DNA from: a virus
Lineage: Duplodnaviria; Caudoviricetes
Reading direction: 5' to 3' (one strand)
Length of the DNA: 58,230 bases
IMG/VR virus record: IMGVR_UViG_3300009034_000044
Span: 1 to 58,230 of that record
In this document: positions 1-58,230 of the stretch, one piece after another
How the letters are laid out: every line of letters begins with the position of its first letter
How positions within the stretch are numbered: position 1 is the first letter of the stretch
The notes under the pieces: generated by a model
Told to the model about the DNA's origin: nothing
What the model saw: only the letters and a program-made list of their open reading frames with translations
Database searches by the model: none
Program-made: the position numbers and the translations under genes

Positions 1-65
1 TCCTAAATGTGTGTATTCGTAATCGCAATTATTTTTTGTCCAATATTTACAAGTTTTACATGTAT

Positions 66-311
66 TCATTTATACACATCTCCATTTTCTTTGATTTTTT
101 TGTCTTCATATGGAGCTACCACTCTACGATAAAGTTCCAATTTACATCCTTCCAATGCTCCCAATACATCATTAAGTGTACTATATGATAGAATATGTTT
201 TCTTATATATTGCGTAATAAGAGATGTAATCTGAAAATTAAGCTCTCCTGCATTATCGGGAACTGAACCACTAAGTAATGGTACTCGTTTTTCTTTTCTT
301 ATATATGGCAT
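66..311 (-). CDS. Conserved small phage protein (DUF6899-like)
   Basis: MPYI...GELNF.IT...Y..LNDVLGALEGCKLELYRRVVAPYEDKKIKENGDVY matches a recognisable phage family often found near nucleotide-metabolism genes. Confidence 0.65.
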   Translation of the reverse strand: MPYIRKEKRVPLLSGSVPDNAGELNFQITSLITQYIRKHILSYSTLNDVLGALEGCKLELYRRVVAPYEDKKIKENGDVYK

Positions 312-323
312 CTTTTTTTCCTT

Positions 324-554
324 TTATCCCATACAATGTTTAAGATATTTTAGTAAATAGTTAAAGGCTTGAACCCTGCCCTGATTACGATATATAGAAT
401 TAACATTTTCTTCTATATCGTTATCATCCCTTGCTTCATTTAACATAGCTTGAACTAATTTCATAACTATGAAAACTGTATTGGGGTCTTTTTTGGCTTT
501 TAAGTCTGCAATGATTTTTCTGATATCTACATCTCCACCTATTACTGGCATTTC
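324..554 (-). CDS. Hypothetical protein (probable start at MPVIGG, downstream of the ORF-track start)
   Basis: GAGGAG Shine-Dalgarno precedes the internal Met; co-oriented with neighbours. Confidence 0.5.
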   Translation of the reverse strand, partial: EMPVIGGDVDIRKIIADLKAKKDPNTVFIVMKLVQAMLNEARDDNDIEENVNSIYRNQGRVQAFNYLLKYLKHCMG

Positions 555-796
555 TCCTCCTCTTTTACTTGCTTTATAATTACTCCGATTGAAACAAATA
601 TCAATATTACTATCTGAACTAAAAATGGAATTGCAAACAGTTCCCAACTATCACCCTTAACAGATACTTTTCCTGCTATCCACATTAAAATACCATTAAT
701 TAATACTACTAAACTTAAACTTAACATTGCCTTCTCCTTTCTCTTGTTTGATTTTGTACTCCATTCCAGTTTCCATACAATAAAGAATTTCTTCAT
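542..796 (-). CDS. Small membrane protein (2 TM)
   Basis: Two hydrophobic segments; downstream of the promoter at 887-916. Confidence 0.5.
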   Translation of the reverse strand: MKKFFIVWKLEWSTKSNKRKEKAMLSLSLVVLINGILMWIAGKVSVKGDSWELFAIPFLVQIVILIFVSIGVIIKQVKEEEKCQ

Positions 797-886
797 TGGA
801 ATAATTCATGCATGGAGTAAGCTTTTCTCTTTTGCTAATTAAAAATTCTCTATATTGTTCAGGTGTCATTTCTTATCCTTTTCGAT

Positions 887-916
887 ATTATAGCATAACC
901 GATTTACTTTTGTCAA
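887..916 (-). promoter_or_regulatory. Consensus sigma70 promoter
   Basis: TTGACA-18 bp-TATAAT with extended -10 TG on the minus strand. Confidence 0.8.
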
Positions 917-929
917 GAGAAAAAAATAC

Positions 930-1020
930 TGAGAAGGGAGGGAATTTAACCCCCATTAACTCACTATCACCCTTCACTATACTTCGATGCATCTCCATAT
1001 AGCTACTCGGCTACCTTCCC
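930..1020 (-). pseudogene. Degenerate class II tRNA-like element (Ser/Leu-like)
   Basis: Acceptor GGGAAGG/CCTTCTC, T arm GGGGG-TTAAATT-CCCTC, D region TAGCCGAGTAG; anticodon and variable arms do not fold cleanly; no CCA. Confidence 0.5.
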
Positions 1021-1022
1021 TA

Positions 1023-1098
1023 TGGTCAGGGAGGTAGGACTTGAACCCACGACCACTCCGTTCCAGGCGGAGGACTCTACCAACTGAGCTACTCCCTG
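1023..1098 (-). tRNA. tRNA-Pro(UGG), CCA encoded
   Basis: CAGGGAG/CTCCCTG acceptor, A73, anticodon arm CTCCG-CCTGGAA-CGGAG, T loop TTCAAGT. Confidence 0.9.
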
Positions 1099-1173
1099 TG
1101 GTGGGAAGGGAGAGAATTGAACTCTCATCAAACGAGCCACAATCGTTCCGCTTACCATTAGCATACCTTCCCC
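1099..1173 (-). tRNA. tRNA-His(GUG), CCA encoded
   Basis: GGGAAGG/CCTTCCC acceptor with an extra upstream G, A73, anticodon arm AACGA-TTGTGGC-TCGTT, T arm GAGAG-TTCAATT-CTCTC. Confidence 0.88.
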
Positions 1174-1175
1174 AT

Positions 1176-1252
1176 TGGCGATGCTGGAGGGATTTGAACC
1201 CTCATCCTCCAGCTTGACAAGCTGGTGCTTTGTCCAGTTAAGCAACAGCACC
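1176..1252 (-). tRNA. tRNA-Asp(GUC), CCA encoded
   Basis: GGTGCTG/CAGCATC acceptor, G73, anticodon arm CCAGC-TTGTCAA-GCTGG. Confidence 0.9.
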
Positions 1253-1254
1253 TT

Positions 1255-1332
1255 TGGTGAAGCCAGTGGGACTCGAACCCACGCATCAGGGTTGAAAGCC
1301 CTGCTTCCCTTGCCTTTTAGGAGTATGGCTTC
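1255..1332 (-). tRNA. tRNA-Glu(UUC), CCA encoded
   Basis: GAAGCCA/TGGCTTC acceptor, anticodon arm CAGGG-CTTTCAA-CCCTG, T arm GTGGG-TTCGAGT-CCCAC. Confidence 0.9.
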
Positions 1333-1333
1333 T

Positions 1334-1579
1334 TTATACAGGTATAAGTTTACCATGTTTATGTCGTGCCATTAATTCATCTAAATACGAATAAATATCA
1401 ATAAGACAATCCCTTTCAAATACAGTTTGACATACAGGAAAGAAAGCATATTTTCTCCATCGTGGATACCACTTTATAATACCTATCAAAAATCCTTCTT
1501 CTTTTGTAATGACCTCATATACGTTTGTTTTTGGTTTTACTTCTATTAACCTAAATTCAATCCACTTAGCCTTAGCCAC
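1334..1579 (-). CDS. Hypothetical phage protein
   Basis: GGAGAGG SD; protein-like motif IGIIKWYPRWRKYAFFP...VFERDCL.DI. Confidence 0.7.
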   Translation of the reverse strand: MAKAKWIEFRLIEVKPKTNVYEVITKEEGFLIGIIKWYPRWRKYAFFPVCQTVFERDCLIDIYSYLDELMARHKHGKLIPV

Positions 1580-1823
1580 GACCTCTCCTTTTTTCTCTTG
1601 GTGTTAAATTATACTTTGCTCCTGCGAGCTTGCCATGATTCCTACCACTACACACACACTTACAAAATACAATAGAACTCTTTGCGTAATGACAGTTAGC
1701 ATTACAAACTCCTTTCTTTTCTTTTTTATGTTTTATGATTTTATTTTTTTTGGTCGGAAGGGTAGGATTTGAACCTACGATGTTCAGCACATAGGCAACA
1801 GATTTACAGTCTGCTTGCTTCAT
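1572..1823 (-). CDS. Cys-rich Zn-binding small protein (start uncertain; overlaps tRNA-Tyr)
   Basis: C-terminal CNANCHYAKSSIVFCKCVCSGRNHG motif; the only ATG lies inside the tRNA gene. Confidence 0.5.
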   Translation of the reverse strand: MKQADCKSVAYVLNIVGSNPTLPTKKNKIIKHKKEKKGVCNANCHYAKSSIVFCKCVCSGRNHGKLAGAKYNLTPREKRRGRG

Positions 1824-1841
1824 CCCCTTGCATACCTTCCG
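1751..1841 (-). tRNA. tRNA-Tyr(GUA), long variable arm, C1:G72, CCA encoded
   Basis: CGGAAGG/CCTTCCG acceptor, A73, anticodon arm GCAGA-CTGTAAA-TCTGT, T arm GTAGG-TTCAAAT-CCTAC. Confidence 0.9.
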
Positions 1842-1902
1842 TTTTGTACATCCTTATACAATTCCTTGTATAGATTTTACAATTTCTTGTACGGTTTTAA
1901 TA

Positions 1903-1992
1903 TGGTGGAGATGAGGGGAGTTGAACCCCTGTCCAAAAGTAGTTACAATATGTTTCCATATGCCTTGCTTATGTCGAATCCCTTACATCCCC
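1903..1992 (-). ncRNA. ssrA: Mini-tmRNA (tRNA-like domain only, no tag reading frame)
   Basis: 5' GGGGATGTAAGGGATTCGAC and 3' GGACAGGGGTTCAACTCCCCTCATCTCCACCA are ssrA termini with G3:U70 and A73; only about 38 nt lie between them. Confidence 0.8.
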
Positions 1993-1996
1993 TTTT

Positions 1997-2035
1997 AAAA
2001 AAAATAATAAGAGGGGATTTACCTGATACCCCTCT
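1997..2035 (-). terminator. Intrinsic terminator/attenuator-like hairpin upstream of the mini-tmRNA
   Basis: AGAGGGG-12 nt-CCCCTCT followed by TATTATTTTTTT. Confidence 0.55.
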
Positions 2036-2071
2036 ATAGTTCTGTGGGTTTTGCCCTTACATATTATTCAT

Positions 2072-2100
2072 ATAATATCATAAATGAATAAAATTTGCAA
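2072..2100 (-). promoter_or_regulatory. Sigma70-type promoter for the RNA operon
   Basis: TTGCAA-17 bp-TATTAT with extended -10 TG. Confidence 0.6.
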
Positions 2101-2227
2101 GATAAAAATTTACATATTTATATATAATTAATTATTTATATAACAAAGTATCATATCCCATTCCCAAGGCAATACAGGCTCATCAATAATTTCCTCTGGC
2201 TCTATCACTAAGGAATCGAACCTCATA

Positions 2228-2401
2228 TTAATCTTTTTTGGGTTCTGGAAGTCCCTTGCCCTTACCTTTACCTTTATAGGTTCTCCAAAATCCATAAGCC
2301 CTGCCTATAGCTTCTTTCGCTGAAATCCCTTCTTTACGAAATTCACTTATAGCTCTGGAAATGAACTTTTGTTTAGATTCTTTTTTTCCTGGTCTTGGCA
2401 T
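2228..2401 (-). CDS. 57-aa basic protein (not in ORF track)
   Basis: MPRPGKKESKQKFISRAISEFRKEGISAKEAIGRAYGFWRTYKGKGKGKGLPEPKKD; abuts the upstream stop codon; resembles small helical phage head-associated proteins. Confidence 0.7.
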   Translation of the reverse strand: MPRPGKKESKQKFISRAISEFRKEGISAKEAIGRAYGFWRTYKGKGKGKGLPEPKKD

Positions 2402-2402
2402 T

Positions 2403-2630
2403 TTAGGGAATTAATCCTTTCTTTCTTAATCTTTCTATTGCCCTTTCAGATTCTTCTAATTCACCAAATGTAGATTTTAGTTTTGGTTCAATCTCAGGTA
2501 ATCCACCTTTCTTTGGTAACTTAGTAACTGGTTTGCGTTGTACATGTTCTACATCTTCAAGGGCTTTCTTAATTTTTGCTGCTCGCTTACGAAATATATT
2601 AACAACATTTTTATTTTCATTATTTGGCAT
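2403..2630 (-). CDS. Small basic protein (start MPNNENK)
   Basis: GGAGG SD before the internal Met; tight operon packing. Confidence 0.65.
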   Translation of the reverse strand: MPNNENKNVVNIFRKRAAKIKKALEDVEHVQRKPVTKLPKKGGLPEIEPKLKSTFGELEESERAIERLRKKGLIP

Positions 2631-2982
2631 TTTTTTGTTTCCTCCTTTTTCTTTTCTTTGCTTCTTTAAGTTCTTCAACTTCTACATTATATTTATAAAT
2701 TTTTATTATAGCTCCTATAGGAATCTTTAAAAGTTGATTGCCTGTTCTTTCTATTGATATTTCTTTAGGGTGATTAACTTCCCATGTTTGTTGTAAATAA
2801 ATAATTTTATCTTCTATTCTTAATATAAATCCTGGTGTCATAAATTCACATGAACCTACACGATAACCTAAATCAAGATTTCCAAAATAAGTAATGTCTA
2901 CCCAATGGACAAGAGTTAATGTATCTGGAACATGACCTTCTTTTAGTAATTCTATTGTTTCATCATCTTTTTTAATAGACAT
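2620..2982 (-). CDS. Hypothetical protein (VHWVDI...GFIL...IPIGAI, Sm/SH3-like beta family common in phages)
   Basis: GAGGA SD; motif pattern. Confidence 0.6.
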   Translation of the reverse strand: MSIKKDDETIELLKEGHVPDTLTLVHWVDITYFGNLDLGYRVGSCEFMTPGFILRIEDKIIYLQQTWEVNHPKEISIERTGNQLLKIPIGAIIKIYKYNVEVEELKEAKKRKRRKQKNAK

Positions 2983-2994
2983 TTTCTTATCCTC

Positions 2995-3207
2995 TTATTT
3001 CTTTTTTCTTGCTTTATATTTCTTTTTTACAGTTCTCCAATAAGCTGCACCAGCTACCGCTTCAGGGTCTCTTACTTTATCTTTTTTAGCAGCAGCTTGC
3101 CTTTTAATTCTTTCAAAAGTTGCTGGTTTCATGATAGCACCAGGTTTCTGTTTTTCTCTCCATTCCAATACTGGTTCGGGTAAACCCTTTGTTTTTTTAT
3201 TTGCCAT
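2995..3207 (-). CDS. Small highly basic protein, probably virion/DNA-associated
   Basis: AGGAGG SD; Lys/Arg-rich; DPEAVAGAAYWR motif. Confidence 0.7.
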   Translation of the reverse strand: MANKKTKGLPEPVLEWREKQKPGAIMKPATFERIKRQAAAKKDKVRDPEAVAGAAYWRTVKKKYKARKKK

Positions 3208-3231
3208 TTTTATCCTCCTTTTTTAATAATC

Positions 3232-4395
3232 TTATTCTATTATTTCCATAGCAAACCAAGCCCTATCCTGGTCATTGGCAAACGCCAAATTACCACCTGA
3301 ACTTTGATAAACATAAAGTAGGAAATAATCACCACCAGTAACCGTTAGAACAGCAGAGGAAATATTATTGTCTGATGTATCTTGTGCTGATTGCACAGTT
3401 ATACCCATTCCAATAAAATCATTGTTTCCATTCTTCTGCATGAACAATGCTCTTGTACCAGTAGAATTATTTGCCCAATTGCCATTAGCAGTAAGCCTTA
3501 CTTTAGTAACTCCTGCTGGAACGTAAAGTCTGTCCGTATTTGAAACAATACTATGAATATTATCTGTATCATATTCGTCAGCGTGCCAATTTATTATTAT
3601 TGGAGTACTATTAGGAATCGTGGAAACACCAAGCCTTTTTACTAATGCTCCCCTAAATGCAGGTTTCCTTGCCCATAGAATCCTTGAGCCAGCATCCAAT
3701 CCAGCGTAACCATTTGCCTGGTCTTTATTAGCTACTTGCTCTAAATCTGCTGCATGTTTGGTATCAACTGTATCAGCATCCTTACCAGTTAAGGTAGCTG
3801 GAATACGAGCTAAGGGTACTAAACTGCCAGCATCCAGACCACAATACCCACTTGCAGCATCCTTCTCCGATTCTTTCTGATAGCCTGTATGGGGGTCTAC
3901 TGCACCCTCATGGGTAGTTATCTTATTATCTATCTCTGTCTGAATATCTGCAAAGTGTTTTGTGTCAACCGAGTCGGCATCCTTACCTATTAAGGGAGTA
4001 GGAATTTGTGCTAAAGGTACATCTGCTGCTCCGTCTAATCCGCAATAACCATTAACCTGATTCTTTTCTGATTCCTTTTGATAACCAATATGAGGGTCTC
4101 CTGCTGCTTCATGGGCTGGTACGGGGTCAGTCGGACTTCCATGGGTATGGTCTCCTCTACTGGCTTTTGAAGAACTACCAGGAGCAGGGGATATTCCAAA
4201 AGTAGTCTCATCCTCAACTGTATCCTCTAAACCACTTACACCAGAAGAAGATGCAACAGTAACATCCACTCTGTCGTTTGCTTGATTATCATCAACAGTA
4301 AGGGTTATATTAGAACCAGTAATGAAATTTATTGTTCTTCGTGTTCCTTTTAATATTGTATTTAATAATACTGAAAACGGTCTGTAAATAATCAT
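3232..4395 (-). CDS. Tail fibre / receptor-binding protein
   Basis: Repeated HxxxxDPHxGYQKESEK..NGYCGLD shaft units; C-terminal C1q/TNF-like beta-sandwich. Confidence 0.7.
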   Translation of the reverse strand: MIIYRPFSVLLNTILKGTRRTINFITGSNITLTVDDNQANDRVDVTVASSSGVSGLEDTVEDETTFGISPAPGSSSKASRGDHTHGSPTDPVPAHEAAGDPHIGYQKESEKNQVNGYCGLDGAADVPLAQIPTPLIGKDADSVDTKHFADIQTEIDNKITTHEGAVDPHTGYQKESEKDAASGYCGLDAGSLVPLARIPATLTGKDADTVDTKHAADLEQVANKDQANGYAGLDAGSRILWARKPAFRGALVKRLGVSTIPNSTPIIINWHADEYDTDNIHSIVSNTDRLYVPAGVTKVRLTANGNWANNSTGTRALFMQKNGNNDFIGMGITVQSAQDTSDNNISSAVLTVTGGDYFLLYVYQSSGGNLAFANDQDRAWFAMEIIE

Positions 4396-4397
4396 AT

Positions 4398-4721
4398 TTA
4401 TTCCTCCTTGTAATAAATAATAGATATTTTTGTATTATGAGATGTAGCCTTTACTCCTCTAAATCCAGCTATCTCTGCATAATTTTCAAAAGTAATACTA
4501 TCCCCTTGATAACCTGTAGTATAGTATTCTAAATAATGTTGACAATGGGCTGATGTTGGATTACCAGAATCTATCCTAAATTGAATGGATTCTGATTCTA
4601 CAACCATATCTGCACTAATTACACTCTCACATCCCAAGAAATACCAAACTCCTCTGCTTAGGAGCATTATATCAGTTTCGCTTGTAAATAAAATAACTTC
4701 AGTTCCGTATGGGACTCTCAT
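4398..4721 (-). CDS. Hypothetical beta-rich virion protein
   Basis: Located in the structural operon; SD present. Confidence 0.55.
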   Translation of the reverse strand: MRVPYGTEVILFTSETDIMLLSRGVWYFLGCESVISADMVVESESIQFRIDSGNPTSAHCQHYLEYYTTGYQGDSITFENYAEIAGFRGVKATSHNTKISIIYYKEE

Positions 4722-4730
4722 TTATTTTCC

Positions 4731-5429
4731 TTATGGTAATCCTTTTCTCTTTCCTTTTAAATATTTAATTTCAGCTTCGGCTACCTCTTTTATGTCTTTA
4801 TAAATATGCTTAAATAATTTTGGTTCTTCATTTTCAATAAACACAACCAATGGATGTTTTCTTCCGTAAACTTTCCATTTCGTTGCTGTTTCTGCAACTA
4901 ATTCTTCTTTGTTAAATATACCAACATCTAAAGATAATCTATCTGCTTTTTTAAGAGTTCCCTTTTTAATATTAGGATATATTTTACCCCTTGCTTTTTC
5001 ATAAAAATTTTTAGCATGTTGCAATTCATGTAATACAGTAGCTTCAGGTGGTCGCCCTGTATAAGCATATTTACTAATATCCTGTAGGTAAACACTTTCC
5101 TTGTGATATAATCCCCTCCATGCTTTTGCACCTGGCTTTTTTGCCAATACCTTTTCTTTTGCAAGTAAATCTTCTATTGGTTTTATTCCTTTTAATTGCT
5201 TTTTAAATACTGGTTCTGACAATCCTCTAAAAGTAGGCTTTACTGCTTGACGATACACTGACCTCCAAAGACTTATTAAGTCTCTATATGCCTTTCCTCT
5301 TGCTCCTATTTTCATTAAACCAGCAGCAAGTGGGTCTAAACTAACATCATAATATATTGTTTTAGCTATTTTTTTTGCTGGTTCAGGAAGTCCTTTTATT
5401 GGGAACTCTGGTTTTTTAATAATTGGCAT
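4731..5429 (-). CDS. Basic virion protein with zincin HExxH motif
   Basis: ATVLHELQH followed by EELVAE; adjacent to the large internal protein. Confidence 0.6.
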   Translation of the reverse strand: MPIIKKPEFPIKGLPEPAKKIAKTIYYDVSLDPLAAGLMKIGARGKAYRDLISLWRSVYRQAVKPTFRGLSEPVFKKQLKGIKPIEDLLAKEKVLAKKPGAKAWRGLYHKESVYLQDISKYAYTGRPPEATVLHELQHAKNFYEKARGKIYPNIKKGTLKKADRLSLDVGIFNKEELVAETATKWKVYGRKHPLVVFIENEEPKLFKHIYKDIKEVAEAEIKYLKGKRKGLP

Positions 5430-8400
5430 TATTCCCTACCTTCCATTTCTCTTTCTTGTTCTTCAGCTTCCCTATATCCCCTAACTTGTCTACGAATAGC
5501 AGTTATATCTAATCGCATACCTCTTGCTCTTGCATCGTCTATAAGTTTTTTTACATCTCCATGTCTACGTTCTTCTATTGCCCTACCAATTTGTCTATGT
5601 ATTCCAGCCTTATATTTCCTAACCATTCTTGCACTTTCTTTTATTGCCATTAAAGCAGCATAAAATTCTGATGGTGTAGCAGTAGTAAATCCAAGAGCAT
5701 ATAAAAACTTTTCTTTTTCATCCATCTTCTTGGGCATTTCATTATAAACTTCCAATGCTCTCTTTCTAAGTTCAAGTGGTAATCTTTTAATATCTTCTCT
5801 GGTTATTTTGGGCTTACCAAAAATAGTTTCTGTACTAAATCCCATAGCATGTTTAACCATAGTTGGAGAGTTCCTTCTAATAAAGTTTTCCCAATCTACG
5901 CCTTCTTCGGCTAATGCTAATTTAATATTATATATACTGCCCTTCACTAAAGGAATACCAGCAATGTCAAACAGTTCTGGAGAACCAAAAGTAATAGAAC
6001 CTTCTACTCCTACCATAGATGGTAATCCCTTTGTTAAAGTATTTATTGTAGCTTCTCCATATTTATTCTTTAAAGTTCTTAGTGTTTCTCTTTTTGATAA
6101 TTCCCAATCGTGTACTCCTACTATTTTTTTCATGGCAAAATCTACTGCCTCAACAATAAACCCCATACCATAAATACCACCTAAACCACCAAGAGCTAAT
6201 CTTGTAGATATTGCTCCAGCAAAAGCCTTTTTATGGGGATATAAATCCTTTAAGAAGTTCAAGTCATTAAATACATAACTCTTAAAGACAAATCCCATTG
6301 CTCTCCATCCCCTACCTATAATCGGTCTATTTTCTTTACCATACATCCATTGAGTTTTACTAATAAAATCTACTACATAATCAAAAAGAACTTCTCCCCT
6401 TAATCCTCTCCTTGTACCAATTTCTACAGCAGTTAAGGCAGAATGAATCCTATTAGATTTTTCTGAAGCAGTAGATAATACATTTAAAAATCTTCCGATT
6501 TTACTTTTGCCAATAATTTCAAGATTTCTTAAGGATTCAAGTTCTCCTCTGTCATGGAGTTTTATAATAACATCTTTATCAGTAGCACTAAAAATATTAG
6601 AGCTTTTAATTAGGTTTCTTGTGGTTTCTCCCTTTAGTCTTCCCCTGACAAATTCCTTATAAAAATTCAACTCCTTAAGCTGGCTTCTTAATACAATACC
6701 TCCACCACCATCTCCAGCTTCTTTTATAGCTCTCCATACAGTAGTAGCTCCTCTCTGAGATAAGTTAAGCAAAGCAAATGATGGCTTAAGAGATAAGTTC
6801 CAATTATAAATAATATTCCTTACAAGAAAATTCATATTACCTTCATAGTCCCTTCTACCTAAATAATAATCTACAAGATTTTTAGCATATATTTGCTTTT
6901 CTTCTGGAACATTATCTATTAAATCCTGTATATGTCTTGCTCTTGCTCTCCTGACAAAAGAACGTGGAAATGTTTCTGCATATCTTTCTATTACATAATG
7001 AATATCTGTAGAAAATCCCTTTATACCTTCTCTTGGAGCTAACCTACCCCTTGCCCAAATTTCAAGATAAGCACCATGAAGTACATCTTCTAATTCTTTT
7101 ACTGTCTCTGGTGCAATATCTTTCGATTTAAGTAAATTTCTCATGCGTGGTAAATCATGAATCATTTCTAATAACTCAGGAAATTTAAATCCATATTTTC
7201 TCTTTACATCAAACATACCTAACTTTGCGTTTGGCAGTTGTTCCATTAATTCTGTTGTTCTCTTTTTAGCTGCCTTAACTGATTCAAAGTTTTCAGCCCA
7301 AATAATTTTCTTACTTTCATCTCTTGCATATACAACGTAATCTCCCTCTCCCCTTACTAATGGGAAATAAAAAGCTCTTGTATGTTTACTAATATAATCA
7401 TTTATGTAATCTTCTGTTTTCTCAAATCCCTGTGCTTTTGCTATTGCATCAAATGCACTTGCATTTTCTTTTAATTCCTTTTTAAACTGTTCCATCATCC
7501 ACTTTGTATTTTCAAATACCCTTTCTACCATAGCTCTTTCTTTTGGATTAAGCCTCTCCCAACCAACAGGAGTTTGTTTTACAGTAGTTTTATAAATTGC
7601 ATCTGTCATATCTTGAGATGGTTTATAGCGTTTTAAAAATTCATTCTTTCTTAAAAATTCATGTTGTATTTCTGCTGTTCGTTGAGATACTTTTCTTAAT
7701 CCTTTAGTTACAAAAGATATATCTTTATCCCATACTGGAACTTTTACCCATTGACCTATCTTATATTTAATATAAGGGAAAAATCCTAATTGCTTTGCCA
7801 TATCATTAACTAATACTTCTCTTTCCTTATTAGGAACAGACTTGAATACATCACTTGCTGCTTCTACATTTTTATTCATAAAGCCCATAAATTTGTCTTT
7901 CATATCTCCAAATCTTTCCTTAAGTGAATATTCTTGTCTTAAAAATAAATCATGTTCTGGAGTACCAGAAGTATGGTCATTGACAACATATCCTTCTCTT
8001 GTTTCTTTTAATGGCTCTTGAGCTTCCATGCTTATTTCTCTAAATGCCCTAAGAATCTTAGGAAGTTCTAATGTAACACCATCTGTTCCATAATATTCTA
8101 CAAATCTTTTTCTGAAACTTTCAATGGTAGTATGTCCTTCATTATATATTTGCTTTCCAATTTCTCTAACCTGATGGTACATTAATTTACCACCAAAAGG
8201 TTCTCCAGTAAATGTATTATATAAATCATTCACTCTTTCTCTAAAACTTGCAAAAGTGCTTTTTAATATATCTCTTTCGGCTGTAGCTTCTTTTGGAAGA
8301 AATCTTTCAAGTCTAAGTTCTTGCATCGTTAAGACTTCATGGATAGCATCTAATTGAGTTCCTTTTTTAAATTCCTGCATTAATTGTGTAGTTGCTTGTC

Positions 8401-10303
8401 TTTGCATATTGGTAAATACTAAATCACCAAATTTATCTGCACTTATACTACCTATTATTTTGGGTGCTATTGGAAGTGGTTTTTGTGTAGCTGGATTTGC
8501 CTTATTTAAAAAATCTATAACATCTCTTGTTAAATAAGGATATGTACCATGAAGCAATCTAAGATTAACATCTCCTTTTGAAAGCATCTCCTTAAAATCT
8601 ACTATACCTTCTTCTCCTTTACGAGCTAATCCAATGAGGGTTCTTACTAAATTTCTGGTCTCTATATTTTTAATTTCATGGGATACTACTTCTCCCTGTG
8701 GCACTTTTTCTGATATAGTTATCGGAATCTTTCCAGAAGTAAATACCTTACCAGGCTCAATGTCTCCTGTCATAGATAAGTATGTAATTTTTGCCCTTAT
8801 CTGAGCTACTTCATCTGCTTTTATATGTTCTATTGGTTTTCCACTTAACGCTTTAAAAGGCTCTTTCCAGATAGTTTCCTTTGAAGTAGTTCCTGGAACA
8901 ACTTCTATAGATATTGGTTTTTTAGGATGTATTCCATATTTAGCAGCTATTACCTTATCTTCGGCAGTATATAGCATAGGCTCTTTTTCTTTGAGAAGTT
9001 CAGCCCAACTCCTCTCTATTCTACTCATATCAGCAGGAATATCCTCTACTTGCAAGACCTCTCCTATTTTTTTCTTAGGAATAGCTTCCCTTCTTTCCAA
9101 CTCCTTCATAGCAATAAATTTACTTTTATCAATTGCTTTATCAAATCCTTCAAAGTCTATTATTTCATTTTTATCTATTCTCTCTTTTCCATAATATCTA
9201 AACGCTTCTACTATTTCCCAATTTTGTGGATTAGTTCTTATTAATCTATTAACAACTATATTTAATGCAGTTAATCTTTTTTCTGGTGTAATCTCTGGAC
9301 TTTTCAATGCTCCTTCAATGTCAAATCTAAACCCTTGTGGAATCTTAGCTTCTTCTGTTCTTACAGACCTCATTCCTTTAGTAATTACACTACTTCCTAC
9401 TCCAGCTAAAAAGAAAGAACCAAAACCTATAAACATATGTTGAAGTCTTTCTTCAAGTGATTCTGCTGGTTGTAATAATCCAGCACCACCACCTAAAGCA
9501 GAAGTTCTGCCCAACTCTACAGCAGCCCTCATGGTTTTTTCTCCCTTAGTTAATATCTCACCTTTACTTATTTTTTCAAACATCCTTCCTACTGCTGGTA
9601 TGTGAGCAGCCATTCTTTCTAATACAGCAGCACCACCTTCAAAGGCTGAAAACATAGCACCATACTTAAACAGGTTTACTAATCTGGTTTCGTGTTCTTC
9701 TGGTTTAGCTCCTAATCCATAAACAGCACCAGTAAGTCCACCCCTTGCTAAAGCAGATACTACTCCTACTGATGGTATAGCTGCCCTTGCTACCTTTGTT
9801 ATTGGTAACACACCAAAACCAAATCCAAGTAGATAAGAGGCAGTTGTAATGGCTTTTCTTGTCATACTTGCATCTGCTGCTGTCTCTACAGCAGGAACAT
9901 AATTCCAAGAAAGTCCTTTAATGAATTGAGTAGGTATATCTGCATATTCGCCATAAAGGGATTTCATTATACCCATATAACCTTCAGACTTCTTTAAGTC
10001 TTCTCCGACTTGTTCTAATCCAGGCAATCCAGCAGCTTTACCTAAATATGAATATGCTCCACCTAATAATTTGGGGAGTCTTTGAGTAATGCCAGGTTTG
10101 GGTAATTGGTCTTCAGATATTTCTCTGGCGTTCTGTACTTCTTCAGGACTATACCCTTTTAGTTCTTCCTCCGTTAATTCCCTAAATCTTGGAGCTATAG
10201 AGGAAGTTCTATAAAAATCTTCATCAGATATTGTCTCTGCTGCTTCTAATTGCTCTGGACTATACGCTTTTAGTTCTTCCTCTGTTAATTCTCTGAATGG
10301 CAT
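5429..10303 (-). CDS. Large (1624 aa) internal virion / DNA-ejection protein
   Basis: Size, position, Gly/Ala-rich amphipathic N-terminal helices and C-terminal TQWMYGKENRP..FVFKSY region typical of podovirus ejection proteins. Confidence 0.65.
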   Translation of the reverse strand: MPFRELTEEELKAYSPEQLEAAETISDEDFYRTSSIAPRFRELTEEELKGYSPEEVQNAREISEDQLPKPGITQRLPKLLGGAYSYLGKAAGLPGLEQVGEDLKKSEGYMGIMKSLYGEYADIPTQFIKGLSWNYVPAVETAADASMTRKAITTASYLLGFGFGVLPITKVARAAIPSVGVVSALARGGLTGAVYGLGAKPEEHETRLVNLFKYGAMFSAFEGGAAVLERMAAHIPAVGRMFEKISKGEILTKGEKTMRAAVELGRTSALGGGAGLLQPAESLEERLQHMFIGFGSFFLAGVGSSVITKGMRSVRTEEAKIPQGFRFDIEGALKSPEITPEKRLTALNIVVNRLIRTNPQNWEIVEAFRYYGKERIDKNEIIDFEGFDKAIDKSKFIAMKELERREAIPKKKIGEVLQVEDIPADMSRIERSWAELLKEKEPMLYTAEDKVIAAKYGIHPKKPISIEVVPGTTSKETIWKEPFKALSGKPIEHIKADEVAQIRAKITYLSMTGDIEPGKVFTSGKIPITISEKVPQGEVVSHEIKNIETRNLVRTLIGLARKGEEGIVDFKEMLSKGDVNLRLLHGTYPYLTRDVIDFLNKANPATQKPLPIAPKIIGSISADKFGDLVFTNMQRQATTQLMQEFKKGTQLDAIHEVLTMQELRLERFLPKEATAERDILKSTFASFRERVNDLYNTFTGEPFGGKLMYHQVREIGKQIYNEGHTTIESFRKRFVEYYGTDGVTLELPKILRAFREISMEAQEPLKETREGYVVNDHTSGTPEHDLFLRQEYSLKERFGDMKDKFMGFMNKNVEAASDVFKSVPNKEREVLVNDMAKQLGFFPYIKYKIGQWVKVPVWDKDISFVTKGLRKVSQRTAEIQHEFLRKNEFLKRYKPSQDMTDAIYKTTVKQTPVGWERLNPKERAMVERVFENTKWMMEQFKKELKENASAFDAIAKAQGFEKTEDYINDYISKHTRAFYFPLVRGEGDYVVYARDESKKIIWAENFESVKAAKKRTTELMEQLPNAKLGMFDVKRKYGFKFPELLEMIHDLPRMRNLLKSKDIAPETVKELEDVLHGAYLEIWARGRLAPREGIKGFSTDIHYVIERYAETFPRSFVRRARARHIQDLIDNVPEEKQIYAKNLVDYYLGRRDYEGNMNFLVRNIIYNWNLSLKPSFALLNLSQRGATTVWRAIKEAGDGGGGIVLRSQLKELNFYKEFVRGRLKGETTRNLIKSSNIFSATDKDVIIKLHDRGELESLRNLEIIGKSKIGRFLNVLSTASEKSNRIHSALTAVEIGTRRGLRGEVLFDYVVDFISKTQWMYGKENRPIIGRGWRAMGFVFKSYVFNDLNFLKDLYPHKKAFAGAISTRLALGGLGGIYGMGFIVEAVDFAMKKIVGVHDWELSKRETLRTLKNKYGEATINTLTKGLPSMVGVEGSITFGSPELFDIAGIPLVKGSIYNIKLALAEEGVDWENFIRRNSPTMVKHAMGFSTETIFGKPKITREDIKRLPLELRKRALEVYNEMPKKMDEKEKFLYALGFTTATPSEFYAALMAIKESARMVRKYKAGIHRQIGRAIEERRHGDVKKLIDDARARGMRLDITAIRRQVRGYREAEEQEREMEGRE
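10103..10303 (-). repeat. Tandem 37-aa acidic repeat at the N-terminus of the large protein
   Basis: FRELTEEELKAYSPE and FRELTEEELKGYSPE. Confidence 0.85.
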
Positions 10304-10314
10304 CTTATACCTCT

Positions 10315-11268
10315 TTATTCATATATTCCATATCTTCCAGATGGAGTCCTTACTAATTTAGTTTCTGGAGATATATATCCACCTGACGGTGCAATCCCAA
10401 ATTCCTTCCAATATCTTTTTTCTATTTCTTGCTTTCTTTCCATATATTCTTCTTCAGTTATATAATACCTTTCTGCTTCTAACTTTGCTATTTCTCTATT
10501 TTTATCATCCGTCATTTCCAATCCTTTTCTTTTAGCTGCTTCCAATTCCATTCTTTCCTCAAGAGTTGCTGGTAATGCTCCAGTTTCTTTTCTTATTTTC
10601 TCTGTCTCTGCCTTCACTTTCTCTAATTCTGCTGCTTCAGCCTCTCTCGTAATGCCAATTCCACTTACTCCAGCAAGTAATAATGGCATTGTTTCAATTA
10701 TAGCCTGTAATTCTGCTGTAGCACCAGTTAATCTTCTTCCTTTAGCAAATCCAGATTCTATATCTAAAGCAAGTTTTTCCGACCTTTCCAGTAATTTACC
10801 TATTACTTCCCTGTAATACGATTCTGGAGTAGCTCCTGCTTCTGGAAGTCCTCTGGTTGGAACATACCCAAATCCTCCTCTTGTAAGTTCTGCCTGAGTT
10901 GGTATATCTTCCTCTCTATAAATCTTACCCTCTGCTCTTTCTTCTCCAATAGGAGGAACTCCCTTACCCCCTACATCAACATATTCAAATGCTTGTTTCA
11001 TGTATTCTGGAACTTCTCCTGAAACAAGAGGAGTAACAACTTCAGGCGTAGGTGTAGTAACAGGAAGTGTCATATCTCTTACTTCTTTGGGTGCAGTAGG
11101 AACAGCTTTAGGAGCAGCTTCTTCTTTGTAATAAGGAGATGGAACAAATCCTGGTAATCCTTTCTTGACAATACCAGTTACTTTAGGAATTGCTTCTTTA
11201 GCAACTCTTAACCTTTTCTCTCTCCTTAGCCTTGCTTCTTCTTCTGTTACAAATAAACCATTTGGCAT
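10315..11268 (-). CDS. Putative internal virion/ejection protein
   Basis: AGGAGG SD; Pro/Glu-rich; directly upstream of the large protein. Confidence 0.55.
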   Translation of the reverse strand: MPNGLFVTEEEARLRREKRLRVAKEAIPKVTGIVKKGLPGFVPSPYYKEEAAPKAVPTAPKEVRDMTLPVTTPTPEVVTPLVSGEVPEYMKQAFEYVDVGGKGVPPIGEERAEGKIYREEDIPTQAELTRGGFGYVPTRGLPEAGATPESYYREVIGKLLERSEKLALDIESGFAKGRRLTGATAELQAIIETMPLLLAGVSGIGITREAEAAELEKVKAETEKIRKETGALPATLEERMELEAAKRKGLEMTDDKNREIAKLEAERYYITEEEYMERKQEIEKRYWKEFGIAPSGGYISPETKLVRTPSGRYGIYE

Positions 11269-11287
11269 TTTATATCAACCTCCTTTC

Positions 11288-12409
11288 TTAACCTATTTGT
11301 TCGATTGATGCAGCTATAGCATTAATTCCAGATAATGCTCCAGCTACTTTATTTGATAATACACTTACTATGCCTTGCATGTTTTGAACTCTTGCATTAA
11401 CTTCAGCATTAAATGCTAAAATCTGTCCCTTTGCTCTCTCTACAGCAGTTTCAAGTGTTAATCTATCAGCTTCAAGTTGATTTGCCTGTCCTCTCTGAGC
11501 AACTTCATTTGCACTTATTAAAGCATTTAATCTCGATGTCCATGCTTTAATGTCTGCTTCGTAAATGCCAATTTTAACTTCTTGGTCTTTAAAGGCTCTT
11601 TGGAGTTCAAATCCATATTTAGCTAATAGCTCTTTATGGTTTTCTATTTCTAATCTTAAAGCCTCATATTGAGCTACAGCAACATCTCTAAGCACTTTAA
11701 CTTTCATATCTAAGAAACCAAATTGTTCCTTTGCTAATTCTATGCCTTTAGTCATAGCAAAATCCCTTGCTGTTCTGTATAGGTCTGCTCTTTTAATAGA
11801 TATGTCTCTGTTTATGTCTCCTAATGCATCTTGAACATCTTCAATAGATTTCTCTACCATCTTAATAAATGCACCTTGAGGTATTGGCATACCATAAGCA
11901 GCAAATTGCCTTTTTAGTTCCTCTATGCTTGTATTGGATTTCCATGTTTCCCTATCTCTTGCCCTATCCCATAATGCTTCTTCGTCTGATGGGTCTATAC
12001 CATAACCACCTTCAAGTAAATCTGTTCTAACTTTTCCAGTTACTATATCTATAATATCTAATGCTTCATTAATTCTATCTGGTATAAGTGCTATTACACT
12101 TACCATATTTTGAATACTATTTTGCAATAAAGTAGTGTCTACAGGTGCAAAGGAAGGTGGAAACCCAAGGGAATATTCTCCTAATTCTCTTGGTCTGTCT
12201 GGTACTTCAGTTTGAAGTAAATTCAATACTTCATATATTCTTGTACTTACACTAATATACTCAGTATATGGAACAGTATTCATAAATGTAAATGAATCTG
12301 CCAAACCAGTAACTTCTGCTATTTCAGCATCCAATCTTTCTATTGCTTCACTAACACTTTCGTTAGCATAATCTTTTGCATCATTTATAAGTACACTTGG
12401 GTCTGCCAT
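11288..12409 (-). CDS. Coiled-coil virion (tail/ejection) protein
   Basis: GYGIDPSDEEALWDRARDRE...FAAYGMPIPQG motif seen in podovirus structural proteins; long helical C-terminus. Confidence 0.6.
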   Translation of the reverse strand: MADPSVLINDAKDYANESVSEAIERLDAEIAEVTGLADSFTFMNTVPYTEYISVSTRIYEVLNLLQTEVPDRPRELGEYSLGFPPSFAPVDTTLLQNSIQNMVSVIALIPDRINEALDIIDIVTGKVRTDLLEGGYGIDPSDEEALWDRARDRETWKSNTSIEELKRQFAAYGMPIPQGAFIKMVEKSIEDVQDALGDINRDISIKRADLYRTARDFAMTKGIELAKEQFGFLDMKVKVLRDVAVAQYEALRLEIENHKELLAKYGFELQRAFKDQEVKIGIYEADIKAWTSRLNALISANEVAQRGQANQLEADRLTLETAVERAKGQILAFNAEVNARVQNMQGIVSVLSNKVAGALSGINAIAASIEQIG

Positions 12410-14527
12410 TTATTCTCTACCTCCTTTATGCAGCCCTATTGCTGCAAAATCTTTAAAATCGAAATTCTCTTTATTTATAAAATCCTGATAATTATCTTCA
12501 GTAATTGTAAATTCCCTATGATAACCTATCGGAAGTCCTTCATATCCTATATTAATGAGTCCAATAATTCTTTCATTTCCTTTAGAAAATTCCTGATATC
12601 CATTCCATAAATCAACAATTACATAAGTATATAACATAAAATATTGATTCAAATGACAAGAAATGTAGTTAATGCTACTTCCGCTATAAATACCATTTGC
12701 AAAGGTAAAATTATATGGAATCGTAATATAACTTACAGTTCCACCATTTATACAATAAGCAATTTCATGTTTATCAGTTGTGCTAAATGTAATATTATCA
12801 CTTAAAATCACATCAGAATCATATACACTTTGACCGCTTCTGCTTAAATTATAATTTTGATACTTATATATCATTATAAATGTATCCTTTTTTGTATCAT
12901 AATCATAATCCTCAGCACATATAAAAATGTCTCCACTCAGAGTTGAAGAAAAATCTAATGGAATACCTTTACCCCCACCTGGTAAATCTACAAATCCTTC
13001 ATAATCTATTCTTGATTCTGATGGTAATGGTGAAGGTGCTTTTTCATCTCCATATGTAACTGATAGTTCATAAAAAGCTCTATATACACTTTCATTTTGA
13101 TAGCTCGAATTATTAATAAAGTCTCTTACAAGTATATTTTTAAAATACAAACTTGTAGTAAAATCTACATTACCAGTAGAAGTTAGAGCATTATATTCAG
13201 TTGTAGCTTCAGTTGTTATTGACCTCCAAGTAAATCCAGTATAATCTATAAACCAACCTTTACTAAAACCAGAAGTAGATGCAACTTTTCCTCCAGCACT
13301 TATATTACTACTTGTTGGTTCTGTATAAAGTGTATGCACAGAACCATAATCGGCAGTAGCTAATATTTCTAATCTTCCTGTAAGTGTGTCTTCATCTGTA
13401 TCAAAAACAGGAGTCCATGTTGTTGTAGATACAGTATTACCAGTAGCAGGGTCAGTTGTATAATCTACCTCTTGTTCATAATCTATTACACGCCCTGAAG
13501 AAACAGAATATGTTGGTATTGCTATACCCAATGGGTCATTTTTTATTTCAATTCTTGTTTCGTACCTTAAAAACCAATCATAGTTAAATTTATCTTGATA
13601 TAATCCAATGCTATTCTTATCTAATACTTCAAAAGTTTTTTCGTCTACTGTTTTAGTTACAGTTGTAGCCCATCTCCTACCAGCACTTTTTAGTTCAGTA
13701 TTGGGATAAGGAGTATAAGGAAGATATCTAAAAGTACCTTTTATATATTCTGATTGTACGTCAAAATATTGTGGTGTATAATAATATATATTACCTGGAA
13801 TTGCATAAAAGCCATGACCAGACTTAGTATATCCCTGTCTCATTCCATAATATTTAATATTTCCAACATATGTATCTGTATCATAAAGAGGTATAATAGT
13901 TTCTAAATTATGTTTCGATAAGTTTGGGTACGATTGAACTGTCAATAGTGTAGAATCAAATCTAACTTCCATCTCATCTTCTGAAAATGTATATACTTTA
14001 GGTGTTAATGTCAAATTTTCATCCTCATCAACACCAATATCCATAAATACAGCATCCTTACGATTATTGTGTATAAGGAAAAGACTAAGTATTGGTATCT
14101 CCTTTTCTATCCTTATCCAATCATATCCCCTAACTGATTGAATATAAATATCTGTATCACCTATTACATATCTTTTATTTGAAATAGGTGTTCCACCAAT
14201 ATACATACGCCTTTTCATTTGAGATAGTTTGTTCTTGGCAAAACCTAAATATTCATGTCCACCATCCCCAACTATATCAACACGAACATTTTTAGTTGAT
14301 ATCATTTTTTCCTGTAAATCAGCTATTCCTGTTCTTGTTTTTATTAGTTCGTTTTCTATATCAAATCTCTCTAATGGGTCAGCAGTAATTGCATTAAAAG
14401 ACAATACGCCAAGTTCTGCTTTTAAAAAATAAAGCCTAACAGCATCAATTCTTCTTTGAAGCCTCATAAACTCTATTTCTTCTTGTAACTTTTTTATATT
14501 GTCGAAAATGCTTTTGCTAATATCCAT
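12410..14527 (-). CDS. Tail-associated structural protein
   Basis: 705 aa, Tyr/Thr-rich beta region; located in the structural operon. Confidence 0.5.
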   Translation of the reverse strand: MDISKSIFDNIKKLQEEIEFMRLQRRIDAVRLYFLKAELGVLSFNAITADPLERFDIENELIKTRTGIADLQEKMISTKNVRVDIVGDGGHEYLGFAKNKLSQMKRRMYIGGTPISNKRYVIGDTDIYIQSVRGYDWIRIEKEIPILSLFLIHNNRKDAVFMDIGVDEDENLTLTPKVYTFSEDEMEVRFDSTLLTVQSYPNLSKHNLETIIPLYDTDTYVGNIKYYGMRQGYTKSGHGFYAIPGNIYYYTPQYFDVQSEYIKGTFRYLPYTPYPNTELKSAGRRWATTVTKTVDEKTFEVLDKNSIGLYQDKFNYDWFLRYETRIEIKNDPLGIAIPTYSVSSGRVIDYEQEVDYTTDPATGNTVSTTTWTPVFDTDEDTLTGRLEILATADYGSVHTLYTEPTSSNISAGGKVASTSGFSKGWFIDYTGFTWRSITTEATTEYNALTSTGNVDFTTSLYFKNILVRDFINNSSYQNESVYRAFYELSVTYGDEKAPSPLPSESRIDYEGFVDLPGGGKGIPLDFSSTLSGDIFICAEDYDYDTKKDTFIMIYKYQNYNLSRSGQSVYDSDVILSDNITFSTTDKHEIAYCINGGTVSYITIPYNFTFANGIYSGSSINYISCHLNQYFMLYTYVIVDLWNGYQEFSKGNERIIGLINIGYEGLPIGYHREFTITEDNYQDFINKENFDFKDFAAIGLHKGGRE

Positions 14528-16497
14528 TATGCTTTTCTCGATAGAGTTTCTACATCTGCTTCCATTACATCTATTTCAAAATCAGCACCAGCAGTATTGT
14601 AGAATTTTAATGTATAATATTTGCCTTTAATTCCCTTCCCGAACTTCACCCTTGAAGGATGAAATTTATTTTGGGTATCTGTTAAATCATAAGTATATTC
14701 AGTTCCATCATCTGCTGTAACCTTTAATTGATAAGTTCCATTTGCTTTCATGCCTAAAAACATATCTATTACTCTCTTAAGTTTATCAACACCCATTTTT
14801 AACTTACCAGTTGCTACTTTAGCATCTATATTTACCGCATCATCTTTTGTTCCTTCAAGCAAATAAATACCACTTGAAGAAGCACCTAAATATAGATTTC
14901 CAAATTTACAGAAACTTTCATAACCATAACTCGTATATTTTGAAAGTGCTGTATTCCTTGTATTCATAACAAATACATCAAACGTAGCTGCTGGTATAAT
15001 AAGACCAGATGCAGTTAATTTCAATGAAGGTAATACAAGCAAGGCATTTCCTTCAATATCAAGTTTAATTATTCCTGCACCATATCCAGTTATAGCTGGC
15101 AATGTCATTTGAACATTTCCAACTACTCCAGTTATTCCTTCTGCTGTTATTCCTATAGGTGGTAATGTTAAAATTGCACTACCTACTTTTGATACATCTC
15201 CAATACCTACCATAGTTAACATTGGTAATGTTAATTCTGCTTCACCAACTTTACCAACTATAGCAGTAGCTTCTATAGTCAACATTGGTAATGTTACATT
15301 AACAATAGAAAGTGCTGGAGTTGTTGCAGATATTATTAAACTCGGTAATGTTACATCTACATTACCCAACGCACCAGCAATTCCAGTAGCTTGTATGGTA
15401 AATACTGGTAAATCAGCAAGCATAACATGTGTTATTACATCAGCAAATGCATTTATCTCAAGCATTGGAAGATGCGTCATTACCCAATTTGTCCAGTAAC
15501 CACCAGCACCAATTTGCAACAATGGAAGCGTTTCTATAACATATGGAGCATATGCTGTAATTGTGGATGCTGGCAATGTTACATCTACTGAACCAGAACC
15601 ACCAGCAAGTGCTGGTATATATCCCAAAACCCAATAATCAATATTTAAACTCGATACTTTACCTTCAAATATATTACTTTCCAATGGAACAATATATGCA
15701 CCATTAAAATAATTACCACTATGATAGTGTATTTCACTAATACCGTCTTTTCTTAAATCAAATGTTCCTGCTGCTTCACCTACCTGTACTTCAATTATAG
15801 CAGCACCAGTACCAGCAGGAGGAGAGTCACCACTTAAGTCTCTATTTTGATATATGCCTGTAGAAGTACATGATACATCATAACCAGTATCTTTTGGAGT
15901 TCCAGTAAGGACATATCCTACTATATATACACTTGCACCGAAATTAAATTCTTTCCATATTTGACAAATCCTACTTGCATCTACTCCAACTATAGTCCAA
16001 AAATGTTGCTCAGTTGCAATTGGCTGTCTTGTATCTCCAGAACCCTTTCGTCTAAAATTCATTCCATTAGTAGATGTACTGTGTATTTCAAGAATTGCAA
16101 ATTGAGAACCAACTGGAACATAACTTGATAAGTCTATATCTAACCATCCAGTTCCAGGTGGAGTTACATTTGTACCAGTAGTAATCCATCCTGCTTCAGT
16201 TGATGTTAAATATCCACATAACCAATAGTGAGCATTTGCGTGGCTTTTGTATAGTTCTATTTTGCTATTAGAATTACATCCAACATATACTGGAGCTTGG
16301 TTATAAAGTTGCTGTAATATCCTATTATCTCCTGAACCTACTTTTCTTGCTCCAGTTCTCGCATTTGGGGCATCATTTGCAGTTCTAATAATAACAACTG
16401 CATTGGTAGGAACTCCCTGCGAAGTTAAGTCTACTTCTTGCCAGCCTGTAGTTGCTGGTGGGGTAATTTCTATATATGTATCAAAAAATACAGCCAT
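14527..16497 (-). CDS. Tail structural protein with repeated domains
   Basis: Three ~100-aa N-terminal repeats, TLPxLTIxAxG repeats, conserved C-terminal VMNTRNTALSKY...GIKGKYY domain. Confidence 0.6.
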   Translation of the reverse strand: MAVFFDTYIEITPPATTGWQEVDLTSQGVPTNAVVIIRTANDAPNARTGARKVGSGDNRILQQLYNQAPVYVGCNSNSKIELYKSHANAHYWLCGYLTSTEAGWITTGTNVTPPGTGWLDIDLSSYVPVGSQFAILEIHSTSTNGMNFRRKGSGDTRQPIATEQHFWTIVGVDASRICQIWKEFNFGASVYIVGYVLTGTPKDTGYDVSCTSTGIYQNRDLSGDSPPAGTGAAIIEVQVGEAAGTFDLRKDGISEIHYHSGNYFNGAYIVPLESNIFEGKVSSLNIDYWVLGYIPALAGGSGSVDVTLPASTITAYAPYVIETLPLLQIGAGGYWTNWVMTHLPMLEINAFADVITHVMLADLPVFTIQATGIAGALGNVDVTLPSLIISATTPALSIVNVTLPMLTIEATAIVGKVGEAELTLPMLTMVGIGDVSKVGSAILTLPPIGITAEGITGVVGNVQMTLPAITGYGAGIIKLDIEGNALLVLPSLKLTASGLIIPAATFDVFVMNTRNTALSKYTSYGYESFCKFGNLYLGASSSGIYLLEGTKDDAVNIDAKVATGKLKMGVDKLKRVIDMFLGMKANGTYQLKVTADDGTEYTYDLTDTQNKFHPSRVKFGKGIKGKYYTLKFYNTAGADFEIDVMEADVETLSRKA

Positions 16498-16509
16498 TTT
16501 TATTCCTTA

Positions 16510-16572
16510 AAAAGACAAAAAGGTGGTATCAGATATAGAAGTATTGTTTGAACCAACATACCAACACCACCT
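16510..16572 (-). terminator. Long terminator-like hairpin
   Basis: AGGTGGT...ACCACCT followed by TTTTGTCTTTTT on the minus strand. Confidence 0.55.
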
Positions 16573-16587
16573 ATATTAATCTTAATT

Positions 16588-17475
16588 TTATTGTGCTGGT
16601 ACTGTAAGTTGGAATGTACTAATTGAAATTACCGCACTTAATGCTACATATGTTGAACCCATATTAAGTTCAGCACCAGATGTACCGACAGAACCATCTA
16701 TCCTTTCATCTGTAGTTGAACTTCCACCACCATCTCCAGGAGCTATAAGTCTAAAAGAAAGAGCATCAGCACCAGGGTTATATACTCCTGAGCCTGACCA
16801 TGTTTCTGTAGATTTTTTGGATAATGTTCCGTTTGATGCATCGTCAAAAGACAATCCAACAGCAGCACCATCCGAATAAATAGTAACGAGTAAATTTCCT
16901 ACTGGAGCATTATCTGCTAAAGCTGGCTGAGTTCCACTATATAGCTTTACAAATCCTTTGTGGAATATATCTTGTAAAGCCCTTGAAAGAGAAATTAATT
17001 TTATAGTATCAAATCCAAAGAATTTTGCGGTATCACTTGTGTCACTATTCTGCAAAGTAAATCTATGTGTAGTAGCAGTAGCTTTAAATACTATCAATCC
17101 AGCTACGTCTGCATAAAACTCTACCCATGCAGCAGATTGTGTCATATCTGCTGATTCAAATATGGCATCTTCATCTGCTACCGTTCCAACCATTACCCTT
17201 CCACCAGAAGCACCACCAGTATTTTTTCCATATGCATACATAACATACATATGGTCAACCTTCATCGTAGTAATATCCTGATATGCCTTTGCTACATTGG
17301 CACTATTAGTTAGAACCTTTAAATGGTTTCCAGATTGCCCACCAGACTCACTTGACAATACTGCATTAATTGCTGTCCATCCAGTAGTATCAGTAGTAAA
17401 TTCCCCATTAGTAATCTTATTAAGGTTGATTCCAGCAAGTTTATTTCTAAGTCCTGTACTTAGCCTAAGAGCCAT
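16588..17475 (-). CDS. Virion protein with inserted carbohydrate-binding-like domain
   Basis: MALRLSTGLRNKL...FVKLYSGTQPALAD core interrupted by an ITNGEFTTDTTGW (CBM4/9-like) domain. Confidence 0.6.
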   Translation of the reverse strand: MALRLSTGLRNKLAGINLNKITNGEFTTDTTGWTAINAVLSSESGGQSGNHLKVLTNSANVAKAYQDITTMKVDHMYVMYAYGKNTGGASGGRVMVGTVADEDAIFESADMTQSAAWVEFYADVAGLIVFKATATTHRFTLQNSDTSDTAKFFGFDTIKLISLSRALQDIFHKGFVKLYSGTQPALADNAPVGNLLVTIYSDGAAVGLSFDDASNGTLSKKSTETWSGSGVYNPGADALSFRLIAPGDGGGSSTTDERIDGSVGTSGAELNMGSTYVALSAVISISTFQLTVPAQ

Positions 17476-17486
17476 GTTTTTACCTC

Positions 17487-18734
17487 CTATTCATATATTT
17501 TTTCAGAATTTTCTGCATCTATAAAAGATACAATAAATTGATTTATTCCTCTTGATTGACGGAATAAACTTGTTCCAGTTTTGGTTTCTGGAAAAGAAAA
17601 ATGTTTATCTGTTAAATTTTCAAATTTTCCACCATCAGTTCCCATACATATACCCTCTGGAGAAACCCATAAAGCAACTTGCTCTGGCAATCCCTTTCCT
17701 ATTAATTCACCAGATACATATTGTTTAGTACCTTTTAAAGCTCCATAACCAGCTACAGTAGTTTTCTTAAATGGTGGATTATCTCCTTTTAAAAATATTG
17801 TTTCGTTATCAGTTGCTACAAACAATCCATCGTCAACAACAGCTATTAACTGCACGTTCTCATCAAACATTGAATAATTTAAACGTGGCTTATATAGTTC
17901 ATAGGCAAATGGCTCAGAATACCATATAACATTATTCTTTGCTATATAAATTCTTGCATTGTAATGTTCGATTATATCTCCAGCAGGAATTTTATCAAGC
18001 TCTGTTCCTATAAATGGTAATTGAGACCTAAGCCTATTACTGATAATGTCTATGGTTGATGTATCACTTGCAACCTTATCATAAAAATATAAAACATATC
18101 CATTAGGAGTAGATAAATAAACATCAATATATTGAACAGTTGGGTCATTAGATTGGATTATGTTTTTTATTCTTATTCCAGAATTTGCGGTCAAAGTAAT
18201 TGTATTTTTTGTTGAACCAGAAACTTGACCATCGCTTCTAACATAGGCAATAGCAAATTGATAATCTCCTGCTTTCATGAATCCGCTTATTGTTTCAAAT
18301 TCGGGAGCAGGAGGTATGTTTAATCCCCAAGACCTTGCTTGTCTATTTTCTATTATGCCAGTATCTATTCCGTCAGAGTAATATACCTTACCAAGTAAGG
18401 ATAAATATTCCATTCTTGCTCTTAGGGAAGTTAAGTTAGACCTTAGAGTGTCATTAGAATAATCAGGAAATAGTCTCTTTAAGTTCGTTCCTTGCCTGTA
18501 AAGACAAATCTCTCCATCACTCCAAAGGGAATGAATATTTCCTGTTACTTGTTTAGTAGCTCCTTGCCTTCTTCTAACATGAAATTCATCTGTTATATCT
18601 ATGTTTTCAGCTTCAGATAAAAATGTTTCAGTTACTCCAGTTCTACCTACAAATTCAGTTTTTGCAAAGTCATGTAAAGGAAGAAGGTTATTAAGCCCTA
18701 ATAGTCTCCTGAGAGCCAAAACCATTCTTTGCAT
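17487..18734 (-). CDS. Tail nozzle / tubular protein B-like
   Basis: GLNN...EAENIDI...RRRQG N-terminus; beta-propeller-like body (IWYSEPFAYE). Confidence 0.6.
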   Translation of the reverse strand: MQRMVLALRRLLGLNNLLPLHDFAKTEFVGRTGVTETFLSEAENIDITDEFHVRRRQGATKQVTGNIHSLWSDGEICLYRQGTNLKRLFPDYSNDTLRSNLTSLRARMEYLSLLGKVYYSDGIDTGIIENRQARSWGLNIPPAPEFETISGFMKAGDYQFAIAYVRSDGQVSGSTKNTITLTANSGIRIKNIIQSNDPTVQYIDVYLSTPNGYVLYFYDKVASDTSTIDIISNRLRSQLPFIGTELDKIPAGDIIEHYNARIYIAKNNVIWYSEPFAYELYKPRLNYSMFDENVQLIAVVDDGLFVATDNETIFLKGDNPPFKKTTVAGYGALKGTKQYVSGELIGKGLPEQVALWVSPEGICMGTDGGKFENLTDKHFSFPETKTGTSLFRQSRGINQFIVSFIDAENSEKIYE

Positions 18735-18736
18735 TA

Positions 18737-18970
18737 TTATTCCTCTGATGTTGGTTCAGCAGCCTCACCAAATGCTATACCATATTCATCGTCAGGAGTT
18801 TCTATTTCTCCTAATGCTTCTCTAATAATTTTAATAGCATCGTCTTCAGTTTCAGCAGTATATTTCAACTCTGGTTTATATATCTCATGACCTTCTTCAT
18901 CCTTCTTAGGTTTACAAGGTACTTCAACTATATAAGTTCCATCACTTGCTTTTTCTACGCTAATTCTCAT
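18737..18970 (-). CDS. Small acidic protein
   Basis: GGAGG SD; HicB-N-like pattern (ISVEK..DGTYIVEVP...AETEDDAI). Confidence 0.55.
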   Translation of the reverse strand: MRISVEKASDGTYIVEVPCKPKKDEEGHEIYKPELKYTAETEDDAIKIIREALGEIETPDDEYGIAFGEAAEPTSEE

Positions 18971-18998
18971 TTATGCCTCCATGTTCTATATTATACTA

Positions 18999-20420
18999 TT
19001 AATCTGTTTGTATCGTTTTTACTGAACTACCATTATAATATTTAAAAACATGAGCAGCAGAATCATACCAAAAATCACCTTCAGTTGAAGAATCATTATC
19101 CATAGCTGCAAGTGGAAATCTTATGTGTGCATGAGATGCTTTGGCTATAAAATTACCCATATCAATAATTGCGGTAACAGCTTCACGATTAGAAGCCCAG
19201 TTTGTTGATTTAAAATCTAACAATGCATCTGCTTTTGCAAAAGAACCCATAAATTCTTCAGTTTCTATTCTACAACCTACATATAAAGTACCAGGGACAA
19301 CAGCAGTTTTTACTCTAATCTGACCTCCTATTATACTGCCAATAGAAGTTGGAGTACCTTCAGAACATGCTTCAAAAAATGCACCCCTTATCGTAAGAAC
19401 TGTAGTAGCATCTTTTGCGATAGCTTCAGATTGGACACCTGTACAAGTTCCACCATATAAATTTGCAAACGAAATTCCCTGAAAAAATCCACCCCTTGCT
19501 TCTCCTGTAACTGCTCCTACTGCTTTATGTTCTGCCCTTCCTCTGATAGCTATTAATTCACCAGTTGTTTTTGCAGATTTTGCGATTACATAACATGCTT
19601 CCTTCACATTAGCAGCATAATCAATAACCATATATAATTGCCTATCGGCAGATGTAGGTGTAACCTGTATATCAATCGCCCTGGTTGTTCCAGCATTATC
19701 AAATTTAATTCCAGTTGCCACAGGAGCATCAAAGTGAACTCCAGTTGTAATTATACCTGTAGTATTAAAATATAAACCAACGGTAAACGATGTTTCGGCA
19801 GCACCCCAAGTTGTATCCTTTACTTTAATAGCAGCACCAGATAAAACTCCACTACCAAATTTTTCAGATTCAACAAGTAATGGAATAAAATCAGTTCCAG
19901 GTGCTACAGAACTTTTAATCCTAACATGTAATCCATACATATTAGTAATGCTTGTAGGTGTACCCTCTGAATCACAAGCAACCATCGCACCACGAATGGT
20001 AGTAACGGTACTTGTATCTTTGGCTATAGCTTCTGCATAGAGAGCATTTACAGTACCAGCGTATAAAGCTGCATATGCGATTCCTTGTGCGTGTACGCCA
20101 CGAATTTCAGCAGTAGATGCACCAGCAGCTTTAGCTTGTCCCCTTGCTCTGAGTGCAGTAGTATCTCCGCTTGTTTTTGCTGAACTTGATATAATATATG
20201 CAGCTTCCTTATTATTAGTCCCATAATCAATATCCATGTATAATTGCCTATCAGCAATATTGGGTGTAACTTGAATATCTATAGCTCTTTGAGTTATGGC
20301 ATTTGTCACTTTAAAAGCATTTGCATTAGCTCCAAAGTTTAAAACGCCATTTACAGTCGCTATTTTATTTAGCTTATCTATGCTAAATAATTCTACTAAA
20401 CCTTTTAATCTATTAAGCAT
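18999..20420 (-). CDS. Fibre/spike-like virion protein with a ~200-aa internal duplication
   Basis: RAIDIQVTP..ADRQLYM.IDY unit occurs twice; C-terminal EGDFWYDSAAHVFKYYNGS fibre motif. Confidence 0.6.
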   Translation of the reverse strand: MLNRLKGLVELFSIDKLNKIATVNGVLNFGANANAFKVTNAITQRAIDIQVTPNIADRQLYMDIDYGTNNKEAAYIISSSAKTSGDTTALRARGQAKAAGASTAEIRGVHAQGIAYAALYAGTVNALYAEAIAKDTSTVTTIRGAMVACDSEGTPTSITNMYGLHVRIKSSVAPGTDFIPLLVESEKFGSGVLSGAAIKVKDTTWGAAETSFTVGLYFNTTGIITTGVHFDAPVATGIKFDNAGTTRAIDIQVTPTSADRQLYMVIDYAANVKEACYVIAKSAKTTGELIAIRGRAEHKAVGAVTGEARGGFFQGISFANLYGGTCTGVQSEAIAKDATTVLTIRGAFFEACSEGTPTSIGSIIGGQIRVKTAVVPGTLYVGCRIETEEFMGSFAKADALLDFKSTNWASNREAVTAIIDMGNFIAKASHAHIRFPLAAMDNDSSTEGDFWYDSAAHVFKYYNGSSVKTIQTD

Positions 20421-20442
20421 TTTTTATTTCCTCCTTTAAATT

Positions 20443-21426
20443 TTAAAAACCAAAAGCTCTTGGTCTCATTCTTGAATTTGGTATATGCCTTCTTCTATTC
20501 ATTTCTGTTTTAGCGGAAGGTCTTTCTCCAAATTTCTTTGTAAAAGTTTGGTCAAACAAAACAGCTTTAGTTAAATCCATAGTTTCTGCATCCTGTTTCC
20601 TGTAAGCCAGATGCAGTATCCAATCCACCAAATCAGCATGATATACTGCTGGTATTTCTGGAGATAAAGCTGTATCACCTACAGCAAGTTCTATTTTAGG
20701 TAATCGCTGCACTACCATCCATAAAACATCACTTGTATCTGGTGGAGCTATTAATTTAATAAAGCCATTGTCTTCAATGTAAGAAAAAACATAACCTGAA
20801 GGAAGCGTTTCCCATGAATCATAATACCATAATGAATCAAAATCAACAGTTCCTATGTCGTAGTCAACAATAGTTATGTCTGCATCCAAAGCCCAAAGAG
20901 TTTTTTGTCTTAATGGGTAGTTTAAACTTTCAGGTCTTGCTCTCATTACCATTAAAGTTTTTGGATGCAATTTATAAGTATGAACATCAGCCCTTAACGG
21001 TAGCCTACAAACTGTCCTTGTGGCTTCAATTACTGCACTCACATTTAATTCGTCTTGTAGGGTTTCCAATACAGTAATATCTGTATCTGTAACATTTGAT
21101 ATAGTATAATCGCCATCATTTAAAACAGTTCCAGACACATTTATTGTATCATCTCTTTCAAATGTATTTACTTCTGATTCTATTGACGCAAGAAGAAAAC
21201 CACCAGTAGCTTTTGTTATTTTCTTTGTACTGTTAGCAAAGGAAATATTGCTATTTCCAGTTAACTTTACTTGAGATGGATATGTAACTATAAGGTAGCC
21301 TCTCCTGCAAGCCTCTTTTTGTGCATCATTAAGATAAGCCATAAGCTCTGCATCTGACCACTTATAAGGTTGATTTTCATCATCAAGTTGATATCTTGAT
21401 AATGTTAAAATTTGTGCATTTGTCAT
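20443..21426 (-). CDS. Head-tail adaptor (tubular protein A-like)
   Basis: RYQLDD...WSDAELMAYLNDAQKEACRR N-terminus and PEIPAVYHADLVDW..HLAYRKQDAE C-terminus. Confidence 0.75.
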   Translation of the reverse strand: MTNAQILTLSRYQLDDENQPYKWSDAELMAYLNDAQKEACRRGYLIVTYPSQVKLTGNSNISFANSTKKITKATGGFLLASIESEVNTFERDDTINVSGTVLNDGDYTISNVTDTDITVLETLQDELNVSAVIEATRTVCRLPLRADVHTYKLHPKTLMVMRARPESLNYPLRQKTLWALDADITIVDYDIGTVDFDSLWYYDSWETLPSGYVFSYIEDNGFIKLIAPPDTSDVLWMVVQRLPKIELAVGDTALSPEIPAVYHADLVDWILHLAYRKQDAETMDLTKAVLFDQTFTKKFGERPSAKTEMNRRRHIPNSRMRPRAFGF

Positions 21427-21432
21427 AATTTC

Positions 21433-21789
21433 CTATTTATCAAGAATACGGAAATTAAATCTTGGAACGTCTTTGCGATTTTCCTCTCCAGTTGCAGGAT
21501 TCATGTCTATTTTTGTAACGATAGCAGTTTGTAGTACATGAACAACCGATTCAGGAACGTCTACTGCGATACCCCTCTTAATGGAATAAGGATAACCATT
21601 GACGCTTACAAAAACCCTTCCTTGATTCTCATCCCCTTCTTGTTCTTCAATGATAATTTTTACTTTTTTGGATTTTTCTGGTTTTGGTTCTGCTATTGGG
21701 TTGGGTACATCTTTCTTTTCAGGTTCTTCCTGCTTATCGGCTTTGGGTAAATTAGCAAAAACGTCATGCTCTTTAGATTTGTCTTCCAT
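21433..21789 (-). CDS. Conserved head-operon protein
   Basis: VFVSVNGYPYSIKRG..VDVPESVVHVL motif, typically found after N4-gp56-type capsid genes. Confidence 0.65.
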   Translation of the reverse strand: MEDKSKEHDVFANLPKADKQEEPEKKDVPNPIAEPKPEKSKKVKIIIEEQEGDENQGRVFVSVNGYPYSIKRGIAVDVPESVVHVLQTAIVTKIDMNPATGEENRKDVPRFNFRILDK

Positions 21790-21914
21790 CTAATTCCTCC
21801 TGTTTTTAAGCCATAAGCAGTTACTCATGGCTCGATTTTTTCGATTTAAAAAGCAGGGAGTGTAGTCTATGTAACTCCCCGACCTCCCTTTTTATAGACG
21901 GAGTCTTTTTTATC
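21790..21914 (-). promoter_or_regulatory. Structured leader (hairpin, UCGA-A5-UCGA, hairpin, SD)
   Basis: GGGAGT/ACTCCC stem; TCGAAAAAATCGA; AGCCAT/ATGGCT stem; AGGAGG. Confidence 0.6.
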
Positions 21915-22214
21915 TTACCTAACCGCAACGTAAAAACAGGTTTCCCCATTTCCATTGATACCGTCAGTACCTATTGTAAATCCCTGATAATCAGTATCGT
22001 ATTGAGATATACCATTCGATGTAACCCTGGAAAGTGTGCTGTTATCATCCTTAAGTCCATGTCCAGCAGCCATTCCTTCCCACCATTCCATTGTTGCAGG
22101 ATTTGTAGCATCGAGATTGTATATTTTTATATATCTTGGCTTAAAACCACACCTTACGTTTATAGCTACACCAGTACCTTCAAAAGTACCAACTGCATGA
22201 ATTTCTTGTAGCAT
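21915..22214 (-). CDS. Capsid decoration/cement-like protein
   Basis: GTFEGTG.AINVRCGFKPRYIKIYN motif; downstream of the capsid gene. Confidence 0.55.
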   Translation of the reverse strand: MLQEIHAVGTFEGTGVAINVRCGFKPRYIKIYNLDATNPATMEWWEGMAAGHGLKDDNSTLSRVTSNGISQYDTDYQGFTIGTDGINGNGETCFYVAVR

Positions 22215-22246
22215 TGTTTTCCTCCTATATTAGTCTTAAAAATTTA

Positions 22247-22492
22247 TTACGCATCCAATACTGCTTTAACTGCTACCAATTTGGCATACCTATCAGCACC
22301 TAATATAGCAGCACCCATATCATCAAGATGTCCAAGAATAGTAGAAAGAGTAGATTTTTCAGCAGCAGTAATTGCTTTAACTCCCCTTTCATCAGGGTTA
22401 GTAACGGATGTTTTTAGAAAATTATCAATCTCACTTAACATTAAGTCTACTCCATCCAAAAGCGACTGTTTACAAGTTTCAGCAATAGTCAT
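22247..22492 (-). CDS. Hypothetical helical protein
   Basis: AGGAGG SD; head operon. Confidence 0.6.
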   Translation of the reverse strand: MTIAETCKQSLLDGVDLMLSEIDNFLKTSVTNPDERGVKAITAAEKSTLSTILGHLDDMGAAILGADRYAKLVAVKAVLDA

Positions 22493-22574
22493 TTTTTATT
22501 TCCTCCTGTATTTTGGGGTAGTCTTGGGATTCATAAAATAAACCTTGCACTACCCCAGGATTATATTTTTAATA

Positions 22575-23579
22575 TTATAGTGCTGTTACTGCACATTCAA
22601 GTCTTGCCATCCACGCATCATTAAGAATAAGTGCTGTCTGCATGGTCTTCCAACCAATACTTCCTCTCTGTCCTAAAGGGTCAGACTTAGAAGGTGTTGG
22701 ATTAATAACCGTAGGTGCGATAGCAAATTTACCCTTAAGGGCTATAACACAATAAGCGTTTCTTGCGATATAAAGAACTGGATAAACATCAGCACTTACA
22801 CCAGTTGTAGAAACCATTGCTACACCACTACCAGCATATGCTCCACCAGTATCAGCCCAAGGCTCAAAAATCTGAGTTAATAGATACCTACAATTTTCAA
22901 CTGCTCCAACTTCCATCTCATAAGGAGTTACCTGACCATAATCTTTTACATCTATAAATCCAGGTATTGCTCTAATATCAGATTCCATATCGGTATGTGC
23001 AATAGCTATATAAGAAGGTAGCACAGCTTCAGTATTGAAGTTCGGAGTTGACCTAACAATCTGTGTTATTTGCATAGCATATTGTTTCTTAAATGCCCTT
23101 GTAATAGCTCTTTGCTTTGCAAGGGATATGGGTACATTAACATGACTTCTCTGAGTACCATTAGCCCAAAATACGTTAGTTCCAGCTTTTATATAACCAA
23201 ACCTAACAGTTTCGATTGTCATAGCAGCCTGTTCACCAAGTAAACCAGTGAACTCTTTAAGAACAGGGTCTTCATGAGTATCAGCTACTATATCGGTAAT
23301 CTCAATAATACTACCATACTGTTTAAGAATAGCAGTAATATCTACATAATTAGGCTTGATGCTTGTAGGGGTTACACCCTCAACAAGCGGAGTTGTTGCC
23401 AATGGAAGATGCTCGTACCTACGAAACTTCATTGACTGTGTTTTATGCATAGGTAATTCCTTAGCTTGTCCGAATTTCTCGATAACAAGATAAGGCATAC
23501 CACGTTTTAAAAGTTCAACCACTACATATGCAGCAGTTCTTGGAGAAATATCTCCGTATAGGGTTACTGTTCCTGCCAT
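22575..23579 (-). CDS. Major capsid protein, N4-gp56 family
   Basis: YGDISPRTAAY, KFGQ, KFRRY, PLVEGVTP, LKQYG, DTHEDPVL, SDPLGQRG.IGWK, ILNDAWMARLE motifs. Confidence 0.92.
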   Translation of the reverse strand: MAGTVTLYGDISPRTAAYVVVELLKRGMPYLVIEKFGQAKELPMHKTQSMKFRRYEHLPLATTPLVEGVTPTSIKPNYVDITAILKQYGSIIEITDIVADTHEDPVLKEFTGLLGEQAAMTIETVRFGYIKAGTNVFWANGTQRSHVNVPISLAKQRAITRAFKKQYAMQITQIVRSTPNFNTEAVLPSYIAIAHTDMESDIRAIPGFIDVKDYGQVTPYEMEVGAVENCRYLLTQIFEPWADTGGAYAGSGVAMVSTTGVSADVYPVLYIARNAYCVIALKGKFAIAPTVINPTPSKSDPLGQRGSIGWKTMQTALILNDAWMARLECAVTAL

Positions 23580-23595
23580 AGTATTTGCCTCCTAT

Positions 23596-24546
23596 TTATT
23601 TACCAGGCTTAACTGCTTCCTCAAATGCAGATTCATAATCTTCAGCTTTTTTAACATCGCCTCCGATTGCTCTTTTCTTCGATTTAACAGTTTCCATTTC
23701 TTTTAATTTTCTTTCTTTTTCCAATCTTGCTTTCTCTTTTGTCTCGTCTTTGTCTTTATTGTCTTCATCAACTTCTTCTGTATTTGGTTTAATTCCTTTA
23801 GCAGCCTTAAAATCAGTAATTAAATCCACAACTTCCTCAACTTCACCTTCTTCAATTATTTCTTTGTAAGTTTTTTTCTTTGCAGGAGATAGGGTTTCTA
23901 CCCAATCTAAAATATCCTTTTTCTGATATTCCTTACCATAATCAGGATGTGATTCCATAATTGCACCTTGATGTGCTTTTGTATCTTCTGTAAGTTTCTC
24001 CTGTATTAAACTATTAACTGCCTTTATGGGTAAATCGTAAGTATCAGCTATTTCCTTAACTAAATCCTCTCTGAACTTCTTTAATTCTCTTGCCCTGATT
24101 TTGGCTTCATTTTTATGTATATAGTCATATTCTTCTTTATACTTATCTAATTCAGGGTCAGGCTGCTCCTCCTCTGGTTTAGGTGTAGAATCTACCTCTT
24201 TGTCCTTTTCATCTACAGGTTTTTCCTTCTCTTTTAGTTTTTTCTCTAAATCTCTCTTGTCTGTTTCTGATTTGTCATACATTCCCTGTAGGCTTTTGTA
24301 CTTTTGGACAACTTCTTCGTAAGTGTCTTCCTTTGTGTCGTCAGTGTCTTTGTCTTTATCCTTATCTTCAGTCTCATCTTTAGTATCACTTTCAGGCTTA
24401 TCACTTACGTCTTCTTCACCGACCTTTGGTTTAGCATCCTTATTAGGGTCGGGAGTCTCGGTGTCTTTACCACCATCTCCTTCACCCGATGCTATGTTAT
24501 CAAAAATTTCCTCAAAAGTTACGTCTTTTTCGTCTTTTTCTGACAT
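23596..24546 (-). CDS. Capsid scaffolding protein
   Basis: Very acidic coiled-coil protein directly upstream of the capsid gene; KYKSLQGM, HPDY, DYESAFEEA. Confidence 0.75.
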   Translation of the reverse strand: MSEKDEKDVTFEEIFDNIASGEGDGGKDTETPDPNKDAKPKVGEEDVSDKPESDTKDETEDKDKDKDTDDTKEDTYEEVVQKYKSLQGMYDKSETDKRDLEKKLKEKEKPVDEKDKEVDSTPKPEEEQPDPELDKYKEEYDYIHKNEAKIRARELKKFREDLVKEIADTYDLPIKAVNSLIQEKLTEDTKAHQGAIMESHPDYGKEYQKKDILDWVETLSPAKKKTYKEIIEEGEVEEVVDLITDFKAAKGIKPNTEEVDEDNKDKDETKEKARLEKERKLKEMETVKSKKRAIGGDVKKAEDYESAFEEAVKPGK

Positions 24547-24699
24547 TTCTCCTCCAAAAATAAAGGACTATAAGTTTAGGGAGCAATCTCCCTTCTTATA
24601 GTCCCGATTTTTTCGGTAACTAAAATGGGAGTAGGGGTTTTAATGCCTACCCCTCTCCAAACCTACTTCCGTACCCCAAAAACGTTGCCCTGCACTATT
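24547..24699 (-). promoter_or_regulatory. Structured leader (hairpin, CCGA-A5-UCGG, terminator-like hairpin, SD)
   Basis: AGGGGT/ACCCCT stem; CCGAAAAAATCGG; GGACTATAAG/CTTATAGTCC stem plus TTTATTTTT; GGAGG. Confidence 0.65.
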
Positions 24700-24888
24700 T
24701 CATGCATCACTGACAACATCCTCTTTCGTGCCTCCCCTCCGTTTAGGGTCTCTTAATATCGTTTCTTCTTTTTTAATATAAGTAATTTTACCGTTTTGAA
24801 AGACCAGATTAACCTTCCCAAAGAAATTCTTTGGTTTTATTAATCGTTCCCTAATTAATATATCTCTTATCTCATCTAAGTATAACAT
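24700..24888 (-). CDS. YezD/DUF2292-like small protein
   Basis: FFGKVNLVFQNGKITYIKKEETI resembles the FG.V.I..QDG.V..I.KEE signature. Confidence 0.55.
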   Translation of the reverse strand: MLYLDEIRDILIRERLIKPKNFFGKVNLVFQNGKITYIKKEETILRDPKRRGGTKEDVVSDA

Positions 24889-24917
24889 ATTATAACATAC
24901 TTTCTGATTTTTTACAA
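24889..24917 (-). promoter_or_regulatory. Sigma70-type promoter upstream of the scaffold/capsid genes
   Basis: TTGTAA-17 bp-TATAAT with TG extension. Confidence 0.65.
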
Positions 24918-24918
24918 G

Positions 24919-26901
24919 TTATTCTTTTACTGCCTTAAGGATATCCAAATCAGCATCTTTTAAGGTTTTTTCAGCTTTTGCTTCCATATGTTTAGCCTTA
25001 GCTAAGTCATATATAATTTTGGCTTCAGCAGTAGCTTTAGCTAAAGCCTCAGCGTTAGCATCCCTTTGTGATGCCAAAAATGCCTGGACTTCTTCTTCAG
25101 TTCTAATAAAATCTTTAGGCTTTAAATAAAATACTCTTGCTCTTTCCTTTAAAAATTCACCAGTTTTAACATAAACTCTTTCTTCTGGTGTTAAGGTAGT
25201 AGCAAAATAATTAAGGGCGTGCATTTTAAGTTCATTCAAAACAAGACTCGTAGAACCTTTAGCCTTTATATTAAAATCACCCTTAATATCTTCATTGGGA
25301 TTAAATTCCATATTCCAATTATATAATGCATATATAACTCCTTCATTACATTTGTCGTAAGATTTTATTATATCTCTAATACTAACAGTAGAAGATTGCC
25401 ATTTCAAAGATGCTTCTCCTAATGTTTGCTTTTGAGATTTGTCTGGTTCTGTATGCATCCAAAGTGGAATAGATATTTCTACGTCTCCTAAGTAAAATGC
25501 TTTCTCTAATATTGTAAGTAAATCTGCTATATGAGAATTAAAGGTAACTGGTCTTACTGCTGGTGATTGAGCTTCTGCGAGCCTACCTCCTCTTTTCCAA
25601 ATTCTGTCAGGAGCTACATCTTCAATATCTTCATCGGGAGATAGTAAGTCTGTATTAACTTCCATCATAGCACCAGAAACCTTAGCTGCATTATTTAACG
25701 TAGCTCTCATAGCACCACAAATAGTTAACTGAGTGTCTCTAATTATTTTTGGTAATCCAGTTCCAAATATACTTGTTTCATCCTTATCATAATAAAATAA
25801 AAAATAAGGTAAGTGTTTTACTGGTAAAGTACCATGAGAAATTTTTATAACCTTACTTCCAATTATCCAAATATTTACAAGAAATTCTATATCTAATTGG
25901 TCGTCAGGAATATCCTTGCCAGCTTTTCTTAAATCTTCTCCGTCTATAAATCCCCACCTTTCCAGTATTTCATATTTTCCTATGCGTGTTTCTTGGCTCT
26001 TTGCCTTGTCTATAGTTTCAAGTTGCAGTTCCCAATCTTTATAAGTAGCATTACCCTTTGGATGGTCTTTTATATATTCACGAATAGTATCTGAGAAAAA
26101 ATCTTCTCTTAGGGTCAGTTTCCTTAATTGATGTTTATTTAATATATGCCTTTCCCATACAAAATCACAATCTTCAAGTTCACATGCTGACATATCTGGA
26201 TACCAATCCCAAACTCTAACATTTGCAATATCAGGTAATCTCTTACTAACAATAATTGATTTCCATCCCTCTGTCGTTTCTTCGTAATCACCTTCTTCTA
26301 TTGTTTGTGATAAGACTCCTTTTGCTATTCCAGTTCCAAAACGAACCCCACTTTTTATTATATCTTCTTGTGTTTCGTTATATTTTATTTCAGTTAATTG
26401 GTCTTCAATTTGCTTATCCATCTTTTCGCAACGTGCTTTTGCATATTCATTAATTTTTTCTTCTAATTCTTCTTTTGTAACTTCTTCTGGTTTTACCATA
26501 GTACCAGTAGATTGAGTTTGCATTAATGCTTTTTGTTGTTTTATTGCTGTTAAAGTTTCAACAATTTCTCCTAAAACTGCCTTTGATAAGTTTGGTTTAG
26601 GAGTTGGTTCTATTGCGTAATTTTTATCGTTTTCGGGTAATAGCATAGAATTTAACTTTGAACGTAATATAATTTCCTTAGAACGTGTATATTTAGGATA
26701 AACCCTTGATGCATTTTTAGGTATCTTCAAAAGAACATCAGGGTCATATAGTCCCTTACTTTGTCTTAAGTTTTCCAACCATTCATTTTCCTTATCCTTT
26801 CTCCACTTTTCATTATCATCAAATTCACTTTCATATTTCAATCCTAAAGCTGATATAATCGTTTGAATATCATAACCTAATTCCTTAAATTCCAATTTCA
26901 T
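24919..26901 (-). CDS. Portal protein
   Basis: 660 aa between terminase and scaffold; IEDQL, GTGIAKG, WDWYPD, SIFGTGLP, LYNWNMEF..IKGDF..KAKGS motifs. Confidence 0.85.
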   Translation of the reverse strand: MKLEFKELGYDIQTIISALGLKYESEFDDNEKWRKDKENEWLENLRQSKGLYDPDVLLKIPKNASRVYPKYTRSKEIILRSKLNSMLLPENDKNYAIEPTPKPNLSKAVLGEIVETLTAIKQQKALMQTQSTGTMVKPEEVTKEELEEKINEYAKARCEKMDKQIEDQLTEIKYNETQEDIIKSGVRFGTGIAKGVLSQTIEEGDYEETTEGWKSIIVSKRLPDIANVRVWDWYPDMSACELEDCDFVWERHILNKHQLRKLTLREDFFSDTIREYIKDHPKGNATYKDWELQLETIDKAKSQETRIGKYEILERWGFIDGEDLRKAGKDIPDDQLDIEFLVNIWIIGSKVIKISHGTLPVKHLPYFLFYYDKDETSIFGTGLPKIIRDTQLTICGAMRATLNNAAKVSGAMMEVNTDLLSPDEDIEDVAPDRIWKRGGRLAEAQSPAVRPVTFNSHIADLLTILEKAFYLGDVEISIPLWMHTEPDKSQKQTLGEASLKWQSSTVSIRDIIKSYDKCNEGVIYALYNWNMEFNPNEDIKGDFNIKAKGSTSLVLNELKMHALNYFATTLTPEERVYVKTGEFLKERARVFYLKPKDFIRTEEEVQAFLASQRDANAEALAKATAEAKIIYDLAKAKHMEAKAEKTLKDADLDILKAVKE

Positions 26902-27060
26902 TTACCTCCTTTCTATTTATAATTTTATATAGTATTTTCCCACCAACAATATCCACAATAAAAACATGTATATTGAATTATTTTCAGTCCAGCGATGTTA
27001 AGAATCTTCTCATCTTTCCACCATAATTTATTGGTGCAATGACCACACTTATGATTAATC

Positions 27061-28314
27061 TTACATATCAATTCCGTATTTCCTCCCTTCTGGAATTAAT
27101 TTTTCACATATCTCTCTTAATCCAGATATAGTATATGTAGCTTCTTTTATCTTTATTGACTCTGATATTTTTTCTATTGACTTTATACATTTTTCTATAT
27201 TATTACCGATAGCTATAATACTACATATGCCCATAAAACCAGGTAGAGCATAATACGAATCATTAATCTTACAAGCCATTCTTAATTTTATCCATTTTCT
27301 ATGTTTATTATTAAATCTAATTTCAGTCCAATGTTTTTCAGCCCAATCAGATTCAACAGATATTCCAACACCATAATCTGCTATTGCCTTTAGGTCTATT
27401 AATTTTCCTTCTGCTGCGTGCCACATAAACTCAGAAAGATTATCATACAGTTCAAGTGCAACTGCTGTAGGAACTGGCATGGGACATCTTATTGTAGGGT
27501 CTATTAAATATCCCTTATTGTCTTTAGTAACTATTGCTTCAGTTGAAAAAAATGTTCTACCATTTAATTTTTTCAAAATAGAACTTAATTTATCATTTAT
27601 TTCTTTGAGTGCAGATGGTAATTCATTATATGAAACTACCTTGCCTATATATCCAGTTCCCCTTCTTTCATATCCAACCATAGAAATGTTTGGATATTTT
27701 CCATCAACAACAAATCCATCATATCCAGGTTCTATTCCTTCTATCATGTCCTCAACAACAAATTCCATAGTATCAGCCTTTCCTCCGCAAGCCAACAGCA
27801 ATTCACCCAAATACTGTGCTTCTGTGCTATCATATTCTTCGTGAATGAAGGTTTCTAAGTCTCCACGAAATAAATTTAACTTTACTACTAAGTTCTTTTT
27901 TGATTTTAAATAGTCTATTAAATTTTGGAATCCCTTAATGTGAACGCAATGCTGTAATGGCATCTTTACTTTACTCATTAATTGTTTCATTTTCCATCTA
28001 TTGTTTTCAAGAATCTCTGCCCTTCCAGCACCAAATACTCTATATCCTTTTTGTCTTAAAAACTCTACCTTATCTGAGCAATAAGTATCTGGAAAAACTA
28101 TTAAATCAGCTTTATCAACATTATCCCAAAAACTCGATATTCTTGTTATTCCCTCAAGACCCTCTCCTATTAAAGAAAGGGTTGATTTTGGAAAAGCATT
28201 TTCCCAAGGAACGTAATATAATGTTTTACCAAAATCCCCTGCCAATCTCACAGCAAGCTCTGTCTGAAGACCAAAATCATAAAATAAAACTGTTTTGTTT
28301 TTCAAGGCTATCAT
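27061..28314 (-). CDS. ATP-grasp enzyme, PurD (GARS)-like fold
   Basis: VFGAGRAEILENNRWKMKQLM, LVVKL, FVVEDMIEGIEPG, FFSTE, YLIDPTIR parallel PurD motifs. Confidence 0.7.
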   Translation of the reverse strand: MIALKNKTVLFYDFGLQTELAVRLAGDFGKTLYYVPWENAFPKSTLSLIGEGLEGITRISSFWDNVDKADLIVFPDTYCSDKVEFLRQKGYRVFGAGRAEILENNRWKMKQLMSKVKMPLQHCVHIKGFQNLIDYLKSKKNLVVKLNLFRGDLETFIHEEYDSTEAQYLGELLLACGGKADTMEFVVEDMIEGIEPGYDGFVVDGKYPNISMVGYERRGTGYIGKVVSYNELPSALKEINDKLSSILKKLNGRTFFSTEAIVTKDNKGYLIDPTIRCPMPVPTAVALELYDNLSEFMWHAAEGKLIDLKAIADYGVGISVESDWAEKHWTEIRFNNKHRKWIKLRMACKINDSYYALPGFMGICSIIAIGNNIEKCIKSIEKISESIKIKEATYTISGLREICEKLIPEGRKYGIDM

Positions 28315-28315
28315 T

Positions 28316-29728
28316 TTATAGTCCTACATGCGTTGGAGGCTCATATGGTGGTCTCCGTCTTGTTGGTCTTACATTAGCCATTCTTTTAATTTGTTCTTGT
28401 ATATATAATGCTGCATATTGCAAGGCATCATGTATATGGCTATAAAAGTTTTTCTTAGGATTTCCCAACTTATCTTTTATATATCCCTTTCCAAATCCAT
28501 TTCTTATTGTCTCACATTCTTCAGCATTTAATTGTAAAGACGGAACTCCCAAATCACATAATTGAGTAAGGAAATGCTCAACAGCACCTACTCTCGCAAC
28601 AGGAGAATTTGTTCGTGCTGGCTCAATAATAAAACCAGGAAATTCTTCGTGTAAAATATTATAACAAGTAATCTCATTTGCTGCACTTCTATCCCTACCT
28701 GTGGGGTCTCCAGTTATTATTATCTTATATCCATGATATTTAGTTGCAATCAATGGCTTTAAAATATTTCTTACAAACCTCTGTACTCCCATTGATGTAC
28801 TTACATATTCCTCAAGAACATTAAAGTGACCCATTGGTGTAACTTGTACAATTACAGCACATGGGGTTAATCCAAAATCCATTCCTATTATTAATGGTCT
28901 TCCAGGTACAGCATATAGTTTTGATTTTGCAGTATGAAGACTATCGGAATATGTATGCTCATATACAAGTTCGCCTTCTCTTACAAATCCATATTCATTG
29001 TCTATATATACCTTAATCCAATCAGGGTCTTTTCCTTGTATTAAGTTTTCATAATAATTTTCTGGCAACCATATTACATTTTCTGCTTCTGGAGAACGAC
29101 CAGATGGTTGAATAAACTGCTCTGCATTTTCTGGCTTATCTTTCTCAAAATAATTAAACCACCAACTACCTTCCTCTGGAGAATTTGTATCCAATATTAA
29201 TTGTGGTAAGGTACATCCACCATCTTTCTTTGCTGGAAATCTTCCAAGGGCAGGGTCTAAATTATCAAAAATAACTTTTGGAATTTCCCTTGCTTCATTT
29301 ATCCAAGCACCAGACAACTCCATAGACAAAAGATTTCTAACGTCTTTTGGTTTATCTAATGCTCTAAAACTAAATTCTATCTCAGTATCTTCAAATGCAG
29401 TTATGTAATAATCGTGGGTTGTAATTTTAAAAGTTCCAAAGTGTTCTTCTGGCAACCATTCAAGAACTTTTCTTATAGAACTATCTTTAAGTTGAGCATA
29501 AGTATTTCTCACAATAGCCCATCTTGACCTTCTAATCCCATCCCTGGGGTCGGGTGCTTGATTAAGTCCATTTTTTAATAGTTTCTGAACACAAACAGAA
29601 GACTTTCCAGAACCCCTACAGCCACGAACTGCAATTATTCTTTTATCGCAATTATAAAAACGATATAGCGTTGGAGCATCTTCAAAAGAATAATTAATCT
29701 CCACTGGTTTCTGACTCAATTCTTCCAT
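28316..29728 (-). CDS. terL: Terminase large subunit
   Basis: Walker A GCRGSGKS, RSRWAIVRNTY.QL, Walker B GAWINE, coupling DTN, nuclease IGMDFG and HIHDALQY. Confidence 0.93.
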   Translation of the reverse strand: MEELSQKPVEINYSFEDAPTLYRFYNCDKRIIAVRGCRGSGKSSVCVQKLLKNGLNQAPDPRDGIRRSRWAIVRNTYAQLKDSSIRKVLEWLPEEHFGTFKITTHDYYITAFEDTEIEFSFRALDKPKDVRNLLSMELSGAWINEAREIPKVIFDNLDPALGRFPAKKDGGCTLPQLILDTNSPEEGSWWFNYFEKDKPENAEQFIQPSGRSPEAENVIWLPENYYENLIQGKDPDWIKVYIDNEYGFVREGELVYEHTYSDSLHTAKSKLYAVPGRPLIIGMDFGLTPCAVIVQVTPMGHFNVLEEYVSTSMGVQRFVRNILKPLIATKYHGYKIIITGDPTGRDRSAANEITCYNILHEEFPGFIIEPARTNSPVARVGAVEHFLTQLCDLGVPSLQLNAEECETIRNGFGKGYIKDKLGNPKKNFYSHIHDALQYAALYIQEQIKRMANVRPTRRRPPYEPPTHVGL

Positions 29729-30155
29729 GTACTTCTATTTCCTTCTTTTCTCCACTTGGAGCTATAATGTTTAATATTACTCCCTGTCTTTGGGTCGGTT
29801 GCTGTTTAATAGATTCTGTTTTTAATAGAGATATAAGCAACTTATAGTATTCACCCCTATTTTTAATACTATTCTTAATCCACGTTACCATTCCCTTAAC
29901 ACCACCGACCTTATAAAAAACTTCATAAAAATCAGACTTAATTTTTTTAGAATCTATTGCCTTAAGTAGTCCTTTTACTTTTTCTTCAACTTCCTTTTCT
30001 ACCTTATCGTCAACCGTTAAGGAAAGTTCATCTAATTTAGCACTAACTTCCTGGAGTTTTCTTTCTTTAATCTTTTCTGCCCTTGCCAATCTTGCTTTTT
30101 GAATATTTTTCTGTCTCCAGTTGTCTTGTGCTTTTTCTAACTTTTCTGTTTTCAA
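29694..30155 (-). CDS. terS: Probable terminase small subunit
   Basis: Directly upstream of and overlapping terL; FY.VGGVKGM..W...Y KLL helical motif. Confidence 0.55.
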   Translation of the reverse strand: MKTEKLEKAQDNWRQKNIQKARLARAEKIKERKLQEVSAKLDELSLTVDDKVEKEVEEKVKGLLKAIDSKKIKSDFYEVFYKVGGVKGMVTWIKNSIKNRGEYYKLLISLLKTESIKQQPTQRQGVILNIIAPSGEKKEIEVHGRIESETSGD

Positions 30156-30427
30156 TGAAACTCTCCCCTTGATTCAATATGTACATCCCATTTTACATAT
30201 CTTACCCATTCAATTTTAGAGTCAGACATGCACTTATCAAAAAATTTAAAAAAGTTTATAACATCCTGATTAGTATAGGCACAAAATTCTATAACACTAC
30301 ATTCTTCCAAAACCCCATTCATGCTTTCATATGCTGGCATTAAAATATAATGGTCTAATGTCTTTTTTGCGATTTTAAGAACATATTGTGCTGAACTTTT
30401 ACTTGCTATTGTCTTGTAAAGGGTCAT
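30152..30427 (-). CDS. Hypothetical protein
   Basis: Start/stop overlaps with both neighbours. Confidence 0.55.
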   Translation of the reverse strand: MTLYKTIASKSSAQYVLKIAKKTLDHYILMPAYESMNGVLEECSVIEFCAYTNQDVINFFKFFDKCMSDSKIEWVRYVKWDVHIESRGEFH

Positions 30428-31296
30428 TAGTCGTCTTCCTCATCTTCCGTTAGTTCCCTTTCAAGTCTTTTCTTTTCACGTTCTTTAATTTTCTCACGTT
30501 TTTCGTGACATTCTTCTGGAGTTTTATGTTCATCATAAATAAAATTATAATAATTAACTTGTAGAAATCTGTAAATTCTATTAATCGGAATAAAATATCC
30601 CATATGAGTTATTGGATTTATTGAAAATCCAGATATGGTAACTGCAACTCTTGATGGGATTCCGATAAATTCATACAATCCATCATTTTCCTTTTCTTTA
30701 CCTGTACGATATATAGCACCACCAGAATTACCAAACATTGTCTGTGCATTAGACATCCAATATTTATAGTTTTCAATTTCATCATCCATACAAGTAATGC
30801 ATCCAGTTGTAGGAATTGGAGCATGACCCATTGCAGCACCACAAACAACAACATCATCAAATACATGGATGTTATTTACTTCCTTAACGTCATATATTTT
30901 TGCTACATGTGGCTGTTCCGTTTCCACATCTCTTAGTTTTAATAATGCCATATCTTCTTCTTCTATATACGCTACTATATCTGCTTCAACACCAAAACTT
31001 CCTACACAATGAGAAAAATTATTATATTTAAAAAACTCAACAGACACAGTTGCTCTTATATCTTTTTTGATGTCTTTACCTAAAATTGCGTTCCATGTTT
31101 TTTTAATTTCAATGGCATCTTCAATAACATGGTGATTAGTTAGAACATAAGTCTCTACTTCTCCTTTTGCGTTCTTTTTGCTATAAATAACTGTTCCACT
31201 ACCACCAGCCTTGTCTGTCCTTACCCTTACCGTTGGATAAAGAACTTGTTGATGAAGATTCTTAACATCGTGTTCTATACACTTACGTTCTGACAT
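30427..31296 (-). CDS. Trypsin-like (S1/HtrA-type) serine protease
   Basis: GSGTVI, LTNHHVI (His), DMALLK (Asp), GNSGG (Ser); probable start MSERK after AGGAGG. Confidence 0.9.
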   Translation of the reverse strand: MSERKCIEHDVKNLHQQVLYPTVRVRTDKAGGSGTVIYSKKNAKGEVETYVLTNHHVIEDAIEIKKTWNAILGKDIKKDIRATVSVEFFKYNNFSHCVGSFGVEADIVAYIEEEDMALLKLRDVETEQPHVAKIYDVKEVNNIHVFDDVVVCGAAMGHAPIPTTGCITCMDDEIENYKYWMSNAQTMFGNSGGAIYRTGKEKENDGLYEFIGIPSRVAVTISGFSINPITHMGYFIPINRIYRFLQVNYYNFIYDEHKTPEECHEKREKIKEREKKRLERELTEDEEDD

Positions 31297-31427
31297 ATAC
31301 TTATCCTCCTTGTTCTTTTTTGGGATTATTACCACTCTTGGATAATATACTAATTTTAGACAATATATCAATTTTTATCTTTATATGTTCCAGCGTCTTT
31401 TTAATCTCAAATATTTCAACTTCAACT

Positions 31428-31667
31428 TTATTCATGTTCCATTAACCACGCCCTTATAAACTTATTAACTTCTTCTATCTTTTTTCTTAGTTCTCTTATG
31501 TCTTCTATTCTTGCATAATTAGTTAACATTTCTCTTTCTAATCTACTTAGTCCATTTGGTTTTTGCTTGTTAAATAAATTCTTTAATGCAATCTTAATTA
31601 TCTCCCAAGTTACAAGACCACCAAAAATCATTAACGCATAAGTAGCGTAGGTAATTGAATTATCCAT
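31428..31667 (-). CDS. Single-TM coiled-coil lysis-module protein
   Basis: N-terminal TM plus coiled coil; follows the endolysin. Confidence 0.5.
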   Translation of the reverse strand: MDNSITYATYALMIFGGLVTWEIIKIALKNLFNKQKPNGLSRLEREMLTNYARIEDIRELRKKIEEVNKFIRAWLMEHE

Positions 31668-32127
31668 GTAAAAAAATCTCCCTTTCTGCCCTTCTTCTCC
31701 TTAATAATCCCTTAACAATTCTACCACCAGCCCTACACCATCTTGGAAATTCATCAGCAGCAGATTCATATTCTCCCCTGTTTAGTTTCATCCTTAATGT
31801 GCTTCTCTGCAATGCTCCTGCTCCTAAGTTAAAAGTAAAACTTATAAGTGCATCACGTTGACCTTGAGACAAGGGAACTTTAATGTATCTCGTAACTGCG
31901 TATTCATATACTCGTATATCTTTTTTTATGAGAACATCACCTTCTATTTTATTCATTGGTTCTTTAAAGATTTCACCTACTCTTAGTGCATGACCATAAC
32001 CAATACTTTTATAACCACCCAAACATATATAAATATAAGCTGCAAACCCTTCAAATGATTTTATAAAGTTTGCTCCTGCTTGAGATATGGTTGTGTTGAT
32101 ATAATTGAAAATGGTAGATATGGTCAT
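31660..32127 (-). CDS. Endolysin, GH24 phage lysozyme
   Basis: IKSFEG..Y.C.GGY.SIGYGH, DALISFTFNLG, STL, AADEF.RW, GL.RRR.AE. Confidence 0.92.
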   Translation of the reverse strand: MTISTIFNYINTTISQAGANFIKSFEGFAAYIYICLGGYKSIGYGHALRVGEIFKEPMNKIEGDVLIKKDIRVYEYAVTRYIKVPLSQGQRDALISFTFNLGAGALQRSTLRMKLNRGEYESAADEFPRWCRAGGRIVKGLLRRRRAEREIFLHG

Positions 32128-32128
32128 G

Positions 32129-32566
32129 TTATTTTCTCATCCTCATAAATGCTCTCTGACCAAACCAGAACATAACAACAGCAGACAACAATTCAAAATC
32201 CCAATCTGTCCACAATTCTTCAAGAGGAACATCTGTGTATAAAAATGCATTAATTTTTAATGCAAGATAAAATCCCATAAAAGCATATGTTATAACTGGT
32301 CTAACAGAGCTTACTAAAAAATTAGCTAATCCATCAAGAAACCTAAAGCCAGTAATTTGAGGCTTTCCATAATCATATAAGTGCTGTGATTCTGCTACAT
32401 CTGCTTCAATCTGTGCTTCCTCTATCCTATATTTATGCTCCATGGTTCTGTGTCTAATTTGCATTTCAAGCAACAAAAGTTCTTGTTTCTTATCTGCCTT
32501 ATCCTGGAAAAACTTAAGGATAGTTGGAATTGCAGAACCTAATAATCCTATTATTGCTCCTATCAT
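32129..32566 (-). CDS. Holin (3TM GTA-type-like)
   Basis: SVRPVITY and V.FWFGQR motifs; adjacent to the lysozyme. Confidence 0.7.
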   Translation of the reverse strand: MIGAIIGLLGSAIPTILKFFQDKADKKQELLLLEMQIRHRTMEHKYRIEEAQIEADVAESQHLYDYGKPQITGFRFLDGLANFLVSSVRPVITYAFMGFYLALKINAFLYTDVPLEELWTDWDFELLSAVVMFWFGQRAFMRMRK

Positions 32567-32567
32567 T

Positions 32568-32957
32568 TTATTCTTCTCCTAATCCCTCCAAAAACCTTTC
32601 AAGATTAACAATATCCTGAGCCGATAACTGTATTTTGTCAAGTAATTTAATGTCTGTAGCAATAAAAGATACTTCAACTTCTTCTTTCATTAATTCTCCA
32701 TATTCTTTGGCAAACTCTTTGGCATTTTCTGGTTTAACTTGAACATTTAATCCATCTGGAGTTTCTTCTCCATATCTCTTGACTAATTTTTGTCTGTTTT
32801 CTTCAAGTAGTTTATACTCAGCAATTATAGATTTAGCGAGTTTGGACAATCTATATGCTGTTTTAATCGGCAAGTCCTTTCCAATTAACTTAGCCAGGGA
32901 ATTTCTAATATCCTCCAATTCCCCTAAGCTGATTTTTTCAATCTTAATTTCTACCAT
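32568..32957 (-). CDS. Conserved phage protein (DUF1617-like)
   Basis: LPIKTAYRLSK...EE.RQKLV.RYG...ELMKEEVE. Confidence 0.6.
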   Translation of the reverse strand: MVEIKIEKISLGELEDIRNSLAKLIGKDLPIKTAYRLSKLAKSIIAEYKLLEENRQKLVKRYGEETPDGLNVQVKPENAKEFAKEYGELMKEEVEVSFIATDIKLLDKIQLSAQDIVNLERFLEGLGEE

Positions 32958-32971
32958 TTTAACTTACCTCC

Positions 32972-33772
32972 TTAGTAAATTAAATATTTAGTGTTTAAAT
33001 AGCTATTAAGTTGGGCTACCTGTTCATCAGTAATAGCAACTGTATATATACCACACTCCGCAAGGTCGCCATAAAATGGTTTCCATGTAACCCCTGTTTT
33101 ACTATCGAATAAGTCAAACCAATCATAAATTGTATACCACAATGTAGTAGGGATAGGTGAGAGATATGTTAGTGTTCTCTCTATTCCATTACGCCAAACT
33201 CTTAATTTTGTAGCATCGGTACTTTGTGTTCCATCGTATACAACAACTACAATATTGAAAGCATTATTTACAAGAATATCAGATTCAACTCCGTGGTAAA
33301 CACCATTGTTGCATATATACTGGTACATATCATCTGTAGCACAAAAACCCATTTCAGTCCTATTCTTGCCATTATATCTTATGCCCATCAATATTTCCTC
33401 TGTACGTTCAATATCAGCGACAGATGCTACATAGAAAAATGTTGCCTTAGCTGTTCCTCCTATTTGCCCATACACATTATCATTCTGCATCCTATCGTCA
33501 ATGCCATCGGCTCTTACTATTGGCTTACTATTCAATATATTTGTTTTGTAAAGTGGCTGGTTATCTTCTTCAGTTTGTGTAAAATGAAAATTACCACCAC
33601 TTTCATCTTCCCATATTTCTATGGGGTCATTATCATTCAAGCCAACAATACCATCAGCACGCAACCATAAAACACATCCATCTATGTTGGTAGGAATAAA
33701 TCCGTTATCTGCTATAGTTGTTGTGCGACCAAATAAAGTAATCATTATATATACTATGCCTCCTGAGTCCAA
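32972..33772 (-). CDS. LamG/concanavalin-like virion protein
   Basis: LWLRADG, W.DESG, GDLAE..IY...YLNTKY. Confidence 0.7.
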   Translation of the reverse strand: MDSGGIVYIMITLFGRTTTIADNGFIPTNIDGCVLWLRADGIVGLNDNDPIEIWEDESGGNFHFTQTEEDNQPLYKTNILNSKPIVRADGIDDRMQNDNVYGQIGGTAKATFFYVASVADIERTEEILMGIRYNGKNRTEMGFCATDDMYQYICNNGVYHGVESDILVNNAFNIVVVVYDGTQSTDATKLRVWRNGIERTLTYLSPIPTTLWYTIYDWFDLFDSKTGVTWKPFYGDLAECGIYTVAITDEQVAQLNSYLNTKYLIY

Positions 33773-34758
33773 ACTCCAGACCTACCTATTACTATCCATC
33801 CGTCTGCACTATCACCAACAAGTGTTACATAATCTCCTGCACCACTTGCACTTGTAATTTGTTTACCATCTCCTGTGGTTGCTCCATTAAGAATAATTCT
33901 ATCATTATCATTAGGGTCAATTATTATTGCATTTGCTCCAGTGGAATATACTGTAACTACACTTCCTACTGCAACTACTGGTAAGGTTATGGTTGCTACT
34001 GCTGTTACAAGTATCAAATATCCACGACATTGCTCTACTGTCAATAATTGACTTGCACCATAAGAGGTTACGTTAATACGAGAAGAACATGTTCCTTCAA
34101 ATACATTTTTAGAATTTGCACCAGCAGAATAAAGATTGTAATGTGCTGTGGCTTCGGATATAGTATTCTGTGCTTCGATATATAAACCATGGATAGTTCC
34201 TATGTTTCCAGTTATAGCACCATCTTTAGTTGGAGACTTAATTAATGAACCATATGCATTAACAATTGATATGTCTGTATGTCCAATATTTATTTCAAAC
34301 CTTCCAGCTATTGCAGATGATACTATTACTCCATGCATATCTGCCAAACCAGCTATCGCTTTATTTTCTGAACCAATCAATTCAGTAATAGTTCCAGAGC
34401 CAAATCCAGTTACCGTTGCTATAAGTTGACCACCTACTATTTTATCTGCATTTTTTATTCCACCAACAGCATAAAGACTTGCATAAATATATGCACCACT
34501 TACCTCATTGATATTTACTGTATCTGTACCAGTAAGGTAATTGGCTGATGCACCAAGCGTTGCACCCCTGGAATAAATATTTCCTGTTAATTTACTGGTA
34601 TCAGATATTGCATATATAGAATATAATCTGTCAATATCATTTTTTGCTGATATAAGAAAAAGCGGAGCATAATACAAATTCTGTATTGTATAACCACTTG
34701 GAAAATCATTTCCCAAAATTAATTTTTCTTGCGACCTATATATTATAGTTTCTACCAT
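33754..34758 (-). CDS. Fibre-like virion protein
   Basis: Gly/Ala/Thr-rich beta repeats; C-terminal TITLP...GD.VTLV...W domain. Confidence 0.55.
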   Translation of the reverse strand: MVETIIYRSQEKLILGNDFPSGYTIQNLYYAPLFLISAKNDIDRLYSIYAISDTSKLTGNIYSRGATLGASANYLTGTDTVNINEVSGAYIYASLYAVGGIKNADKIVGGQLIATVTGFGSGTITELIGSENKAIAGLADMHGVIVSSAIAGRFEINIGHTDISIVNAYGSLIKSPTKDGAITGNIGTIHGLYIEAQNTISEATAHYNLYSAGANSKNVFEGTCSSRINVTSYGASQLLTVEQCRGYLILVTAVATITLPVVAVGSVVTVYSTGANAIIIDPNDNDRIILNGATTGDGKQITSASGAGDYVTLVGDSADGWIVIGRSGVWTQEA

Positions 34759-34774
34759 TTTTCCACCACCTACC

Positions 34775-35128
34775 TTACATCATCTTCAAGAATGTAGGAG
34801 AAAATCCCACATACACTTTTGTAGTTCCTGTTTCAGTTAGGGCTGTAATATTTCCTCTAACATATTCTATAACCTTACCCTCTACATGATACATAGCTGC
34901 TTTTGCTGTTATTTCTCCAGCAGTAAGACCATGACTTGCCAGGGTAAACCAATGACTTCCATTAAGAGAACCCTCTAAGTCAACAGTCATTGCTGTTACA
35001 GAACCTCCACTATTAGTCCACCATATCTGAACAGTATATTTATTGAGAAACTTGATGCGTTGACCATCTCCAACACGATAGGCAAGACCAGCACCAGTTG
35101 CCTCTACTCCATCTAAAAGTAAAACCAT
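34775..35128 (-). CDS. Beta-sandwich virion decoration-like protein
   Basis: TVDLEGSLNGSHWFTL...YVRGNIT motif. Confidence 0.55.
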   Translation of the reverse strand: MVLLLDGVEATGAGLAYRVGDGQRIKFLNKYTVQIWWTNSGGSVTAMTVDLEGSLNGSHWFTLASHGLTAGEITAKAAMYHVEGKVIEYVRGNITALTETGTTKVYVGFSPTFLKMM

Positions 35129-35131
35129 TTT

Positions 35132-35341
35132 TTAAGTACCTCCTTTAATTTTATCAAGTGGAATCGCTTTTTCCCAACGCCATCCACATTCACAAACTAC
35201 ATCGTAGTTGTAATATATACTTCTATGTATTTGTCTTTTACAAAGTGGACATGTCATTATAACATTTATTCCAATTTGCATATTACACGATTCATGTACT
35301 TCCTTACAAATCTTTTTTGTAAATTCTATTACTCTACTCAT
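35132..35341 (-). CDS. Small Zn-finger protein
   Basis: CPLC...CECG. Confidence 0.55.
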   Translation of the reverse strand: MSRVIEFTKKICKEVHESCNMQIGINVIMTCPLCKRQIHRSIYYNYDVVCECGWRWEKAIPLDKIKGGT

Positions 35342-35344
35342 TTA

Positions 35345-35593
35345 TTAAACCTTACCATCTATAATCTTAATTACATCTTTTAAAAGAAACCTACATTTAA
35401 TTTCTATTAAATCTTTCATGGCATCTATAGCTCTATCCCTATCTGTGTCCGTAGCCATGAGACCTCCAAACCTGAAACAATAAATATAGTATTCGTTATG
35501 TAATTTTCGGATTTTGATTTTGAACTTACGCCCAAGAACGGTTATATAGATATGTTCTATTTGACAGGGTTTATCGTTAGGGATGTCCTTCAT
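35345..35593 (-). CDS. Small HicB-like protein, first gene of the leftward transcript
   Basis: YYIYCFRFGGLMATDTDRDRAIDAMKDLIE resembles HicB N-domain; no SD, follows the promoter closely. Confidence 0.45.
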   Translation of the reverse strand: MKDIPNDKPCQIEHIYITVLGRKFKIKIRKLHNEYYIYCFRFGGLMATDTDRDRAIDAMKDLIEIKCRFLLKDVIKIIDGKV

Positions 35594-35601
35594 AATACCT
35601 T

Positions 35602-35630
35602 ATTATAGCATATCCACAAAATATTTACAA
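35602..35630 (-). promoter_or_regulatory. Sigma70-type leftward promoter
   Basis: TTGTAA-17 bp-TATAAT with TG extension. Confidence 0.7.
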
Positions 35631-35728
35631 GTATTATTATAAGCGTATGTATGCACAACATGGGCATTGTAAACCTTTAAGGTTTCCGTTGTAAACCTTA
35701 TATCATATAAGTCAAAAACCATTTTCTT

Positions 35729-36083
35729 TACACACGTTTATGTGAAGTGTACCCGATATGGACATAAAATCAATAGGTTAAACGCTGCCTATATTTCAGT
35801 CATATATGTGAAAGCACCCGAAAACCCTGAAATATCAAGGAGTTACGGAGAAAATAACCTATTCCTATATATATCTTATTATAATATATATAGTATATAT
35901 AGGGATTAAAAACCTATTATAGCGTAAAGTATTGTTATTAAACGATTTACAGGCACAGTTCACACGTTTATGTGAATAACCTCAAGGGCTACAGAAGACT
36001 TCACCCATTTATGTGAAAACAGAGGGTATCGTAACTACTGGATATATAAGGGAGAATAGACCAACTTCAGCCATTTATGTGAA
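35729..36083. repeat. Five 18-bp quasi-palindromic iterons TTCAnnnRTWTATGTGAA with two IHF sites and an AT-rich inverted repeat
   Basis: Copies at ~35729 (degenerate 5' end), 35795, 35959, 36000, 36066; WATCAA-N4-TTR at 35768 and 35833; CCTATATATA/TATATATAGG at 35864-35903. Confidence 0.8.
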
Positions 36084-36349
36084 ATGGATATAAGAGTGTT
36101 TTTGACAAAATGGCTATTGCAAGTGAGGAGGACATAGATATGTAATCGCCCCCTCTTTTGAAAGCTACGCCCCCCTCCCCATGCAAAAAAATAAGTATTG
36201 TTTTTGACATCGTGACCATGCCTGAATTAATAAACATACTTAAAAAGGTAAATAATATATATGTTATATATACTCTTAAGGATAAATATAGTAATGATTA
36301 TATATACTATAAATACAGTAATTACGATTAATATAGTCAACCGTAAAGA

Positions 36350-36412
36350 TGGCATGGTTTATGCTAAGGTCATAGATTGTGATTTAAGTGGAATGATGAT
36401 TGCACACGTCAT
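36350..36412 (+). promoter_or_regulatory. Two tandem sigma54 -24/-12-like boxes
   Basis: TGGCATGGTTTATGCT (36350) and TGGAATGATGATTGCA (36389), GG-N10-GC, each followed by GTCATAGA. Confidence 0.5.
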
Positions 36413-36545
36413 AGACTACCAGAATGACCACATTCTTTCATTATTTTATTCTTTCAAGTAAGATTGTAAGACAGTAAGATTTATAACATACTGTAATTAT
36501 TCTATTATATAATGTTTATAATCTATTAATGATTTTATTATACTA

Positions 36546-36656
36546 TGTAATCGGTTACATATATTGTGTAATTCATTACATACTGTTTTATCCTTATATT
36601 ACAATCGGTTACGACATAGTGTGTAATTGGTTACATAGTCTATGTAATCCGTTACA
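36546..36656. promoter_or_regulatory. Four TGTAA-N4-TTACA palindromes (candidate enhancer/UAS)
   Basis: 36546, 36567, 36622, 36643: two pairs, each spaced 21 bp. Confidence 0.8.
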
Positions 36657-36702
36657 TAGTATACTTATGTCTTGATACTGGCGACAATAAAATATCCCAT
36701 GT

Positions 36703-36756
36703 TATCAAGAGGTTATCTATTTTGGCACAATAAATAATCTTGGCACGATGTTTGCT
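36703..36756 (+). promoter_or_regulatory. IHF site plus sigma54 promoter P1
   Basis: TATCAAGAGGTTA (36703-36715), then TGGCACGATGTTTGCT (36741-36756), a perfect TGGCACG-N4-TTGCT. Confidence 0.8.
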
Positions 36757-36786
36757 TACATAAATATAATGGAAGGTGGTGATAAA

Positions 36787-36987
36787 ATGAAGTATATATG
36801 GAATTACCGACATGATATTAAGGTCAATATATCAACCGTTAAGCAATTTACGGTTAGCGAGGTTTACTACGGAGCTAAAATAATTTATGAGGTTAGGGCA
36901 TGGTACAATACAAATGACTATCACACGATAGACAAATTTGAAAGTATAACGGATGCTTATGACCTTATAGACACGATAGCAATTTAA
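36787..36987 (+). CDS. First early gene, hypothetical (start MKYIW)
   Basis: GGAAGGTGG SD downstream of the predicted sigma54 start site. Confidence 0.6.
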   Translation: MKYIWNYRHDIKVNISTVKQFTVSEVYYGAKIIYEVRAWYNTNDYHTIDKFESITDAYDLIDTIAI

Positions 36988-37133
36988 TAAGGAGATTGAC
37001 AATATAACGGATGTTAAAATAGCGAAAGTATTTACTATAAATACTATTTATACTGTAAATATAATATAATGTATAGATACTCCATTAGTCGAACATTTAA
37101 TTTAAATGACTATGTAGTGGACTTCCAAAAGTA

Positions 37134-37219
37134 TGTAATAGATTACATATATTTTAATATAATTATTACTCATGTATTCTTTAATATCAAGGATTTGTCA
37201 ATCTGGCATGAAGTTTGCT
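37134..37219 (+). promoter_or_regulatory. UAS, IHF site and sigma54 promoter P2
   Basis: TGTAATAGATTACA (37134), TATCAAGGATTTG (37185-37197), TGGCATGAAGTTTGCT (37204-37219). Confidence 0.75.
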
Positions 37220-37231
37220 TATATAAATAAC

Positions 37232-37675
37232 ATGGATGTGAATACAGCTATAAAAACTCCGATTTTAACAGCATCACATGCTATGGAGATTATTGATTTA
37301 TTGTCTAAAGAGTTTGATATCGAGACACCTAAGTTAATAATGAAAGCTCATATATATACTTCTGCTGATTATGTAAATAATACCATTAAAATAGATAATA
37401 CAAAATATGGATACTTTCAATATGCATTGTCTATGGAAGATATTATTCTTCATGAGTTTACTCACATCTTAACGTGGGTGAAGAATAAAAATGATATGAT
37501 TAAAACTACTGGTAATTACTATGAAGGTTACAGAGTAAGATATTTACATCATGGTAAGGCATTTCAAAGAAATCTACTGTTAGTGATTAAAGCATGGTAT
37601 AAAGATATCAATAAATATAACTGGAAAAACGAATACATCGCCATTGCTAAAGCATATAAAAACAATAAAATTTAG
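37232..37675 (+). CDS. SprT-like zincin metalloprotease (probable near-leaderless start MDVNT)
   Basis: ILHEFTH...HHGKAF. Confidence 0.7.
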   Translation: MDVNTAIKTPILTASHAMEIIDLLSKEFDIETPKLIMKAHIYTSADYVNNTIKIDNTKYGYFQYALSMEDIILHEFTHILTWVKNKNDMIKTTGNYYEGYRVRYLHHGKAFQRNLLLVIKAWYKDINKYNWKNEYIAIAKAYKNNKI

Positions 37676-37689
37676 TGGAGGTTTAGTAT

Positions 37690-37947
37690 ATGTATATAGT
37701 GAAAAAAAGAAATGTCATTGTAGTGCATGATAAGAAATTTACTTATCATTTTATACTTAACAGTAAGAAATCAGATAACGGTTTTACTCATGGTTTTCTA
37801 CATGGTATAATAGACTATAAAAACAAGATATTCTATACCACTAAAGAAAATCACTTTTATAATAATGACATTATACGGAGGATGTACACAGTTGTAGAAT
37901 ATAACAAAATGAGATTGCTTGACCTATATAATAAAGGTTTAAAGTAG
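37690..37947 (+). CDS. Hypothetical protein
   Basis: GGAGG SD. Confidence 0.6.
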   Translation: MYIVKKRNVIVVHDKKFTYHFILNSKKSDNGFTHGFLHGIIDYKNKIFYTTKENHFYNNDIIRRMYTVVEYNKMRLLDLYNKGLK

Positions 37948-39134
37948 TGAAAATAACCTTTTGTCAATTCCATAACAACCTCATTAACGGAAGTTATCAA
38001 GATACTATAGCTGATAGATATTATAATGGTATGTATCAGTATAAGCACAATGATGGTTACTATAAAACCTCAGAGTTTTTTGAATTACCGTTATGGATAG
38101 CTGAAATTAATGGAAGTTTAACCAGTGGTTATGATACTGAATTATTAATAATTGATAACGTAGACAATGCCATAAATCGATTAAATAATAGTGGTAGTGA
38201 TTACATACTCTTTTCAGTATTGGATGTCAATAAAAGATATATTAAGGATATAATCAAAAGATATACTGGTAACGGTTTATTTTGTATTGGTGGCTATGTA
38301 GATTTTACATACTTCAACGGTTTATTGGTAAAGGTATTTAATACCGTTAAACAGTTTATTGAATCATTAGGTATAGAATACCACTATAACTTAGATTATA
38401 AGCTATTCAGAGGTTACAAGACAATACCACGTTTAACTTTAAGTTATGGATGCCTTAACAGATGTAAATTTTGTACCGTAGAAAAAACCATAACTGAGGT
38501 TACTATAGATAACATACTAAAACAAGTTAATGCATTTCATATACTTGATTTTAAATTGGTATATATAAATGATAAAACTTTTGGTCAAGCTAATAATTAC
38601 CATTTATTACATACATTATTTGAAATGATAAAAAGTTATAATAAAGAGTTTAAAGGTTTTATAATTCAAACTACATGTATACAGCTATTAGATATTAACT
38701 TTCAAAATATGCTCCATAGTGGTATTATATATGCTGTAGAAATTGGAATAGAAACATTTAACAATGACTTGTTATATAGTTTAGATAAACCTCAAACAGA
38801 AGATGTTATTATAGAAGCTATAGCAGTTTTAAAAGATAATAATGTCCATATCATACCTAACATTATAATAGGTATCATAAATGAAAATAGAGATACTTAT
38901 AATAAAACCCTTAACCTTATAAAACAGTATCAAGAGGATATATACTTTTTGAATATATATAATTTAGCTGTATATCTTGATACTCCACTTGCTAAGGACA
39001 TTAACGTACTAAACGACAATGACCTTAACGAAAACATAACCAATAAAAGTTTTTATACTGAAAAACAAATGGAAGATAACGAATACTTTTATAATGAAAT
39101 ATTTAAAATTGGTATAGAGATTTTAAACCGTTAA
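37947..39134 (+). CDS. Radical SAM enzyme with an N-terminal B12-binding-like domain
   Basis: RLTLSYGCLNRCKFC (CxxxCxxC), YINDKTF, IGIETF, NIIIGI; N-terminal FSVLD and IGG. Confidence 0.85.
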   Translation: MKITFCQFHNNLINGSYQDTIADRYYNGMYQYKHNDGYYKTSEFFELPLWIAEINGSLTSGYDTELLIIDNVDNAINRLNNSGSDYILFSVLDVNKRYIKDIIKRYTGNGLFCIGGYVDFTYFNGLLVKVFNTVKQFIESLGIEYHYNLDYKLFRGYKTIPRLTLSYGCLNRCKFCTVEKTITEVTIDNILKQVNAFHILDFKLVYINDKTFGQANNYHLLHTLFEMIKSYNKEFKGFIIQTTCIQLLDINFQNMLHSGIIYAVEIGIETFNNDLLYSLDKPQTEDVIIEAIAVLKDNNVHIIPNIIIGIINENRDTYNKTLNLIKQYQEDIYFLNIYNLAVYLDTPLAKDINVLNDNDLNENITNKSFYTEKQMEDNEYFYNEIFKIGIEILNR

Positions 39135-39149
39135 ACTTGAAATAGCAAG
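39131..39149 (+). repeat. 19-bp exact repeat, copy 1 (second copy at 42583-42601)
   Basis: TTAAACTTGAAATAGCAAG containing CTTG-N6-CAAG. Confidence 0.75.
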
Positions 39150-39268
39150 GACAAAATATAATTATGAAATTTTATTGTATTGCTAAAAATTCAATTATAA
39201 ATAAGAATAAAGCTATTAATTACTGTATTAAAATAAAGAAATGTAAAAATTGGAGGATAAAATAATAC

Positions 39269-39297
39269 TTGACAAAATGTTTAAAAAATGCTACATT
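39269..39297 (+). promoter_or_regulatory. Sigma70 promoter
   Basis: TTGACA-17-TACATT with TG, followed by AAAACT-ATG. Confidence 0.7.
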
Positions 39298-39303
39298 AAA
39301 ACT

Positions 39304-39429
39304 ATGATTAAAAAAATACTGAGGTTAGCAATAATAATTTTGATAGCTGTAACGGTTACAGTTTGCACTTTAACTGTAGAATCATATATAAGCTATAACA
39401 TTATTAAAGTAGATTTATTGGAACATTAA
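39304..39429 (+). CDS. 41-aa leaderless membrane peptide (not in ORF track)
   Basis: MIKKILRLAIIILIAVTVTVCTLTVESY...; ATG sits at the expected +1. Confidence 0.5.
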   Translation: MIKKILRLAIIILIAVTVTVCTLTVESYISYNIIKVDLLEH

Positions 39430-39431
39430 AA

Positions 39432-39710
39432 ATGAAAAGTTTTAAATTATATACAGAGCATAGAGATAACTTAATTGAGCTTGCAAGGTTTTATTTTAAT
39501 GAGTTTACAGTATATAATAAAACTGGTAATGATTCCATTGTTGGTTTATGGAATAATGAAATAGAGCAAACTTCCATAATAGAAATAATAATGAATGATA
39601 CTATAATTAATGAAAGTTTGATATGTAAGTTAATAAATGATATCAAAAGAGTAAATAATCAACAAATGGTATTACTAACTATAACAGATATGGAAGTTAT
39701 ATATGGATAA
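39432..39710 (+). CDS. Hypothetical protein (ferredoxin/PII-like fold)
   Basis: FTVY...GLW..EIEQTSIIEI...IKRVNNQQMVL. Confidence 0.55.
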   Translation: MKSFKLYTEHRDNLIELARFYFNEFTVYNKTGNDSIVGLWNNEIEQTSIIEIIMNDTIINESLICKLINDIKRVNNQQMVLLTITDMEVIYG

Positions 39711-40326
39711 CCTAATCAAAATATTTAATCAAGCTAACAGCTATGAAGTAGAAAAGGGTTTAACGTGGTATAGTGACGTTAATCAAACTTTAATAGAGCT
39801 TGCTAAAAAGTATGGCGTTAAACCTGAAATAGCACATGCAGTTTGTTCTGCATTATCGCCACGCTGTATATGGAATCAAAATTTGATAGATACTGAAAAG
39901 GTTTTAAGGTGGTATAAAGATAAAAAATCACTTAAACAAGGAATAGTAAATAAAACTTTACCATCTGTAACTACATATAAACGCAATCTTAAAAAAGCCA
40001 TAGATATATTAAAAACTGGTAACGTAGAAGTATTTAAAACTTGTAAAACTTTTAATTTCTTTAAAAATATAAGTGAACCATTTAATAATGATTATGTAAC
40101 GGTTGACGGTCACGCCATTAATGCTTACTATAATAAATTGGGTATTGTAGAAAATAAACATTTTACACCTAAATATTATAATGAGATAGCAACTAAATAT
40201 AAAAAAGGAGCTAAGAAATTTAATATATTAGCATGTCAATTTCAAGCTATAATCTGGTTAACATTTAAAAGAATACATAACATAAAAGTTAACTGGCGTG
40301 AATATCAAACCAATTTGCCATTTTAG
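39703..40326 (+). CDS. HhH-GPD-superfamily-like phage DNA-acting protein (DUF7178-like)
   Basis: GLTWY, SALSPR..W..N, KT.NF..NI, VTVDGHA, Y..IA, FQAIIW motifs. Confidence 0.65.
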   Translation: MDNLIKIFNQANSYEVEKGLTWYSDVNQTLIELAKKYGVKPEIAHAVCSALSPRCIWNQNLIDTEKVLRWYKDKKSLKQGIVNKTLPSVTTYKRNLKKAIDILKTGNVEVFKTCKTFNFFKNISEPFNNDYVTVDGHAINAYYNKLGIVENKHFTPKYYNEIATKYKKGAKKFNILACQFQAIIWLTFKRIHNIKVNWREYQTNLPF

Positions 40327-40586
40327 GAGATTTAAAATATGATAGAATCTATATTTAGTACGATTGGTTATTTAACATTAATAATATTTATATTTTACCT
40401 TGCTAATAATGGAGGATAAAATGAGATTAGTTATAGCTGAGTTTGATAGTAAAAAAGTTTTAATAGATAGAAAAATAACTATTAAAGAGGGTATCGAATT
40501 ACAGTTTCCTGTAAAACCTGAATCAATAAGAATTTGTTTTACTGATGAGAAAACTGTAGTATTGCTTTTAAAGAGTTAAAAAAAAC

Positions 40587-40615
40587 TTGACAAATATTTT
40601 TGAATCTGTTATATT
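40587..40615 (+). promoter_or_regulatory. Sigma70 promoter
   Basis: TTGACA-17-TATATT with TG, followed by AAAACT-ATG. Confidence 0.7.
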
Positions 40616-40621
40616 AAAACT

Positions 40622-41230
40622 ATGGAGGATAGGCACATGTTACAAGAAATCATAGAAACTATATCAAATGGACATGTACCGTCATATTGGATTAATAACT
40701 ATGGTGTACCCACTAAAGGTAATTGTAGAATAGCACATATTGAAAACTGGTTAAAAAAGTTTTCTATAGAAATTGTTAACCCTAACATGCGAAATAAAAT
40801 TAACCCATCTTATTGTGGCGGTGTAATATACTTACCTGAAATAAATTATGTACCGAACATAGAACAATATTATATTGGAGCTTTTCACGAAATTATTCAC
40901 TATATCGGTGACATGAAGCACGACATTTATTTTAAAAATGCATGGAGTAACGAAAGACAACATGCTCAAGAAGAAATAATAGCACAGATTGGAGCTTTAA
41001 TTTTAGTTAAGAAGTTTAATTTAAAATTACAAAAAGAAACTTTAATAAATGAATATGCTTATCTTAAATTGTATCTCAAAAAATATACCTTACCCAATCT
41101 AAAGCAATATTTATTTTTTGATAGAGATGGGAACGAATATTATATAGAAGACTTAAGAAAATGTTATAGCATAGCTCTTGAGAGAATAAATTATATTATC
41201 CTTAATCAAGATACGGTGACATATACATGA
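40622..41230 (+). CDS. ArdC-like / polyvalent zincin metallopeptidase (anti-restriction candidate)
   Basis: IYLP...YY..AFHEIIHY.G...AQEEIIAQIGA...AYL..Y. Confidence 0.65.
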   Translation: MEDRHMLQEIIETISNGHVPSYWINNYGVPTKGNCRIAHIENWLKKFSIEIVNPNMRNKINPSYCGGVIYLPEINYVPNIEQYYIGAFHEIIHYIGDMKHDIYFKNAWSNERQHAQEEIIAQIGALILVKKFNLKLQKETLINEYAYLKLYLKKYTLPNLKQYLFFDRDGNEYYIEDLRKCYSIALERINYIILNQDTVTYT

Positions 41231-42614
41231 TATGGAAAATTTTAACAATACATTTATTGATATTGCTATCCTTAGCAATCTTTATAGTATATCAAGAAGT
41301 TAAAGAAGATGATATGCATAAATGTAAGCAATCTGGTATTGAAGAATTTTGGAGTAATACGTTAAACCAAACTAAGGAGGGTAAAACTTTTTTCTATAAT
41401 GGATTTGAAATCATACCACGTTTAGACGGTGGTATAACAATTAGAAAGGAGAAGTAAATGAGAAGAACAGTAACAATAAAAGTTTATATTAAGTTTGAAG
41501 GTATATTACCACACTGGACTGAAAAAGATTTTAAAAACTACATAGAAGAAGTTCTTGAATTAGATAATGGAGATTGTATTACAAAACTTGAAATTGTAGC
41601 AGATGCTAAAGAGGATTAATTATGAAAAAAAATACATTCATATTAATAGATTTCAGAAAAGAATTTTTATCACCTATAGAATATAGCATTACAAAATGTT
41701 TTAAGATAGTGAGTGTTACTAATTCTATAGGTTGGATAGTTGGCGATTTTTTAACAGAAATGGAGGTTAATACCCTCAACTGTAATCAAGATATAACAAT
41801 TAAAATAATCGACAGACCTAAGTTAAGGTTGGGTTAAGGAAATAAAAAATGTTATACAATGAAGATAATATAGACAATGTGTATGACACCTACACTGAAA
41901 GAATACTATTATCAGAAGATTACCAGAACTGTATTTACAGAGACAAAAGAGGTAATTGTTACTTTGAAGGTACAAGGTGTTGGCATGTATGGACATGTCC
42001 AATAGGATATGAAAGAAAAAAGGAGACTAAACAATGAAAAGAAAAGATGAAAAGAAAAGCGTAGTATTACATTACAATGATAGGGGTTATGATTGCAAAG
42101 TGGAGGTTATTTTTTATAAACGTGGTGCTGTGGCATTAACTGATTATACTTTTGGTGGAGATAGTTTTATATACCTTTATCCTAAACAAGCAAAGGAGTT
42201 AAGAAATTTATTAAAGGTGACAGAATAAGGAGGATTAAATGAAAACAGCAACAGATAAACTTGTAAATCTATTAATTAAAACAAGGAATCGGTTAATAGA
42301 AAAATATCCTGCACGTCATTATGCTCATGTTCAGGTATGGGCTAAGTTTTGGAATCTGGTAAGATGTGTAGAAGAAATAGAAAGAATTAATATTAATTGG
42401 GATAAGGAGATTAAATGAAAAAAGAAAAACATAAATTAATTATAATATCTTTGCATGATGCTCAAGCTACATGTTCTTGTGGACATTGGTATCTATGCCA
42501 TACAGGTGAACTAACAAAAGAAGAAATAAAATTACAACATGAAATTCACAAGGGAGGAGGTTATTTAAAGCCACTCTTTTAATTAAACTTGAAATAGCAA
42601 GCTAAAAAAAGGGG

Positions 42615-42643
42615 TTGACATTTTAAATGAAATATGCTATACT
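42615..42643 (+). promoter_or_regulatory. Sigma70 promoter
   Basis: TTGACA-17-TATACT with TG; the 19-bp repeat ends 13 bp upstream. Confidence 0.75.
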
Positions 42644-42867
42644 CTAAAAAGGAGGACAGGAAAAATGAAGAAAAGAACTAAAAGTTTTAATCTAAAAGGA
42701 CTGAGGGTGATAATTAGAAGGAGTGACTTCAATCAACATGGAGCAACTATTGGGTCTGGTGGTACACTATATGATTATATTGCAAATCAGTTTAAAATTA
42801 ATCCTACTATAGATGATGATATAGAAATAATAATTACTAAAGCTGAAATAGTTTAAAAGGAGAAAAA

Positions 42868-43230
42868 ATGAGTAAAGAAAAAACAGATAACGAACTTTGG
42901 TATTCAACATATAAAAGATATTCAAAGCTACTTGAAATAGCTAACTTGCTACGCCTTGCAATAAGTGAAGATGGTTGTGAAACTTTAAATGTTCCTTCTT
43001 GTGAGTTTTGTAAAAAGTACGATTGCTGTGATTTTAATTCAAAAGGCAATAGCAAGAAAACGTGTCCCATAGAAAAAGAATGGGGTAGATGTGGGGATGA
43101 ACACTCTCTATGGAATGGTATATATAATGCAGTAGATACATTACAATTAAAAATAGCAATATGTAAGCAATATGTACTACAAAAGCATATTATAAACATA
43201 AGATACGAAAAGGTAAAAAGAAATGAGTAG
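42868..43230 (+). CDS. Cys-rich protein (paralog 1)
   Basis: CEFC...CC...TCPI...C. Confidence 0.6.
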   Translation: MSKEKTDNELWYSTYKRYSKLLEIANLLRLAISEDGCETLNVPSCEFCKKYDCCDFNSKGNSKKTCPIEKEWGRCGDEHSLWNGIYNAVDTLQLKIAICKQYVLQKHIINIRYEKVKRNE

Positions 43231-43939
43231 AGATTATACATTAAGATTTGTTCAAAGCAGAATGGACAGAGCAAAGATAGGAAAGAGAGCAAGAGTTAAG
43301 GGATTCAGGACAATAAAACCTATAAAGGTTTATAAGAAGAAAGGAGGATAAGTACAATGCCAAAAGAACTTCAAGAACTTTGGTCGAGTGGTCTTACCTC
43401 ACGTTATGAATGTGAAGAATGTGCTGAATGTCCACACTTCGATGGCGAGTGTACTTTAGGATATTGTAGATATGTAAAAAGACACCCCATTGCATTAGAT
43501 GATGATGAAGCCTATGATTTAAATGACGTAGACAAAAAGAAAAGGTACGATAAAAAATATTACAGAGAACATAAGGGAAGAAAGGAGTAAACGTGGGCAG
43601 ACCAAAAGGCTCGAAAAACAAAAAGAAAGTTAATTCAGAAATTCATGTGACTGAGGACAAAACTAAGGTACAAGGTAGGTTTGATAAAGTTAATGATAAG
43701 GTAATTCTATATTGCTTCAAGGAAGATAACTGGAAAAATTTAGAAGTCTGTAATGCTTTTTGTTCTGCAAGTAAGAAAAATAAATGTTCTTCATATAGAC
43801 TATTGCAAGGCAATCCAATTAGAGTTAGGAAAACCAAAAGAGAAATGGATATAGAGAGAGATATAGAAAAAGACTGTGAAGGTACAAAAGGACAAGATAG
43901 GGAAAATTATATAATAGAAACAGGAGGAAGGAGAATAAT

Positions 43940-44308
43940 ATGAGAAAGACATATAAATGGTTTAAAATTAAAACAGAAAAAGGAGTAGTAAAGTATGAGA
44001 GCATAAGACGTGCAGAAAATTTAAAAGAAGCGTGGGATAAGACTTTAAAGAAGTGGAGATTAAATGCTAAAGGTTATCAACCAATAGATTGCGTTACTAC
44101 TTGTGGTTTATGTAATATATTCTTTTCGGATTGTATAGATTGTCCTATTCAGGTTGATACTGGTCAAATAGTATGTAAAGCAAATACATATTATAATAAA
44201 TGGTGTGATGCATGGAAGAAAGTTCCCTCTAATCGTAGAGGGATGATAAATTGTGCAAAATTGGAATTAAGCTATCTTGAAAATTTAAAAAGAAAGGAGA
44301 AAAAATAA
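43940..44308 (+). CDS. Cys-rich protein (paralog 2)
   Basis: CGLC...CIDCPI...C. Confidence 0.6.
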   Translation: MRKTYKWFKIKTEKGVVKYESIRRAENLKEAWDKTLKKWRLNAKGYQPIDCVTTCGLCNIFFSDCIDCPIQVDTGQIVCKANTYYNKWCDAWKKVPSNRRGMINCAKLELSYLENLKRKEKK

Positions 44309-47300
44309 TGAATGAAAAAACCAGTAATCAAGTTTCTATATGGAACGCTAATCATCCTTCCAGAATGACAGCAATATATATATTGGAAACGCTTATGGAT
44401 GAAGGCTGTATTCCAGACATTAAGGGAATGGCATGGTATAAGGCAGAAGATATAATAACAGAAATAGTTGAGGCAAGAAAAGAAAATGTCAAATCATAAT
44501 CATAACCACAAATTTAATTTGAAAGAAACAGTTACAGTTTTAGGTATAGTTATAGTGTTAATGTTATTTGCTATGGCTTCTAATTGCATGGAAAATATAA
44601 ACTATTTCAAGGGAGGGTAATGTGGAAAATAAAATTATTATAAATATAAGAGTGGAATATATAGGTAAGGGTAAAGAAGCGTTTCCTGAAATAGATGATT
44701 TTTTTTCTAAACTCAAAGAAATGGATAAAATAGAAAAAGTTAATATTACTCTTGGTGATTATGCAATTACAAAAATAAAAAAGTAGAAAGGAGGTAATTA
44801 AATAATGGCTATTATAGGTTGTCTATTGATAGGTGCAGGGATAATAAAGAACAATACATCCCTTACAATAGTAGGAATAATTTGTATAGCTCTTGAGTTA
44901 GTACATGAGGGGATAATAAAATGAAAAGAGAAAATCAGGTTTTCAAGGGAAAGTTAAAAGACAAAGAACTATATTTAATAGAAGATGCTCTTGTTTGTCT
45001 TAAGGAAAAATATGAAGACATCACAGCTAACAACAAAAAGATAAAAAATATTGAAAGATTAATTCTCAAATTATACGAAAACTTTTCAGAAGTATATGCA
45101 AAAAAATTAAAGTAAGGAAGGTTAAAGTATGGCAGAGAAATATAATAAGAAAATAATAATTCAAAAGGTTGTATCTCATGTATGTGCCGATGCTATTGCA
45201 GAGATAGGAAATAGCCATCTTACATTTTTGGTTAGGCAGTATCTTCTATTAAAGGTAGATGCTAATGCTGTTGACATAGACAAGATTCTTCCATCGGAAA
45301 TGTTAGAAGCCAGAGATAACTTAGTTACAAAGTTGAAAAGTATGGTACTTCCAACAAAACAAAAGGAGGAATAATGTATAGTGTATTTGTATATGAGATT
45401 CATGAGTATCTGGACTTAGAGGGAGAACAAGCTATAATTAAATGGTTTATGACATTACTGTATGATGATGATGGTTACTTCCGCTATATAAGCACTCTCC
45501 GTAGGGAGATATCTGAGTATCCATTACAATTTGATATTATAGAGTATAATGAATTTAGTGACCGATATCAATTCCATCTTGGTTGGTATGGTATGGTAGA
45601 GGCAGACCATTTGAGAACAAAAATTTATAAGGATGGTAAACTTATTTGTGAAGAAGATACCATACCTGAAAGGAGATAAGAATGAAGACAAGAATATTCA
45701 ATAAAGAACTTTTAGTAACTGCAAAGGAATTTCATTTTCTTTCAATCGGAAACTATATAGTTTATTATGCTATTAAGGATGGTTATCATGTAATAGTTAT
45801 GGCAACAGAAAAAATAAAATAAGGAGGATGTCCTAATGAGAGTAAAAATAGTAGAAGAAGAACTTGGAGGTTTTAAACCAATAACGCTTTCTCTAACATT
45901 TGAAACACAAGAAGAAGTAGATAGATTCTATGCTGTATGTAATTTCAGTCCACTCTCCCCTTACTTTGTAGGACACGATGAAATTAGGGATGCAATAAGA
46001 GCTTACTTTCCAAAAAAAGTTATAAATGGTTGGAATTACTATCCTGCTAATTCTTATCATGATGAAATAGTAAAACATGTTAGACAATATTATGGAAGGG
46101 AGAAATAAATATGTATATTAGGAGAGATACTTTACAAATCGAACAAGGATACTATGAAGTATGGCGAAAGGAATTTCACATTGCAAAAGCAGACATATAT
46201 ATTGTGGGTTCTTATAGATATTCTAACTTCACAAGTAGTTATTATGCTATAGTTACAGTTACAATTATCGAAGAAAGTGGTGGTGGCTCTGGAACAATAA
46301 TAGCTACGGACAGTTTTACTTTTTCTGATGGTGCAGAACAATGGTTATGGAATTTATATAATGATAAGGAGAAATAATGGAAACAAGAAAAAAATATTTA
46401 GTTATTGACAGAAATGAAGATTTCCACACAGTATTATTGAATGACAATGAATACGAACAATTTATAGAAGATTCTTGGGACTTTCATGGAGAAACACCAC
46501 CAATATTATTACTGGCAAAAGATGTAGCAAAAGTATTAAAGGGTAAACCAAAACAAATAGGCATTGAGGAGGATTAATGGAAATAGGTATGGTTATTCTG
46601 GTAGGTATATTATTATTGAGTATGTTGCTTTACAAAATAGGAGGATTATGAAATGAAATTTGTGGATAAAATAGATACCTTAGCTCATGAAAAAAGATTG
46701 ATAGGATTTACACTTACCGTTGAAGAAGCAGAAGATTTACTTGAATTGTATGATATTTTTAGTAAGCGGTATTACGAAAAGCAAACTCATGGTGCTATAA
46801 CTCCCACACAAGAAGAAATCTACAGAAGAATAAATAAATTAATTGAAGACACTACTGATTATCTTGTAGATTCTATCGGATAAGGAGGTAAGTAAAATGA
46901 AAGATGGTTTATATCTACAAAGGGATGAGGTTGCTATCTATAAAGATGGAAAACTTCATGCAATTACCAGAGTAGTCGGAGAGACAGTAGAGTTTCTTAA
47001 GTTACTTAAAAAGTTTTTTCCTAATAGTAACATTACTGTATTGTCTTTTGAGCATACAGATGAAGGTAAAGTAAACAAAGACTATCCATTGGAGGGATAA
47101 AATGACAAAGAAGAAAAAAGAAGGAAAGAAAGAGTATATTGTAGTAGACTTGGAAGGAGAAAATATTTACAAAAATCTAACTAAAGAAGAATTAATTCAG
47201 ACATTGGAAAAAATAAAACAAGAATATATACTTGATGCTGATTCAGACAAAAAAACAATTGATAGATTAAACCAAGAATTAAAAAAAGAATCAATACTGG

Positions 47301-47344
47301 TTATAAAGGGAAAGGTAATAAAAGTAATTGTTGACCAGCAACCT

Positions 47345-47830
47345 CTAACAGTTATCGAGTTTGCTTAAATGTTTTGGTCTTTTGGGAGCAGTTATGTTTA
47401 ATTCTTTTAGTTTTGATAATAACTGTTCCTCTATTTTTTTATATTTCAATTCAATATTAGTAGCAGAAGATTTACTTTCTTTATTTAATTTATTAAATTT
47501 TTCCATTCCTATTTTTGCCACAATTAAACTCAATAAAGTTTCAGGTTCTTTCCTTAATCTCCAATGATGGCAATAGTAACATAGTTTCATTCCATTGTCA
47601 GGATTCCATCTTACATTCTTACCTTTATGAAATATATGGTGTGCATCCATCTTTCCTTCTATCTTCTTACACCATTGACATCCTTCATCCCTTACATGGA
47701 TAAGTAATTTCCACAATTTATCGAGCCACTTCTCATAAACCTGTTTTAAGCTCTTAACATTATTAACTTTACCTCTTTTACTAACAATAACTAATTCTTC
47801 AAGAGCTTTTTTTAATTTACTTTTTACCAT
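47345..47830 (-). CDS. NinG/HNH-like endonuclease
   Basis: VRDEGCQWC...DAHHI...RWNPDNG..LCYYCH. Confidence 0.75.
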   Translation of the reverse strand: MVKSKLKKALEELVIVSKRGKVNNVKSLKQVYEKWLDKLWKLLIHVRDEGCQWCKKIEGKMDAHHIFHKGKNVRWNPDNGMKLCYYCHHWRLRKEPETLLSLIVAKIGMEKFNKLNKESKSSATNIELKYKKIEEQLLSKLKELNITAPKRPKHLSKLDNC

Positions 47831-48318
47831 ATACAGAGTTTTTTCTCCAATTTATAGGCTATTGTTTCGTGAATAACTCTATCTTCAATCCCCTTTAGGA
47901 ACACTATAACATGAACAAGTTCGTGGGTTAGGGTAGAATTTTCATATACATCTTGAGATACATGTATTTTAAATGGAACAGAATAATAAGATTTCATCCT
48001 CCATGTACAGCCCACTATTCCCTGAACATTACCACAAACAAGAGCAATGATTATTTGAAAATTATATACATGTATTGTCACTACGTTTTTTTGGACAGGT
48101 TTATATTTAAGGTACTTAGCTATTTCTTTCATGCACCTATCTACCCTATCTTCGATTATAGTAACTGTTTTTTCTGTGCCTTTTGCTCCTTTGATGGTAG
48201 CATAGTCAGTATATATATTTTCTGCTTGAACATTAGATATTAATATAGATAATAAAATAAGAATTGAACAGAAAACATAAAATCCTTTCCTTGTATATTT
48301 TGGTATAAAATTTTTCAT
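47824..48318 (-). CDS. Secreted/membrane-anchored zincin
   Basis: N-terminal signal/TM; TLTHELVH...HE. Confidence 0.55.
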   Translation of the reverse strand: MKNFIPKYTRKGFYVFCSILILLSILISNVQAENIYTDYATIKGAKGTEKTVTIIEDRVDRCMKEIAKYLKYKPVQKNVVTIHVYNFQIIIALVCGNVQGIVGCTWRMKSYYSVPFKIHVSQDVYENSTLTHELVHVIVFLKGIEDRVIHETIAYKLEKKLCIW

Positions 48319-48906
48319 CTATGCCTCCTTAATTAATATTTCCAATTCATTTACCTTTTTGATAATTTCATCAACATTATAAATATCATTTCCTATAATA
48401 ACCAAATTGAAAAGTTCATTAAGTAATTTTAATGCATTAGCTTTATCAAATTCAGTAAACATAATTAATTCCTTATACCTATTACCTTTGCTGTGTCTAT
48501 GAAGTCAAGAGAATGTCCCTTATATGTAGCTTGTACATTTCCAAAATTACCATACCACCATAATCCCTGTCTTGTAAAAGCAGATTCCATATCTTCCCAT
48601 AAATCTTCTACAATATCAGCGTCAAATTCAATATATATTTCATTACCATTTAATAAAATAAATGTAAAAGTTTCTCTTTCTATAGCCATCACTAAATCTC
48701 CTTAAGTTTTTTAATTATATTTTTTCGGACTTCCATCACATCTGTATTTATATAAATAGTATCACCATCTATTTCTACTGATTTAATATCAACAGCAAAT
48801 CCTTCAGAATCAACCCATACTCTAATTGGCAAGTCCCTTACACCTACAGATACGGTTTCAAGTAACTCTTGAAATTCACCAACAGTAATTATTGCTCCTT
48901 TTGTTT

Positions 48907-49368
48907 TCATACTAACCCCCTTGTTGATTTAATAAGTTTCTCTAAGTATTCTTCTGCTCCTTCTTCTGTTTTAAAAACAACATGAGAGGCTTCTAAGGGA
49001 AAGCAATGCTGGTGGATGTTATTATCTTCCATAGCAAGAATAATATGCTTACCAAAAATAGCTGCTGCTGTTATTTCTGATACACATCCAATAGAAACTT
49101 CATCAGCTTCCATTAGATTACAGTAAACAATATCTGTTATTCTAACCATCCAGATATCTCTACCAAAAATAGCATGATTAGTAGAACAGGGAACATTATC
49201 ATATCCTACAGATTTAAACTCTTTCTCACATCTTAATTCTTCTTTTCCTACCATTGGATGTAGAGTTTCCACTCCTAATGCAGCAAATTTCTTAGTAATT
49301 CTTTTGTAGTATTTTACCACTTCATTAAAACTTCTACCTGAGATGGGTCTGGCAAAATAAATTTTCAT
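48907..49368 (-). CDS. Nucleoside 2-deoxyribosyltransferase-like / nucleotide N-hydrolase
   Basis: KIYFARPISG, IFGRDIWMV...DIV, SIGCVSEI.AA. Confidence 0.7.
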   Translation of the reverse strand: MKIYFARPISGRSFNEVVKYYKRITKKFAALGVETLHPMVGKEELRCEKEFKSVGYDNVPCSTNHAIFGRDIWMVRITDIVYCNLMEADEVSIGCVSEITAAAIFGKHIILAMEDNNIHQHCFPLEASHVVFKTEEGAEEYLEKLIKSTRGLV

Positions 49369-49421
49369 TTTACTTACCTCCTATCTCCTTTAACTTCTCT
49401 TTAATTTCCTCCCCAATCATA

Positions 49422-50261
49422 CTAATCCTCTCTCCCAAAATCATCTTCATCTGATGTTAATTCATCAAGATGTTGTAAGTCAATTTTTTCTACTAAATAG
49501 TTTCCCTTCTTAAATAAGGTAATCTTTTTATTCATCACTCCCCTCCCTCTGTTAGCAGTTATTTTTAAGATAGCTTCATTCTCTTTATTTTTAGAACGCC
49601 AGATATAAAATACATTATCAGCTTCCTGTTCAATAAAAGAACTATCTCTAACATCTCCTGTATCTAATTCTTGGTCTGGTTTTATCTTATGAGTATGAGC
49701 CACAATAAAAATAGTAATCTCTAAATCTACTGCCCACCGTTTTAATGTCCTCATAACTCTACCAATCTCCAGTGATGGATGAGTTTTTATCATAATATCA
49801 GCAAGAAAATGAAGATGGTCTATGAAGATAACTTTAATATTAAACTTAGCCTTAGCTTCCTTTATTCTATCGTATATCCAATCAAGATTTTTATCTTTTA
49901 ATATTTTTGGCATATAAAAATGGGGTAAGTCTTCTCCAAACTGAAAAAGAAACTGCATAACAGGTACTTCATAAGTAAACCAAAGACATGGAACTTGAGA
50001 TTCGGAAAAATGACATGTTAGTGTTTGGCAAAAAAGAGTTTTCCCATGCTTGGTAATTCCAGATACAACACATACTTCACCACCTAAAAAACCTCCTATT
50101 AATTCATTTAATGTAGGAAATTTTGTTTTATGATAAACAAGATTTTTATATTTCTCCTTTAATTCTTCCTTTAATTGATGTGAAGAAACAACCTCATCCA
50201 GACCTGAATATATACTTAAGTCTTGGGAAGCATTAAATGGGTCATTGTATAAATCTTCCAT
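49422..50261 (-). CDS. DnaB-like replicative helicase (C-terminal ATPase domain)
   Basis: SGITKHGKT Walker A, FTYE, IFIDHLH, RDSSFIEQEADNV, KITANR. Confidence 0.85.
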   Translation of the reverse strand: MEDLYNDPFNASQDLSIYSGLDEVVSSHQLKEELKEKYKNLVYHKTKFPTLNELIGGFLGGEVCVVSGITKHGKTLFCQTLTCHFSESQVPCLWFTYEVPVMQFLFQFGEDLPHFYMPKILKDKNLDWIYDRIKEAKAKFNIKVIFIDHLHFLADIMIKTHPSLEIGRVMRTLKRWAVDLEITIFIVAHTHKIKPDQELDTGDVRDSSFIEQEADNVFYIWRSKNKENEAILKITANRGRGVMNKKITLFKKGNYLVEKIDLQHLDELTSDEDDFGRED

Positions 50262-50263
50262 AT

Positions 50264-50716
50264 CTATTCCTCTTTAAACCCTTGCTTTAATATTTGTTTT
50301 TTTATTTTTAACCAAAATTTTTTATTTTGTGGATACAATTCCTCAGCTATATCTTTAGCTAAAAACTCATGCTTGTTGCTATAATACGCCACATCACTTG
50401 CTTTACAATCTACATAAGCTATGCTCCATTTACCATTTTTTAAAAAATCTATATAATGAACAATTTCATGGGCTAAGAGATGCTTTAGCCATATTAAATT
50501 CTTTATTACTGGCTTTCTAATATATATTATTGGAGCAATGAGATTCCATTGAAACAGCCCATCAAAACCATCTAAATCAGTTTTTGTCAATTTTATCCTT
50601 ATTGTTTTAGGTTTTTTGAATTGTAATCTTTTACATACATTATCTACAATGCTATTAATTTCTTTATTGCTTACTGGAAAGATTTTTGGTTTTTTTATTC
50701 TCATGTTTCTCTCCAA
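50264..50716 (-). CDS. Zincin HExxH protein
   Basis: LAHEIVHY.D...Y.NKHEFLA. Confidence 0.6.
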   Translation of the reverse strand: MERNMRIKKPKIFPVSNKEINSIVDNVCKRLQFKKPKTIRIKLTKTDLDGFDGLFQWNLIAPIIYIRKPVIKNLIWLKHLLAHEIVHYIDFLKNGKWSIAYVDCKASDVAYYSNKHEFLAKDIAEELYPQNKKFWLKIKKQILKQGFKEE

Positions 50717-51291
50717 TCTCTTATGTAAGTTAAGTTATCATTCCATCTTTTATCCCCTATAAAATTATGAGGAGATGGTACATATTTTCCATTGTTCTTT
50801 TTCCATTCTTCTGAAGTTTTAAATTTCCCTACTTGAGATATAATAAAGTTAGATAATTCTTCATCGGGATTTAATTTCTTCCATTCCCTTGAAGCATTAA
50901 CCAGTTGTATCTTTTTAGGATAAACTTTCCAGAACTCCCAAAATAATTTAGGTGCTATTATTTTCTGAGATTTCTTTTGTTTTAAAATAGTTTCCTCTTT
51001 TGTCTTTTTTGTTTTAGCAAATTTCCATTTTGAGGTATCAGGATTAAGAGTAACAACAGTTATTTTATGTTTACCTTTTCTTTGGCAAACAATAATATTT
51101 CTTTTTTCTAAAACTACCAGAGCTTGCCAAGCACTATTAATATGAATATTGGTTGCATAGGCTATTTCATTTAGAGATAGAAAACTTTCATGGAACATGC
51201 AGTACAAAAGTATTTTCCATTCAACACCAGATAATGATAACTTTGCAAAAGCCTCCATTATATTTTTGGTAATAATTATTTCTTTTTGCAT
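50701..51291 (-). CDS. Replication initiator (lambda O / replisome-organiser-like)
   Basis: N-terminal wHTH (EAFAKLSLSG.EWKIL) and C-terminal FWEFWKVYPKK...WKKNNGKYVPSP..F...RW.D. Confidence 0.75.
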   Translation of the reverse strand: MQKEIIITKNIMEAFAKLSLSGVEWKILLYCMFHESFLSLNEIAYATNIHINSAWQALVVLEKRNIIVCQRKGKHKITVVTLNPDTSKWKFAKTKKTKEETILKQKKSQKIIAPKLFWEFWKVYPKKIQLVNASREWKKLNPDEELSNFIISQVGKFKTSEEWKKNNGKYVPSPHNFIGDKRWNDNLTYIRDWRET

Positions 51292-51456
51292 CGCATATAA
51301 AATGTTCCCTTACCAGAGCAAACAAAACATTTATCTTCTTTATGTCTTTTACTTGTTACATATAATACCTGACACTTAGAACATCTCTTAACTTCTCCAC
51401 CTTCAACCTTAGCTACAAAAGATAACCAATAATATATAGAAGCCTCATATTCATTA

Positions 51457-52143
51457 TTAGGAACGACTTTTGAGGTATTCATGTAGGTATCCACTTGAAT
51501 TAAATATGATTCCATTTAATGCATCTTCTATAGATACTTGAGTCCAGTTTTCTGGAAATACAGCAAGTGGTTTAGTGCGTATATGAGTTACCTCTCCTTT
51601 ATCTGTTTTTTCTCTATAAACATAATACCCTCTATGTAAAGCCCACCAATCTGCAAAATGTCTCCATGCAGATTTCATATATACTTTTTTATCTATTCCT
51701 TTTTGCCAATTATCACTATCCCTGTATGTTCCGTCTGATTGTATTCTATGTTTATGTAAATACTTAGCATAAGAATGTAAGGTCAATGGAGATAAAAATC
51801 CATCATAATCTAATTTGGTCGTGTCTTTATCTCTGGTTGCTCCAGTTGAAAATTTTCTCATACCTATATAATCTCTATCTCCTCCAGTTTGATATTTTCT
51901 TGTATCGGAAATAGGAGTATAGTCATATTCCATTTCTAATTCTCTACAGTTAAATGATGTATTTTGACAGTTAGGGCAAAATTTAGGAGCATTATATATA
52001 TCACTAATAATGCCTAATGTGCAGGATGTACATATATACAATGCCTCTCTTATGTTAGACTTACCCTTAGCTACAGAGCTACATTGCCCACATAAATCAC
52101 TTTTTTCTTCACATTGTTTAACTTTACACAATCTACATCTCAT
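51457..52143 (-). CDS. dATP/dGTP diphosphohydrolase domain protein (DUF5664-like) with N-terminal Zn fingers
   Basis: RKFSTGATRD..KLDYDGFLSP...YLHKH...DSDNWQKGI...Y.KSAWRH. Confidence 0.75.
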   Translation of the reverse strand: MRCRLCKVKQCEEKSDLCGQCSSVAKGKSNIREALYICTSCTLGIISDIYNAPKFCPNCQNTSFNCRELEMEYDYTPISDTRKYQTGGDRDYIGMRKFSTGATRDKDTTKLDYDGFLSPLTLHSYAKYLHKHRIQSDGTYRDSDNWQKGIDKKVYMKSAWRHFADWWALHRGYYVYREKTDKGEVTHIRTKPLAVFPENWTQVSIEDALNGIIFNSSGYLHEYLKSRS

Positions 52144-53158
52144 ATTATATGCCTCCCTTTTTTAAGTTTACATAATCTTCCAATGCCTTACCAGTTAAAA
52201 ATCCTTTATCTCCCATCTCAAGGAAAATCTTTACTCTATCAGCAGGAAAAAGAATTACATCTGGTTTCCTCTTATTCCTTGAGAGAATATCCTTCTTTAA
52301 ATTACCACGTTTATCTGTCCAGTAATCATAAAGACAAGGTAAATCTTCCCTACTCTTTCGGGGTTTCGATTTCTTTAATTTTGATTCCTTCATTTGGTTT
52401 ATTCGCTACAAATTGTTCTATGGGTTTTACTGAAATAGCTCCACATTTAATACATTGACTCAACATTCCCCATGCTGGTTCATTGCCTTCTGGCTTTTCT
52501 TCTACGCCTATCAACACAGAAGAAACAGGTCTTGGCACACAAACATGTTTTATTGTCTTTTTAATTTTATACATTTAAATCTCCATTTCACAATGTCCGC
52601 AGACACATTCTTCTATTTCTAAAGCCCATTTCTCTGGTACTTCTTCTGGTTTAAATTTATGTAATTCAATAACATCATCTACGTCACAATCACAAGTTCT
52701 TACCATTCTTTCCATTAATATAAGTTTACCTGTAACGACTTTTCTTATGTAGTATAATTTAGTATGATTGTCTTCTAAGTTTGTCCAATCTATTTCATAA
52801 TCATCATTTGCTCCTCTACCTCTTACATTACCAAGAATATATACTCTATATGGTATCTCGAAAGTTCGCAAGGTATCAAGAATACTATTCAATTCTGATA
52901 TTCTCGTACATTTATCCCATGACATCTTATTCTTCTCCTATGGTCTTTTTATATTCTTCCATCGAAATATCTTCATTATATAAAAGATTCTCTATTTCAT
53001 CATTAACTTCCTTTTCAATAGATTCATTATTCTCTATAGCCCATAAATAGGGTGAATTGCAACAACCACAAGCACTAACATAAACTTTATGTTTTCTAAT
53101 TAATTCTGCATATTCTTTTAAAAAAGCTATAACCATTTCTTTGTATATAGTTTCCATA

Positions 53159-53413
53159 TTATCCTCCTAATAATTTAATGTTTATAAACATTGAAGTTAC
53201 TGTCCCCATTGCAGCACCTAAAGTATATGCTACTTTATGGAGATAGTTTCCCTTAACAGCTTTATTTACATTAAACATCCAGCAACAAGATATACCTATT
53301 GAAGCAAGAAATGCAGCTACAAAATTTTGTTTAGATATATAAAATATCTGTGAACTAATTAATCCTATCTGGATAAATGCTATGCAGAAAACTAAAATCA
53401 TTGATTCCACCAT
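53159..53413 (-). CDS. Small 3-TM membrane protein
   Basis: Hydrophobic; AYTLGAAMGT. Confidence 0.6.
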   Translation of the reverse strand: MVESMILVFCIAFIQIGLISSQIFYISKQNFVAAFLASIGISCCWMFNVNKAVKGNYLHKVAYTLGAAMGTVTSMFINIKLLGG

Positions 53414-53662
53414 GCATGTGGCATCTCTTTATCTTGTTGAGCTTCCTTTTCTTTATAATAAAAATCTAAAATATAAGCCATTTTTTCTAAATTTTGTTGT
53501 AATCCTTTTATTGCATATACTGAATTAAGAAGTAATTCAGATAGATAATTAAGTGTAGGTAAGGGCAATTCTTTTTTAGCTTTAACTTCTTTTTTAGAGG
53601 GATACTTTTTTTGGAGGATTTTGCTTTGTGTCTTCGGAGATTTCCTTGTCACTTTTTCCTCC

Positions 53663-53881
53663 TTAAATATTATTAAAGACTCCAGCAATTGCAAGTAAAA
53701 TATAGATTAACCATAAAGAACTTTGTGCATATTCTTTAATTCTAAAATTATAATATAACATTAGTGGATTCGACATAACCCATATTATGCTTGCGATTAA
53801 GGGTTCTCCTAATGATACATATGCACATCCTATTAAAGAACCTACTATACCCAAGGAAAGAATTGTTTTCTTTCCCTTCAT
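53663..53881 (-). CDS. Small PnuC/PQ-loop-like membrane protein
   Basis: GIVGSLIG...IWVMSNPL..Y...Y.Q..LW.IY. Confidence 0.5.
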   Translation of the reverse strand: MKGKKTILSLGIVGSLIGCAYVSLGEPLIASIIWVMSNPLMLYYNFRIKEYAQSSLWLIYILLAIAGVFNNI

Positions 53882-54921
53882 TATTCATCTCCATGTTTTA
53901 ATAAATATTTATTAGATACAGCCTTGAAAGAAACTCTACCCACTTTAGGATGATATGATTCTGGTATGGTTCTAAATACCAATCCTTCTCTTAATGTTAG
54001 TGGATTAATTTGAGAATATCCATCTGCCATGTTAAGTAAATCATTAATAGAATGATTTAAATAAAAATAATAGTTTAAAATTGGTACAGTGTAAAATCCA
54101 TAATCAGCACAGAACCTTTCCATACCTAATCCATCTAAATATTTACCAGTATTTATATTAAATACACTAAATATTTTATAGGCATAAGTATCGTTAGCAA
54201 AATTATATTTATTTTTTTGGATACCACTTCCTATAAGTTCTCCATGAATAGCCCAATTACCTTCTGTTTGATTAAGTTTTTTTTCGATATTTTCTCGTCT
54301 TGCTACTTTCCAATATGCATTATCAGGTGTCTCTTTTAAATCTAAATTTCTGGAGCATACACTAAACTCACCATCTTTTATATAGCAAGTCATAGATGTT
54401 CCATTTAGTTTCTCAGAAACATAAAATCTTTTTCCCTTACACCATTCAAGAAGATATTCAAGATTTTGTACACGTTCCTCATCTGTCTTAATAAGAAAAG
54501 ATGGATAGCTTCCCCTAACCAATCCTGATAAATGAGCAGGAATGTATGGCTCATATTTTTTAATTTCCAATAACTCTGTCACATCCATATGAACACAAAA
54601 ATCATATACAGGACTTTCTCTGGTATCGCTTTTATATTTCTTGCCTTCAAGTATTGATATCGGAAACGCTATACCTTGAGATAATTGTTTGCGTAATTTA
54701 ATAGTTTTAATTCTAAAATTTCTTGGTCTTAAAAATTCAAACTCTGGTTTCTCTGGAAGGATAGAATCAATTTCAACATATACACAACAATCTCCTGCTT
54801 TAAAATCACCTTTCCTGACTACTACTTGCCAACCATCTATTAAGGCTAACTCAATATTGTCAGCACCTAATATAGATACTATATCTTTAACAATTCTTAC
54901 GGTTGCTAATTTTCTTTCCAT
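53881..54921 (-). CDS. RNA ligase, Rnl2/DRB0094 family
   Basis: RKLATVR..I.GADNIE...DGWQVVV, EIDS.LP, SQG, KTDEER.QN, motif I EKLNGTS, GELIG.GIQKN.Y, REGLV, SFKAVSNKYL. Confidence 0.92.
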   Translation of the reverse strand: MERKLATVRIVKDIVSILGADNIELALIDGWQVVVRKGDFKAGDCCVYVEIDSILPEKPEFEFLRPRNFRIKTIKLRKQLSQGIAFPISILEGKKYKSDTRESPVYDFCVHMDVTELLEIKKYEPYIPAHLSGLVRGSYPSFLIKTDEERVQNLEYLLEWCKGKRFYVSEKLNGTSMTCYIKDGEFSVCSRNLDLKETPDNAYWKVARRENIEKKLNQTEGNWAIHGELIGSGIQKNKYNFANDTYAYKIFSVFNINTGKYLDGLGMERFCADYGFYTVPILNYYFYLNHSINDLLNMADGYSQINPLTLREGLVFRTIPESYHPKVGRVSFKAVSNKYLLKHGDE

Positions 54922-54930
54922 TTTTATCTC

Positions 54931-56061
54931 CTATCTAAAGTCTATTGGCACAGCAAGAGACGATATAACCCTTTTCTTTGATGAGCCAAATAACCACTGA
55001 CAGGGCTGCGTTGATGTTCCATATAACTTAAAAGCATAATCATCGTGAGGTATCCAGCATCCATTAACCAATAACTCTGCGTTTGGTGAGAGAGCTATTC
55101 TGTCTGAACGATGTCTGTGACCAATAATATAAAGATTATATCCATCTGGTAAATTTATAAGTAACTCTTTGGCTTTACGTTCAGCATAGGAAGTGGTGTA
55201 CCCTTTGATAGTTTCTCCATGAGACATAAATATTTTATGTCCATAGTTATCTACGCTATAAAATCTACTATCAGGGATGTCAACCTTAATATTGCTATTA
55301 CCCTCAAGAGTCATTCCAAGTATTCTATATAAATGATATTCAAAGTTATTCTCCACAGGTTCTTCCTCTCTGGCATTTGTAACGCTTCTACCATGATTTC
55401 CCACTACACATTTAACTCTTGTTTCTGGAAAGTATTTAGATAAAATATTAATCATATCTGCTAACTCTGCTATTGCACTCCAAATTTGCTTTCCCACTGG
55501 CATTGAAATCATATTTTTTTGTCCCTCAAAAATCCTATCATTATCCACAATATCTCCAAGCAAAAAGACATTCAATGCTTCAAAATAATATCCGTTCTTC
55601 CACAGAGTAAGTAATCTCATTACACTTTCCAAATATAGTTTTTGAAAATCTAATCTTATTTCATTATTATATGTAATTATTTTCTGATTGTTTCTGGTAT
55701 CATACCATTCATTTACCTTCCCTATGTGCATATCAGATATAACAAGATTAAGTATTTCCTTTGACTTTTCTTTATTGTAGTTCTGTTTATATAAGGGAAA
55801 CCTTTTTTGAAGATAATCATTGGAAACCAATTCCTTTAATGTGGCTATAAATTCTTCTGTAGAAAGAGAAGGAACTATAGATTTTTTGAACTCAGAAGGG
55901 AGAGCCTTGTCTATAGTTTTATGTTCCTTAAGTCTTCTTATCTTGCCCACAACAGAATCAAGAGTTCTATTTAGAGTTTTTGCCATTTCTTGTGGACTTA
56001 ACTTTCCTAAGTTTTTTTCAAGATATTCAATTTCTTCTTCAATCCAAATATCTTTTACCAT
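54931..56061 (-). CDS. Calcineurin-like metallophosphoesterase with N-terminal HTH
   Basis: SDMHIG, LGDIVD, GNHG, SHG, GHRH. Confidence 0.85.
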   Translation of the reverse strand: MVKDIWIEEEIEYLEKNLGKLSPQEMAKTLNRTLDSVVGKIRRLKEHKTIDKALPSEFKKSIVPSLSTEEFIATLKELVSNDYLQKRFPLYKQNYNKEKSKEILNLVISDMHIGKVNEWYDTRNNQKIITYNNEIRLDFQKLYLESVMRLLTLWKNGYYFEALNVFLLGDIVDNDRIFEGQKNMISMPVGKQIWSAIAELADMINILSKYFPETRVKCVVGNHGRSVTNAREEEPVENNFEYHLYRILGMTLEGNSNIKVDIPDSRFYSVDNYGHKIFMSHGETIKGYTTSYAERKAKELLINLPDGYNLYIIGHRHRSDRIALSPNAELLVNGCWIPHDDYAFKLYGTSTQPCQWLFGSSKKRVISSLAVPIDFR

Positions 56062-56678
56062 TTAAAATCCTCCCATTTAGTTCCTGAATATCTCTGCCAT
56101 ATAAGGGCATCGAGTTCAGCAACAGTTAGATTATATGCTTTAGCTATATTTTTAAATCTTACTTCATAAAAAAGATATTCATATTTGCATGTTGCATATC
56201 GAGTAGTAAAACCTAAAAATTTTAATATATGAGTATCAATAATGGCTAAGTCTTTATCACCTAAATTTCTAAGAAAATGAGATGCAGCCTTATAACCTAA
56301 GCCCTTTACTTCCTTAACTAAATATTCACGTTTATCATATGCAGAACATTCATTGCAAATAACAATATCATATATTATATCGAATTTTCTTTTCATCTCT
56401 ATGAGATATTTGGCTTTTTGATTGTAGAACCTTACTGGTTTAAGTATATCCAAAAAAAATTCCATTTCAAAATTACCAATATCCCTTGCGAGATAATAAA
56501 ATCCGATATCCTGCAACCTGTCTATAACTTTTCTATTATTTTTAAAGGTAGTTTGTGGAGCAGTAATACAGAAACATAAATCATAAAATATTTCTACTTT
56601 GGTTTTAGGTTTACCAAAGTTTTTAAAGGTTGCCTTAAGTCCTTCTCTTTCTTTTCTGGTTATTTTAAGTTCATGCAT
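56055..56678 (-). CDS. ogg: 8-oxoguanine DNA glycosylase/AP lyase (Ogg2-type)
   Basis: LCFCIT, VRFYNQKA.Y, REYLVKEVKGLGYKAASHFLRNLG (catalytic Lys), LAIIDTHIL (Asp), ELDALIW. Confidence 0.85.
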   Translation of the reverse strand: MHELKITRKEREGLKATFKNFGKPKTKVEIFYDLCFCITAPQTTFKNNRKVIDRLQDIGFYYLARDIGNFEMEFFLDILKPVRFYNQKAKYLIEMKRKFDIIYDIVICNECSAYDKREYLVKEVKGLGYKAASHFLRNLGDKDLAIIDTHILKFLGFTTRYATCKYEYLFYEVRFKNIAKAYNLTVAELDALIWQRYSGTKWEDFKW

Positions 56679-57054
56679 CTGTCTTCTTTTAAACCATAGT
56701 ATTCCATTTCATTTTTGGTAAAATTACTTTCAACATAATCTGTACACTTTCCATCTTTTAAATAAGAACACCGCATACAGTGGATGCTACAATAATATAC
56801 TAATGCTCTTGGAACTTTAATCTTATAACTTTTTTCTGTAGATTTATGCATCTACTCTCCCCTCTCCATCTTCGGTTGCGTATATTATATCTCCTATTTT
56901 CTTAAGCGTTTCTGGTAAGGAATTTTTTTGACAGTCAGTACATATAGCAACAAAATATACCTTATACTTATAACCCTGATTAGAGGGGGGTGTAAACGAT
57001 GCTACACTTATTGTTGATGTATTACAAAGTATGCATGGATTAGTCATTGTATGT

Positions 57055-57084
57055 ATTATACCATACTTAGATGGATTTTGTCAA
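57055..57084 (-). promoter_or_regulatory. Sigma70 promoter (near-leaderless gene at 57047)
   Basis: TTGACA-18-TATAAT with TG; ATG 7 nt downstream. Confidence 0.7.
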
Positions 57085-57326
57085 GGGTTTTTTCTTAAAT
57101 TTTCCAGTTTCTTTAAAGTATTCTAAATCATATATTCCGAACATAATACCTATGTTATTGGTATAAAGTCCCTGCAATACCATATCTTTTTCTTCGTCAT
57201 TAAGTTCTACATTAGTAGCTCTTACAACCAGTGGTTTGCCTTTTATATCTATACTAAACCAATCATTACAAAATTGTCTTATTGTTACAGTTTGTCCCTT
57301 AAGTTTTCCTTTTAATATAATTGCCA

Positions 57327-58220
57327 TTATTCTTCTTCTCCTTCCTCCTCAACGTCTTGATTAGCTTGTTTCCATTGTTCATATTCTTCATACATATGAG
57401 GCTTGCACCATTTACTATACTTACATCTTGGTTCATAAACAACCTCATATTCAGCGAACTTAACTTTGTGACCTTTTCCTATTTTGCTATTAATATGCTT
57501 ATGTAAACCCCAATCAGTTTCAAATTCCCTACCTTCACCTTCATTGCAAGTATAGCAGAACGGTTTCACAACCATACTCTTTCTTTCTTTATAGCACATC
57601 CAAGGTTCACATTCGGGAAGGTGTTCTATGTTATGATTACTTAGGGCTAACAATAAATCATCTCTTAGTTTTAACAGTTCAGCTTTAGTTTCTTTTAATT
57701 CTTTATCAGTAAAGGTTACTTCATAACAAAAATAATCAGGTTCAGTATTTCTTCTATTTTTATCCATTAAAATAAGATACCACACAAACAACATCCCCCT
57801 GTTCCTGTTTTTCATGGCACAGTAAGCTCTTAATTGCTTTAGGTAATGTGAATACTTTTCTGCTTCCTGTCCTTCCTTTACTAAAAATCCACGTCTGGTA
57901 GTTTTCATTTCAGTAAGTAAATCTTTTACATTTGGCGTAGAAATATATGAGTCTGGAGTAAACCAAATCTGTTCCCATTCCTCAGCCTGTCCATGTTTCC
58001 AATTAGATATATATAAAAATACAGCTTCATGAGCTTGTCCAGATAACCAATAAATAACTTCTTTTTTAATAGGAGGTAGAGGCTTAATCTTTCTCCAATA
58101 TGCCTGTTTAGGAGAAAGTAAATCTGAGAGATGAATACCTTCTCTTTCTCTCTTACTAAATTCAGTTTGAATAGTTTTTAGGATATATTCTTCGATGGCT
58201 TCATTTCTTTTGATTTCCAT
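57327..58220 (-). CDS. Cas4-like PD-(D/E)xK exonuclease
   Basis: IHLSDL...G.AHE, TPD, EMKT, QLRAY, C-terminal Cys cluster (WMC...CKYSKWC), acidic tail. Confidence 0.7.
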   Translation of the reverse strand: MEIKRNEAIEEYILKTIQTEFSKREREGIHLSDLLSPKQAYWRKIKPLPPIKKEVIYWLSGQAHEAVFLYISNWKHGQAEEWEQIWFTPDSYISTPNVKDLLTEMKTTRRGFLVKEGQEAEKYSHYLKQLRAYCAMKNRNRGMLFVWYLILMDKNRRNTEPDYFCYEVTFTDKELKETKAELLKLRDDLLLALSNHNIEHLPECEPWMCYKERKSMVVKPFCYTCNEGEGREFETDWGLHKHINSKIGKGHKVKFAEYEVVYEPRCKYSKWCKPHMYEEYEQWKQANQDVEEEGEEE

Positions 58221-58230
58221 CTTTTATTCC

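What the first reader, a model, noticed from the sequence alone, without database searches (positions are those of the whole stretch)
1903..1992. 90-nt mini-tmRNA: tRNA-like domain without tag ORF, a candidate SmpB decoy or tagless rescue RNA
Seen: both ssrA termini in normal (non-permuted) order with G3:U70, A73, CCA, the GATTCGAC D-loop analogue and GGAC-T-arm, joined by only ~38 nt with no pseudoknots or resume codon. Established: the TLD carries the AlaRS and SmpB determinants; full tmRNAs are about 350 nt; TLD-only forms are known from some mitochondria and, from memory, at least one mycobacteriophage. Inference: it could titrate SmpB to stop tagging and degradation of phage proteins, or add Ala and release stalled ribosomes without tagging.
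Basis: partly seen in the sequence, partly recalled or inferred. Interest (0 to 1): 0.8.

Follow-up and report, generated by a model that had tools for sequence, protein, structure and literature searches.

The report
Phage tag-less mini-tmRNA gene
An uncultured phage, probably of gut Clostridia, carries a real 90-base gene for only the alanine-accepting, tRNA-like end of the bacterial ribosome-rescue RNA (tmRNA); one such RNA is already published from mycobacteriophage DS6A, so this is a further member of a known kind that probably interferes with the host's rescue-and-tag system.

Summary
Window 1903-1992 (minus strand) matches Rfam tmRNA end to end at 72.4 bits (threshold 47). About 300 central model positions are replaced by 18 bases. 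The 7-bp acceptor stem with G3:U70, discriminator A, CCA, GGGAUUCGAC, GGAC and the T arm are all present. No tag frame beyond chance was found.

It lies in a five-tRNA island that five related phage contigs lack. Its last 32 bases are identical to full-length ssrA genes, mostly of gut and rumen Clostridia.

The kind is known. Mycobacteriophage DS6A has a "TLD only" tmRNA, and a similar RNA inhibits tmRNA in E. coli (PMC4131195, PMC11915505). My model, built from 28 other phage mini-tmRNAs, scores DS6A at 60.5 bits and this element at 56.3.

The class is common in uncultured phages, covaries strongly, and keeps G3:U70 in 57 of 58 distinct copies. This scan met the same kind before on other DNA.

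Most likely function: competition with host tmRNA for SmpB and stalled ribosomes. This is inferred, not shown. Verdict: new member of a known kind, moderate interest.

The parts
1903..1992 (-). Mini-tmRNA gene, 90 nt, tRNA-like domain only
   Evidence: Rfam RF00023 72.4 bits, model 1-374 end to end. 56.3 bits (E 2e-12) with model R1, built from 28 other phage mini-tmRNAs; the window's tRNAs score at most 28.8.
1986..1992 (-). Acceptor stem, 5' strand GGGGAUG (RNA 1-7)
   Evidence: Pairs 7 of 7 with 1907-1913; third pair G:U.
1973..1982 (-). D-loop analogue GGGAUUCGAC (RNA 11-20)
   Evidence: Aligned to the conserved GGaUUCGAC of the Rfam consensus.
1935..1972 (-). 38-nt linker (RNA 21-58): weak P2 stem (21-27 with 52-58, 5 of 7 standard pairs) around a hairpin CAUAUG-GAAA-CAUAU(U)G (RNA 31-47)
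   Evidence: Pairs listed. R1 alignment marks 2 non-standard P2 pairs. Replaces about 300 model positions. No similarity to the interior of host tmRNAs.
1914..1934 (-). GGAC plus T arm AGGGG-UUCAACU-CCCCU (RNA 59-79)
   Evidence: Part of the 32 nt that are identical to ssrA 3' ends of 91 species genomes.
1903..1913 (-). Acceptor 3' strand CAUCUCC, discriminator A, encoded CCA (RNA 80-90)
1997..2035 (-). Terminator-like hairpin AGAGGGG-12 nt-CCCCUCU (2035-2010) with a U-rich tail (2009-1997), ending 4 nt before the gene
   Evidence: Sequence. Fold -14.9 kcal/mol for 1993-2066, z = -0.73, so not special by energy.
2072..2100 (-). Promoter-like site TTGCAA-17-TATTAT with TG before the second hexamer
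   Evidence: 9 of 12 matches. 13 such sites found in the region against 7.9 expected, so this is weak evidence.
1751..1841 (-). tRNA-Tyr (GUA), 61 nt downstream on the same strand
   Evidence: ARAGORN. Rfam tRNA 52.7 bits.
1023..1332 (-). tRNA-Glu, tRNA-Asp, tRNA-His, tRNA-Pro array on the same strand
   Evidence: ARAGORN. Rfam tRNA 52.5-68.5 bits.

Best explanation
Identity (about 0.9). This is a functional phage gene for a tag-less mini-tmRNA, of the kind published for mycobacteriophage DS6A. It sits at the head of a tRNA island in a roughly 58-kb HK97-fold tailed phage whose host is probably a gut or rumen member of the Bacillota, likely Clostridia.

Mechanism (about 0.55, inferred). The RNA is transcribed with the tRNAs and cut at its 5' end by RNase P. 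Its 3' end is trimmed to the encoded CCA. Host AlaRS charges it with alanine through G3:U70 and A73. Host SmpB binds it at the UUCGAC/GGAC elbow. As Ala-RNA-SmpB-EF-Tu it competes with host tmRNA for SmpB and for stalled ribosomes with an empty A site. Because it has no resume codon, tag frame or pseudoknots, it lowers SsrA tagging, and with it the proteolysis and RNase R-linked mRNA decay that follow. This would spare products of broken phage messages late in infection.

Shown: the sequence features, family membership, and structural selection and Ala-identity conservation across the class. Inferred: expression, processing, charging, SmpB binding and the effect on tagging.
For: (1) RF00023 72.4 bits end to end.
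(2) R1, built without the window or DS6A, scores the window at 56.3 bits and DS6A (JN698994 28478-28560) at 60.5. tRNA-Ala and the 3' part of a full-length tmRNA reach only 41.4 and 37.1.
(3) Class-level selection on 28 members: 90.1% of cells paired, 16 of 22 pairs changed on both sides, covariation score 0.570 against 0.141 in shuffles (0 of 500 reach it) and at most 0.131 when partners are slid.
(4) With a search pattern that leaves the acceptor end free, 57 of 58 distinct copies have 7 of 7 acceptor pairs and G3:U70, and 58 of 58 have discriminator A. The same held in all 24 matches of another such pattern. An A:U or G:C pair would keep the helix, so charging with alanine seems to be selected.
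(5) The last 32 nt equal the ssrA 3' end in 91 species genomes. 73 of the 80 listed titles name Bacillota taxa. 69 of the 91 are full-length genes of 340-399 nt. The RNA therefore presents the host's own acceptor and T arm.
[quoted passage not shown] PMC11915505 says the DS6A form inhibited endogenous tmRNA in E. coli (passage).
(7) The window has no SmpB gene, so any partner is the host's.
Against: There are no data on expression, processing, charging or SmpB binding for this RNA.

Its P2 stem is weak, 5 of 7 standard pairs. Its R1 score is among the lowest of 76 matches.

It has no close relative. The exact-form scan gave 0 hits, and 0 of 5 related phage contigs carry it. Selection on this particular copy therefore cannot be shown.

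A terminator-like hairpin lies directly upstream and no clear promoter follows it.

The strict conservation of G3:U70 is not needed for a passive SmpB sponge. As cited in PMC4131195, Mao et al. found inhibition with or without chargeability. This leans toward an active role on the ribosome.

I could not read Mao et al. 2009 itself.
Confidence: 0.55

Rival explanations
1. Productive tag-free rescue. The alanine-charged RNA enters stalled ribosomes with SmpB and EF-Tu and accepts the nascent chain. The ribosome is then freed by drop-off, peptidyl-tRNA hydrolase, an ArfB-type factor or further rounds of alanine addition. The phage gains ribosomes without its proteins being marked for ClpXP. This overlaps with the decoy model and differs in whether the net effect is rescue or blockade.
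For: G3:U70 in 57 of 58 and discriminator A in 58 of 58 distinct class members, under a pattern that does not impose them. This implies that charging matters. Message-less tmRNAs persist in mitochondria and some plastids together with SmpB (PMC11915505, passage). Recalled, not checked here: in vitro, TLD fragments with SmpB and EF-Tu accommodate and accept peptide.
Against: No release mechanism is known for a peptidyl-TLD without a stop codon. [quoted passage not shown] The only experiment cited for a similar molecule shows inhibition (PMC4131195).
Confidence: 0.25
2. Decaying remnant. A recent private internal deletion of a full-length phage or host ssrA copy, carried along with the tRNA island and without function.
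For: The element is private. 0 of 5 related contigs have it, and no near-identical copy exists in viral contigs. The P2 stem is weak.
Against: Both termini are perfect: 7 of 7 and 5 of 5 pairs, all conserved TLD segments, encoded CCA. The linker shows no trace of host tmRNA interior: best local score 10 against a shuffled-linker mean of 12.4. It has the same plan as the selected class, a P2 stem around a small hairpin, here closed by GAAA. None of the 69 full-length host-type genes, nor any other genome match with this 3' end, is a mini form.
Confidence: 0.07
3. Integration site or RNA-processing signal. The tRNA-like element serves as attP (or as a target for other elements), or merely as an RNase P cut site that punctuates the transcript.
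For: tmRNA genes are common integration sites (PMC11915505, PMC10865867, passages). In one Clostridia-class genome three mini copies lie within 36 kb. One of them diverges after the T arm, as at an attachment junction. In 17 other phage loci the mini lies about 99 nt upstream of the capsid gene inside the late operon.
Against: No tyrosine or serine recombinase was found in the window (Pfam/PHROG scans). The contig is only 76% complete. An attP needs only the 3' part, and any tRNA would do as a cut site. Neither explains the co-varying 5' strand, G3:U70, or the conserved UUCGAC and GGAC.
Confidence: 0.06
4. Miniature but complete tmRNA. The linker frame GCA UAU GGA AAC AUA UUG UAA would be used as a resume codon plus a six-residue tag (AYGNIL).
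For: The frame exists, starts with an alanine codon and ends in hydrophobic residues. Tags of only 2 residues exist in Fermentibacterota (PMC11915505).
Against: Such a frame appears in 950 of 5000 shuffles of the linker. Only 17 of 61 distinct class members have any GCN-to-stop frame, and these are not conserved in place or sequence. Most of the frame is paired in the hairpin. There are no pseudoknots or long helix 2 to place it.
Confidence: 0.03

Closest known systems
TLD-only (CDS-less) tmRNA of Mycobacterium phage DS6A (tmRNA Website tmID 11587; PMC4131195, PMC11915505)
   Same: Phage-encoded, standard (non-permuted) order, about 80-90 nt. Acceptor stem with G3:U70 and discriminator A, UCGAC and T arm, a P2 stem around a small hairpin, no tag frame. 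One model built from other phages scores both: DS6A 60.5 bits at JN698994 28478-28560, window 56.3 bits.
   Different: Host phylum: Actinomycetota versus probably Bacillota. GC 0.69 versus 0.46. The DS6A tail is not CCA (ends ...UCCACUA), while the window encodes CCA. DS6A's element lies between gp33 and a DNA polymerase III gene in a phage with a tyrosine integrase. The window's heads a tRNA island in a contig with no integrase found. The window's linker is 8-10 nt longer, AU-rich, has a GAAA-closed hairpin and a weaker P2.
Standard full-length tmRNA (Rfam RF00023) of gut and rumen Clostridia
   Same: The last 32 nt are identical in 91 species genomes. The 5' end is alike (GGGGAUGUAA..UUCGAC). 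Same AlaRS marks.
   Different: Those genes are 340-399 nt with helix 2, four pseudoknots and a tag frame. Here 38 nt replace all of that.
Message-less organellar tmRNAs (mitochondrial mt-tmRNA RF02544; about 65-bp plastid forms in Mallomonadaceae)
   Same: tRNA-like domain only, no tag frame, thought to work with SmpB (PMC11915505, passage).
   Different: These are organellar genes that are the cell's only tmRNA. This one is an extra copy brought by a virus into a cell that has a full tmRNA. I did not score the window against RF02544 separately, because Rfam's clan filter kept only RF00023.
Full-length and permuted phage tmRNAs (cluster C mycobacteriophages, Wildcat, Streptomyces, Gordonia and cyanophages, Melnitz)
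   Same: Phage-borne ssrA genes, often beside tRNA genes. [quoted passage not shown]
   Different: They keep a tag frame and pseudoknots: 282-529 nt, or the two-piece form. They are thought to supply rescue and tagging, not to lack it.

Membership tests
tmRNA (Rfam RF00023), tRNA-like domain | Score at or above the family's gathering threshold, with both termini matched | tested here: met
   72.4 bits against 47, model 1-374.
tmRNA (Rfam RF00023), tRNA-like domain | 7-bp acceptor stem with G3:U70, discriminator A73, CCA end (AlaRS identity) | tested here: met
   7 of 7 pairs, G3:U84, A87, CCA 88-90.
tmRNA (Rfam RF00023), tRNA-like domain | D-loop analogue GGxUUCGAC, and GGAC before a tRNA-type T arm | tested here: met
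   GGGAUUCGAC 11-20, GGAC 59-62, T arm 63-79.
tmRNA, complete molecule | mRNA-like domain: resume codon, tag reading frame, in-frame stop | tested here: not met
   Only a 6-codon frame that 19% of shuffles (950 of 5000) also give. ARAGORN finds no tag.
tmRNA, complete molecule | Long helix 2 and pseudoknots PK1-PK4 | tested here: not met
   18 nt stand where the Rfam model has about 300 positions. The linker is 38 nt.
Phage TLD-only tmRNA (DS6A type) | 65-100 nt, standard order, P2 stem closing a short hairpin in place of the message; phage-encoded | tested here: met
   R1 56.3 bits, full model 1-81. DS6A scores 60.5. tRNAs score at most 28.8 in the window and 41.4 elsewhere. The window is a virus record.
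Phage TLD-only tmRNA (DS6A type) | Inhibits host trans-translation or binds SmpB | not testable with these tools
   Known only second-hand for a similar molecule (Mao et al. 2009, as cited in PMC4131195).
tRNA-Ala | Anticodon arm with an alanine anticodon; cloverleaf called by tRNA finders | tested here: not met
   ARAGORN does not call it. Rfam's best family in the clan is tmRNA, not tRNA.
attP fragment of ssrA | Only the 3' part of ssrA, next to an integrase gene | tested here: not met
   The 5' strand is present and paired. PF00589 and PF00239 give 0 matches in the window. The contig is 76% complete.

The most novel reading that the evidence does not exclude
The RNA is not a passive SmpB sponge but an alanine-charged effector that enters stalled ribosomes. 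It would be one of a very large, almost wholly unannotated class by which phages of several bacterial phyla re-program ribosome rescue: tag-free release, or repeated alanine addition, instead of SsrA tagging. This would explain why G3:U70 and A73 are kept in nearly every copy, and why many copies sit inside late structural operons just upstream of the capsid gene.
Probability: 0.25. Interest if true: 0.7.

Novelty: new member of a known kind. Interest (0 to 1): 0.45.

Why it matters
Trans-translation is the main ribosome-rescue and quality-control path of bacteria, and an antibiotic target. A virus-borne RNA that mimics only its entry module would be a natural inhibitor or re-router of that path.

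In the papers I could search, only one phage example (DS6A) is described. Unannotated copies also sit in cultured Streptomyces and Pontimonas phages.

This window adds a low-GC, Bacillota-type member with an encoded CCA inside a tRNA island. The form is therefore not confined to actinophages. Cultured carriers make the decoy-versus-rescue question testable by ordinary phage genetics.

Tried and rejected
- Exact-form scan of viral contigs for the window's own 5' and 3' parts: 0 hits.
- blastn of window 1000-6000 against cultured phages: only tRNA-sized matches, none covering 80% or more of the query.
- Tail-protein relatives: weak repeat matches, not useful for synteny.
- blastn of the 90-nt gene against cultured phages: 26 records, all matching only the 3' third. 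The six I fetched are full-length or permuted tmRNAs, or a fragment cut by a contig end, not mini forms.
- Public sequencing runs for window 1000-4000: none was listed, so no RNA holder was listed.
- Tag frame AYGNIL: rejected as chance.
- Similarity of the linker to host tmRNA interiors: none.
- Integrase, resolvase and SmpB genes in the window: none found.
- Neighbouring small proteins, including a 57-aa lysine-rich one at 2228-2401: no Pfam or PHROG family.
- Mao et al. 2009 could not be opened, so it is cited second-hand. Its data and any supplements may bear on the inhibition claim.
- PMC11662646 (AcrIIIA1) and PMC9004378 (Melnitz) were read for tmRNA passages. They concern host tmRNA fragments and a full two-piece phage tmRNA, not mini forms.
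- A first attempt to centre a genome search on a locus id failed with an input error. It was redone with a genome handle.

Full report
**What is there**

The window is a whole IMG/VR virus record of 58,230 bases. It is linear and CheckV estimates it 76% complete. On the minus strand, 1992 to 1903 reads as a 90-nt RNA:

- A 7-bp acceptor stem (GGGGAUG / CAUCUCC) whose third pair is G:U.
- Discriminator A and an encoded CCA.
- GGGAUUCGAC at 11-20, and GGAC at 59-62.
- A tRNA-type T arm at 63-79.
- A 38-nt linker at 21-58.

Rfam's tmRNA model (RF00023) matches exactly these 90 bases at 72.4 bits (threshold 47, E 3e-26). The match runs from model position 1 to 374, with 18 bases standing for about 300 central positions. 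ARAGORN finds five tRNA genes on the same strand just downstream (Tyr, Glu, Asp, His, Pro) but no tmRNA, as expected without a tag frame.

Free energy alone says little: z = -1.03. The fold with acceptor and T arm enforced is within 0.9 kcal/mol of the optimum. In that fold the linker forms a weak P2 stem (5 of 7 standard pairs) around a GAAA-closed hairpin.

**Is there a hidden tag?**

The linker holds GCA UAU GGA AAC AUA UUG UAA. A frame of this kind arises in 950 of 5000 shuffles of the linker. Only 17 of 61 distinct class members have any alanine-codon-to-stop frame, with none conserved. I reject a tag.

**Genomic setting**

All genes up to about 36 kb run on the minus strand. They include a large terminase, a portal or adaptor protein, an HK97-type major head protein and tail proteins. 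The mini-tmRNA follows the last small ORFs of this block and precedes tRNA-Tyr by 61 nt.

Directly upstream lies a hairpin (AGAGGGG / CCCCUCU) with a U-rich tail that ends 4 nt before the gene. Further upstream is a promoter-like TTGCAA-17-TATTAT. Both are consensus matches only, so how the gene is transcribed remains open.

No SmpB, tyrosine integrase or serine recombinase is encoded in the window. About 48 ORFs scanned with Pfam or PHROGs gave none either.

**Relatives of the phage**

The major head protein finds 16 viral loci at 46-77% identity. Cultured phages reach at most 44%. I searched five of the related records, 254,863 bases in all:

- 0 of 5 have a tmRNA match.
- ARAGORN finds 0 tRNA genes in them.
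- cmscan finds nothing in the two closest.
- My own model finds nothing.

tblastx shows the two closest share window 75-188 and 3028-3207, but nothing in between. The tRNA-plus-mini-tmRNA island (about 200-3000) is therefore a private insertion. Equally, conservation of this very copy cannot be shown. Those records are 34-100% complete, so absence is not proven.

**Origin and host**

The last 32 nt occur exactly in 91 species genomes. Of the 80 titles listed, 73 name Bacillota taxa: Oscillospiraceae, Clostridia, Christensenellales, Erysipelotrichaceae and the like, mostly gut or rumen MAGs. Of the 91 matches:

- 69 are full-length genes of 340-399 nt beginning GGGGAUG.
- None is a mini form.
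- In 22 I found no 5' end within 480 nt. Seven of these had less than 480 nt of upstream sequence within the fetched stretch.

The linker has no similarity to the interior of those genes: best local score 10, shuffled mean 12.4. The host is thus probably a member of the Bacillota, likely Clostridia. The phage RNA shows the host's own acceptor and T arm. No trace of a recent deletion joint remains.

**The kind is known**

Hudson, Lau and Williams list "Mycobacterium phage DS6A (TLD only)". They write that a similar molecule, chargeable or not, strongly inhibits tmRNA, perhaps by titrating SmpB, citing Mao et al. 2009 (PMC4131195, passages). The 2025 database paper repeats this. It adds message-less mitochondrial and roughly 65-bp plastid forms and 2-residue tags (PMC11915505, passages). 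I could not open Mao et al..

Six full-text searches found no other description of phage mini forms. The library lacks most subscription journals.

**The class is large**

- A pattern for the two conserved TLD parts 20-50 nt apart hit 4 viral loci.
Of 84 matches in the loci delivered (those included), 75 have a 7 of 7 acceptor stem starting GGG. The other 9 do not.
- On 28 well-aligned members, a four-helix structure is 90.1% paired, and 16 of 22 pairs change on both sides. The covariation score is 0.570, against 0.141 in shuffles (0 of 500 reach it) and at most 0.131 for slid partners.
- The covariance model R1 built from them finds 76 matches at E <= 1e-6 in 85 sources.

R1 scores the window's element at 56.3 bits, with its tRNAs at most 28.8. 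It scores the published DS6A element at 60.5 bits, at JN698994 28478-28560, where the record has no annotation. Neither sequence was used to build R1. Rfam itself scores 6 of 6 other mini forms tested at 63-74 bits end to end.

The patterns imposed TTCGAC, and that also imposed UCCA. I therefore repeated the scan with a pattern that leaves the acceptor end free; it too stopped at 120 rows. Among 58 distinct copies:

- 57 have 7 of 7 acceptor pairs.
- 57 have G3:U70; one has G:C.
- 58 have discriminator A.
- Only 8 encode CCA.

A further pattern tied to the Clostridia-type T arm gave 2 viral and 22 metagenome matches. All are mini forms, and all have G3:U70. None is close to the window's copy. 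The nearest is L070, from a 123.6-kb contig.

**Contexts vary**

- 18 of 76 lie within 500 nt of a tRNA gene, 16 of them on the same strand. 55 of 76 have no tRNA in the fetched locus.
- In 17 loci the mini gene lies about 99 nt upstream of an HK97 capsid gene. In 13 it lies downstream of a prohead protease.
- Seven cultured-phage records cover at least 80% of a typical mini form, unannotated or under a hypothetical-protein annotation: Streptomyces phages pSt2308, LuckySocke, GiJojo, BRock (two records) and Alone3, and Pontimonas phage phiPsal1.
- In a sample of 151 Clostridia-class genomes, 2 had R1 matches at E <= 1e-6. One of these is a tRNA-Ala. The other genome holds three mini copies within 36 kb, one with a diverged 3' end. 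Only 30 candidates per genome were scored, so this count is a floor.

**Mechanism**

The sequence features, membership of the DS6A-type class, and class-wide selection for the fold and for alanine identity marks are shown. The function is inferred.

The RNA offers everything known to be needed for AlaRS, SmpB and EF-Tu. It offers nothing that lets a ribosome resume and terminate. The simplest reading is competition with host tmRNA, lowering tagging. The only experiment in print points the same way, though I know it only second-hand.

The near-invariance of G3:U70 argues that charging is selected. A pure sponge would not need it. I therefore give a quarter of the odds to an active, tag-free role on the ribosome. 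Remnant, attP or processing signal, and short-tag readings are minor rivals, for the reasons given under each.

**Verdict**

This is a real gene and a new low-GC, Bacillota-type, CCA-encoding member of a known kind. This scan has already met the same kind on other DNA and reached the same reading. My DS6A coordinates and class counts were obtained before that look-up.

Noticed in passing
window 53881-54921 (-), with 54931-56061 (-) and 56055-56678 (-): An RNA ligase (PF09414 plus PHA02142 OB-fold; PHROG 968, E 2e-77). Next to it are a weak metallophosphoesterase-like ORF (E 6e-4, below cut-off) and an Ogg-HhH glycosylase. An RNA-repair gene in the same phage as a tRNA island and a mini-tmRNA. 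DS6A, the published carrier, has an RtcB-like RNA ligase (gp76). Two cases only.
   Followed up: partly
L101 547-628 with ORF 727-1920; L113 3157-3238 with ORF 1436-2875; L102 ORF 564-1931: In 17 other phage loci the mini-tmRNA lies about 99 nt upstream of an HK97 major capsid gene on the same strand. In 13 it lies downstream of a prohead protease (portal, protease, mini-tmRNA, capsid). It is thus an RNA gene inside the late structural operon.
   Followed up: partly
L301, L303, L304 (genome handle G048, contig C1, 2,620,936-2,657,109): Three mini-tmRNA copies within 36 kb of one Clostridia-class chromosome (76.8, 67.0, 51.3 bits). The second and third share the 5' part. The third diverges right after the T arm, like an attachment junction.
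   Followed up: partly
phage records PV588686.1, OR725497.1, PP725410.1, KX925554.1/NC_048650.1, OR725492.1, MG835450.1: Cultured Streptomyces phages (pSt2308, LuckySocke, GiJojo, BRock, Alone3) and Pontimonas phage phiPsal1 match at least 80% of a typical mini-tmRNA. At those places the records show no feature or a hypothetical protein. The DS6A element is likewise unannotated in JN698994.
   Followed up: partly
window 1842-1902 (-): The 61-nt spacer between the mini-tmRNA and tRNA-Tyr carries repeated UGUAYAAG-like words. It folds better than shuffles: -9.2 kcal/mol, z = -2.29, 3 of 200 shuffles as good. Purpose unknown.
   Followed up: no
window 1751-1841 (-): The tRNA-Tyr gene is 82% identical to tRNA-Tyr genes of Fusobacterium phages Fnu1, FNU2 and FNU3. 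The mini-tmRNA's 3' end instead points to Clostridia. tRNA similarity alone does not settle the host.
   Followed up: no
window 37947-39134 (+), 39703-40326 (+), 40622-41230 (+): The only plus-strand block (about 36-47 kb, GC 0.26-0.31, opposite GC skew) holds a radical SAM protein, a DUF7178 protein and a zincin-like MPTase-PolyVal peptidase.
   Followed up: no
window 324-647 (-): A 107-aa ORF downstream of the tRNA array gives a sub-threshold match to PF12614 (RRF_GI, 'ribosome recycling factor'): E 0.0045, 17.5 bits against a cut-off of 26.8. Probably chance. Noted only because of the theme.
   Followed up: no
window 2228-2401 (-): A 57-aa lysine-rich basic ORF with a KGKGKGKG run lies about 235 nt upstream of the mini-tmRNA. 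It has no Pfam or PHROG family and no cysteines. It is unlike the cysteine-rich partner noted elsewhere in this scan.
   Followed up: partly

Follow-up and report, generated by a model that had tools for sequence, protein, structure and literature searches.

Candidate sigma-54 promoters with paired upstream palindromes at the head of a rightward gene block in an IMG/VR phage record

RNA polymerase holoenzyme with sigma-54 forms a closed complex at GG/GC boxes but is unable to melt the DNA alone, and promoters of this class stay off until an ATPase under signal control acts on them. Textbook cases of enhancer-dependent sigma-54 promoters with IHF include glnAp2, nifH, Pu, and pspA. In phages such promoters have rarely been described, as the original prediction for the present locus had also remarked; YuA was the sole direct case that we found in open-access papers and bioRxiv (main texts). 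The sigma-54 sites of this phage reportedly serve the particle-formation and lysis region. According to a later paper, YuA relies on sigma-70 and sigma-54 (PMC10914365, citing Ceyssens 2008), and we met no description of upstream activator or IHF sites for it. A phage-borne sigma-54-type regulator is annotated in phi1422 (PMC3391216). Among cellular regulators, TyrR has the site TGTAAA-N6-TTTACA and GcsR the site TGTAACG-N4-CGTTCCG (PMC4894688).

The window, that is, the whole 58,230-bp stretch of DNA that we analyzed, is a linear IMG/VR record (76% complete) of an uncultivated tailed phage. Its structural genes run leftward and about 40 small ORFs run rightward, and the point at which the strand switches is a non-coding region of roughly 1.2 kb, which houses two promoter-like elements, P1 and P2 (table 1). 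They resemble glnAp2, nifH, Pu, and pspA in their exact match to the −24 GG and −12 GC and in the phased inverted repeats that lie ~90–215 bp upstream, and P1 resembles them also in having an IHF-consensus core between repeats and box. In contrast to those promoters, they stand in a phage at early-type genes, no cognate activator is encoded nearby, a start codon coincides with the predicted transcription start, and the IHF core of P2 adjoins the −24 element. The likeness to YuA would be the use of host sigma-54 for part of transcription by a phage without a sigma-54 of its own; no Sigma54_DBD was found in the phage record. However, the two phages are unrelated, and the boxes in the window head a block of small ORFs opposite the structural genes. 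In the main texts of open-access papers and bioRxiv we came across no published enhancer-type layout at phage early genes. TyrR-like enhancer-binding proteins use the same TGTAA/TTACA half-site, with several tandem sites upstream of a sigma-54 promoter. Their sites are 18 bp long, whereas the palindromes in the window are 14 bp with half-sites 4 bp closer, which implies a different dimer geometry, and no TyrR-like protein has been linked to the phage of the window.

Table 1. Positions of control elements and rightward genes in the window
Feature	Position	Strand	Basis or remark
Palindrome family TTCACNC-N5-TGTGAA	35729-36083	.	Five copies in left half of control region, non-coding
Further IHF-consensus cores AATCAATAGGTTA (35768) and TATCAAGGAGTTA (35833)	35768-35845	+	Pattern scan
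Sigma-54-like box, 1 mismatch, TGGCATGGTTTATGCT	36350-36365	+	GG-N10-GC spacing intact
Sigma-54-like box, 1 mismatch, TGGAATGATGATTGCA	36389-36404	+	GG-N10-GC spacing intact
Distal palindrome pair TGTAATCGGTTACA (36546) and TGTAATTCATTACA (36567)	36546-36580	.	21 bp apart
Degenerate palindrome TACAATCGGTTACG	36600-36613	.	3/10 specified bases off
Proximal palindrome pair TGTAATTGGTTACA (36622) and TGTAATCCGTTACA (36643)	36622-36656	.	21 bp apart
IHF-consensus core TATCAAGAGGTTA	36703-36715	+	Center ~−58 from predicted P1 start
P1, exact sigma-54 −24/−12 box TGGCACGATGTTTGCT	36741-36756	+	Direct reading, coordinates re-derived by script
First rightward ORF	36769-36987	+	No family found
Rightward block	~36.8-47.4 kb	+	Small ORFs, mostly family-less; ends near 47368
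P2 palindrome TGTAATAGATTACA	37134-37147	.	Center ~−90 from predicted P2 start
IHF-consensus core TATCAAGGATTTG	37185-37197	+	Center ~−39; ends 6 bp before P2 box
P2, exact sigma-54 −24/−12 box TGGCATGAAGTTTGCT	37204-37219	+	Direct reading, script re-derivation
147-aa ORF, HEFTH motif, putative zincin peptidase	37232-37675	+	Motif
Radical SAM protein, 395 aa	37947-39134	+	Within rightward block
DUF7178	39703-40326		Downstream of radical SAM gene
Zincin MPTase-PolyVal protein	40622-41230		Downstream of DUF7178

We found that both boxes lay where the original prediction had placed them and that the exact pattern TGGCAYG-N4-TTGCW occurred only these two times on both strands of the window (0.02 expected). 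The comparison with shuffled controls that had been proposed for RpoN boxes gave two or more matches in 0 of 100 shuffles. Both boxes have the GG and GC exactly 10 bp apart within TGGCAC-N5-TTGCW; in P1 these dinucleotides lie at 36742-3 and 36754-5, and transcription is predicted to start at ~36767-36769 from P1 and at ~37230-37232 from P2. The shared continuation that had been noticed downstream was present in each case (TTTGCTTAYATAAATA), and the two elements belong to a common repeat of 33 nt with 85% identity (family D5). Therefore, P1 and P2 do not represent two independent chance events but one event that was duplicated. The two near-boxes at 36350 and 36389 are likewise both contained in a common repeat, of 27 nt (family D7). 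When up to one mismatch was allowed, the whole window contained four boxes, all on the + strand and inside 870 bp (0.5 expected); four were reached in 1 of 200 window shuffles, and region shuffles gave 0.006. P1 and P2 are situated in non-coding DNA and are co-oriented with the + strand ORFs that follow directly at the strand switch. They are best read as sigma-54 promoters heading the rightward block of small ORFs, and that the boxes are sigma-54 promoters at all we regard as highly probable. They need not be the sole early promoters: the 18 sigma-70-like hexamer pairs in 35300-37700, some of them on the + strand, are at the level of chance (20.0 expected), and this count therefore neither shows nor excludes sigma-70 early promoters.

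The exact palindrome TGTAA-N4-TTACA was found six times in the window, compared with 0.20 expected, and six or more copies appeared in 0 of 100 shuffles. Five of them (36546, 36567, 36622, 36643, and 37134) belong to the control region, for which region shuffles gave 0.008, while the remaining copy (50622) falls within an ORF. Upstream of P1 our script recovered the four palindromes in two pairs, each 21 bp apart, that had been proposed there, with centers at −214 and −193 (distal pair) and at −138 and −117 (proximal pair) relative to the predicted start. At P2 the copy at 37134 is exact, but its supposed upstream partner at 37113 keeps just 6 of the 10 specified bases, with 4 off. Inverted repeats in phased pairs ~80–200 bp upstream of the box have the arrangement expected of an enhancer, and we think it somewhat better than an even bet that the palindromes are activator sites. 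Their designation as upstream activating sequences accordingly held as far as distance is concerned, but in the scans described below we found the motif beside no cellular sigma-54 promoter. LacI-type operators keep a central CG; such a reading of the palindromes was rejected, as the central CG is present in just one of five sites.

IHF-consensus WATCAANNNNTTR cores were at chance level in the whole window (8 vs. 9.8 expected), but half of them (4 of 8) fell at 35768-37197, all on the + strand, where shuffles of the region gave 0.11, so that the proposed scoring of IHF sites against shuffles brought out a regional cluster and no window-wide excess. The two IHF sites that had been assigned to the promoters both exist as cores. 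The one at 36703 stands between the P1 palindromes and the P1 box, as in IHF-assisted promoters, but the one at 37185, which fits the consensus, adjoins the P2 −24 element at an atypical position and may be non-functional, because it overlaps the expected footprint of the polymerase. The left half of the control region carries the second palindrome family, TTCACNC-N5-TGTGAA, at 35729, 35795, 35959, 36000, and 36066 (5 sites at up to one mismatch vs. 0.03 in region shuffles); these sites are candidates for late or leftward control or for an origin.

The product of the first rightward ORF has 72 aa if read from ATG 36769 or 66 aa if read from ATG 36787, which is led by a Shine-Dalgarno sequence. 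The former ATG lies 14 nt past the C of the P1 −12 GC, and the ATG at 37232 lies 14 nt past the same base of P2. No Shine-Dalgarno sequence was seen before the candidate starts 37172 and 37232 of the HEFTH ORF, and its mRNA may therefore be leaderless or nearly so. This ORF had been called an SprT-like protease; it does contain the HExxH motif, but its Pfam match was sub-threshold (E = 0.029, 14.7 vs. a cut-off of 25.6 bits). On the 3′ side of the MPTase-PolyVal gene follow some 30 small ORFs without a family, the last near 47368.

A six-frame search of the window with Sigma54_activat (PF00158) gave no match at E ≤ 1, in agreement with the original prediction that no activator is encoded there. 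The activator need not, however, be a host protein as had been claimed: the record is only 76% complete, and a phage activator may therefore lie in the missing part. Neither integrase (PF00589) nor HTH_3/Cro-type domains (PF01381) were found in the window at E ≤ 0.1, so that the adjacent HTH gene, usually accompanied by an integrase, of a lambdoid operator/repressor switch was absent. Moreover, 20 small ORFs (19 rightward and one leftward, 35132-35341) had no Pfam family at the curated cut-off, and zero DNA-binding domains appeared among their weak matches.

Metagenome and genome sequences were also scanned. With the 26-nt pattern that P1 and P2 share we recovered 27 metagenome loci, and in 18 of them a same-strand ORF of ≥60 aa begins within 300 nt downstream. 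Several of the N-termini look, by eye, like CoA-transferases, EtfB-like, DhaL-like, and pilin-like proteins. With tblastn these loci showed no relation to the phage, except for a marginal match of one locus (L147) to the DnaB-like ORF (30% identity over 104 aa, E = 2e-5). Judged from such features, the 27 loci look like cellular sigma-54 promoters. The palindrome, which was expected upstream of cellular sigma-54 boxes if it belonged to a host activator, did not turn up there: it was absent within 300 bp upstream of all 27 cellular-looking metagenome promoters, and the combined pattern of palindrome, gap, and box was present in none of 5 genomes and in none of 401 genomes sampled from the class to which a Cellvibrio record (G006) belongs. 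In genome contigs, 0 of 120 among the matches listed had a sigma-54 box within 500 bp of paired palindromes 21 bp apart; those listed were dominated by an unrelated site conserved in Rhizobiaceae, TGTAAACCTTTACA-N7-TGTAAAGGTTTACA, which has no box in that range. These scans are samples and may not include the host of the phage.

Other phage records provided parallels. One IMG/VR phage (G412, 100% complete) has eight exact TGGCAY-N5-TTGC boxes in ~410 bp, next to which the palindrome GGAAYTCGCAGTTCY occurs four times, as two pairs with a spacing of 23 bp. Another (G001, 97% complete) has four exact boxes in 640 bp together with exact 17-nt repeats 21 bp apart. Among the viral loci recovered by one box pattern, 43 of 115 had 2–9 boxes within 1 kb. 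These loci and the near-complete records G001, G412, and G413 (99%) are like the window in having several exact sigma-54-type boxes in a non-coding stretch of at most 1 kb. G001 and G412 are like it also in their phage-specific repeats, in pairs 21–23 bp apart, and in the lack of a detected activator domain; Sigma54_activat was found in none of the three near-complete records, and an activator domain in none of the five box-cluster or array records searched. Unlike the window, the other IMG/VR clusters often occupy both strands, sometimes form dense arrays, and come from GC-richer hosts. For example, nine boxes alternate between the strands within ~200 bp of L218, and six boxes recur with a 26-bp period in L223. 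When the ORFs from the window, G001, G412, and G413 were compared by all-against-all BLAST, no protein was common to all four, and the terminase was the only clear match of the window. G001 was accordingly rejected as a relative: it shares only the terminase with the window, and its boxes are therefore a parallel and not a case of conservation.

We hypothesized that P1 and P2 are enhancer-type sigma-54 promoters on which the palindromes bind an activator, favored to be a host protein, and to this reading we assign a probability of roughly 40%. Host RNA polymerase with sigma-54 would read the tandem promoters that precede the rightward block. An enhancer-binding protein of the AAA+ type, as a dimer, would bind the 14-bp TGTAAY-NN-RTTACA palindromes, which are two helical turns apart, form its active ring, and contact the polymerase through looping of the DNA, and at P1 an IHF-type protein at ~−58 would supply the bend. 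The activator, absent from the 58 kb, would preferably be a host protein, and the onset of the phage program, presumed to be early, would therefore be tied to a host signal. The transcripts would start on the in-frame ATG (36769 and 37232) or 2 nt ahead of it and would be leaderless or nearly leaderless mRNAs.

The same palindromes could also serve other purposes. They may be operators of a phage regulator, for example an early shut-off repressor, or iterons of an origin, with the sigma-54 activator acting from other sites or from solution. Sigma-54 activators without a DNA-binding domain exist, and phased pairs of 14-bp palindromes are a typical feature of operators and origins in phages as well. 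The AT-rich non-coding hub of 1.2 kb, with its second palindrome family and several IHF-type cores, as origins often have, is consistent with such a role, and so is the lack of the motif beside cellular sigma-54 promoters in our scans. However, this alternative appears unlikely, since neither HTH_3 nor integrase was found in the window and no recognizable DNA-binding domain in the 20 small ORFs tested, the palindrome occurs upstream of both boxes at enhancer distances, and G412 shows the same paired-palindrome layout beside its boxes. An activator of the phage itself, encoded in the missing ~24% or unrecognized by Pfam and possibly delivered with the DNA, would preserve the enhancer-type promoters and remove the gating by the host. 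The linear, incomplete record leaves room for such a gene, and phi1422 provides an annotated precedent (PMC3391216). The palindromes also differ between phages (TGTAAY-NN-RTTACA in the window, GGAAYTCGCAGTTCY in G412, and TATGCCGTCCTTGGGCA in G001), which would fit co-evolving phage factors. Against this, the near-complete G001, G412, and G413 are without Sigma54_activat, no protein is shared by all three and the window, and promoters of the first genes would be unable to await a phage product unless it were injected; we consider a phage-encoded activator quite improbable.

The boxes themselves may be deceptive in two ways. If the duplicated 33-nt segment fitted the sigma-54 pattern by chance, the rightward genes would be read from sigma-70-type promoters in the AT-rich DNA or by a phage polymerase. 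The statistics do rest on one event, P1 and P2 being copies of one segment, and sigma-70-like hexamer pairs are available in the region, some on the + strand. Nevertheless, even one exact match is expected only ~0.02 times per window, two further near-boxes lie alongside, and the extended 26-nt form recurs before cellular genes, whereas the sigma-70-like pairs do not exceed chance. As for a phage polymerase, a search without a positive control gave no match to the T7-type RNA polymerase domain (PF00940) in the window, and the sole match of the 1624-aa virion protein was phrog_11358, whose function is unknown. N4-type hairpin promoters, a further candidate, had no polymerase match in the same PF00940 search. 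Chance resemblance is thus very improbable in our judgment. The boxes could otherwise act mainly as decoys or roadblocks, trapping host sigma-54 polymerase in closed complexes away from the host regulons. Closed complexes are stable without an activator, the dense arrays of L218 and L223 cannot all be promoters, and none of the five such records has an activator domain. However, the window has just two exact and two near boxes, all co-oriented with the genes and positioned as promoters would be, the ATG lying 14 nt past the −12 GC, and so few sites per phage would be a weak sink early in infection, so that we give this possibility hardly any credence.

If the reading of P1 and P2 as enhancer-type promoters under a host activator is correct, the phage program would start only in cells of a particular physiological state, and loss of rpoN or of a single activator would block the phage, so that conditional infection and resistance could both arise in a simple way. 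From the parallels in other phage records, this strategy or some related way of using sigma-54 boxes would seem to be common, and the occurrence of several near-complete IMG/VR phages with clusters and no activator gene may point to a wider, undescribed strategy. That many uncultivated phages run control regions on host sigma-54 without carrying an activator is, in our view, a tentative and rather doubtful generalization. Under it, each phage might have copied the enhancer of a host signaling protein, with infection gated by host physiology, the activator might be of an unrecognized kind, or the arrays might soak up sigma-54.

No close relative of the phage was present in the collections searched (phage records, IMG/VR, and metagenomes). 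There were zero blastn matches among 50,697 phage records, and protein-seeded scans recovered no relative in IMG/VR, where the HExxH ORF and the radical SAM protein served as queries, or in metagenomes, where the radical SAM protein was used; a terminase scan of IMG/VR yielded only five loci, with 38–40% identity. By capsid and terminase the closest isolates are Rollin, vB_Pun_Y3, and DES1, which contain no exact sigma-54 boxes, and vB_Pun_Y3 has a control module of the lambdoid type in their place. Comparisons of the endolysin, DUF7178, and Ogg indicated no host, and the 155-aa single-domain lysozyme hints at a diderm one.

The window is an entire linear IMG/VR virus record (58,230 bp), with a completeness of 76% estimated by CheckV. 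The DNA is AT-rich, with a GC content of 0.26–0.37 per 2-kb window, and the GC skew reverses at about 36 kb and again at about 48 kb. The promoter and palindrome elements sit in a non-coding stretch of about 1.2 kb between the divergent structural and rightward blocks and in the next intergenic gap (see the table), here called the control region. No close relatives of the phage were found in the collections searched, and blastn against phage records was empty. The best terminase and capsid matches were 35–44% identical and came from phages of Pseudomonadota (e.g., Rollin, vB_Pun_Y3, DES1, and StenR_269), a terminase search of IMG/VR returned only five loci (38–40% identity), and protein-seeded scans using rightward-block genes gave no match. 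Among 20 small ORFs (19 of the rightward block and the leftward 35132–35341), none reached the curated Pfam cut-off, and their weak matches included no DNA-binding domains.

Gene layout and control elements of the phage genome
Feature	Position	Direction	Remark
Structural and lysis genes	1–35,593	leftward	
tRNA genes, then 90-nt tmRNA match	1023–1992	−	Pro, His, Asp, Glu, Tyr
Capsid protein	22575–23579	leftward block	
SU10-type portal	24919–26901	leftward block	
Terminase_3 protein	28316–29728	leftward block	
T4-type lysozyme	31660–32127	leftward block	
Divergence stretch	35594–36786		non-coding
TTCACNC-N5-TGTGAA copies	35729–36083		left half of control region
ORF of 66 aa	36261–36461		
Repeated near-boxes	36350–36415	+	boxes at 36350 and 36389
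P1 box	36741–36756	+	exact
Rightward block	~36.8–47.4 kb	rightward	DUF7178, zincin MPTase-PolyVal protein, ~30 small ORFs
Intergenic gap	36988–37231		
P2 box	37204–37219	+	exact
Radical SAM protein	37947–39134	rightward	
DNA-metabolism genes	~47.3–58.2 kb	leftward	also DnaB-like helicase, RNA ligase
Nucleoside 2-deoxyribosyltransferase	48907–49368	−	
dATP/dGTP diphosphohydrolase match	51457–52143	−	
Ogg-type glycosylase	56055–56678	−	

The exact sigma-54 box TGGCAYG-N4-TTGCW occurred only at P1 and P2, against 0.02 expected in the window. P1 and P2 have 33 nt in common at 85% identity, and therefore both boxes were counted as a single duplicated event. When one mismatch was allowed, four boxes were found within 870 bp, all in the same orientation (0.5 expected; four were reached in 1 of 200 shuffles, and shuffles of the control region only gave 0.006), while at two mismatches the count (10 against 9.5 expected) was at chance level. 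The two near-boxes are located upstream of the palindromes, within an ORF of 66 aa that is probably non-coding; each is followed by GTCATAGA, forming a 27-nt repeat 39 bp apart. The palindrome TGTAA-N4-TTACA was found six times (0.2 expected), five times in the control region, where P1 is preceded by two pairs with 21-bp spacing and P2 by a single site. Including its flanks, the palindrome has the consensus TATGTAAY-NN-RTTACATA. IHF-consensus cores were not enriched window-wide (8 against 9.8 expected), and four of the eight lay in the control region, all on the plus strand, where shuffles of the region gave 0.11. The observation is confirmed and goes somewhat further than first noted. A second palindrome family, TTCACNC-N5-TGTGAA, is present in five copies adjoining two further IHF-consensus cores (35768 and 35833); these sites may regulate the leftward operon of structural genes, or else mark an origin.

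We consider P1 and P2 very probable sigma-54 promoters, with a probability of about 80%, based on the box statistics, their placement, their likeness to cellular promoters, and the lack of support for other readers of the boxes. The two exact boxes are placed in non-coding sequence, oriented toward the rightward block. A 26-nt degenerate pattern common to P1 and P2 had no match in IMG/VR and matched 27 metagenome loci, of which 18 have a same-strand ORF of at least 60 aa beginning within 300 nt downstream, a scan whose weight lies in gene context and not in a formal expectation. Several of these ORFs resemble, by eye from their N-termini, CoA-transferases and EtfB-like, DhaL-like, and pilin-like proteins, and tblastn linked the 27 loci to the phage in a single case only, where the DnaB-like ORF was marginally matched (30% identity across 104 aa, E = 2e-5). 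Because this pattern stands before cellular-looking genes, the portion of P1 and P2 outside the consensus (TTGCTTATATAAATA) also appears to be a form taken by cellular sigma-54 promoters. No support was seen for other readers of the boxes: a domain search run without a positive control found no T7-type polymerase domain, the sole match of the largest virion protein was a family of unknown function, and sigma-70-like hexamer pairs were at chance (18 against 20.0 expected). At both promoters, an ATG in frame with the following ORF lies 14 nt past the C of the −12 GC (36769 and 37232), and no Shine-Dalgarno sequence was seen on inspection ahead of the P2-ORF starts 37172 or 37232; for these reasons, the transcripts may be leaderless or nearly so. 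In four of the metagenome loci (L142, L151, L156, and L165), a leader of some 50 nt (AGTGTAAA...ATTACACTCTTGCTTTATGGAGTATATA) is conserved between the cellular-looking sigma-54 promoter and a CoA-transferase-like gene, and this leader may act as an RNA element. A fifth, L164, shares the promoter, but its leader is more diverged and no downstream ORF was found within the locus.

Given real promoters, the palindromes are slightly favored as candidate enhancer sites, the best available reading of them. They stand before both promoters, are spaced two helical turns apart, and lie at fitting distances from the predicted starts (−214, −193, −138, and −117 for P1; −90 for P2), and P1 has an IHF-type core (−58) between palindromes and box. 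Their half-site is also that of TyrR-like enhancer-binding proteins, as described in PMC4894688, although the phage sites fall 4 bp short of the TyrR type in length, which counts against the reading. At P2, the degenerate partner proposed in the original prediction (37113) is hardly more than a half-site, and the IHF core, centered at −39, would collide with the polymerase. Alternatively, the palindromes could be lambdoid operators, a reading weakened by the finding of neither a Cro-type HTH nor an integrase in the window. Against the enhancer reading, no palindrome was found beside the 27 cellular-looking promoters, and no sigma-54 box was found beside palindromes at the 120 genome loci listed, which mostly represent an unrelated Rhizobiaceae site. 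None of 5 genomes in one sample and none of 401 in another had the two motifs side by side; all of these samples may simply omit the host of this phage. The Rhizobiaceae site itself, TGTAAACCTTTACA-N7-TGTAAAGGTTTACA, is conserved across many genomes of Rhizobium, Agrobacterium, and Shinella (loci L019–L138) and is presumably the operator pair of some regulator, unrelated to the phage.

Neither a Sigma54_activat domain (E ≤ 1) nor a sigma-54 DNA-binding domain was found in the window. The earlier claim that no activator is seen in the window therefore stands for these 58 kb, but does not extend to the absent quarter of the genome. A host activator would be the simplest source for promoters of the first genes, and dependence on it is a reasonable, if provisional, reading while the genome is incomplete.

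Clusters of sigma-54 boxes were also found in other phages. G001, one of the five records of the terminase search (97% complete, GC 0.54), carries TGGCACG-N4-TTGC four times without a mismatch, on both strands, in a non-coding stretch of 640 bp. It also has two identical copies of a 17-nt repeat at a spacing of 21 bp, and a Sigma54_activat domain was not detected. A BLAST of all ORFs showed that it has only the terminase in common with the window, so it was ruled out as a relative and taken as a parallel. Scanning IMG/VR with its box form gave at least 115 loci (L169–L283); among the matches listed, 43 of 115 have 2–9 exact TGGCAY-N5-TTGC boxes within 1 kb, co-oriented in 17 of the 43 and mixed in the rest, with some dense arrays. 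These counts are biased by selection on the box pattern, and some loci are mutually related; nevertheless, chance does not account for a second exact box within 1 kb. The activator domain was found in none of five clustered-box records searched, two of them 99–100% complete. The complete record G412 has eight boxes in about 410 bp, with the first one about 70 bp ahead of a leftward gene start. Next to them stand two pairs of GGAAYTCGCAGTTCY palindromes, each pair with a 23-bp spacing, a layout matching that of the window except for the sequence of the site. Examples of the clusters are L218 (328–509), L223 (4787–4915), L172 (12283–12692), and L269 (655–848). Some arrays alternate strands or have a 26-bp period, spaced too tightly for all boxes to be promoters, and the dense ones may be decoys for the sigma-54 polymerase.

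The architecture in the window matches the classical type of enhancer-dependent sigma-54 promoter. Phage YuA depends on sigma-70 and sigma-54 (Ceyssens 2008, as cited in PMC10914365), phi1422 has an annotated phage-borne sigma-54-type regulator (PMC3391216), and a Pectobacterium phage encodes a putative sigma-54-like protein (PMC7693777). Some Salmonella phages are resisted by rpoN mutants, for which indirect effects are given as the explanation in PMC8744999. P1 and P2 would be a variant among phage promoters that are read with the sigma-54 of the host. In open-access papers and preprints, no account was found of a phage early block headed by promoters that have upstream activator sites, or of phage genomes with clustered sigma-54 boxes. 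There is a fair chance that the window exemplifies a wider, undescribed phage strategy.

Elsewhere in the genome, the match following the five tRNA genes scored 72.4 bits, above the gathering score of 47; since it covers only the ends of the Rfam tmRNA model, it resembles a tRNA-like fragment or a mini-tmRNA. The deoxyribosyltransferase, the diphosphohydrolase match (N-terminal and weak, 24 bits, under the cut-off of 27), and the Ogg-type glycosylase lie near one another; taken with the gene for the radical SAM protein, they may be a sign of base-modified DNA.
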